A stretch of DNA of 63,605 nucleotides, counting the filler, from Octopus bimaculoides (lineage: Eukaryota): assembly GCF_001194135.2 (NCBI RefSeq). It is 6 parts of 6 records of this genome, joined end to end, with 100 filler letters (N's around TTAATTAATTAA, not from the genome) between each part and the next. Parts side by side here need not be neighbours in the genome. Positions count along the whole stretch, not along the records: positions 19,677 to 27,330 come from NC_068995.1; 5 more parts are not named here. The stretch is one strand, 5' to 3'. The position numbers and the translations under genes are program-made. Position 1 is the stretch's first letter; each line of letters starts with the position of its first letter. Positions 1-63,605 of the stretch are shown one piece after another. Below the pieces are notes generated by a model. It was given only the letters and a program-made list of their open reading frames with translations. It was not told the origin of the DNA and did no database searches.

Positions 1-107
1 AATATAATAACAGAATGTTGCTGCTATGCAATACATTTCGTTGTACACGTTTGCTTTTTGATGGTAGATCGAGAGGGTGAACAAGTAAACTTGTGTAATA
101 CGGAACA

Positions 108-146
<39 letters not shown>

Positions 147-164
147 CTTTTCTACTGAATACGG

Positions 165-337
165 AAGGCCTTAAATTTGTGGGGATTATATCGACCTCAG
201 TGTTTCACTGCTACTTAATTTATCGACCCCGAAGGGATGAAAGACAATGTCCACCTCGGCAGAATTTGAACTCAAGACGGACGAAATGCCGCTAAGTATA
301 TTGCCTGGCCTCCTAACGATTCTGCCAGCTCACCGCC
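165..337 (-). mobile_element. tRNA-derived SINE family A (Nin-domain-like)
   Basis: Central motif ttatcgaccccgaa.ggatgaaag..aa.gtc.acctcggc plus A/B-box head on the minus strand. Confidence 0.75.
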
Positions 338-1129
338 TTAATAATAATGATGATGATGATGATATGGATAAATAGATAAGAAATACTAAACACTGAGCCA
401 AACTTATCAAAACCACAATTATTCCAGGAGTCTGCTTTACATTGTCTTTTCTTTCCCTTATACATTCACAGATGTGTCTGTGTGTTGTAATTTCCACACA
501 TCCATTCCATGCAGTTCCTACACTCATCTTCTTAAATTCAGTCCTACTTCTACATGCCCCAAACTTTCTGTCATTATCATTAGTTTCGTGCTGCCTTTCA
601 GTAAATTTCTTGAAACGTGATTGAGAGTACTGAGAATAACCTATGTGAATTAACTAATTATTCTAAGCACGTGTCCGCAAATAGGTGGGTGAGAGCATTT
701 GCCCTTGATACTCAGAATATTTCTAGAACTGTAAGGGTTTGTTCATTGACTTCAAGACAGTAATGCTCGCCTAATGAAACAGCACATTTCGTTAATTTCG
801 TATGAAGTGATTTCGATGATTGCTTTGTTAAATATTCCTTATTTTACTCAATCGTTTCTGCTTAAATCCCTTCCACAAACAGATTTTGTAATTTACCTTA
901 TGGTACTCCTTCATCTACTGCCCTTGCGGTAGTCGTTCAGGTTTTTTGACGGTCGGAGATCAAATCCTGCCGAAATTAATCATTCTGAGATTGATGAAAT
1001 AAAACACTAGCCAAATACTGGATATAAAATTCCAGCATACGCACACACACATACGCACGCACGCACACACGCACGCAAGCACGCACACCGTTTGCTTTTG
1101 TGCCGATGTGAGACGCAACTATAAAACGT

Positions 1130-1378
1130 GGCAGACTTGCAGAATCATTAGAGTGTCGGAGGAAACGCTTCGTATTTGTGCCGACTCTTTATATCCTAAG
1201 TTCAAACCCCAACCGAGGTCAACTTTGCCTTTCACCCTTCTGGGGTCGCAAAAAAAACAACAAAAAAAAACATAAAGCGCCCTTCATGTGCAGCCAATTT
1301 TTCGATGGCATCGATTAATCGCCTCTCTTGAAAGTTTTTGGCCTTGTGCCTCAAACTGAAATAATTATTACGAGTATT
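1130..1378 (+). mobile_element. SINE family A, degenerate
   Basis: gttcaaacc B box followed by gaggtcaactttgcctttcacccttctggggtcg. Confidence 0.6.
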
Positions 1379-2111
1379 ATAATAGTTGTAGTAGTATTAT
1401 TAGTAGTATTATTAGTAGTATTATTAGCAGCAACAGCAGCAGTAGTTCAGGAGTCTGCGATAATAATATCTGATATTAAAGGAATAAAGAGAAATTAATA
1501 CAAATAGCTGCAAAACATGAAATCAAATCAACAAAAACAACCTGTTTTCTGTCTTCAAGGAAGCCAGCAAATAATAAAATCACCACTACAACCACCACCG
1601 CTGACATCATCAGCCTTATTATTATCATTATTATTATTATTATTTCCTTGTTGTTGTTTTCCATTATATTTCACCAATAGTCTCACCCTCACACACACAC
1701 ATTTTTTTTTCTCTAACCATTTGCGAATCACGCCATGCTGCTTTTATTATTACGCATTCAACCCACCCAACTAATTCTTCATTCATTATTGATTATCGAA
1801 TTCGTTGATGTTTTATTAGGGACAAAGGATCACAACAGGATTGCGTTTTCTTCATTTAAAGGATCAAACTCTTCACTTTCTCTTCTTTCACTAGGTTGTT
1901 AGTTTTTTTTTTGTTTTGTTTTGTTTTGTTTACTTATTTTTTTTCTTGTATTGTTCGTTATGTTTTGTTATGCTTTCTCATTCCTCATATACATATATTT
2001 TTACTACCTCTCTATTTTTCATTGCTCACTCCTCATTCCCCCCCCTCTCTCATTTTCCATTTTATTTCGCCTCTGATTTGTTTTTCTATTCATTATTATT
2101 ATTATTATTAC

Positions 2112-2147
<36 letters not shown>

Positions 2148-2312
2148 ATCCACTCAATATCTCTTTTCCTCTTCAATATTTGCCGTCTATTTTCTCTATA
2201 TTATCTTCTTTCACTTTGCGATATTTGCTTTTTCCTTCGTTCTGCATCGTATGCTTTTTCTCTCTCTCTCTCACTCTCTCTCCCCTTCTTTCTCTCTCTC
2301 CCCTTTTCTCTT

Positions 2313-2362
<50 letters not shown>

Positions 2363-3715
2363 ACACTCAACATATCACTTTATATTTCTCTCCATTGATA
2401 TTCTCACACCACTACCATATTACCTGAGATTCTACACCCCACCTCACCTTGCTCTCCTTCTATGCCCTACCCACACCACCACCTTACAAACATCTCCTTA
2501 AGTCATCTCTCCCCCTCCACCACATTACGTTTAAATCTACCTCTCACCGCCACCTTATCGTTCTCTCCTAAAATCTCTCCCCCACAAACATCGCCTTATC
2601 TTTATCTTCTCGAGCATCTTCCTCCACCCACCGCCCTCACCAACATATCTTTATCATATTCAATCTACTCACACATCCTCGTCTGTCGCTCCTTCATTCT
2701 TGTCTCCCTACAACCATGTTATCGTACTCACATTAAACTTCCTCTCCCTACCACTATTTCATATTTCTCTCTTTCAAAATCTTCTCCTCACCACCTGTGT
2801 CGTTCTTCTTTAAATCGCCTTTCCTTGTCACCATCGAAAATTGTTCTCTTTCATTTTACCTCTCCACACTACCATTTTATGTTTGTCTCCATCCGTCTCG
2901 TCTCCCTCTCCTCTTCTCACCAAAAAAACTTCTCCACCACCATCGCCACCCGATATTCCTCTCCTACAATTTTCTTTCTACCACTTCCAAATCTGTCTCT
3001 CTCTCCCCTACTCTCTCTCTCTCTCTCTATCTCTCTCTCCCACTCTCTTTCTATTATTCTTCTACCACTCGGATTTGCTATTATAGTTCTATCAACAAAA
3101 CCGCTTTATATTTCATTCTATAGATATGAACCCATTCGTTTTACCATCTCTGCCATTACGCAATATACATATATNNNNNNNNNNNNNNNNNNNNNNNNNN
3201 NNNNNNNNNNNNNNNNNNNNNNNNNNNNNNNNNNNNNNNNNNNNNNNNNNNNNNNNNNNNNNNNNNNNNNNNNNNNNNNNNNNNNNNNNNNNNNNNNNNN
3301 NNNNNNNATGGAAGGATAGGTAGTAGGAGGGAGAGAGAGGTGTTATATATATATATATAATACCTCTCGTCATGGCCTCTCTCTCAGCGAAAAACTGTAA
3401 ATTTCAAAATATTTCCGTAAATATATTCTAGATTATATCATGTTGATAAGGTATGATACATTGAACACACTAGCATTTAAAATTTACCCTGGATCAGAGG
3501 AAACGCTGGTCTTGCCATTATTCTTCTGTCTTATTCCATTCTTCATGGTCGTATCCGCTCTACAATTCACTTGTTTCTTTTCCAGTTTCTTTTTTTCTTT
3601 CTTTCTTTCTTTCTTTTTTTCTTTCTTTCTCTCTCTCTCTCTCTCTCTACCATATATCCTCTCGCTCTCTCTCTCTACCATATATCCCCCCTCTCTCTCT
3701 CTTTCTCTACCATAC

Positions 3716-3746
<31 letters not shown>

Positions 3747-3766
3747 NNNNNNNNNNTCTACCATAC

Positions 3767-3797
<31 letters not shown>

Positions 3798-3909
3798 TTC
3801 TTTCTACCTATCTATCTATCTGTCTCTCTGTCTGACACTCCGTCTCCCTCTGTATCTGTATCTATTCATCAGTTCACCTCCCCCATTTTCTCCCTCATTC
3901 TCTCTTTTC

Positions 3910-3940
<31 letters not shown>

Positions 3941-3975
3941 TAAATACACATATATATAAATGTATGTATGCATAA

Positions 3976-4030
<55 letters not shown>

Positions 4031-5064
4031 CACACACACACACACACACACACATACACACACATACATACATACATATATACATACATACATACATACA
4101 TACCATACATACATGCATACGAGTTTTTCTCTAGATATCTATCTATTTCAAGCTAAGCCTGCCAAAATTCCTACAACTCTATATATTGTTCATCAAACCG
4201 CTGGTTCTGCTAATCTATGCAGATCTGCTTGTCTGCCATATTGTATACGTGAATACTTGTGTAATTCCTCCCAACACTCTTACACACAGTCTACACATAC
4301 ACAAACTCATAAACACTACATACAAATATACATGTACATACACAAGCATATAGAACAACATACAAATACAAACACATTCATTTCATATTTCTCACTTGTC
4401 TGATTAACTTCCCTCCACAAATACACAACCTGATATTTTTTTCCAGTAATTTTTCGGTCGTATCGGCTGCCTTTATCTGAATTTTCTATTTGCCGCCATC
4501 AAATGATCGGATCGGGAAAAAATACAAAATGCAATAACATACACAGAAATAAATAAATATCTGAATATATGAATGTATAAATGTAAAAAAAAAAACTGTA
4601 GTAGTTACAAGAATAATGTATTAAAGTGAAAATTATGATTATAATAAAATAAAATTTAAAAAAAATTAAACGAAAACATTAATATTTTTTTTCAAAAACT
4701 TAATGTAGAATACCTAAAACAAGGAACGAAAATCAATAAATGACAATTAAAATTGAAATAATACAAATAAACGAAACGAAATTGAAGATGAATTTTACAG
4801 AAAACAAAACCAATAAAAATGTTGTAGGGCAGTATAAAATCGTTTAAATCGTAGCACAAATTGAAGCACACTGAAGACGTAGGGAAGAGACATGTATTCT
4901 ATTGGAATACAGAAAGAGAAAGATGTCTGGTCGGTAGTCTACCATCGTTCTCTATTTCGGTCAAAATTACTTCGGCTAATTTATGTGAGACTATGTTATT
5001 GAGTTCTAATTCCACCGTGGCTGATAGTGTAGCCATGAGTTCGATATAATTCTTTCTAATTTGG

Positions 5065-5276
5065 GTAGAAGGCCAGCAATTTTGAATGGAGAGGAACCAG
5101 TCAATTACACCGATAGTAGTACTTGTACTTTATTTTACTGACCCGTAAGGGTGGCCCCTAAGGATGACAGGCAAATTGAACTCAGCAAGATTTTAATTCA
5201 GAACCTACTGAATCCGATGGAATCCCTTTAAGCGTTTTGGTAGACAGGCTAACGTTTCTCTAAACTCACAGCCTTA
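5065..5276 (-). mobile_element. SINE family A, degenerate
   Basis: Recognisable central domain and head. Confidence 0.55.
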
Positions 5277-7509
5277 GTGTTTGATATAATAACAATGTCA
5301 TTTATGTACTCAGGACGATATATGTAACATCGTTCTTTTCGTGTGAGGTCTTGTAACCCTTCGAGTTAACATGGAATCCTTGATGACAATGTAAACTTCG
5401 TTTGACTAAAGTATCTTTGGCCGGACGAATAGGTAGCAGATTAGCTTTCGTTTGGGTAATTGCTTCTTCCGAGGTTCTTCTAGGCTTGTCATGATACGAA
5501 CACCGTTGAGAGTTTTATACCATAATTCCTCATTTAAGGTTAAATAAGACAACTAGGAAGAAACAAAAGCACTAACCGTATTACTAATGACCCTGTATGT
5601 GGACGCTTGATCGCCTGTACTTTGAATAATATACTATCATGAAATAGGCCAGAATTATTGAACAATGTATGTAGTCCTCGATACACTATATGTGAAAATA
5701 TTTGGAATGGTCATTATTAGAAAAACATTCATGATAGATGCTCTAAATCATGGCTAACATGTGACAAAAATTCGCTATTATAAGCGAGGAATATATAAAC
5801 ATTACAAATTAAAGATTCATGATATCGCATTTCCATTGTGTACCTTGCTGAAATATTGTTGCCGTAGCATGATTAATCTTGATATGTTTTTGTAGAGAGA
5901 ACTGTTATGAACTACTCTGGAAATGACTTCCATAGATACTCCACTGAAATGGAGGAACTAGAAGAATCGTTAGAGCGCATATTTATTTACGTTATCTGCA
6001 CTCTGAATTCAAATCCTGATGAAGCTAAAATCCATTTCATTCTCTTAGAATCAATCAATCAAGTTTGAGAACTTGCATTGAATACGCTCTTTTTTTTTTT
6101 TCTCACTATGTCTCTATTGTAACTGAAATGAAAGTTTTAACTTTGTTACATAGAAACCTACTGATTTGAATCGAAAATATTTAGTGTATACATGTACGGA
6201 ATATCCAGCTGCCTACATTTTAATTTTACCGGTAGGAATTTAGTTCAACAAAGAACTGGAATCTGTTTTGAAACTTACGAGCAATCTATCATACCCATCC
6301 AGGTTTTAGGGAGTTTAATTAACCCTTTTGTTACTATATTTCGTGTTAAAACATGCTGCCTTTAAATGAATTAATTTTGCAAATACTGATGAAAACGTGT
6401 CCATTATTAAGCTGGTGTTTGGGACGTAAAGGAAAACAAAATTTTGATTGAGAGTTTTAATTTAGAACACTTAAAACAGGAAGTTTCTATCATAGAACCA
6501 GGGGCTGTAGCTGCAAGATTGCTATCAAAAGGGTTGAAGACCTACTCTCATATTAATACACAACTCTTAATGACGTATTTTACTTCATATATCGCTTTAA
6601 GAGAAAGAAATAGTTGAATTGCTAAAAGAAGATGAAGAGAAACACCAAGAAATCAAACAAATAAGCAAAGGAAAAAAATATTGATCGCAATTTACTGGAT
6701 CATTTTGACTACTATATATGACGCCAAAATGTGTGTGGGTGCATGTATATGATTTTGTATGTCATGTATTGGAGTTGCTAAGTATCTGAGAATTAAAATC
6801 TGGTAACGAGACTCCCAAGACAAGTGGAATAATTTTTATCTTGCCACGCCCAATTATTCCTACACTACATCACGCGCTATCGACATATGTCTGTCTATAC
6901 GTATATCTTCACACACACATACAGACACACATATATGCGTATATACGCACGTTTATGTATTAAGTAGTCACATTATTACTTATACTTTGTTCTAGGTTCA
7001 CACACAGACACATACCTATAAACTGAGATGCATACTGACATTCATATATAAAGGGAAGGGTATGTCTTTTGAGGGTAGGGCAGAACAATAATTGTAATGT
7101 GTCAGAGGTCGGGAATAATTCCGAACTTCTACAGATGAGAGCTTTTTAAGTGTTTAGATCGGCACAAGATATAAAGATTGATATCATAACACTGATAGGG
7201 GCTTTGTGAAAAGTACTTCAGGAATACCTACCAACACTTACATACTCGCTAAAATGTACACACATACACTCTGACAGACACATAGGTGAACAAAAAAGCT
7301 TATATATGCTCAAACTTTGAGACGAAACACACATACACACATACACACACATTCGCAAATTTCTCAGTATTTCAGGGAATAAATATTTTACGTATATTAA
7401 TGTGTAAAATGAACAGTCTGCAGGAATTTATGTGTGTACATATGTATACATATGTTACATATAAATGTGTTCGTGTCATGTATATATGCATATATACGTG
7501 TGTGTGCCA

Positions 7510-7567
<58 letters not shown>

Positions 7568-10020
7568 NNNNNNNNNNAGCTATAACCATTATTAAGAGGA
7601 ATTTGTTCTGGCATCAGAAGACAATACCTCAAAAAGAAAAATACAAAATCTAGTGTAAACATAAGAAATGTCCCAAACGGAACAGCGGCAATAAAAAAGA
7701 ATAATAATAATAATAATAATAATACTAATAATGATGATGATGATTATGAAGTGGAAGAGCAGGAGGGGAAGCTACAAGCCCCTTACTAAAACGTTCTAGA
7801 ATCTCTTCAATTCTCCACAAGAGGTATGATAACATCAATAACAAAAGTACGAAGAGGCAATGACGATGGCAAGAAAAAACGGAACAGCAAGAACAGTAAT
7901 AACAATAATAATAATAATAATAATAATAATCAATAATAAACTACATGTGGAAGACGTTAAAACGTACTCAAGTTATGAGAAGTTTGCATGTGACTATAAT
8001 TTTCCTTCTCTTTTTTTTTTTCTTGTGGGAAGGTACTTCTAGTTTGATACACGTTTTTTTTTTCTAATTCGCAATGGTGTCATTTTATTGCTGTTGCTGT
8101 TGTTGATGATGATGATGATATGATTAGCATTTTGTGCACTCGGTTTTGTCCTTTTTTTGGGTGTTTTTTTTTTTTTTGTTAGTTGCATTTTCTGTTTAGT
8201 CACAGTTCAGTCTTAATTGAACATTGAACAGAAATTGGATATTTGGCCAGAGATATTTCAATCAGAAGGTTTTAGAAAATCCACACAAGTGTTTCAACAT
8301 CTCCAAAAACTTTTTATTTCTAATTTTGTTATATTGAAGCATGTTTGGCAAAACACGATAAGCAATAATTTTCTCTAATTTTATTTCAAAATTTACAACA
8401 TAAAATAAATGGTTTTTGCGCAATATTCCATGCCAAGTGCACACGTTTTTTTTTTTTTTTGTACTGGTCATCAGGCAGCAACAAAATCTGAAAGACAATT
8501 TTTGAACCATTAGAACGATTGTATGAATATGTGATCTGAGGAAGATAAGACTGCTCTATTTCGAGTAGGCCCCAATGTTCGTTCAGATAATTGCCTGCTT
8601 TTGTTGTTGCCAGCAGCGTTAAGAAAATAGTTTATAGTAATGGGAAATGTAATAAAAAATGAATTTAACGACAAACATAGACTTTCTCTGCCCAACTCCA
8701 CCTCCATAAAAATTCTTAACCGCAGACGCAAACGGCAACATATTCAACAAGAAAAATGACAGCAACAGTAGTGACAAAATAGAAAGATGATAATAATAAG
8801 AAATGTTTATAACAAAACATCTTAGCAGTTGTGTGTGTGTGTGTGTGTGTGTGATGTACGCACGTTTGCGTGTACGTGTGTATGCGTTTATTTGCATACA
8901 CCCATATGTATATATAATCATTTACATACATACGTACACAAACTCATACACATACACGCACACACACACATATATATATATGTATATTTCTTGACATACA
9001 TGTAAGCTTACACACAAGCATATCTATAGATACTCTTTTCCATTTATATGTGTGTGTATTCTTTTGCAATTGTATGTGTATATGTATGTATATTCTTTAT
9101 ATATTCCCGAGTTTGATAAGACATTATTACTTGTTAGCGCTTGTTGTTGTAATTCTAATTGTCTTTATTGTTGTATTCATAAGAGCACTTGAAAGAACCG
9201 CCTCGCCCCGCCTCCTGCTGGCTTCCTATATAAATGTCATATTTAGTGCACTTAATGGCAAGATTTCACACACACACACAAACACACACTCTCACACACA
9301 CGCACATATAGACACAAACACAGGCACTAACGCGCATAATTACTTAGGCGTGTGTGTATGAATATATGTAAGTTGTACTAGTTTGGCAAGTGACTTTATC
9401 AAAGACCTTGTGTTGGAAAAATAAATTCTTTCGTAGCAGAATCATGACATCCATTTAACAGACATGTGTACTGTTTTATTTTTGTAATAGAATACTATAA
9501 AATTATCAAATATATTATAATACATTATAATATTATTACGCATTAAAGCTCAGATGAGTATACAAATATATGGATAATCAGAAATCCAATGATATATACA
9601 GAAATATTAATATGTACACGCGTATATCATGTCAGGTTCACTCTGGAGTGCTATTTGTAACATGTAATCCACTACAACGTGTAACATGGTCGGGTCGTCG
9701 GTAACTAAACTGACAGCCCCATGAATGTTTCTTGATGAGGAGGGCGATTATTGGGGAAAATATGACCCGTCACAGGGCATCTGCTGATCGTCAGTCTCGT
9801 GGCATACTTGCACCCACTGTGGGTATCAATAGTACCGGAAAATGTGATTGGTCTCACACAAATCATTGCCACTTGAAACAAGTTACTGAATGGGTTATCC
9901 GAGGGATTTGGTTACTCCACTTTTTATCCGGATCATCCTAAAAGTGGAAAAAAAATGGAAGAAAGAATAAGATTCTTTGAATCCTCGTATATTGTATACG
10001 ACAAGAGACTCCATCATATA

Positions 10021-10143
10021 CAGGGTGTCCACAAAGTCTGGGTACATGGAGTACATAAAATCACAACATAATTAAATATAAGAAATAATAATTTCTTAAA
10101 GTATGTGTTAATCCCCATGTACTCAAACTTTACGGACACCCTG
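10021..10143. mobile_element. 123-bp Tc1/mariner-type MITE
   Basis: TIRs cagggtgtccacaaagtctgggtacatgg / ccatgtactcaaactttacggacaccctg; TA on both sides. Confidence 0.85.
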
Positions 10144-10595
10144 TATATATATCTGTGTGTATGTGCGCACGCGTGTGTTTATGAAGCTGTATGTGCTTGT
10201 TTTCGGGAGTGTATGGGAGAAATCCAAAGATGTGATTCGTGAGCGGCAGCGGTTTTCGTTACGCTGAAGTTTATTCCATTTGTACTCACGCACATTCGAT
10301 ATAAACACAAATAAATATGTGTATAAATTTGTACAGTGAATGGAAATAACAAACCAGATATTTGAAGAAGCTCTTGCATTTTTCATGAAGGGTACACACA
10401 ACATGTATGCATCCTACTTGAATAAAGCAATGCAGTGTGTCCATAGGTTTTTCAGTCGTAACTGAAACATTACTTGTTTAATAAACAATGGAATCACTTC
10501 CCTAATATGCCTATTCCACTTATATGGCTTTGAATTTAAACTCCGTTCTCTGCATATATACCAGTTGTCATACCTAATATATATATATATATATA

Positions 10596-10695
10596 NNNNN
10601 NNNNNNNNNNNNNNNNNNNNNNNNNNNNNNNNNNNNNNNTTAATTAATTAANNNNNNNNNNNNNNNNNNNNNNNNNNNNNNNNNNNNNNNNNNNN
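10596..10695. other. Synthetic scaffold spacer 44N-TTAATTAATTAA-44N
   Basis: Exactly 100 nt; the 12-mer has stop codons in all six frames; identical design at five sites. Confidence 0.92.
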
Positions 10696-11028
10696 CTGTT
10701 GGACCTTGTAAACTTGCTTGGTTTTGGAACCGTATACAGTTTCTTTTGCAACCTTTGCTGCGTCTTCAGTCTCAATGGCAACTTGGACAGCACGGGCAAA
10801 ATCTAGTTCTGAGTCTTTTATCTTAAAAAGCGCCTTCAGAACCGCTTCATTATTGACTGAACATATGAATCTCTGTCTCAGAGCTTCATCCTGTGGGTTG
10901 GTGATCGCTGGAAAATCACAGGTAGCTGCATCCTGACGTATACGAGCTGCCAGCTCCTGGAGAGTTTCGCCTGGCTTCCGCTGCATATCACTCCAAAACT
11001 TGAAACGCTCTCTCACAATGAAAAGCAA
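10696..11028 (-). mobile_element. Ty3/gypsy gag fragment
   Basis: VRERFKFW....RKPGET.QELAARIRQ.A..CDF.....P.DEALR.RFICS..NEAVLKALF; undisrupted up to the gap. Confidence 0.8.
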
Positions 11029-11029
11029 T

Positions 11030-11255
11030 ATGACTTCTTCATAGCTCAGACAATGGCCCTTTCATACCTTCCTGGTGTAGCCTCGAAACGTTGACTTGCA
11101 CGAATCCTGTTGTGGCCGTCAGGATCTTTTAGAAAATTGTCCACTGGTGTTCTGCTTTGCTGAATCTTCTCAGCAATCTTCCGGTTACTCATTCCTTCTG
11201 CTTTCAGTGCAAGAATCTTCCCTTGCTCAATTTCTGAAAGCTTTGTAGCTGAAAC
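11030..11255 (-). mobile_element. Tc3-like (Tc1/mariner) transposase N-terminal HTH remnant
   Basis: KLSEIEQGKILALKAEGMSNRKIAEKIQQSRTPVDNFLKDPDG. Confidence 0.7.
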
Positions 11256-11994
11256 AAAATGTAATCTGAATCATGGAGATTATCATGTGAGTCAAATATT
11301 TTCTGAAGCAATCTGGTAAAAAATGAGATTGTATTAGTGGCTTTATTGTTTTGAAGTGTTGATATACTATGAAAAATCAGTTAATCAGGTGTTGTAATGT
11401 GATAATAAAGATACGAGGTTTACATTTCAAAGTATTCATGAAATACCCATTTACAATATATAATGTCCCTTAGTCTACTTAAATACAGAGCATAATTTAA
11501 AAAAACATGTGGCTTTATAGTTTTGAATAATAGTTTACATTTAGCTGAAGATTTGCTCCTTGCACTTCTGTAGTCATAAATACACACATGTACATGCACA
11601 CACACACACATACACACACACACAAGCACGCGTAAACGAATGTGTTGACACACATGCTGATATCTGTTGTCGCCAATTGGATTCAAAAGTTGGTGGGTTG
11701 ATAATGGTGATGATGTGGGTTGCATTGGTTTAAATGTTAGTGACAGGGGGCAGGGGTTGATGGTCTTGTCGTGTTTATAGTGTTCTTGCCAATTCTATTG
11801 TTGTGGCTGTTTAGGCTAAAGTCAATTCTTATAGACCTAAGATCAAAAACATTTCATTTAAGTTTTAAAACACTAGGACACTACATTATATGTTTTTATT
11901 TTAAATGGATCTGCTTATCTGTTTCATACTATATTATTACTGTAGCTGTTGGTGTTTGTGTTGATGATAGAAGCACACATGCACACATACATAC

Positions 11995-12435
11995 ACACAT
12001 GATGATGGCTGTCCACTCGTGACCGAGGAAGACCATTACTGACATTCAGGAACATTGTGCGCTCTAGGACTAACTTATATTTTGCATTTGCGGCTCCGTT
12101 GGTGGTTAATGATCCCTGCTCTTGACAAGCATACATGACTGCAAACATGGCAGACCAAGCTTTCCCCATTCACTATACGAGCCGGGCGCTTTCGCACAGC
12201 TCGCTTAAGTTCTTCACGCTGGATACGTGGTCTCGCAAAAGTGTCGATCCCCTCCTTAACCTGCTTCCTCCATCCGTGGCGATGACAGGCATTGTTCTCC
12301 TAGTCAGTGTCCTGCATATCACAGGCCTTTAATGAGGACTTGACACAGTCCTTAAATCGCAGCCTTGGTTTCTGCCAGAGTCTCCTTCCATTCACAAGTT
12401 CTCCATATAGCATCTGCTTAGGAAACCTGCTCTCC
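11995..12435 (-). mobile_element. RTE-clade LINE 3' end with (CAT)n tail
   Basis: Minus strand reads RFPKQMLYGELVNGRR...KPRLRFKDCVKSSLKACD, followed by a 3' UTR ending in catcatcat. Confidence 0.8.
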
Positions 12436-12444
12436 TTCATTCTA

Positions 12445-12740
12445 ATAAAGGACTGGAAGGATGCAATTATTCTTCCTCTATATAAAGGAAAAGGAGCCAG
12501 AACAGTGTGTGGTAACTATAGAGGTATTGCTCTATTATCAGCTGCTGGCAAGGTTCTGGCAAATATTCTTCTTACCTGTCTGAATGGGTGTCTTGTAAAT
12601 GATGTCCTATCTGAATCTCAATGTGGCTTCCGATCTGGTAAAAGGACAATGGATATGATTTTCACAGCAAGACAGATGCAGGTATTCATTGATTTAACAA
12701 AGTCTTTTGATACTGTAAATAGGGCCTTTCTATGGAAAAT
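12445..12740 (+). mobile_element. RTE RT N-terminal fragment (inverted relative to the 3' end)
   Basis: DWKDAIILPLYKGKG....CGNYRGIALLSAAGK...ESQCGFR..RTMDMIF.ARQ.Q/VFIDLTKSFDTVNR, with an internal deletion. Confidence 0.88.
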
Positions 12741-13384
12741 ACATTCATACATGCATACATATGCACACACTTATATATATAAATATATATATATATTTCA
12801 AAAATTTAAACAAAAACGCAATAAATGGAAAATTTTACAAAATCATAACAAACAGAAAATTTGTAACTAATTCTTCATCAGTGAACAATCAATAGATCAT
12901 TGCAATTTTGCACCTTTAACGTTGATATTGTTCACTTTTGGTGGTGCTAGTGGCAAAAAGCCATGGGAAATAGCTTATGAATGTACAGGACAATGATGAA
13001 AACAACCATGACAAAATAAAATATACATATACATCATAAAAAGCCTTGTGGCTGCAAGTCAAACAGATATGGGGGTAACGCAAAGGAAAATGAAAATGTC
13101 CTGTAGGAATGGAGATGAGAGAGGGACAGAGAGAAAGTCAGAATAAAGGAAGAAGTGAAGTATTAGGGAGGGAAAGAGAGAGAAATAGAGAGGGAGGCAA
13201 AAGAAAGGCAAAGAAAGAGAAATATATTTTAATGGGGAAGTCTGATTCTTCTCCGGATTTATGTTTACTATAATCGATATATATAAATATATATATATAT
13301 ATATGTGTGTATACAAATTAAAATTCAGAAAATGGTTGAGATGATTTGAAAACAAAACACATAATAATCATACGGTATGTCTTT

Positions 13385-13475
13385 TCTACTTCTCTGATGA
13401 GATTTTGCCCAAAACAATGATTTAATTATTGGAATTTAATCTTTGGGCAAAACTGAAACAGCCGTAAAAGAATAT
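13385..13475 (+). ncRNA. Degenerate hammerhead-like motif
   Basis: CTGATGA (13394-13400), 11-bp stem TTTTGCCCAAA/TTTGGGCAAAA, GAAAC-AGCC-GTA (one change from the palindrome ACGGCCGT); stem I is poor. Confidence 0.4.
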
Positions 13476-13676
13476 GTTGTCTTTTTTTGCAGTTAATAAA
13501 TTATATTAATGCTACATTCCAATTTTCTGAATTTTAATTTGAATATTTGTAAACTTGGATTTATATTTAGACCTATTATTTCATGAATATCAATATTCAC
13601 AAAAAAAATAATAGGAAATGAACCAGTAATTCATTGGATATTTTTATCCCTTAATGAAGCTATTTTAACCTCTAAT

Positions 13677-13720
<44 letters not shown>

Positions 13721-14257
13721 NNNNNNNNNNNNNNNNNNNNNNNNNNNNNNNNNNNNNNNNNNNNNNNNNNNNNNNNNNNNNNNNNNNNNNNNNNNNNNNN
13801 NNNNNNNNNNNNNNNNNNNNNNNNNNNNNNNNNNNNNNNNNNNNNNNNNNNNNNNNNNNNNNNNNNNNNNNNNNNNNNNNNNNNNNNNNNNNNNNNNNNN
13901 NNNNNNNNNNNNNNNNNNNNNNNNNNNNNNNNNNNNNNNNNNNNNNNNNNNNNNNNNNNNNNNNNNNNNNNNNNNNNNNNNNNNNNNNNNNNNNNNNNNN
14001 NNNNNNNNNNNNNNNNNNNNNNNNNNNNNNNNNNNNNNNNNNNNNNNNNNNNNNNNNNNNNNNNNNNNNNNNNNNNNNNNNNNNNNNNNNNNNNNNNNNN
14101 NNNNNNNNNNNNNNNNNNNNTCCTCCATATTTTAAAGTGGCCACTCACTAGAGAGGCCTTTAGCCAACAGGTTTTGGAATCTGATGATATGTCGTAAAGC
14201 TAAACCCTTTATGGACTTGAAACCTAAGGTAATCCCATAAACCAGCCACACACACAC

Positions 14258-14312
<55 letters not shown>

Positions 14313-14539
14313 CACACTCACATTATATACATTACATATATGTAAGTGTGTGCATGTATGGGTGTAATCTGATGATAGTTATTCAAATCGCCAACTCCAT
14401 ACTTTGATCTTAAATAAAATGCATGTGACTACTGAGCTAAGAAGAAAGTGTAGTTTTAAATTGTCAACAATTCGAAACTGGGCAGTATGAATTTCCATAA
14501 GAGCAAAAGTACAGACCGTATCCTGAAATTAATGGTCAT

Positions 14540-14760
14540 CATCATTATCATCATCATCATCATTTAACGTCCGTTGTCCTTGCTGGTATGGGTTGGACGG
14601 TTTGACTGGGCTGGCATGCTGGAAAGCTGCACCAGACTCTAGTCTGATTTGGCATGGTTTTCTACAACTGGATGCCCTTCCTAACACCAACCTCTCCGAA
14701 AGTGCAATGGGTGCTTTTACATGCCACTGGTATAGGTGCCATTTACGTGCTACGGGCATG
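14540..14760 (-). mobile_element. Repeat family C
   Basis: (CAT)n tttaacgtcc...ggatgcccttcctaacaccaac. Confidence 0.75.
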
Positions 14761-15011
14761 GGTGCCACTTTGCATGGCAACAGTATCTGCTATGACTGCG
14801 ATTTTTCTAGGCTTCTTGATGGGTCTTCTTCTCAAGCACAACATAATGCCAAAGGTCTTGGTCATTGCTTCCATGAGGCCCAACACTCAAAAGGAACTCA
14901 GCCACTTTGCCATATTTTATAATTTCTCTAAGCATGAAATCCTGTAATGCAGGAGATAGCTTTATTTTCAATTAGATTTTTGACGATCATTACATTTGCT
15001 ATGTTAACAGG

Positions 15012-15197
15012 CACAGGTATAGCCGTGTGGTTAAGAAGCTTGCTATGCAACCATATGGTTTCAGGTTCAGTTCTAGTGCTTGGTACTTTTAGCAAGTGTC
15101 TTCTACTATAGCCTCCCTCCCTCCCTCCTTCCCTCCCCAGCTGCCTTGTGGGTAAATTTAGTAAAGAGAAACTGTATGGAAACCTTCTCTCTTTCGT

Positions 15198-15275
<78 letters not shown>

Positions 15276-15390
15276 TGTATATGTATGTTTGTGCCTGTGT
15301 TTATACCCCTCACCACTTTGTCAATATGTTCAACTAAAATCTTTGAAGGTGGTGCCCCAGCATGGCTGCAGTCCAATAACTGAAACATGT
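15012..15390 (+). mobile_element. SINE family B, degenerate
   Basis: ggcacaggtatagccgtgtggttaagaagc head; ggtggtgccccagcatggc 3' part. Confidence 0.7.
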
Positions 15391-16554
15391 GAAAGAAAAA
15401 GGCAAACACTAATTCAGATAAAATAATTCACAGATGTGCTGTCTCCGCTCTACTTTGTGTCCTTTCTATACCTACTTCAATAGCCTCTACTCCTCAGAGC
15501 TGGGCACACTCAAATAGTTCAACACTCATCTTTTCCCTCCAGTCACTATATTGTGTTCACCACCTTAGCCGTTGGATTAACCAGTGCATCCAGTCATTTG
15601 TCCCCATAATGTTGGCCCTCTGGAATCCTACCTGGGTGCATATTTTTTTTTCTGCAGCTGTTGACTTACAATTATTTAAGCTAAGTATTAGCTGCATTGA
15701 CTGACTTGTCTTGAAGGGTCTGCTGCTTCTTCCAGACCAAACCAGAGGAAAAATAAAAGGGGGATTGAGCATTGAGAGTGAAAGAAACATCTGGTGGAAG
15801 AGGCTGAAGTACTTACAAAGCTCTTCATCACCTGATGAGATATCAGCTCCTGCATCCAGAGATAGAGTGTAGCAGCACCCTAAAATGTGCCAGCTTCAAG
15901 TGAGTATAGTATTGTATAACTACAACAAGAGTTGATAAGTTATTGTTGTAATCCAATAAGTTTTAAATGCATTTTATATAAAATGTATTGACATATGAAA
16001 TTGAAAAAATAATATAAAAGCATAAAGCTTTCCCTAATAAAAGTGTGTGTTCAGTGGGTCGGGGTGAGGTTTTGCAACCTGATATCATGTATTATACATA
16101 TCCCTAATTGATTTTAGCTGAAATAAAGTGTATATTATGCATGAAGTTTTATGACAATTTTAATCTATATGAATTTTTTTTTAATGATTTAAGTTTCACA
16201 ATTAAAGCATGGAAGGCTCATTTTAGTCACTAAAAAACCCAAATAATTAATTTGGTGGCAAATTTTTATCATACACTCTTCAATCTGGTCATTGAAACAG
16301 TTCCATTCCAATTGGTCTGAAACTAGGTTGTTGACCAATATATACAAACCTCAGGGTTTTAAACTTAAATTGTTTTTTTTTGCCTTTTTACCTTTCCCTC
16401 TCATCTGTATAAGTAAGTCATTCAAAATGTCATCATATGGTACCCATTCAAAGTCAGTTACTTTAACAATTAGTTGGAATATGTAGTTGTTGAATGTATT
16501 CTCTTTCTCTCTTTCTTCCTTTCATCTCTCAGTATAATGTCATTGTACAGTCAT

Positions 16555-16800
16555 TCATCGTCATCATCATCAACATTTAATGTCCGTTTTCCATGCTGGC
16601 ATGGGTTGGTTGGCTTGACAGGAACTGATGGGGCCAGGGGCTGCACCAGGTTCCATAGTCTGTTTTGACATTGTTTCTATGGCTGAATGCTCCTCCTAGT
16701 GCCAGCCACTTTAGAGAATGTACTGGGTGCTTTTATGTGGCACCATCACTAGTACTTTTTACATGGCACCATCACCCACATCAATGCTTTTTATGTGGCA
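16555..16800 (-). mobile_element. Repeat family C
   Basis: (CAT)n tttaatgtccgttttccatgctggcatgggttgg. Confidence 0.75.
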
Positions 16801-17645
16801 CTTTAGTTTTAGGATCTCAATTCTGTTGTGGTGGGCAGGTCTTTTTGAATACAGCAATGCATGACATATCTCAGTCCTCTGTCATCTTCATAAGGCTCAG
16901 TGTTTTGAAGTTTTCTTTGGTCTCCCTCTTCCACAACTTCCCTCCACAAGTGGAATCATAATTTAATCATTTCAAAGATGAGAATCTATCAGCTCATGAC
17001 CACAGAACACAGAAGGGTTGACACAAGCTGTGTATGGGGAGTGGGACTTGTAGTACCAGCTGCAGTAGAACTGCTGCTGCTACTATTACAATATTTAAAT
17101 TCATTTTCATTTATTTAAATTCTGGAGTTGTCTCACTTGCTACACTTAATTAGAATTAATAATTCAACTGGTAATTATTTTGTCCTTATTACAAATCTAA
17201 ATTAAAAAAAAAATATATGGTTAACTATAGTTAAATAAGTTTGTGTCTACCATGAATATTAAATCAATTGTCTGGTTACTATGAATGTTTCTTTTAACTT
17301 TGTGTTTTGTTTCTTTATCTTTATAAACAAGATAAGACATTTTTTTTGTTGCTTTTATGTTATTGAGGACAAGAGAATGTTCAGATAGGTTAAAACTGAA
17401 CTTGTAAGAAATATCTTTATATACTGATGGAACAGACACATTTATTTCAGTGTGTTGTTCAATAAATTCTCTTCTTTTTCAAAAGACTCTATACAAAAAT
17501 TATTAATCTCATCTTAAAACATAAATGTGGTCTTGGGTTCAGTGCCACTGAGTGCCACCGTGGGTGAGTGGCTTTTACAATGATCCCAGGCTGATCAAAG
17601 CTTTGTAAGTGAATTTGGATGTCATTAAACTGACAGAAGCTCATC

Positions 17646-17676
<31 letters not shown>

Positions 17677-17769
17677 TGTATGTATGTATGTATATGTATA
17701 TATGTATGTGTGTGTGTATGTATGTATGTGTATGAATATGTGTGTGTGTGTGTATGTGTGTGTGTGTGT

Positions 17770-18010
17770 GATCATCATCATCATTATCAGCAGCAGCATT
17801 GTTTAACGTCCACTTTCCATACTGACATGGGTTGGACAGTTTGACATGGAGCTGGCTAGCAGTGAACTGTTCTAACTTCAACTATTTCTATGGCTGGATG
17901 CCCTTCCTAATACCAACCACTTAACAAAGTGTGTTGGATGCTTTTTATGTGCCACCGGCACAAGTGTGTTTATGCAGCACCAGCAGGAATGCTTTTTAAG
18001 TGGCACTGGC
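17770..18010 (-). mobile_element. Repeat family C
   Basis: gtttaacgtccactttccat...ggatgcccttcctaataccaaccac. Confidence 0.75.
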
Positions 18011-18380
18011 ACCTGAAAGGACAAGCCTTCGTTAAAGATAGTAGGGGTCATTTGCCTGCAACTTCTATCAAATTATGGGACTACATAAAGAGCCTCTCAT
18101 AAGATCCTTGGCACATACCATATCAACAATATTACACTGTTCTTTGCAAGGTCAGGCAGCTCTTAATGATCCAATGATCCAGGTAACTTAGCTGATGATA
18201 GGTACAAGTATAGTTTGATAGGTACCAGTATAGTTTGAAATGCTTGTGAGAAGTTGTCATATTGTGGTACTAAAAGTACTTCATGAGTTCAGTATTTCTG
18301 TACTGAAATTCTCTTAGATCTTAAAAATCAATAGGAAAATATCATAACACTCCACCACCCACGAAATCACCTCTAGCTAG

Positions 18381-18867
18381 CTATGTGACACACATACCTG
18401 TGTCCATTATAGCCTTCGAACAGGGGAGGTCAGCTGCTTCCCCTTGCTGGTTTGACATCCACAGACTAGTTTCAGGGTAGTTGCCCCCTATCAATGTGGA
18501 GTAGCCAAACCCAGCAGGCGTCGCTACTAACCGACTGTTTGAAGGTTTATTCATCCTATTTTCCTGTACTGCCATGTTAGTTTGGCGATAACTATTAATA
18601 TCCAGTACCGCTGCTGTAGTCTCCTTTAGAGAGATTTAGAAATATTAATATTTCTATTTTTGAAAACCAGTGGATGTATTCCACTGAATTTAGGTAAATA
18701 AACCTTCAGACAGTTAGTCAGCAGTGACACCTGCTGGGTTCGGCTACTCCACATTGATAAGGGGCAACTACCTCGAAACTAGTCTGTGGATGTCAAACCT
18801 ACAAGGGGAAGCTGCTGACCTCCCCTGTTCGAAGGTTATAATGGACACAGGTTTGTGTGTCACATAG
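18381..18867. mobile_element. Foldback/MITE with about 170-bp inverted arms
   Basis: 18381-18551 is the reverse complement of 18697-18867 with scattered mismatches. Confidence 0.85.
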
Positions 18868-19543
18868 TGATAAATTCAGGTTTAGAAAAAAAAACTCCCA
18901 AAAGGGGGAGGCGTTGTGTGGACGCCCCCAGACGATAAGTAGGCTAGTCCAATACGTATAAATAGTAGACATGATAGCTAGACGAGAAACATCGCATAGA
19001 GCGAGCCGGAGTCGTTGGTAGACTAGATGTCAAGTTCTGTTGAGTTGAGTCGTCGGAAGTGAGATTTCGGTAGTTGAGTAGAGGTATGTTATTGGTGAAG
19101 GCACACCATCCAAATGTGTGATATAACACATAGCTAGCTAGAGGCGATGGCCTTTTGGAGCTAATCAACGGCAGCATTCATCCTATTTTCCTGGACTATC
19201 ATGTTAGATTGGCGATAACTATTAATATCCAATACTGCTGTTGTAGTGTCCTTTAGAGAGATTTAGAAATATTAATATTTCTCTCTCTCTATATATATAT
19301 ATATAGAATATACCATTTACTAGTTATTCCTTTATGTACTTTATTGATTTTTAGAATTAGGTTTTTATGATATATTTTTTTTCTAGAGGGTATGAATTAC
19401 ATTCTTCATTATTGAATTGTTTAATAGTGGCTTCTCTCTGGAAATTATATTTTATAAATCGACAGACTACGCTGATGATCCTGCAGATATTTACTTATGT
19501 AAATTTTAACAGGTGAAACCATTATTTTTTGCACATATAAAAA

Positions 19544-19576
<33 letters not shown>

Positions 19577-19676
19577 NNNNNNNNNNNNNNNNNNNNNNNN
19601 NNNNNNNNNNNNNNNNNNNNTTAATTAATTAANNNNNNNNNNNNNNNNNNNNNNNNNNNNNNNNNNNNNNNNNNNN
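19577..19676. other. Synthetic scaffold spacer
   Basis: Same 44+12+44 design. Confidence 0.92.
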
Positions 19677-19722
<46 letters not shown>

Positions 19723-19769
19723 GTATTGCATTTAGTAGGTGGAGATAATAAAATTAGTTGAATACGTAC

Positions 19770-19877
19770 GGTCGTCTGCCGATAATTGTTGACGATATAT
19801 AAAAGGTACATTGAGACGAGGACACCAATGAAAAGGCATATCGCTGCTACGATGCTCAAAATAAGATGATTATCAAT
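19770..19877 (-). CDS. Transmembrane-encoding exon of an unidentified micro-exon gene (108 nt, phase 0-0)
   Basis: Acceptor tttttgtctgttctattttacag and donor ACC|gtacgt. Only one frame is open: IDNHLILSIVAAICLFIGVLVSMYLLYIVNNYRQTT, with a hydrophobic helix of about 25 aa. Confidence 0.8.
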
Positions 19878-20227
19878 CTGTAAAATAGAACAGACAAAAA
19901 ACGATGAAATAACAACTAGAGTTGAATGGTAATGTATAGATAGACTTCTATAGCCTGGACTGTGGATAGCTAAGTACCTTAATGATAAACACCTCATAGC
20001 ATATGATACGACATTGGGACACCAGGTTTAAGGACTGGAGATCGATATTTGCAATGAGAGGTTTTCTGTTACTATTCATTAGTTTGTATAACGCTTCTGA
20101 ATTATCTCCCCTTTCGTGAGAATAATATTGTTCATTAACCGATAATTCCTGCCTCTTCAGGTTTCTATCTCTTTGAATTATATTGATTTCAAAGGTATTG
20201 ATACGCTAACAATAAATAAATAGATAA

Positions 20228-20259
<32 letters not shown>

Positions 20260-20295
20260 GTCTGTCTGTCTGTCTGTCTGTCTGCCTTTCCGTCC

Positions 20296-20347
<52 letters not shown>

Positions 20348-20386
20348 GTCCCTCTATCTATATATCTATCTATCTATCTATCTTAT

Positions 20387-20448
<62 letters not shown>

Positions 20449-20620
20449 GTATGGCTGTCCGTATATCTATGTATCTGTCTGTCTCTCTGTGTGTCTCTCT
20501 GTGTGTCTCTCTGTCTGTCTCTCTGTCTGTCCGTCCATCCGTCTGGCTGTCTGTCTATCTGTATGTCTATCTATCTGTATGTCTGTTTGCCCGTCTATGT
20601 ATGCATGTATGCATGCAAGC
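20228..20620. repeat. (ATCT)n/(GTCT)n compound microsatellite
   Basis: Read directly from the sequence. Confidence 0.95.
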
Positions 20621-20711
20621 AGTCGCCCGTCTATCTCCCTACATCTATGAGAGAAACATCAACATTTATTCTTTGTTATTCGAAAAGTATTAATGGAGAA
20701 TTTATACTTAC

Positions 20712-20723
20712 ACTAACATAAAG
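20712..20723 (-). CDS. 12-nt micro-exon (LYVS)
   Basis: ctattttctcgtttcag|CTTTATGTTAGT|gtaagt. Confidence 0.75.
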
Positions 20724-20768
20724 CTGAAACGAGAAAATAGCAAAGGAAGAATTAATATATTTTCAAAT

Positions 20769-20816
<48 letters not shown>

Positions 20817-21931
20817 TGCATACATACATACACACGTTTGTGCATTTGTGTTTGTATATATATATATATATATATATATATACAAACACAAATATATATA
20901 TATATATATATGTTTATATATATATATATATTTATATATATAATATATATGTTTATATATATATATATATAATATATATGTTTATATATATNNNNNNNNN
21001 NNNNNNNNNNNNNNNNNNNNNNNNNNNNNNNNNNNNNNNNNNNNNNNNNNNNNNNNNNNNNNNNNNNNNNNNNNNNNNNNNNNNNNNNNNNNNNNNNNNN
21101 NNNNNNNNNNNNNNNNNNNNNNNNNNNNNNNNNNNNNNNNNNNNNNNNNNNNNNNNNNNNNNNNNNNNNNNNNNNNNNNNNNNNNNNNNNNNNNNNNNNN
21201 NNNNNNNNNNNNNNNNNNNNNNNNNNNNNNNNNNNNNNNNNNNNNNNNNNNNNNNNNNNNNNNNNNNNNNNNNNNNNNNNNNNNNNNNNNNNNNNNNNNN
21301 NNNNNNNNNNNNNNNNNNNNNNNNNNNNNNNNNNNNNNNNNNNNNNNNNNNNNNNNNNNNNNNNNNNNNNNNNNNNNNNNNNNNNNNNNNNNNNNNNNNN
21401 NNNNNNNNNNNNNNNNNNNNNNNNNNNNNNNNNNNNNNNNNNNNNNNNNNNNNNNNNNNNNNNNNNNNNNNNNNNNNNNNNNNNNNNNNNNNNNNNNNNN
21501 NNNNNNNNNNNNNNNNNNNNNNNNNNNNNNNNNNNNNNNNNNNNNNNNNNNNNNNNNNNNNNNNNNNNNNNNNNNNNNNNNNNNNNNNNNNNNNNNNNNN
21601 NNNNNNNNNNNNNNNNNNNNNNNNNNNNNNNNNNNNNNNNNNNNNNNNNNNNNNNNNNNNNNNNNNNNNNNNNNNNNNNNNNNNNNNNNNNNNNNNNNNN
21701 NNNNNNNNNNNNNNNNNNNNNNNNNNNNNNNNNNNNNNNNNNNNNNNNNNNNNNNNNNNNNNNNNNNNNNNNNNNNNNNNNNNNNNNNNNNNNNNNNNNN
21801 NNNNNNNNNNNNNNNNNNNNNNNNNNNNNNNNNNNNNNNNNNNNNNNNNNNNNNNNNNNNNNNNNNNNNNNNNNNNNNNNNNNNNNNNNNNNNNNNNNNN
21901 NNNNNNNNNNNNNNNAATTGTTTGTACTTAC

Positions 21932-21943
21932 GGCAGCCTTAAC
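21932..21943 (-). CDS. 12-nt micro-exon (VKAA)
   Basis: catatttcaatttcag|GTTAAGGCTGCC|gtaagt. Confidence 0.75.
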
Positions 21944-22069
21944 CTGAAATTGAAATATGTGAAATTAATAATTCAAAGAATCAAAATAATGTTAAAAACG
22001 TTCATTTTTAAAATGTCAACTGGTACAGAACCACAGAGACATTAAATTAACAACATACATACAGATATA

Positions 22070-22262
22070 CTTTTCTACTCTAGGCACAAGGCCTGAAATT
22101 TTGTGGGAGGGGACCAGTCGATTAAATCGATCCCGGTAAGCAACTGGTACTTAATTTATCGACCCCGAAAGGATGAAAGGCAAAGTCAACCTCGGGGAAT
22201 TTGAACTCAGAATGTAAAGACAGACGAAATACCGTTAAGCATTTCGCCAGCTCACCGCCTTA
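22070..22262 (-). mobile_element. SINE family A
   Basis: caactggtacttaatttatcgaccccgaaaggatgaaaggcaaagtcaacctc; sits in a micro-exon intron. Confidence 0.8.
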
Positions 22263-22570
22263 CATACATACAGATGTAGCACATAAAACACACAGGTACA
22301 CACACGCTTACACATACACACTCACACGCACATATATATGCATATATACATCCGCCATATGTGTGTACATATATGTGGGTCTATATGTATGTATGTATGT
22401 ATGTATGTATTCCTTTCTCTTTTACTTGTTTCAGTTATCTGACTGCGGCCAACAGCAACAGCAGCAACAACAGCAACAACAACAACAACAACAACAGCAA
22501 CAACAGCAACAACGTAACAAAGAATACCGACTTTAATTTTCGAGATTATTAACAAAGATTTTATAATTAC

Positions 22571-22582
22571 CTCATCGTTAAC
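22571..22582 (-). CDS. 12-nt micro-exon (VNDE)
   Basis: tttcttgtcatttcag|GTTAACGATGAG|gtaatt. Confidence 0.75.
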
Positions 22583-23722
22583 CTGAAATGACAAGAAATA
22601 AACATATAAATAAGAATAAAATAAGATAAATATATTAAAATAAATTATTTAACAATCAATATATTTGTTTAATATGTTCTCAGTTGTAAATATACACAAA
22701 TGCAGAGCCGCAGAGATACATCGACACACNNNNNNNNNNNNNNNNNNNNNNNNNNNNNNNNNNNNNNNNNNNNNNNNNNNNNNNNNNNNNNNNNNNNNNN
22801 NNNNNNNNNNNNNNNNNNNNNNNNNNNNNNNNNNNNNNNNNNNNNNNNNNNNNNNNNNNNNNNNNNNNNNNNNNNNNNNNNNNNNNNNNNNNNNNNNNNN
22901 NNNNNNNNNNNNNNNNNNNNNNNNNNNNNNNNNNNNNNNNNNNNNNNNNNNNNNNNNNNNNNNNNNNNNNNNNNNNNNNNNNNNNNNNNNNNNNNNNNNN
23001 NNNNNNNNNNNNNNNNNNNNNNNNNNNNNNNNNNNNNNNNNNNNNNNNNNNNNNNNNNNNNNNNNNNNNNNNNNNNNNNNNNNNNNNNNNNNNNNNNNNN
23101 NNNNNNNNNNNNNNNNNNNNNNNNNNNNNNNNNNNNNNNNNNNNNNNNNNNNNNNNNNNNNNNNNNNNNNNNNNNNNNNNNNNNNNNNNNNNNNNNNNNN
23201 NNNNNNNNNNNNNNNNNNNNNNNNNNNNNNNNNNNNNNNNNNNNNNNNNNNNNNNNNNNNNNNNNNNNNNNNNNNNNNNNNNNNNNNNNNNNNNNNNNNN
23301 NNNNNNNNNNNNNNNNNNNNNNNNNNNNNNNNNNNNNNNNNNNNNNNNNNNNNNNNNNNNNNNNNNNNNNNNNNNNNNNNNNNNNNNNNNNNNNATATAT
23401 ATATATATAAAACAGTTTGCATGAAACCGAAAGATTTCTCAATGCTATTTAGTATTCAGCCTGCTCTCCTTCAACAAACGGAAACTTTGAAGACTCATTT
23501 TGTCTTTTACCTATTCAAAGAATTCTATTTCTCCGAATAAGTGAAATAAACGGTCGGTGTAAAGAGAGGTAATTCTCACGAGCTAACAATCTTATTCATT
23601 ACGTACGATTCACGTCTCTTTACATCTATCGCTCGGTCATCCCTTGACACGTATTAATTATTATTACTATTATTATTGATAATTAAGTATTACAGAAATA
23701 TTGGCAAAGAGTTTATACTCAC

Positions 23723-23734
23723 AACATCGTTAAA
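23723..23734 (-). CDS. 12-nt micro-exon (FNDV)
   Basis: ttatttatcatttcag|TTTAACGATGTT|gtgagt. Confidence 0.75.
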
Positions 23735-23924
23735 CTGAAATGATAAATAATGCAATATACATAAAAAAAGAAGAAAGTATTAATTATATACATAAATAAA
23801 ATGAATATATTTTACAATCAATACAATTTTTAATACAAGCAAATACATTCACGCACACAAACATTACACGCGCGCATACACACATACACACGTAGCATAG
23901 TTAAGTATTACATATGGCCTAATT

Positions 23925-24150
23925 ACTAGGATGTTCCAATCGCGATAGCAAGGTCATGATTTCGATTCCCCGGACTGGGCCGCACGTTGTGTTCTTGAGC
24001 AATACTCTTCATTTCACGCTGTTCCCATCTACTCTGCTGCAAATCCCTGACACGGATTGGCATCGCGTCTGGGAAGAGGAATGTTGTTGTGCCTGCGGAG
24101 CCAGCGAGGTGACACCATTCGAAAGCCACAACAACGTGACCAACGTCTGA
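23925..24150 (+). mobile_element. tRNA-head SINE, D-like
   Basis: B box atttcgattcc followed by gttgtgttcttgagcaa.ac.cttcatttcac. Confidence 0.6.
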
Positions 24151-24284
24151 TGGTTGAGGTGATGCACCGATTCACTGCTATTCAAATAGAGACTGTAAAA
24201 TATGCCAGGAATGTTAATAGAAATACATTCTCAGTATAATACCGGTCTGAAACAGTTTTAATATAATGTAATTTCAACCTGTTT

Positions 24285-24482
24285 CAGTTACTTTTACTCG
24301 TTGCGGCCATGCTACAGCACCGCCATGAAGAATTTTTTGTCAAATGATTCGAGACTAGCATTTATTGTTTTTAAAGCTTGGTACTTATTCTATCGGACCC
24401 TTTTGCCGAGCCAGTAGGTTACATAGACGTAAACACACCAACACCGGTTGTCAAGCGGTACGTGGAGGAAACAAACAAAAGT

Positions 24483-24524
<42 letters not shown>

Positions 24525-24668
24525 GACAGACTTCTTTAAGTTTACGTCTACCAAATCGTCTGGCAATGGTTTGGTTGGTCCGAGACTTAGAAGAGACATA
24601 GCCAAAAGTTCCACGGAGTGGGACTGAACCCGGAACCATGTGGTTGGGAAGCTAACATATTACCACAC
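24285..24668 (-). mobile_element. SINE family B
   Basis: Same consensus motifs. Confidence 0.8.
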
Positions 24669-24734
24669 AGACAATATAATATCCATATTATATTTATCAA
24701 TCGAATTTCGATATTCATATTGCTTTCAAGTTCG

Positions 24735-24872
24735 ATGTAAGTCGATTACATCGACCCCAGTACTCAACTGGTCACTGTTTTATCGATAGCGACAGGACGA
24801 AAGGCTAAGTCGGCTCTGCCGGGATTGGAACTCAGAAAGTAATGACGGATGAAATGCTTCTAAGCATTTCAC
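24735..24872 (-). mobile_element. SINE family A, partial
   Basis: aagtcgattacatcgaccccagtactcaactgg. Confidence 0.7.
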
Positions 24873-25029
24873 CTTTTTCGATTTATGGATACGATATAAA
24901 TATGAGATCAATAAGATATAAATATAATGTAATATCAATATAAAGTCAATGTAAACACGGTTACGTGCGTTAGTGAGTCCGAGAATATTGAAGGTGCGGG
25001 ATATTAAAGAGAGGAGTTTGCAGAGACAC

Positions 25030-25200
25030 CCAGATAGATAGGTAGATAGATGGACAGACAGACGGGTAGGTAGGTAGGTAGGTAGGTAGGTAGGTAGGCA
25101 GACAGGCAGGCAGGCAGGTAGGTAGGTAGGTAGGTAGGTAGGCAGACAGGCAGGCAGGCAGGTAGGTAGGTAGGTAGGTAGGTAGGTAGGTAGGTAGGTG
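25030..25200. repeat. Compound tetranucleotide repeat (AGAT)(AGAC)(AGGT)n(AGGC)n
   Basis: Read directly from the sequence. Confidence 0.95.
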
Positions 25201-25388
25201 GGGAAGGAATGGATACCGTGGTTAGTGTGAGGCCGGAGGGAGTTTGGCATAAAAAAGTGTTATGAGTNNNNNNNNNNNNNNNNNNNNNNNNNNNNNNNNN
25301 NNNNNNNNNNNNNNNNNNNNNNNNNNNNNNNNNNNNNNNNNNNNNNNNNNNNNNNNNNNNNNNNNNNNNNNNNNNNNNNNNNNNNNNN

Positions 25389-25439
<51 letters not shown>

Positions 25440-25440
<1 letters not shown>

Positions 25441-26090
25441 GGGGTGGAGAAATAGCATGACTGTGGGTCGGAGGCTGGAAAGTGTGTCTGCTAATGATGG
25501 TGATCTCAGTGAACTTTCTCTGAACGTGATTCTGAATGTTAACGCGTGCAGCAGCAGTAAACTCCCGGATGTAGGGTCGGGGATCCATCGTGGGCCCCAC
25601 CTGAGTCTTGTAGAGGGTCGCAGCTAGATCTTCAGTGATAGTACGACACAGCATTTAGAAGTAACTATCGGGGCTGAAGCTGAGTACCACTCATGTTTAC
25701 TAGGGTGTGTGGTGGGGATGTTTTCTTGATATGAGTGCAACTTGAGATTTTTTTACAGAGATAAGGTTGGCATGGCTTCCCTGGAGGATGGTCCCAAGGT
25801 TTCCATTTATGGAATCAAGGAAGGTTTGGTATGTGGTGCCTAGGTTGTGTGAAGATGTTGCATGGTTCGGGAAAAAGTGAAGGATCGTGTTATCTGCATA
25901 AGAATAGGCATTACTGAGTGTGGTGGTGGCAAGAAAGGGATTGATGTATAAAAGGAAGTGAGAAAGGGAGGAACAGAACCGAACCCTGAGGGAACACCAG
26001 AGTTGATTGAGAGTGGGGAATGAAAGAGCCCCGTCATCACATGCTGTAATAGAGCGATGAAATAGGGAGCTGAGGTCGTGCAGATAACGT
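25440..26090 (-). mobile_element. CR1/L2/Jockey-group LINE RT fragment
   Basis: INSGVP(S)G..V.PFL...YIN....AYSYADNTIL, a degenerate QG/YADD region. Confidence 0.7.
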
Positions 26091-26179
26091 CTAAAACTTA
26101 TCAGCCTCGAACCATTTAAGCTTTTTTCTACTTCATTAAATATCTAAACTTGTGCGTTTATTTGCAATTCTGTTGTTAC

Positions 26180-26415
26180 TTCTAAGTCAGGTCCCTGGTC
26201 GAAAAGAACCTTCTTCCCTGTAAAAAGTGACCGAGCACGCCACAGACACGGGAACCCTTAACGTAGTTCTTGGGGAGATTCAGCATGACACAGAATGTGA
26301 CAAGGCTGTCCCCTTTTGAATTACAGGTACGACTCATTTTCGCTGAGGCAGCAGGTAATTTAGTGTCTTGCTCCAGGAGACAACACGTCGCCTCCGAAAT
26401 CGAACTCACAACCTA
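26180..26415 (-). mobile_element. SINE family D, partial
   Basis: Shares cccttaacgtagttct.ggggagattcagc.tga.acagaatgtgacaaggctg with 59881-60290. Confidence 0.75.
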
Positions 26416-26831
26416 AGCCACATGTTTTCACATAAAATATGGCAGAAGTGAGCAGTCGTTAGGTTTGTAGATGAGTGACTTGCAAAGAATGTGACAATGT
26501 ACAAACAAATTTGCGGTGGATAAATAAAAGGCTTGCGTATTCGTGTTGGAATATGGGAAGTTGGTCAATTTCACTGTATAGACAGATCTGTCTATGGTGT
26601 ATAAGAAGGAGAGTTAGTGCAACGCATTAGGATTGAACCATAAGCAAATGTATTGCTATAAAGAAAGCAGATCAGTTTTAATGTATAAGTAGATCTCTAT
26701 CGCCAGTAAATATAGGAAGGGCAGTTAATCTTGTGCATTGCAATTAAACTGTCGACAATGGTGTCAAGCATAAGCAAGCGGTCAATTATCCATATTTAGA
26801 ATAAAAGATAAAGAATGAGAAAAACACTTAC

Positions 26832-26843
26832 CGTGCCAAAATA
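26832..26843 (-). CDS. 12-nt micro-exon (YFGT)
   Basis: aattattatatttcag|TATTTTGGCACG|gtaagt. Confidence 0.7.
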
Positions 26844-27099
26844 CTGAAATATAATAATTAAGAGATTGTAGTATGTATGTGTTTGTATATATATATATAT
26901 ATTCAATCGATCAATGATAATATTACATCAATTTGAAATGAACTGCTCTCCTCAAATGCAGACGACCTGGACGATTAAATGGAGCCGCTTGAAACGGCCG
27001 CAATGCACTGATACCTGGATATCCTCGTTACTAATTTGCTTTTTACTCACCTAACTTCGAGCTACGTGGACTATACCGAACTGGCTTGGTGTCTTAATA

Positions 27100-27305
27100 T
27101 AAGTACCTAATCCAACTGAATGAAGTCTTTTGACATGTCGTTTTAATCCCCCAGCTGAACGGTAAACCATTCCACAGGTTGCACGCGTTCTGTAGTCAAC
27201 AATAGCTGTATCATAATTTACAAGGGGTCGATTCCCACGACTACTTTGACGGACAGCCAGGCCTGCATGACTTAAGCATTTCCTCTTACAAATCACACAC
27301 GTAAA
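27100..27305 (-). mobile_element. Two degenerate C2H2-like fingers, probably an RTE C-terminal remnant
   Basis: FTCVICKRKCLSHAGL... and TCGMVYRSAGGLKRHVKRLH. The RTE assignment is an inference. Confidence 0.45.
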
Positions 27306-27330
27306 ATTCAATACTCCTTCATATATATAT

Positions 27331-27430
27331 NNNNNNNNNNNNNNNNNNNNNNNNNNNNNNNNNNNNNNNNNNNNTTAATTAATTAANNNNNNNNNNNNNN
27401 NNNNNNNNNNNNNNNNNNNNNNNNNNNNNN
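27331..27430. other. Synthetic scaffold spacer
   Basis: Same 44+12+44 design. Confidence 0.92.
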
Positions 27431-27461
<31 letters not shown>

Positions 27462-28019
27462 CACGCACGCACAAAAACAAACATACACATATATGTATGT
27501 ATGTATGTATATTTTCGCTTGTTAGAAATGCATTTCAGAAAGCAATATCGGGTTGGATAATGTTTAAGTAGACGCGATGACTTCACAATTGCTTCTTCTA
27601 AATTGATCATTCCAGGAGAGAAACATTTAAAATGTCTAAAACTGATCGTATCTATTACGTGTATATGTACATGAAGATAGGTAGATTTATGTATACATAA
27701 AAATATATACGTATAAACTTTACATTTATATATGCATATATCCATTCACAAGTCACACTCGTCAGTTTCTGTCAGTTTCTCTCTACATTTGTGTATCCAC
27801 TCGTATACATATACATACACACACACACACACATACACACGTACACACGTACACCTATATCTTTATATGTGTATGTATGCATGCATATATGTAAGTATGT
27901 ATATATATGCAGCCCTCAACTACTACCATTTTCCTACGCTTATTAAGGAAATAATTACCAGCTAATATGGAGACATCCAGGTACGCATCTAAACAGCACA
28001 CTTTAGAACTCGGTGGCAA

Positions 28020-29237
28020 TATCTGGAGAAAAAAATTATAACTTACTGCACAAATTCTCTGACCCCTTTCATTCGGGGCATAAATCTTGTCATATCAGCT
28101 GCTGATAAGCAAGCCCAAGACCCAACAATGGAATCACGCAGCCGTCAACATCCGATAAGGGGCTTCATGAATGGTCCCACGTTGACAAGTACATGTGCGG
28201 AGGGAGAATGGGAGCGGGCTCCACTTGATCACATGGCAACATTGGCTAGAATGAAGTTTAAGCCCCCCAAAACTAGTAGTATTGGTGGTCAGGACAGGCA
28301 AAATAACAAACAAAATCAAGCTGCAAGTGGAAGGAGAGGCCTTCCCATCAGTTGAAGGAAATCTGATCGGATACCTTGGAACGAGGTTTGAATTCACTCT
28401 AGAACAGTAGCAATGTCCCCAATACTGAGAAGCAAGCAGAGGGCCGGCTGAGGAGGATTGAAATAACAGGGCCCCCAAGAAAATACAAGGCATAGCTTTA
28501 CCAACACGGACTCATATTTTTATTGACACATATGAGACTCAAATGACAAGTGTGGAAATGGTGGAGAGGACGATAAAGAAATATCCCTGAAAGTAGTTAG
28601 GTGCCTCTACCAAGCTTCCTTTTAATAGGCCGGTACATAAAATCTGAACAGCTACAACTGTCATCCGTAGTGGAGGAATTCAAACTGGCAAAATGTAATG
28701 TGGTAATGAATTACAGAGATTCGAAAGATGTGTTTGTCAGACATGCAACCATTACAAGGTCCGATGGAAAGTGGATAGTTAGCACCACAGTGGTTCATGC
28801 TGAAGGCATGCTGGAGCTACGCGACGTCATTGAAATTACAGGCAGACGTCGCTAAGGTCTCGGTTCTTTCCATTTCTGACAATGGCAGAAGGTGGGTTTC
28901 AGGGGGTGAAGGCCCATGATCCAGACAGAAGTGTGATGCCAGGAGGAAGAAAGAACATCAAGAGCTGTGGATCTGGTATCTCAGGGTGCCTGGATTCGAT
29001 GGGACCTCCTGCAGAGGGAGGTCACATAGGCAGAAAGAGATGCGAAATGATTTCGCATCTCTTTCTGCTGCGGGTGGTGTATGAAAACTCTCCCAACACC
29101 AACAAACTTGTATAGATGGCGTTTGAGGGAAGACCAGTTGTGTAGACTTTGTGGTGAAAGAGGTATGCTGGCATACATCATTTCAGGATGCAGAATTGCC
29201 CTTTCTCAAGCAAGATATAAGTGACACCATGATAGGG
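28020..29237 (+). mobile_element. Decayed RLE-type non-LTR retrotransposon fragment (HERO/NeSL-like)
   Basis: ARMKFKP, LQLSSVVEEFKLAKC..V..YRDSKD, LP.PTNLYRW, CRLCGERG.LA.I.SGC..ALSQ.RY..HHDRV; frameshifted. Confidence 0.8.
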
Positions 29238-29242
29238 TATAT

Positions 29243-29468
29243 ATATATACTTTATTTAAAAGCAGCAGAAATATAACAAAAGACTGTTACTCTGAGTATC
29301 ACGTTCTTGTTCATCTAACAAAACTGTCCGATGAACGGGAACGTGAAACTCAGAGTAACAGTCTTTTGTTATATTTCTGCTGCTTTTAAATAAAGCATAT
29401 TACTCTACCTCTGGTATTTGAGTACACTTCTTTCCACCTTGTTGCACATTCCATGTGCTTACTCCGGT
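29243..29468. mobile_element. Penelope-like terminal-repeat remnant with an inverted partial copy (about 70-bp hairpin), flanked by (TA)n
   Basis: 29246-29315 is the near-perfect reverse complement of 29330-29399; contains the hammerhead motif; (TA)n on both sides. Confidence 0.55.
29316..29371 (+). ncRNA. Minimal type I hammerhead ribozyme motif (Penelope-like element type), U4C core variant
   Basis: Stem I taacaaaactgt/acagtcttttgtta; core CCGAUGA (29328-29334); stem II ACG-GGAA-CGU; GAAA; palindromic stem III ACUC-A-GAGU; predicted GUA cleavage after 29357. Confidence 0.65.
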
Positions 29469-30182
29469 ATATATATATATATCTATCTATCTATATATNN
29501 NNNNNNNNNNNNNNNNNNNNNNNNNNNNNNNNNNNNNNNNNNNNNNNNNNNNNNNNNNNNNNNNNNNNNNNNNNNNNNNNNNNNNNNNNNNNNNNNNNNN
29601 NNNNNNNNNNNNNNNNNNNNNNNNNNNNNNNNNNNNNNNNNNNNNNNNNNNNNNNNNNNNNNNNNNNNNNNNNNNNNNNNNNNNNNNNNNNNNNNNNNNN
29701 NNNNNNNNNNNNNNNNNNNNNNNNNNNNNNNNNNNNNNNNNNNNNNNNNNNNNNNNNNNNNNNNNNNNNNNNNNNNNNNNNNNNNNNNNNNNNNNNNNNN
29801 NNNNNNNNNNNNNNNNNNNNNNNNNNNNNNNNNNNNNNNNNNNNNNNNNNNNNNNNNNNNNNNNNNNNNNNNNNNNTATATATATATATATATATATATG
29901 GAGAGAAATGCTTAAACACACACACTCACACACACATATATATATATTTATAGATAGATAGATAGATAGCTCGAGAGATACTGAAAGGATGAGAGAGAGA
30001 ATGATAGAGAGAAAGAAAGGGAATACATAACATGACACATTCATAGACAGAGTGAGAGGGGGGAATAGCGAGGGAGAGCGAGTGAGAGAGAGCGAGTGAG
30101 AGAGAAAGCTAGTGAGACTGAGAGAGAGTCGCCTGAGAACAACTCCCTATTTTGTACATCAATTTAAATTTTTTTTCCACAC

Positions 30183-30249
30183 CTTCTGTTGGTATTTCGA
30201 CATAAAACTGCCATATCTATAATAAGCATAATAAAATATCGAATCATGA
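30183..30249 (-). CDS. Candidate 67-nt exon, phase 2-0 (HDSIFYYAYYRYGSFMSKYQQK)
   Basis: Strong acceptor atcttttattttcag; donor AAG|gtgtgg is weak. Ends in phase 0, compatible with the 12-nt array, but lies across a synthetic join. Confidence 0.45.
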
Positions 30250-30864
30250 CTGAAAATAAAAGATTTAAATATTGAAAGAAATTAAATTAAGAGGCTTAGC
30301 CTTTACAATATTGCTCACATAAACAATTTTCATTTCTCAAGTCTTTTATTATGTGAAATAACTTAAGAGCTGCCCTCTAAAAAATGTTGCAAATTTCAAT
30401 GACACACCGTTTTATGCCGGCTCCTTCTGTATGTCAGTGGGAATTTATATTGTTTCTCCTTGTCTCTATTTCTCACTCTCTCTGCTTCTCTTTTCTCCAT
30501 CTCTCTTTCTCCCTTTCACCCTCTGTTTCCCCTCGGTCACCCTCTATTTTGATTTGTCTTTCCGTTTATGTGTTTTCTTTCTAATACTGCAATGTGTTCC
30601 TCGCTTTCCGAAGCCTCTTCAATTCCCACCTCTTACATTTCTCGCAGTTCCATTCTTATGGAACAGCAAATGTTTGTTTTCATTTCGAATTTTCTATCAA
30701 TCTTCCTATATCTATGTCTAGGTCATTAAATGTTCATATGAGACATTTAAAATATCGCTAAATAGTCTTAACAAATATAATATGATTTCCTAGTACGCGA
30801 CATACACACAAACACACTATATCTATATCTATCTATTATATCTATATCTATCTATTATATATGT

Positions 30865-31270
30865 ATATATACTCTTTACTCTTTTACTCTTTTATATGTT
30901 TCAGTCATTTGACTGCGGCCATGCTGGAGCACCACTTTTAGTCGAGCAAATCGACCACAGAACTTATTCTTTGTAAGCCTAGTACTTATTCTATCGGTCT
31001 CTTTTGCCGAACCGCTAAGTTACGGGATGTAAACACACCAGCATCGTCAAGCGATGTTGGGGGACAAACACAGACACACAAACACATATATATGCGTATA
31101 CATATATACGACGGGCTTCTTTCAGTTTCGGTCTACCAAATTCACTCACAAGGCTTTGGTCGGCCCGAGGCTATAGTAGAAGACACTTGCCCAAGATGCC
31201 ACGCAGTAGGACTGAACCCGGAACAATGTGGTTGGTAAGAAAGCTACTTGCCACACAGCCATTCCTGCGC
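30865..31270 (-). mobile_element. tRNA-derived SINE family B, full length
   Basis: Head gtggctgtgtggcaagtagc...gttccgggttcagtcc; body ggcaagtgtcttctactatagcctcgggccgacc; 3' ggtgctccagcatggccgcagtcaaatgactgaaac; (AAAGAGTA)n tail. Confidence 0.85.
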
Positions 31271-31358
31271 CCAGATAGATAGAGATATAGAATAGCAGAC
31301 AGACAGACAGACAGGCAGACATACATACAGACAGACAGACAGGCAGACAGATAGATAG

Positions 31359-31411
<53 letters not shown>

Positions 31412-31482
31412 GAAAGAGACAGACAGATATAAAATAAGTAAATAAAGAACATTTCTGTTAGGTTTCTCTTCCTGTTTATTAC

Positions 31483-31502
31483 GGAATTCTCCCTCCGATA
31501 GG
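31483..31502 (-). CDS. Candidate 20-nt micro-exon, phase 0-2 (PIGGRI+P)
   Basis: tctttatttatttag|CCTATCGGAGGGAGAATTCC|gtaata. Its phase-2 end matches the phase-2 start of the 67-nt exon. Confidence 0.45.
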
Positions 31503-31699
31503 CTAAATAAATAAAGAACAATTTTTTCTTATATCAATGACTTTAAATACAGAGTAGAGTTGCTATATATATCCAGTATAATAGTATATTATCATTCATA
31601 TTTATTTACACGTTTTATTACAGTCTCTAGATTAAGTAAGACACTGATACCTGATTTATATACCTATATATTGTTACTGTGTGTTACTATAATAGATCC

Positions 31700-31992
31700 A
31701 ACAGCCACCGTGGTTCCCACTTCTCGTACCTCGGCTCTTTTTCCTCGTTCCTAAAATTAAATGTCGCTTGAAAGGAAGAAGATTTCAGGCAATCAAATTG
31801 AATGCGACGAGGCATCTGGTGTTTATCCCATAAAACGAGTTCGAGAAATGCTTCCCACAATGCAAACAGCGCTGGATCAAGTGTGTATCTTCCGAAGGGG
31901 ACTATTTTGAAGGAGAACAAATGCCAAATTGGTACGTGTTGTAGTTTTGCTATTATAGCACCAGTCCGGACACTTATTGGTCAGACCTCGCA
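31700..31992 (+). mobile_element. mariner 3' end with right TIR
   Basis: FLVPKIKCRLKGRRF...RWIKCV..EGDYFEG, then gtccggacacttattggtcagacctcg. Confidence 0.75.
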
Positions 31993-31993
31993 C

Positions 31994-32030
<37 letters not shown>

Positions 32031-32728
32031 GATATGCAGGGCAGGGAATCATCAATTAGTAATAAAATTAATAATTAACAATTCTGCCGGGTAGCTCAGT
32101 ATGAAAAAAACCTTCTTCGGTAAATAATTTATAATCATAAATATATAGGGATTGACAGTAACCTGCTTCTCCAACATACTGAGAATTCAGAAATAGCAGT
32201 CAAAGAACTACTGATTTCAAAACTACAAATTATTACTCCAGATTGATAGCGATATTTTTGATACACACAGAACAAAAAACAATAGAGAAGAGTAAAAAAC
32301 ACTTGCCTTTAGTTAATTTAGTACAATTGTTTCACAGTTAAGAGTACATAATACTCTATTCTGATCTTCNNNNNNNNNNNNNNNNNNNNNNNNNNNNNNN
32401 NNNNNNNNNNNNNNNNNNNNNNNNNNNNNNNNNNNNNNNNNNNNNNNNNNNNNNNNNNNNNNNNNNNNNNNNNNNNNNNNNNNNNNNNNNNNNNNNNNNN
32501 NNNNNNNNNNNNNNNNNNNNNNNNNNNNNNNNNNNNNNNNNNNNNNNNNNNNNNNNNNNNNNNNNNNNNNNNNNNNNNNNNNNNNNNNNNNNNNNNNNNN
32601 NNNNNNNNNNNNNNNNNNNNNNNNNNNNNNNNNNNNNNNNNNNNNNNNNNNNNNNNNNNNNNNNNNNNNNNNNNNNNNNNNNNNNNNNNNNNNNNNNNNN
32701 NNNNNNNNNNNNNNNNNNNNNNNNNNNN

Positions 32729-32759
<31 letters not shown>

Positions 32760-33325
32760 GAAGGAGAGAGACAGTGACAGAGACAGAGATACATAGATTG
32801 ATATAGATATGTATGCATGTGTATATGTATGTGTGTGTGTTTTCATGTGTTTTCATGTGTGTTTGTGCCCATGTACGTGCATATTTAAGTATGTTATGCA
32901 TAAAGTGAAAATTGTTGATCGGATATAAAAAAAGAAAACCAGCAGAAAATAATTAACTTTGATCTGATATATTTCAAACCAGTTTTCATAACTTGCAGGT
33001 AATTTTATTCAAGCCTTGATTGCGTCTGCATAATAACTAATATTTAATTTAATTAGACGGTTCAATAGTTTCTTAATCAATCTTAATATTTATCGTTTCG
33101 AAAATCTCAATCAATTGGTTTCATCATTTGTAATGATCACGATCTAATTTGTGTTCATCTCATAGCACTTAATGATGATAGGTTACTTCAGGTTTTGATC
33201 GTAGACTACGATAAATCTTGTGACTGTAGATTTTAATTGTGTACGATATTATATATTACGTTATACATGCGTAGTATTTAAACACTATGGCACATATCAT
33301 AAAGATACATTTGTCCTGCATTTAC

Positions 33326-33334
33326 TGCGCATTT
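33326..33334 (-). CDS. Candidate 9-nt micro-exon (KCA)
   Basis: ctattttattcctag|AAATGCGCA|gtaaat. Confidence 0.4.
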
Positions 33335-33360
33335 CTAGGAATAAAATAGCTACATATGAA

Positions 33361-33505
<145 letters not shown>

Positions 33506-33835
33506 GTGCTAAAAGCAACCTTGAAAAGAGGAAAACTAGTTAAGAGTAGCAACATCACACTAGATAAAGCAAATAAAATGAAAGAATTAGACCAAAGCCA
33601 GACATACAAATATTTAGGAATCAATGAACTAGATGGGATACAAAACACAAATGAAAGAGAAAAAATACAATGCTACAGACGAGTTAGATTAATACTGAAA
33701 ACAGAGCTCAATGTGAAAAACAAGATAATAGGCATCAAAACTTTAGTCGACCCAGTTATAAGGTACAGCTACTATATCCTTAACTGGACACTAAATGAAC
33801 CAATGAAAAATAGACATCAAATAACCAAAAGAAAA
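33506..33835 (+). mobile_element. Second R4/Dong-like RT/thumb fragment
   Basis: ELDQSQTYKYLGINE...YRRVRLILKTELN.KNKI..I.TL..PV..YS, paralogous to 35870-36070. Confidence 0.8.
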
Positions 33836-33968
33836 AGAATGAAAAGTGGTCAAGGGGAGATAATAAAGAAATTAAGGTCTTCTCCCGTGCCCTGCATTTT
33901 CCCACAAATAAATCTAATACTGAATAAACCTACTTAAACTAGAAAAGGAAGCACCTTGATGTAAGACC

Positions 33969-36935
33969 CTACATAGATAGTAACAAACTTGCCAACGCTA
34001 GAATAGACATCGTGAAAAAGAAATTACCATCTGAAGTAGAGATTGTCCCAATTAGACAATCAGAACGGGAGAAAAAGAACGAAGTTGCAGCTAAAGAAAC
34101 TACTACTAAGGTAGTAATTACAGAACAGCTTAGGTCTGATGAAAATGCAGTAATGATAGAAAGAGTCAATGTAACTGATATGCAAAATGAAATACTCTCT
34201 GAACCAGCCATAACCACAAAGGCAGATGAAAATCAAATGGATGAAGAAAGTCACACAGAAATGGACTCAACTGAACTATGTTGATCTAAAAAATCAAATC
34301 TTGATTGAACGGCTGAAAATTAAAGAAACCAATACGAAAAATTCGCAACTCTAACCAAAACCTGAAAGTAGTTGGCAAAATCCGCCTTGCACTTGAGGAT
34401 ATAATTTCATCTAATGATGTTGATATTACAGATCTCAATCACCTGGGCTATACATCCAGGAAGATCTCAACGATTCTAAATGGTTACAAGATTAGAAAAC
34501 GACAAAATTCTCACAAACACTATTTGACAAGAGCGTATTCAACACCAAATTCAGTTACTTAGGTCTGACAAAGAATGTTTAAAAAAACTTTAAGTTTGAC
34601 AAGAATATCAAACCAAAAAAATCCGAAAATTAAAGAAAACGTATATGAAAATGTTACTTTACATCGATACCATCACAGAAACTATGAAACAAAGGTATCT
34701 CCTAAAGCTCCTCGCATAGCACGGTATTAAAAGCGCGTTAGGTTCTTCAAGCACATGTTCAAAAATAACCCCAAAAATTTTTATATGAAGAAGGGAAAAT
34801 ACCAGTTACAGTACAGTTTGTTCCATCAAAAGAAGAAGTGCAGGAATTTTGGAATAAAATTTCGGCAGAAGGAAAAACGCCCAATAAAAAGACCCCTTTT
34901 ATTGGTAGAATGTCTACTGATATAGACTCCTTAGAAGAGCAAAAGTGGAAGGGTATCAAGGTAGATGTAAGATCTGCTCACAGGAAATCAAGCAAATGAA
35001 AGTCTCTAGGAAAGGATAAAATTCCTAATTTCTGATTCAATGCCTTCCCAGAGAGTCATGAACTGCTAACAAAACTTTACAATAATGTTTTGTAACAACC
35101 TAGTACGACTCCTTCTTGGCGAGTTAATGGTGTTATATTTCTTCTTCCAAAAAGCGAAGAAAAAAATGAACCAAAAAATTATAGACCCATAACCAGTTTA
35201 ACAACGATGTAAAAAATGTTAACATTTGTCTTACCTGAATACACCTACAGTTTTTTTAAATAGAAATTGGCATCTTCCCTAATGAGCATAACGGATGTAA
35301 ACGTGGGTACTACGGTTGTAAAGGTCAGCTACTCATCAATAAGATGATTTTGGAAGATTGTCACAAAGAACTCAAGAACTTGTCGATAATCTGGATAGAC
35401 TATAAAAAAGCTTTTGGTAATCTACCACATAGCTGCATTAAGAAACGTCTGGAAATGTATAAAATAGCACCTTCTCTGCGAAACGCTTTATATATAAGTA
35501 TGAGATCATGGAGAACTACCCTGACTTTGAACAGTGACAATGAATCTCTCAGTGCTGGAGATGTAAGAACAACATGTGGCATTTTCTAGGGTGACTCTCT
35601 ATCACAACTCCTCTTTTGTCTAGCCTTATTACCTCTCTCAAAATTGCATCAAATGTCTGATAAGAATTTAAATCATCTCGTTTACATGGATGATTTAAAG
35701 CAGTTCACAAAACATGACCAACAACTACAGGTCTTACCAGTAATTTTTAAACTCTTCAGTGATGACATCAGAATACAATCTGGCCTCGATAAATGTGCAG
35801 AAACTACCTTTATCACACTTAAAATGGTAGAAACGTCCAACCTTAATCTTGACCAAGAGAATGTCATAAAGGAGTTTGAACCAACGGAGAGCTACAGATA
35901 TCTAGGGGCATCTAAAGGTGATGGAATCAGACACTCAATGATGAGGGAAAGGACCAGAAAAGAATGTTATCGCAGAATAAAGGCAATACTCAAGACAGAG
36001 CTGAATGCAAGAAGCAGGATGGAAGCAATCAATACTTTAGCCATTCCGGTCGTGACTTACAGTTTCACCATTATTAACTTGTCAGTTATAGAAATATATA
36101 ATCCTCACAGAAAAATACGAAAGCTGTTGGCAATGCATAAAATGCCCCACCCTAAGGCAGATATAGAACGACTTTACCTGCCAAGAAAAGAGGGTGGCTG
36201 TGGACTTTTACAACTGGAATTAACAATGAAGATTGACACAATTGTCTTAAACACCTACCTGAAAAACTCTGATGACTGGATGTTAAAACAAGAAGACATC
36301 ATATTCAGTAAAAAAAAAAAAAAAGCAGGCCAAGCAATATCTAAGTGAATTTCAAATACTACAAATCAAAGATTCACACGTACTGGAGACAAGCACAGAA
36401 AAAGCTAAACGTATGAAAACCCGTGCTAAAGCTGCTACCTTAAATATTCTTAGTGATAAACAGCAAGAAAAACTTCTGAATGGCAAATACCCAAAGAGAG
36501 CTAATAATGCTGATGTTGACAAAGCCCTTACCCATCAATGGTTAGTGTCTCCTGCCTTAACATCATCAGAGACAGAATGGTTTATCATATCAGCCCAAAA
36601 TCAATCCCTACCTACAAGGAGCTACCAAACCAGCATATTAAAGAATGGCTGCAGCTCAACATGTCATGTATGTAAATATCAAAATGAAACCATCGATCAT
36701 GTTGACTCCATGTACAGTTTTGTTGCCCCTACAGAGCATCTCAACAGGCATGACAGAGCAGCACAGTATATTCACTGGGTAATTTGCAAAAACTTGGACC
36801 TGCCCCGTGAATGAACTGGTTGGAATCCAGACCACCTCTGATGCTTGAAAATGACCACATCTCACTCATCTGGAACTTCACCGTTCAAACTGACAGAAAG
36901 ATAGATGCGAATAGTGCAGACATTATATTAAAGGA
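33969..36935 (+). mobile_element. Decayed R4/Dong-like non-LTR retrotransposon (RT + zinc knuckle + restriction-like endonuclease)
   Basis: Motifs IWIDYKKAFG, F*GDSLS (35583-35603), NHLVYMDDLK, RYLG, RLYLPRKEGGCGL, C..C....ETIDH, RHD..A..IHW and DRKIDANSADII; multiple stops and frameshifts. Confidence 0.9.
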
Positions 36936-36944
36936 GTTGAGATT

Positions 36945-37160
36945 AATATTGGTTTCAAATTTTGGCACAAGGCCAGCAATTTGTTTGGAGGTAGGTCGAA
37001 AATATTTACCCCAGTGATCAACTGGTAAATATTTTATTGACCCTGGAAGGATGGAATATAAAAGTGAATCATAGCAGATTTTGATCTCATAAGTAACAGC
37101 AGATGAAATGCCGCTAAGCATTTTGCCCGGTGTGCTAAAGATTCTGCCAGCTTATCATCT
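36945..37160 (-). mobile_element. SINE family A, truncating the R4 element
   Basis: gatgaaatgccgctaagcattttgcccggtgtgctaaagattctgccagct. Confidence 0.65.
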
Positions 37161-37911
37161 TCCTTACGGTTAATATTAACTCGGTTAAATTATCCACAAT
37201 GATTTCCAGATATGGTTATTTTTTTACACACACACACACACATATATATATATACGCTTGCCATGTTGTGCATGTCTCTGTACGTGTGCTTTTGCGTACA
37301 TACACAGGATCGAACACAGACATAATCACTCACACATACACTCACATACATACACACGTACATCCATATATGTATATATATATATATCCCTCGGGGGTGC
37401 CTCATCAATTTATCTGACTATTTTCAGTTTAAATTTTATGTTTGTTTTATTACCTTCATCACAATTATCATCATCTTCAATGTTTCTATCTTTGTATCGA
37501 TTTATATTATCACTGAGTTACTTATCTTTCATTTTTATTTTTCTCCTTATTCTATTTCATCATCACCTCTTCCAACTATATGACTAATTTGTTAATAATT
37601 TATAACCTATTATTGGTATTAATCTATCTCCCTATGCAAATATTTACTTAATCAATGTCACAAACCTAACTCTGTGATTCCCCGAAGTATTCTTTGACAA
37701 TCAAATTGCCCTTTTGTCGGAAATGAACTGTTTTAATAAAATTTATAACTATTCATTTTCAATATTTTTACTACTTTGAATACTACTTAGAAGTTCTGAA
37801 TACGAAAATCCTAAGTGTAGAATATACATTCATTTATAATGAGTTGTACAATATATTAGGAGAATACGCCATAGAACAATGCGGAAACAAATTCAACATA
37901 ACAGTAAGAGG

Positions 37912-38530
37912 CTCGACTGAAAGGTATATGAGCTGACCAAGATCATGTTATAAAATATGACCAAATGAGGTCTTTCTTTCAAGATAGTCCCTCCTGCGGT
38001 CCACACACTCCTTCCATTGGTGTTGCAGTGTTTGGATTCCATTGTAAAGAAGCTTTCATCGTGTTGGTCAGAAAGTCATCAACAGCGCATATGATGTCAA
38101 CATCACTGCGATACCGTTTCTACACCAAGTTTATTTTCATGTTATGGAAGAGATGATACCCAGGAGTGTATGGAAGGTAACCAGGAGTCATGCACAGCGG
38201 CCATTGAAACCAAGGACTTGCGTGCTGGAGCATTGTCCAGATTAAACGAGACATCATTCGTTTGTTTTTCTGGGCGTTTGATCTGGATAGCCATTCGTAA
38301 CTACCTCAGCAAATTGGCATAGTACTCTCCATTCATGGTGTAGACCTTTTCGAGATAGTCCATAAATATGATGTCTTTTGCATTAACAAAAACTTACGCC
38401 GTCATCTTCCCAGCAGATGAAACAAACTTGGCTTTCTTTGAAGCAGATCAGTCAGGTGGGGTGTTTCTACTGCGTGGATCATTTTGTCTGACTCAGAATG
38501 ACTAACACAAAATTCATCCTGGATTGGGAG
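37912..38530 (-). mobile_element. mariner transposase 3' half, decayed
   Basis: KKAKFVSSAGKM...DYLEK..TMNGEYYANLL..LR.AI..KRP....DNAPA.KSLVSMAA; terminal repeat-like end near 37915. Confidence 0.85.
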
Positions 38531-38706
38531 ATATTCAAGGGTATGTATTGTTATATATATATATATATAATTCGTTTATGGTGACGTTAGGGATATGCAA
38601 ATAGAGCTCCTATTTCATTTTCTGGCTATCGTCTAATGATACTGAATTAATTTTTTTCATTTTATTGATGTTGCATCGTTGTTATACCGATATAATGTAG
38701 GAAAAA

Positions 38707-52206: not shown

Positions 52207-52211
52207 TTTTT
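52207..52211 (+). terminator. Pol III terminator (T5) of tRNA-iMet
   Basis: TTTTT starting 15 nt downstream of the tRNA discriminator base. Confidence 0.75.
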
Positions 52212-52574
52212 GATTCTTTTATAACTAGAAATTTATCTGTGTATAAATTTATTAAGTACATATATGTATACCTACAGGGGTGAGTAAAAATTGAATATTC
52301 ATTGGTAAGTGGTTAACGGTCGAATTGTTACCAAACGTACGGGGATGAGTAAGAATTATTTTATTCAGGCGAAAATTGTGCAGCATCAAGGGGTCATTGA
52401 ACGACCGGAATAGCTAACAGCCCTAGTAGGAAAGTCGACAACAAAAGCAGGACTTCAATCTTTAGGATATAGAATTATTCCGGCCTACTCTCGGTTGCAA
52501 TTTCTAAATTATCGTTGGTTACATTTCACTAAATCATAGAAATACAGCGATTCCGCGTCAGCACCGAAACGAGA

Positions 52575-52782
52575 CAAGCCATAGAGGAGACAAACAAGGA
52601 CAGACAAAGGGATTAAGTCGATTATATCGACCCCATTGCGTAACTGGTACTTATTTAATCGACCCCGAAAGGATGAAGGGTAAAGTCGACCTCAAGGGAA
52701 TTCGAACTCAGAACGTAAAGACAGACGAAATACCGCTAAGCATTTCGCCCGGCGTGCTAACGTTTCTGCCAGCTCACCGCAT
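52575..52782 (-). mobile_element. SINE family A, near full length
   Basis: Head gcggtgagctggcagaaacgttagc...gttcgaattcc plus the central domain. Confidence 0.85.
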
Positions 52783-54232
52783 TGAGATTAAATATTTCTG
52801 TCTCTCCTCATGTGAATTCCTATGTGTTCTGAATCACGTGCGTTAGTTCCTTTATGTAATCACAGCAAACTCATTTAATTAAACTTGAGGAGTCGTTTAT
52901 TACTTTATAACTATTGTAGTTGTCATCGCCAAATCTGTTGCTTTTGGTTTTCTTTACGTTTATCGTTGCCCCTCTCGGCATTATATTTATATTTTTACTG
53001 TTATTTTGTGTGATTATATTTTAGCACTTTTCTTCTTTCTGATTACCTCTGTTCTTTGTGTTGGGGTTGTTGCTAGTGCTGTTGTCGTTGTTGTTGTTGT
53101 TGTTGTTGCAATTGTTGTTGCTGTTGTTCTTCGCAGTCTCTCTCCGCTGCTGCTTACGAAGCTTATAGGAGAGGCGGTTGAATGGGATGGCATAAAATTA
53201 TGTCGCAATTTAAAATTCTGTTCTGCTGTTGGAATTGACGTGCACTGAATAATAACTCCTCGATACACATATGTCGTAATCAAATCGCGGTAAATATTTA
53301 TAAATTCGTGCATACAAACAGACACAAACACTCACACACACACGAACACAGACACACATTTTTATAGACACACATGCATACATACATACATACATACATA
53401 CGTACATATAATTTCTGTTTGCGAATCAATATGTATATATGAATGTGTGTATGGTTGCGTCAGCGTGTATGTTCGTGTGATTCAGTAAATGTAAGGTTGT
53501 CTGTGTATGTTCTCTGGCGTGATGTGTTTGCACGCTGTCGATCTATCATTGTGTTGTATTGTAGGTATGTACTTTAAAACGAAATGCGTTATGTCACATA
53601 CCATCTCAAACACACAAATATAAATACAAACATACACATCTATGTGAGAATTTTTAAAAACCCTTCAGTTTGCTTGCGTGAATGCTTATTTGCACGTATG
53701 TACACATATTCTCTCTGTCCCTCTCTGCCCCTCCCCCCTCTCGCTCTTTTTCACTCTCCATATATATNNNNNNNNNNNNNNNNNNNNNNNNNNNNNNNNN
53801 NNNNNNNNNNNNNNNNNNNNNNNNNNNNNNNNNNNNNNNNNNNNNNNNNNNNNNNNNNNNNNNNNNNNNNNNNNNNNNNNNNNNNNNNNNNNNNNNNNNN
53901 NNNNNNNNNNNNNNNNNNNNNNNNNNNNNNNNNNNNNNNNNNNNNNNNNNNNNNNNNNNNNNNNNNNNNNNNNNNNNNNNNNNNNNNNNNNNNNNNNNNN
54001 NNNNNNNNNNNNNNNNNNNNNNNNNNNNNNNNNNNNNNNNNNNNNNNNNNNNNNNNNNNNNNNNNNNNNNNNNNNNNNNNNNNNNNNNNNNNNNNNNNNN
54101 NNNNNNNNNNNNNNNNNNNNNNNNNNNNNNNNNNNNNNNNNNNNNNNNNNNNNNNNNNNNNNNNNNNNNNNNNNNNNNNNNNNNNNNNNNNNNNNNNNNN
54201 NNNNNNNNNNNNNNNNNNNNNNNNNNNNNNNN

Positions 54233-54263
<31 letters not shown>

Positions 54264-55594
54264 ATCATACATAAATATATATGGTAAATAAAAGACAGAA
54301 GAAGGAATATGCGAGAATTTTTATTATTAATCACGACAATTGTTTCGACGCATCTAGCATCGATCTCTCACTGGTCGGACACTTAACAACTGGTTCAACA
54401 GCACCCGGCGGTGCATGTGTGCCTTATCGGGTGATAAATAGATAGAACTCATCAAAATAATAGTTCCGCAATATTCTCATTTCAAACATCCTCTCTGGCT
54501 AATCGTTGAGAGGATGTTGGTGTTGCCATGACGGAGGTTTGCGCTCTCTGAGTGCGCTTGTTTAGCTTGCTTTGAAACTTATTACCGTTTTCAGTTGTAA
54601 TAATTTCCATTTTTCTTAATGCTAGAGGATAACAAAGAATCGGTATTTATCATAATTCCACACAGCTCTCAACCGTAAATGTTTGCAATCGATATATATT
54701 TGTGAAAATACCTTTAAAATGAAAAGAATTTTTTTTGCCTTTTGTTATAAAATTGAACTGAGAGCTGTATTAAACTTTACCGTGGGCTAAATCTCACTTA
54801 TTTTGTAAACGTTTTATCCTTTTCGTTTAAAATTTACTTCACCTAAATTCATATTTCTTTTGCTCTTCATTTATTTTCCTCTCTTTCATTTTACTTCAAA
54901 AAATTTCTCTGACACGAATTGGATATCACATGTGTATACAGTGTTGAAAACGATTTAATATCTGTACCATACTGCTAAAGTTTGGTCATATACAAAAGCT
55001 TGTGAATTCTGTATCCAAATCCATTGTGGCTTAATAGATTTTTGCATATATTACTACCTCATAGAAAATAAGTGAGAGAAAAAGGTTGTCCCACAGAAAA
55101 TACTCCCTATAAACAGCTACCTTGATAACTTTCTTTAAAACACCTCTACATTAACGCCTGTTCAATCTTTTTGATTATTGTTGCTATCACTATTTTCGGT
55201 ATCAACAAGTAATGTTTTCGGTATCAACCTGTGTAGCCCTCTATGAACAGCCATTTCCTAGTTAACTCATACAATGTTTACATCCGCTTGTCCGTCTTAC
55301 ACACGGTATCTATGAAGCGGTTGATGTGCAATTGATCTTCACAGACTTAGCAACATTAAAAGCAAGCCTTCTGTTTTGCTTAAAATCAGTCTTTCAGATA
55401 TCTGTGCAACAACATCGATATTATTACACATACCAATATGGAAGGGCATGCACTACCATAAACTGTAGCTTTTCAAAAGATTTTTTCATCAATTACTTCA
55501 ATGAGACACCATATTTTCCTGTAACTAATAGATTGCTTATTCATTACTAGTTATCTATCTATCTATCTATCTATCTACATGTGTGTGTGTTGTA

Positions 55595-55837
55595 TTATTT
55601 TGCTTGTTTCACTGCGGCCATGCTGGAGCACCGCCTTAAAAGGTTGTATTGCTTACTGAAGAAATTGACAACGGGTTTTTTTCTATGTAAGCCCGATACC
55701 GATTCTACTGGTTTCTTTTGCCGAACCGTTAAGTTACGTGGACGTAAGCACTCCAGCTTCGGTTGTCAAGTAGGGTTACAAACATAAACAGACACATTCA
55801 TATATATATATAAATGTATGTATGTATGTATGTATGT

Positions 55838-55908
<71 letters not shown>

Positions 55909-56040
55909 TTCACACCGCCGGGCGTCTTTTAGTTTCCGTCTACCAACACACTCAAAAGTCTTTGGTGGGCTCGCATCTGTATTAGCAGTGGGTGTGAACC
56001 TGAAACCATTTGATTGGGAAGGAAGCTTCTTACCACACAT
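55595..56040 (-). mobile_element. SINE family B with internal microsatellite expansion
   Basis: Same consensus; internal (TATG)n(GATA)n. Confidence 0.75.
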
Positions 56041-56618
56041 CAACATCTACGCTTAACATACATATATACATACACATACATATATACATACACATACATA
56101 TATGGATATACATATACATATATGTATATATATATATATATATTTTTATATATGACGTTGACCACTAACGTGGACATTCAATGTGCTAGAAATAGATCAC
56201 ATGAAATATAGCGTAGGTCTTATTAGACACAAGATGTGATCTATTTCTAGCACAGTGAATNNNNNNNNNNNNNNNNNNNNNNNNNNNNNNNNNNNNNNNN
56301 NNNNNNNNNNNNNNNNNNNNNNNNNNNNNNNNNNNNNNNNNNNNNNNNNNNNNNNNNNNNNNNNNNNNNNNNNNNNNNNNNNNNNNNNNNNNNNNNNNNN
56401 NNNNNNNNNNNNNNNNNNNNNNNNNNNNNNNNNNNNNNNNNNNNNNNNNNNNNNNNNNNNNNNNNNNNNNNNNNNNNNNNNNNNNNNNNNNNNNNNNNNN
56501 NNNNNNNNNNNNNNNNNNNNNNNNNNNNNNNNNNNNNNNNNNNNNNNNNNNNNNNNNNNNNNNNNNNNNNNNNNNNNNNNNNNNNNNNNNTATATATATA
56601 TATATATGTATGTATATG

Positions 56619-56668
<50 letters not shown>

Positions 56669-57553
56669 CATTTGACAGATAGAAAATTAGATAGACACTT
56701 AGATATGTTTGCGTAGGTAGGTAAAGGTGTGTTTGTGTGTTGGTGCTCAACATCAGTCATTATATGTTTGCTCATGGGTAAAAGAAACATCTGCGATAAA
56801 ATAACATGTCGAGAGGCTTTCGTAAACAAAGGGGAATTGTTTATAAGTAGACAGAAGAATAGATGTCTGAAAATACATATAATCAGTTGAATATACTTGC
56901 TTATGAAAACCTAGCTCAAATAGTTGCGTATGTGCACATAAGTATATATGCATACATACGTACGCATATGTAAATGCACACTTTATAAGTANNNNNNNNN
57001 NNNNNNNNNNNNNNNNNNNNNNNNNNNNNNNNNNNNNNNNNNNNNNNNNNNNNNNNNNNNNNNNNNNNNNNNNNNNNNNNNNNNNNNNNNNCATATATAT
57101 ATATATATATATGTGTGTGTGTAACTTAGATAACTTCGATATGTTTCGGCCAAGGACTAGCCCATGCTATGTGTAACTCAATCGCATCACCTGTTGCTAT
57201 TATGTGTATATGTACCTATAATTGAAAGGGCCGGCCTTGTCGCATTCTGCGTCACCATGAGGGTACGATGAAGGTTACATTTGATCAGAGAACTCACTAT
57301 GCATATGCTTCACGACGAAGGGTTAGACGAGTACAAAGCGATAAGAAGGAAATGAAACGACAAAGGAATACACGACTATCTTAAGAACTTCATTAGCTTA
57401 CGGTTGTTTCTGCTATAGGATGCAGTGGACTCATAGTTGAGTACCTGACTAATACCTTATAGCTTCATCGGAGAGAACGAGAGAGAAAGAGAGCCAGAAA
57501 GAGGGACAGAGATGAAAAGAGAGAGGGGAGAGAGAGAAAGTGCGAGAGGGAGG

Positions 57554-57633
<80 letters not shown>

Positions 57634-58552
57634 CTACGATTTATACTCGTGGTTACAACTAACTCCTTGGTCGCGCACCTTCACTCTAGATTTTATATCT
57701 ATCAAAGATTATCTGTTCACTCGAGTTTTTCCTTACGCGATCCTAAGGTCGTAAATACACAGTATTCTCTAGTCTTTTTATTGATCAGGATTTCGGAGGA
57801 ATTATTCTATGGTTACAATGTGGTCGAAGAGATTCCAGTCAAGAACTGAGGAATAGCTCTTAACTTCCAACCCCTGCATCAATTTATCTTGGAACATTAT
57901 CTTAGCAGTGTAAATGGAACTGACCAGGTAAATTTATCACTAGTTCTTGAATATTGTTCTTGATTCTGCTCAGCCTCGCAATTTTAACAAAAACTTAGTC
58001 ATCGTATTATTGGCTACGATTGAATCTTGAATCGTAGCTCAATCTGCGCCTGCGACATTTGGTCGAAAAATGCTCTACCTGGCAACCGGCGTAAGGTGTT
58101 GTTAATTAGGTAAATCGATCGGAAAAAAGTGAAATTATTAACAGGTTATAAACGTAAGTGCAGTAGTGGTGACTGGGGAGAAATTGAATAATTATCGATG
58201 TAGCATTCAAACAACTCTGAAATAACAGCCAACCGTGTTAAGAAACGAAAGACCATATAAAGCGATGTAGTCCTAATGCAAATGAAGAAAAAAAGATGTT
58301 TATGGTTACAATGTAATTTTATTATAAGTCCAATAGACAACAATTGAACAGCAAAATAACAGTTTCCGCCATTAATATTAAGAAATAAAATCAAATTATC
58401 AATATTATCACTTCTCTGTCATATATTACTAAACAAATTTTGATGTACATAAAAAAAAATATTACAATTAAATGAAATAAGCTCTCAGAAAAGAAGTGAA
58501 AACGGAGAAGTAGAAAGTTCAAGGTTATATATATATATATATNNNNNNNNNN

Positions 58553-58620
<68 letters not shown>

Positions 58621-58941
58621 TACCATTAATATTAAGAATAAAACGAATTATCAATGTATGCTTTCACAACATTTTAATTATTTCAGTGAAAATGTTCGTA
58701 ACGACAAAGATTTAGTAAAGTATTAGTCTTTAGTAAATTTAATATTTTATCAGTGTTATAACGCAAACTTTGCAAAATCGTGTTATCGTCCTCAACTGTA
58801 GAATGATAAGTTTACAAAGGAGCAGCGGCATGACTCACTGTCATATATTACAGGAAATAAATTTTGATGTACGCAAAAAATATTACTATTAAACGAAATA
58901 CCAAGTTCTTACAGCAGAATCGAAAACGGAAGAAAAAAGGT

Positions 58942-59120
58942 TATGTATGTATGTATGTATGTATGTATGTATTATGTATGTATGTATGTATGTATGTATG
59001 TATGTATGTATGTATGTATGTATGTATGTATGTATGTATGTATGGAAGTATAAATGTATGTATTTATGTAAGTATGTATGTATTCATGTAAGTATATATG
59101 TATATATATGTATATAGATG
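58942..59120. repeat. (TATG)n microsatellite
   Basis: Read directly; representative of many (AT)n, (AC)n, (AG)n and (TATG)n tracts, which typically abut gaps. Confidence 0.95.
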
Positions 59121-59121
59121 C

Positions 59122-59221
59122 NNNNNNNNNNNNNNNNNNNNNNNNNNNNNNNNNNNNNNNNNNNNTTAATTAATTAANNNNNNNNNNNNNNNNNNNNNNN
59201 NNNNNNNNNNNNNNNNNNNNN
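59122..59221. other. Synthetic scaffold spacer
   Basis: Same 44+12+44 design. Confidence 0.92.
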
Positions 59222-59445
59222 GGCACATAAAAGACACCATTTCGAGCGTGGCCGTTTTCGTGCGGGTGACACGTAAAAGCACCCACTACACTCTCTGAGT
59301 GGTTGGCGTTAGGAAGGGCATCCAGCTGTAGAAACTCTGCCAAATCGGACTGGAGCCTGGTGTTGCCATCCGGTTTCACCAGTCCTCAGTCAAATCGTCC
59401 AACCCATGCTAGCATGGAAAGCGGACGTTAAACGATGATGATGAT
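59222..59445 (+). mobile_element. Repeat family C (RTE-related 3' end / SINE with (GAT)n tail)
   Basis: ggcgttaggaagggcatccagctgtagaaactctgcc...catgctagcatggaaagcggacgttaaacgatgatgat. Confidence 0.8.
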
Positions 59446-59880
59446 ATACATATACATATATACAACGGGCTTCTTATGGTAAATTATGTAAAACATCTTC
59501 TTAGAATCAGAACTGTATCTATTGGATCTTTCTTTACAGAAGCCCTTAAATCTGATTTGATTATTTTCACTGCAGTAAGCAGTCAAATTATTTCAATGAA
59601 GTAGGAAATTTTTATGTATTATTTTACAATTCGCATTTGGTAGGGATCACTACATTTTTTACTAACTGCAAGCTTTCTATTCTGACTCCCAGAGCTTTCA
59701 TATGTCCTTAGTAACTATAAATGAACCTGATTAGTAATATTCACTAATTACTACACTACTTGCCCATCTTTTCATTGCTTTGAGCCTTGCTACTTTCTGG
59801 TATTCACACAAATAAGGCAAGACTGATAAATTATTCTATAATGAAGAAGACATTTCACTGTTAGAACTAATATATAGAAT

Positions 59881-60290
59881 ATTGTTGTTGTTGGCACTCC
59901 GTCGCTTATGACGTCGAGGGTTCCAGTTGATGCGATCAATGGGACAGCCTGCTCGTGAAATTAACATGCAAGTGGCTGAGCACTCCACAGACTCGTGTAC
60001 CCTTAACGTAGTTCTCGGGGAGATTCAGCGTGATACAGAGTGTGACAAGGCTGACCCTTTGAATTACAGGCACAACAGAAACAGGAAGTAAGAGTGAGAG
60101 AAAGTTGTGGTGAAAGAGTACAGCAGGGTTCGCCACCATCGCCTGCTGGAGCCTCGTGGAGCTTTAGGTGTTTTCGCTCTAAACACTTACAACGCCCGGT
60201 CTGGGAATCGAAACCGCGATCGTATTACTGCGAGTCCGCTGCCATAACCACTGGGCCATTGCGTCTCCACATACAGAATAGAACTATAAT
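59881..60290 (-). mobile_element. tRNA-derived SINE family D, full length
   Basis: Minus-strand A box tggcccagtgg and B box ggtttcgattcc; (CAA)n tail. Confidence 0.8.
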
Positions 60291-60654
60291 ATTATACTAC
60301 CTGCTCTGATCACCATAATGTCATCACATACCTGTATGCTTGCTGTGGTCATAGTAGTGGTTGGACACACTTGTGCAAGTTAGTTACCAAAAGCTCTCCA
60401 ACAAAGCTAGTGTGGAGTTTAATTGAAGCATTTTCAAAATATTTTAATATTACATAGCACATTCACCTGAGCTGGTCTGTGTTTTCTTTCAGCAAATTAC
60501 CAAGTCGTTCATACTATATTGGAAGTATTTGTACACCTGCTTGTTGTAACTTGTTATCACTGTTATGTTTTGGTAACATTAACTAAGACAGCATAAAAGC
60601 ATTGAAAACATCATTTAAATCACGTCTAGTAACAATATTTCTTCATCTTATTTC

Positions 60655-60880
60655 GTTATTGTCCACAAGGGGCTAAACATAGAGGGCACAAACAAGGACA
60701 GACAAAGGGATTAAGTCGATTACATCGACCTCAGTGCGTAACTGGTACTTAATTTATCGACCCCAAAAGGATGAAGGGCAAAGTCGACCTCGGCAGAATT
60801 TGAACTCGGAATGTAATGGCAGACGAAATACCGCGAGGCATTTCGCCCGGCACGCTAAAGTTTCTGCCAGCTCGCTGCCT
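60655..60880 (-). mobile_element. SINE family A, near full length
   Basis: Highly similar to 52575-52782. Confidence 0.85.
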
Positions 60881-60954
60881 TTTTCTTAGTCTTATGAAGA
60901 TAATTCACAATTAAGAATAATTGACTTTCAGTTTTCTTTTTCTTCTTTTAACAG

Positions 60955-61131
60955 GACAAAACATCCCAACTGACAACGAAAGTTCTCACATCATTCCGAG
61001 GCAATGATATGGACACTGCTGTTGAAGGTCTAAATTCTAAACAGATAGATATGTTGATGAAATACATTTATATAGGTTTTGAGTTCTTCTCAGAAGGTAG
61101 CAGTGCCATATTGCTTACATGGCATGAAAAG
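60955..61131 (+). CDS. ARPC5: Arp2/3 complex subunit 5 (p16-Arc), internal coding exon (177 nt, phase 0-0)
   Basis: Acceptor ttttaacag|GAC and donor AAG|gtaaac. Translates DKTSQLTTKVLTSFRGNDMDTAVEGLNSKQIDMLMKYIYIGFEFFSEGSSAILLTWHEK, matching the ARPC5 signature D.LMKYIY.GF....S.SS..LL.WHEK; as I recall the vertebrate exon 3 has the same length. Confidence 0.96.
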
Positions 61132-61279
61132 GTAAACTATTTCACCATTTTCCTCCTTTTTCGTTTTGTTTTAAATATATCTTCTGCTAAGTCTTGATGG
61201 AAGCAGGAGATTTCCCATCAGCTACGACAGCTGAATTTCAACCACTGGATATGAAATAGGAATCTGAGAAACAGATATA

Positions 61280-61420
61280 TGTCTGTAGGGTTAAGAAGTA
61301 TGTTCTACAACCACTTAGTTCTGGGTTGAGTTCCACTGTGTGGTACTTCACAATACCCCCAGGCTAATCAAATCTTGTTAGTGGAGTTGGTAGATGGAAA
61401 CTGTATGGAAGCTTGTTTAG
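61280..61420 (+). mobile_element. SINE family B, degenerate 5' part
   Basis: ggttaagaagtatgttctacaaccacttagttctgggttgagttccactgtgtgg. Confidence 0.6.
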
Positions 61421-61439
61421 ATATGTATACCACAATGAT

Positions 61440-61714
61440 GATGATCATCATCATCATCATTGTTTAACGTCCGCTTTCCATGCTAGCATGGGTTGGACGA
61501 TTTGACTGAGGACTGGCAAGCCAGAAGGCTGCACCAGGCTCTAATCTGATCTGGCAGAGTTTCTACAGCTGGATGCCCTTCCTAATGCCAACTACTCCGA
61601 GAGTGTACTGGGTGCTTTTACGTGCCCCGGCACGAGGGCCAGTCACCCGGTACTGGCAACGACCACACTCAAAAAGGTGTTTTTTATGAGCCACCTGCAC
61701 GGGAGCCAGTCCAG
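61440..61714 (-). mobile_element. Repeat family C
   Basis: Reverse-complement match to 59222-59445. Confidence 0.8.
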
Positions 61715-62641
61715 NNNNNNNNNNNNNNNNNNNNNNNNNNNNNNNNNNNNNNNNNNNNNNNNNNNNNNNNNNNNNNNNNNNNNNNNNNNNNNNNNNNNNN
61801 NNNNNNNNNNNNNNNNNNNNNNNNNNNNNNNNNNNNNNNNNNNNNNNNNNNNNNNNNNNNNNNNNNNNNNNNNNNNNNNNNNNNNNNNNNNNNNNNNNNN
61901 NNNNNNNNNNNNNNNNNNNNNNNNNNNNNNNNNNNNNNNNNNNNNNNNNNNNNNNNNNNNNNNNNNNNNNNNNNNNNNNNNNNNNNNNNNNNNNNNNNNN
62001 NNNNNNNNNNNNNNNNNNNNNNNNNNNNNNNNNNNNNNNNNNNNNNNNNNNNNNNNNNNNNNNNNNNNNNNNNNNNNNNNNNNNNNNNNNNNNNNNNNNN
62101 NNNNNNNNNNNNNNNNNNNNNNNNNNNNNNNNNNNNNNNNNNNNNNNNNNNNNNNNNNNNNNNNNNNNNNNNNNNNNNNNNNNNNNNNNNNNNNNNNNNN
62201 NNNNNNNNNNNNNNNNNNNNNNNNNNNNNNNNNNNNNNNNNNNNNNNNNNNNNNNNNNNNNNNNNNNNNNNNNNNNNNNNNNNNNNNNNNNNNNNNNNNN
62301 NNNNNNNNNNNNNNNNNNNNNNNNNNNNNNNNNNNNNNNNNNNNNNNNNNNNNNNNNNNNNNNNNNNNNGGGGGGGCATCCAATTGTAGAAGGCATGCCA
62401 AAACAAACACTTGTGAGCATGATGTGATTTTTTTTTTTTTTTTTGAGAATGATGTTGGTGGATAGGTGAGAGAGGCCAGATCTGGCCGTCATCATCATCA
62501 TCATCATATTCCTGCTTTCCATGCTGGCATGGGTTGAAAGCAGGTAGTTTTGGGGTCAGATATAGCTGGTTTATATGCTACAGAATTAAACCCTCCAACC
62601 TGTGCCAGTTTGGCTCATGGATGTGAAATGATGACGATATA

Positions 62642-63013
62642 CAATGTGGCCCAAAAGTAGGTTTACAGTTATCACATAGGCACTTTAAATTTCTTTTATA
62701 ACATTTTGCTACATTTAAATTTCTAACTGAAAAGGGAACTTGACAAAATGAACTAAATCAGCATGGAATAATGGTTTCCTATTTTTTTGTAATTAAGATC
62801 TAAACTGTTACTCTTTTACTTGTTTCAGTCATTTGACTGTGGCCATGCTGGAGCACCGCCTTTCAGTCGAGCAAATCGACCCCAGGACTTATTCTTTGTA
62901 AGCCTAGTACTTATTCTATCGGTCCCTTTTGCCGAACCGCTAAGTTATGGGGACGTAAACACACCATCGGTTGTCAAGCAATGCTGGGGGGACAAACACA
63001 GAAACACAAACAT

Positions 63014-63048
<35 letters not shown>

Positions 63049-63260
63049 CATATATACGACGGGCTTCTTTCAGTTTCCTTCTACCAAATCCACTCACTTG
63101 TAGAAGACACTTGCCCAAGGTGCCACGCAGTGGGACTGAACCCAGAACCATGTGGTTGGTAAGCAAGCTACTTACCACATAGCCACTCCTACGCCTATGT
63201 TAATATATGAATGTGAAAGAGATGGTTGACTAACTGTAAACCTACTTTTGGGCCACCCTG
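62642..63260. mobile_element. Tc1-type MITE in the ARPC5 last intron with a nested SINE
   Basis: TIRs caatgtggcccaaaagtaggtttacagtt / aactgtaaacctacttttgggccaccctg; TA flanks. Confidence 0.8.
62808..63195 (-). mobile_element. SINE family B
   Basis: Same consensus as 30865-31270; nested in a MITE. Confidence 0.85.
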
Positions 63261-63338
63261 TATATATATATATATATTTGTGTGTGTATATATCTGATCA
63301 TATTTATGTATGTAATATATGTTTCCTTTTGTTTGTAG

Positions 63339-63401
63339 GTGTTTGCCATTGGCGGTTTGGGCTCAATAATCCGTGTGCTGACAGATCGCAGCAGAGTGTA
63401 A
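63339..63401 (+). CDS. ARPC5: ARPC5 terminal coding exon
   Basis: Acceptor tttgtttgtag|GTG. Translates VFAIGGLGSIIRVLTDRSRV*, the conserved ARPC5 C-terminus (GG.G.I.RVLT.R); in phase with the 177-nt exon. Confidence 0.95.
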   Translation: MFAIGGLGSIIRVLTDRSRV

Positions 63402-63566
63402 CAGCAAGCCTTGCCAGTTGTTGCTAGCACTGAACAGACAACAGCTCTTCTGATGGATATATTGCGATCTTTCTGTGTTGCTCAGCCAACATCCAGGATC
63501 TGCATAAGGAAAAGAAGCACAACTATATATACATAAATACATACAAACATACATTCATACGTACTT

Positions 63567-63605
<39 letters not shown>

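What the first reader, a model, noticed from the sequence alone, without database searches (positions are those of the whole stretch)
19770..26843. Array of five identical-length 12-nt micro-exons splicing onto a transmembrane exon: a candidate micro-exon gene (MEG)-like system
Seen: on the minus strand, within one contiguous piece, five sites share the architecture TTTCAG|12 nt|GT(A/G)A(G/T)T: 26843-26832 YFGT, 23734-23723 FNDV, 22582-22571 VNDE, 21943-21932 VKAA and 20723-20712 LYVS. They account for most of the minus-strand TTTCAG acceptors I found in that piece. All are stop-free in phase 0 and join a phase-0 108-nt exon to give YFGTFNDVVNDEVKAALYVSIDNHLILSIVAAICLFIGVLVSMYLLYIVNNYRQTT. Established: schistosome MEGs use runs of tiny symmetric exons to diversify secreted or membrane proteins by exon skipping, and animal neural micro-exons are usually isolated rather than arrayed. 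Inference: this is a membrane protein whose juxtamembrane segment is built from skippable 4-residue modules (up to 32 combinations, more if the gaps hide further exons). I know of no such locus described in cephalopods, but cannot check. Standard annotation would miss these exons.
Basis: partly seen in the sequence, partly recalled or inferred. Interest (0 to 1): 0.92.

Follow-up and report, generated by a model that had tools for sequence, protein, structure and literature searches.

The report
Tandem 12-base micro-exons before membrane exon
Five 12-base segments, each with textbook splice signals, four of them duplicates of one another, lie upstream of an exon for a membrane-spanning helix; this looks like an unannotated gene with a segment built from 4-residue modules, but no transcript evidence could be obtained.

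Summary
On the minus strand there are exactly five TTTCAG|12 nt|GTRAKT sites at the stated coordinates. Dinucleotide shuffles give a mean of 0.002. No other spacing from 0 to 60 nt gives a hit, and the plus strand has none. Four sites (me2-me5) are tandem duplicates of one ~160-nt exon-plus-flank unit. Their splice signals are invariant at 10 of 12 columns, against 10 of 44 in the flanks, and the 12-nt length never changes. All five acceptors have long AG-exclusion zones (45-182 nt; median for all AGs is 6). The downstream 108-nt exon is open only in frame 0, the frame in which all five micro-exons lack stops. It encodes the only non-repeat hydrophobic helix in the piece. All assembly gaps fall in predicted introns, so they do not affect the frame, though they could hide further exons. 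Real, symmetric, duplicated coding micro-exons are well supported by sequence. Expression, exon skipping, secretion, cephalopod origin and homology to flatworm micro-exon genes (MEGs) could not be tested. No protein homologue was found. It is a promising in-silico prediction of a MEG-like or TNNT3-like modular cassette array.

The parts
26832..26843 (-). micro-exon me1, 12 nt, YFGT. Acceptor TTTCAG, donor GTAAGTGT. Not a flank paralogue of the others.
   Evidence: AG-exclusion zone 97 nt. Not detected by the profile built from me2-me5.
23723..23734 (-). micro-exon me2, 12 nt, FNDV. Donor GTGAGTAT. TGC at -20.
   Evidence: AG-exclusion zone 182 nt.
22571..22582 (-). micro-exon me3, 12 nt, VNDE. 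Donor GAG|GTAATTAT: the missing +5 G coincides with AG at the exon end.
   Evidence: AG-exclusion zone 94 nt.
21932..21943 (-). micro-exon me4, 12 nt, VKAA. Donor GTAAGTAC. The downstream flank is cut by a gap after 16 nt.
   Evidence: AG-exclusion zone 74 nt.
20712..20723 (-). micro-exon me5, 12 nt, LYVS. Donor GTAAGTAT. TGC at -19.
   Evidence: AG-exclusion zone 45 nt.
19770..19877 (-). 108-nt phase-0 exon, IDNHLILSIVAAICLFIGVLVSMYLLYIVNNYRQTT, with a predicted single transmembrane helix. Its donor GTACGTAT implies further exons beyond the piece edge.
   Evidence: Only frame 0 is open. It is the only non-microsatellite 21-residue window in six frames with mean Kyte-Doolittle hydropathy >= 2.72. 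AG-exclusion zone 36 nt.
23681..23840 (-). duplicated unit around me2 (about 100 nt upstream and 40 nt downstream of the exon)
   Evidence: nhmmer E=6.5e-28. About 75% identical to the me3 unit over ~139 columns. Repeat families D6 and D7.
22527..22690 (-). duplicated unit around me3
21920..22048 (-). duplicated unit around me4 (3' part lost in the gap)
20669..20832 (-). duplicated unit around me5
20992..21915 (.). assembly gap inside the predicted me4-me5 intron. One side is bounded by (AT)n. It is large enough to hide another unit.
22730..23394 (.). assembly gap inside the predicted me2-me3 intron. One side is bounded by (AT)n. It could hide another unit.
25268..25388 (.). assembly gap inside the predicted me1-me2 intron, next to a dinucleotide repeat ((GA)n on the + strand, read as (CT)n on the - strand)

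Best explanation
This is part of an unannotated protein-coding gene on the minus strand. At least five consecutive 12-nt, phase-0 micro-exons each add four residues to the segment just N-terminal to a transmembrane helix, which the next exon (108 nt) encodes. Four of the micro-exons (me2-me5) arose by tandem duplication of one exon-plus-flank unit of about 160 nt. Since then the splice signals and the exact 12-nt length have been kept, while the intron flanks and the encoded residues diverged. This implies that each copy is, or recently was, used as an exon. Every module is symmetric, the introns are at least 0.6 kb, and nothing enforces one-of-N choice. The most likely mode is therefore independent inclusion or skipping of the modules. 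That would vary the length and sequence of the juxtamembrane stalk in 4-residue steps. Shown: the motifs, the paralogy, the selective conservation, the frame compatibility and the hydrophobic exon. Inferred: transcription, joining to the membrane exon, and alternative inclusion. I put about 0.7 on their being real exons and about 0.4 on combinatorial skipping. Topology is a guess: N-terminus outside, since the only basic residue after the helix is R and the preceding modules are acidic.
For: Five TTTCAG-N12-GTRAKT sites against 0.002 expected, at a single spacing and on a single strand. Two similarity-based methods recover the same four units and no decayed copies (nhmmer; repeat family D7 with spacing 1220/639/1152). 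me2 and me3 are ~75% identical over ~139 columns with indels in the flanks but none in the exon. Among the four paralogues, 10 of 12 splice-signal columns are invariant against 10 of 44 flank columns (Fisher p=2e-4); the exon interior has 5 of 12. Donors extend their match to the U1-complementary consensus GTAAGTAT, and me3 offsets its missing +5 G with AG at the exon end. AG-exclusion zones are 45-182 nt, the 92nd-99.7th percentile of all AGs on the strand. This is a feature reported for regulated micro-exons in flies (PMC8797185). Frame 0 is the only open frame of the 108-nt exon, and all five micro-exons lack stops in it. That exon holds the only non-repeat hydrophobic 21-residue stretch in all six frames of the piece.
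Against: There is no transcript, protein or cross-species evidence. The 56-residue spliced peptide found nothing in the 5.8-billion-protein index. The 36-residue exon found nothing among 1.84 billion representatives. A degenerate DNA pattern for the helix found nothing in metagenome contigs. No start codon, signal peptide or upstream coding exon lies in the piece. Being stop-free over 20 codons is weak evidence (roughly 0.26 by chance at this composition, my estimate). T-rich sequence readily encodes hydrophobic peptides. The open frame around the 108-nt exon also runs 40 codons upstream of the proposed acceptor, so the exon boundary is not proven. The invariance of the splice signals is partly built in, because the sites were first found through that motif. 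Contig order rests on the scaffolding.
Confidence: 0.62

Rival explanations
1. The exons are real but constitutive. All five 12-nt exons are always included, and the array is just an internally duplicated linker with no role in diversification.
For: Nothing in the sequence requires skipping. The splice sites are strong: GTAAGT-type donors, polypyrimidine tracts and long AG-free zones. Strong sites fit efficient constitutive recognition equally well.
Against: Long AG-exclusion zones and TGC near the 3' splice site (me2, me5) are features reported for regulated micro-exons (PMC8797185). Symmetric mini-exon runs in known cases, TNNT3 exons 4-8 (PMC2447309) and MEGs (PMC4350168), are alternatively spliced.
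Confidence: 0.2
2. The paralogous micro-exons are used one at a time, in mutually exclusive fashion. This is common for tandemly duplicated exons. It would give 4-5 isoforms of equal length that differ in one 4-residue module.
For: me2-me5 are equal-length tandem duplicates with similar flanks. That is the typical origin of mutually exclusive exon clusters (my knowledge).
Against: No known enforcing mechanism fits. The length is a multiple of 3, so double inclusion keeps the frame. The introns are at least ~600 nt, so there is no steric block. A scan for a common docking site pairing with the conserved flanks found only trivial pairing to microsatellites.
Confidence: 0.08
3. The units are relic pseudo-exons. 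A segment holding one micro-exon was duplicated in tandem, and most copies are no longer spliced. Alternatively none are, and the 108-nt open frame is fortuitous.
For: There is no expression or homology evidence of any kind. The exon interiors are no more conserved than the downstream flank (5/12 against 5/10 invariant columns). Changes between paralogues are mostly amino-acid changing.
Against: With flanks diverged to about 50-75% identity, neutral decay should have broken some of the eight splice signals or changed a length. Instead 10 of 12 signal columns are invariant, all four lengths are 12, and no decayed copy exists in the sequenced part. me1 is not a flank paralogue yet has the same architecture (p about 0.002 by chance).
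Confidence: 0.1
4. The motif is carried by a dispersed or satellite repeat (a transposable-element fragment) that happens to contain TTTCAG-N12-GTAAGT. It has nothing to do with a gene.
For: The piece is full of repeats and microsatellites. The units share about 160 nt of AT-rich similarity.
Against: All copies have the same orientation and sit in series ahead of a frame-compatible exon. The most conserved positions are exactly the splice signals, not the interior. me1 shares only the signals. Genome-wide copy number could not be tested.
Confidence: 0.03

Closest known systems
Flatworm micro-exon genes (MEGs) of Schistosoma, Echinococcus and Hymenolepis
   Same: Runs of very short exons with lengths divisible by three, separated by 0.1-5 kb introns, so that exon skipping changes the protein by a few residues (PMC4350168; bioRxiv 10.1101/2023.06.21.545858; PMC7653826). 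Such genes are hard to annotate. Here there is a run of five 12-nt exons with 0.6-3.1 kb spacing.
   Different: No sequence similarity to any protein. MEG exons vary in length (6-81 nt, mostly 15), whereas here all are 12 nt and four are evident tandem duplicates. A signal peptide, secretion and a micro-exon-dominated coding region are unknown because the gene's ends lie outside the piece. The source is not a flatworm as far as can be told.
Fast skeletal troponin T (TNNT3) exons 4-8
   Different: TNNT3 is a soluble muscle protein. Its mini-exons differ in length and encode an acidic N-terminal tail. There is no transmembrane exon and no homology.
Neuronal micro-exons dependent on the eMIC domain of Srrm234/SRRM4
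   Same: Size (27 nt or less), long AG-exclusion zones, and a UGC close to the 3' splice site in two of the five (cis-code described for flies in PMC8797185).
   Different: Those micro-exons are typically single exons inside conserved genes, not tandem arrays (my knowledge). Three of the five here lack UGC. Tissue specificity is untestable.
Tandemly duplicated mutually exclusive exon clusters (for example Dscam1, Mhc, 14-3-3zeta)
   Same: Equal-length paralogous exons in series, created by tandem exon duplication.
   Different: Nothing enforces exclusivity here: the length is divisible by 3, the introns are long, and no docking/selector pairing was found. The exons are about ten times shorter than in those clusters.

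Membership tests
Micro-exon gene, operational definition of Olson et al. 2020 (PMC7653826) | Exons shorter than 70 nt and divisible by three | tested here: met
   Five predicted exons of exactly 12 nt bounded by AG and GT. This is a prediction from splice signals, not from transcripts.
Micro-exon gene, operational definition of Olson et al. 2020 (PMC7653826) | [quoted passage not shown] | tested here: met
   Five in series with no other candidate exon between them in the sequenced parts. The gaps might add exons but cannot remove any.
Micro-exon gene, operational definition of Olson et al. 2020 (PMC7653826) | At least seven exons, of which at least half are micro-exons | tested here: inconclusive
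   Six exons are visible (5 micro plus 1 of 108 nt). Both ends of the gene lie outside the piece.
Schistosome MEG superfamily (homology and biology) | Sequence relationship to a MEG family | tested here: not met
   No hit of any kind for the 56-residue peptide or the 36-residue exon. Short queries have low power. MEGs are described as specific to Schistosomatidae.
Schistosome MEG superfamily (homology and biology) | N-terminal signal peptide and a secreted or surface product | not testable with these tools
   The 5' end of the gene is not in the piece. Only a transmembrane helix is predicted.
Schistosome MEG superfamily (homology and biology) | Protein variation generated by skipping of micro-exons, seen in transcripts | not testable with these tools
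   No transcript collection for the source organism is available.
TNNT3-type combinatorial mini-exon cassette | Consecutive small exons that can be included in any combination without changing the frame | tested here: met
   All five are 12 nt in phase 0, and the concatenation is open in frame 0.
TNNT3-type combinatorial mini-exon cassette | Homology to troponin T | tested here: not met
   No hits, and the next exon encodes a transmembrane helix.
Mutually exclusive tandem exon cluster | Paralogous adjacent exons of equal length | tested here: met
   me2-me5.
Mutually exclusive tandem exon cluster | A mechanism that forbids joint inclusion: frame shift, an intron too short, or competing RNA pairing | tested here: not met
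   The length is divisible by 3. The introns are at least ~600 nt. No shared docking site was found beyond microsatellite pairing.
eMIC/SRRM4-dependent neuronal micro-exons | Long AG-exclusion zone and a UGC close to the 3' splice site (PMC8797185) | tested here: inconclusive
   The AG-exclusion zone is long in all five (45-182 nt). TGC is present only upstream of me2 (-20) and me5 (-19).

The most novel reading that the evidence does not exclude
A gene outside the flatworms, possibly lineage-specific, has independently evolved MEG-type protein diversification. Repeated tandem duplication of a single 12-nt exon would have built a bank of interchangeable 4-residue modules. Combinatorial splicing of these would tune the length and sequence of the stalk next to a membrane anchor, giving 32 or more isoforms, with further modules possibly hidden in the assembly gaps. 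The array may be regulated through the long AG-free zones typical of neuronal micro-exon programmes.
Probability: 0.3. Interest if true: 0.75.

Novelty: new variant of a known kind. Interest (0 to 1): 0.55.

Why it matters
If transcripts confirm it, this would be a clear case of a micro-exon array born by serial duplication of a 12-nt exon. It would show how modular, frame-neutral protein diversification arises outside parasitic flatworms. It would also be a concrete example of coding sequence that standard annotation cannot see: micro-exons of 15 nt or less are often missed (PMC8831610, abstract), and MEGs are hard for gene finders (PMC7653826). The uniform 4-residue step is about one helical turn. 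That suggests a testable idea: the array sets the length and register of a juxtamembrane segment.

Tried and rejected
1. Chance is rejected by the shuffles, the single spacing and the single strand.
2. Protein homology gave nothing. The 56-residue spliced peptide had no word-sharing candidate. The 36-residue exon gave 0 hits at E<=0.001 among 1.84 billion representatives. Pfam gave only sub-threshold noise (DUF4064, E=0.014).
3. I tried to identify the organism and gauge database coverage with the upstream 86-residue zinc-finger-like ORF. There were no hits, so the negative homology results have limited weight.
4. A metagenome scan with a degenerate pattern for the helix found 0 matches.
5. 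Rfam and tRNA scans found nothing.
6. A search for further micro-exons found none in the sequenced parts. It covered other lengths, weaker signals and decayed copies.
7. A docking/selector RNA-pairing scan for mutually exclusive splicing found only trivial pairing between purine microsatellites and pyrimidine tracts.
8. The upstream ORF 27311-27051 was tested as a possible preceding coding exon and rejected. Its frame ends in TAG immediately before the only good donor (GTGAGT at 27050), and the other donor-like site would give phase 1 (read).
9. Literature searches for micro-exon genes or micro-exon arrays in cephalopods found nothing relevant. One broad search was uninformative.


Full report
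**What is there.** I read the piece (19677-27330) on the minus strand. Each has the form TTTCAG | 12 nt | GT(A/G)A(G/T)T:
- me1: 26843-26832, TATTTTGGCACG
- me2: 23734-23723, TTTAACGATGTT
- me3: 22582-22571, GTTAACGATGAG
- me4: 21943-21932, GTTAAGGCTGCC
- me5: 20723-20712, CTTTATGTTAGT

They are 5 of the 7 TTTCAG on that strand. I scanned every spacing from 0 to 60 nt between TTTCAG and GTRAKT. Only 12 gives hits, and the plus strand gives none at any spacing. In 5000 dinucleotide-preserving shuffles of the four sequenced stretches the mean count was 0.0022 and the maximum 1. The much looser pattern YAG-N12-GTRAKT has a mean of 0.23 against 5 observed.

**Assembly gaps.** The piece consists of four sequenced stretches: 27330-25389, 25267-23395, 22729-21916 and 20991-19677.
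- Every proposed exon lies, with both its splice signals, wholly within one stretch.
- The three gaps fall in predicted introns, so continuity of frame across them is not needed for the reading.
- Microsatellites lie next to each gap, the usual reason short-read assemblies break.
- The order and orientation of the stretches rest on the scaffolding and cannot be tested here. All units do point the same way.
- The 665- and 924-nt gaps sit in intervals of 1152 and 1220 nt, whereas me3-me4 is 639 nt. Each could hide one more unit.
- The me4 downstream flank is cut after 16 nt.

**Tandem duplicates.** Pairwise local alignment shows me2 and me3 are about 75% identical over about 139 columns. The similarity covers roughly 100 nt upstream and 25 nt downstream of the exon, with indels in the flanks. 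The me3/me5, me2/me5 and me3/me4 pairs are related more weakly. Two methods that do not use the splice motif recover the same four units:
- The repeat finder family D7, with spacing 1220, 639 and 1152 nt.
- An nhmmer profile that finds 23840-23681, 22690-22527, 22048-21920 and 20832-20669 at E of 1e-22 to 1e-31, and nothing else.

There is no decayed copy in the sequenced DNA. me1 shares only the splice architecture, not the flanks. As an independent match to a pattern defined by the other four, its chance probability is about 0.002.

**Evidence of constraint on splicing.**
- Among the four paralogues in ungapped register, 6 of 6 acceptor columns and 4 of 6 donor columns are invariant. The flanks have 10 of 44 invariant columns (Fisher p=2e-4). 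The exon interior has 5 of 12.
- The length is 12 nt in all copies, although the flanks carry indels.
- Donors extend towards the full U1-complementary GTAAGTAT.
- The AG-exclusion zones upstream of the five acceptors are 97, 182, 94, 74 and 45 nt. The median for all 322 AGs on the strand is 6 and the 90th percentile is 37.
- Long AG-exclusion zones, with UGC close to the 3' splice site, are part of the cis-code reported for regulated micro-exons in Drosophila (PMC8797185). Here TGC occurs at -20 (me2) and -19 (me5) only.
- Caveat: the sites were first noticed through the splice motif, so part of the invariance is built in. The absence of decayed copies in similarity searches reduces this concern but does not remove it.

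**Coding reading.**
- The next good acceptor downstream (ttctattttacag|) opens a 108-nt exon, 19877-19770, that ends at a GTACGTAT donor.
- Only frame 0 of this exon is open. It reads IDNHLILSIVAAICLFIGVLVSMYLLYIVNNYRQTT.
- All five micro-exons are stop-free in frame 0. Frame 2 hits TAA in me2-me4, and frame 1 closes inside the 108-nt exon (read). The joined frame is therefore unique.
- The stretch LILSIVAAICLFIGVLVSMYL has a mean Kyte-Doolittle hydropathy of 2.72. It is the only non-microsatellite window in any of the six frames of the piece to reach that value.
- Being stop-free over 20 codons is weak evidence on its own (about 0.26 by chance at this composition, my estimate).
- The open frame also runs 40 codons upstream of the acceptor, so the exon boundary is predicted, not proven.
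- No start codon, signal peptide or compatible upstream exon lies in the piece. The 86-residue ORF at 27311-27051 ends in TAG directly before its GTGAGT donor, so it cannot feed a phase-0 exon.

**External evidence: none obtainable.**
- The spliced 56-residue peptide shares no words with any of 5.8 billion proteins.
- The 36-residue exon gave no hit at E<=0.001 among 1.84 billion cluster representatives.
- Pfam gave only noise.
- A degenerate DNA pattern for the helix found nothing in metagenome contigs.
- The neighbouring zinc-finger-like ORF also found nothing. Coverage of this organism is therefore unclear, and these negatives carry limited weight.
The cephalopod origin could not be checked either.
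- Literature searches found no description of micro-exon arrays in cephalopods.

**How it most likely works.** I read this as part of an unannotated gene. A bank of 4-residue modules, made by serial duplication of a 12-nt exon, lies just before a membrane anchor.
- Each module is symmetric and the introns are long.
- No frame-based or steric mechanism, and no RNA-pairing mechanism that I could detect, forces a one-of-N choice. The docking-site scan gave only trivial pairing to microsatellites.
- Independent inclusion or skipping is therefore the simplest mode. It would change the stalk in steps of about one helical turn.
- I put about 0.7 on the units being real exons and about 0.4 on combinatorial use.
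- The rivals are constitutive inclusion, mutually exclusive use, relic pseudo-exons and a repeat-borne motif.
- The encoded residues differ between paralogues mostly by amino-acid-changing substitutions. This fits either a low-constraint linker or diversification. MEGs also evolve fast (PMC4350168).

**Comparison with what is known.**
- Flatworm micro-exon genes are the closest in architecture: runs of symmetric exons of 6-81 nt separated by 0.1-5 kb introns, diversified by skipping.
- The locus meets two of the three operational criteria of Olson et al. 2020 (exons under 70 nt and divisible by three; a run of at least four). The third (at least seven exons, at least half of them micro) cannot be judged, because the gene's ends are missing.
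- There is no homology to MEGs, so this is 'works like', not 'member of'.
- TNNT3 exons 4-8 are the classic vertebrate case of five consecutive alternatively spliced mini-exons (PMC2447309). The logic is the same but the protein is unrelated.
- The distinctive points here are the uniform 12-nt length and the evident origin by tandem duplication.

**Verdict.** The key biological claims remain untested. This is a well-founded in-silico prediction worth a transcript check, not an established micro-exon gene. Interest is 0.55.

Noticed in passing
window 27051-27311 (minus strand); the piece starts at 27330 with (AT)n: An 86-residue ORF with two degenerate C2H2 zinc-finger-like motifs (Pfam zf-C2H2, E about 0.002, below cut-off). 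It ends in TAG immediately before a consensus GTGAGT donor at 27050. No homologue was found. It may be a decayed transposable-element or zinc-finger gene fragment. It cannot be an in-frame upstream exon of the micro-exon gene.
   Followed up: partly
window 22196-22248 and 24821-24873 (79% identical); similar-looking stretches near 24560-24670 and 26230-26430: Short interspersed repeats that look tRNA-derived lie inside the predicted introns. ARAGORN and Rfam call no tRNA. From memory they resemble abundant SINEs of octopus genomes, but this was not tested.
   Followed up: partly
window 22450-22531: A (CAA/CAG)n trinucleotide repeat, read as (GTT/GCT)n on the gene strand, begins about 40 nt downstream of me3. 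If the me3 donor were not used, the read-through would encode a long valine/alanine-rich hydrophobic run (ORF 22594-22322).
   Followed up: no
window 20228-20640 and 25008-25222: Two large compound tetranucleotide microsatellites (GATA/GACA-type and CCTA/CCTG-type on the gene strand) are complementary to each other over about 120 nt at 72-79%. In a pre-mRNA they could pair across about 4.7 kb and loop out me2-me5. This may be a trivial consequence of simple-repeat composition.
   Followed up: no
window 19878-19997 (minus strand): The open frame of the 108-nt exon continues 40 codons upstream of the proposed acceptor to an ATG at 19997 (MRCLSLRYLAIHSPG...). An alternative first exon starting there cannot be excluded.
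   Followed up: no
window 23712-23722, 22560-22570, 20701-20711 (just downstream of me2, me3, me5): A conserved intronic element directly after the donor (GTRAKTATAAAnTCT...TAATA) is shared by me2, me3 and me5 and is more conserved than the upstream flank. It is a candidate intronic splicing enhancer for recognising a 12-nt exon.
   Followed up: partly
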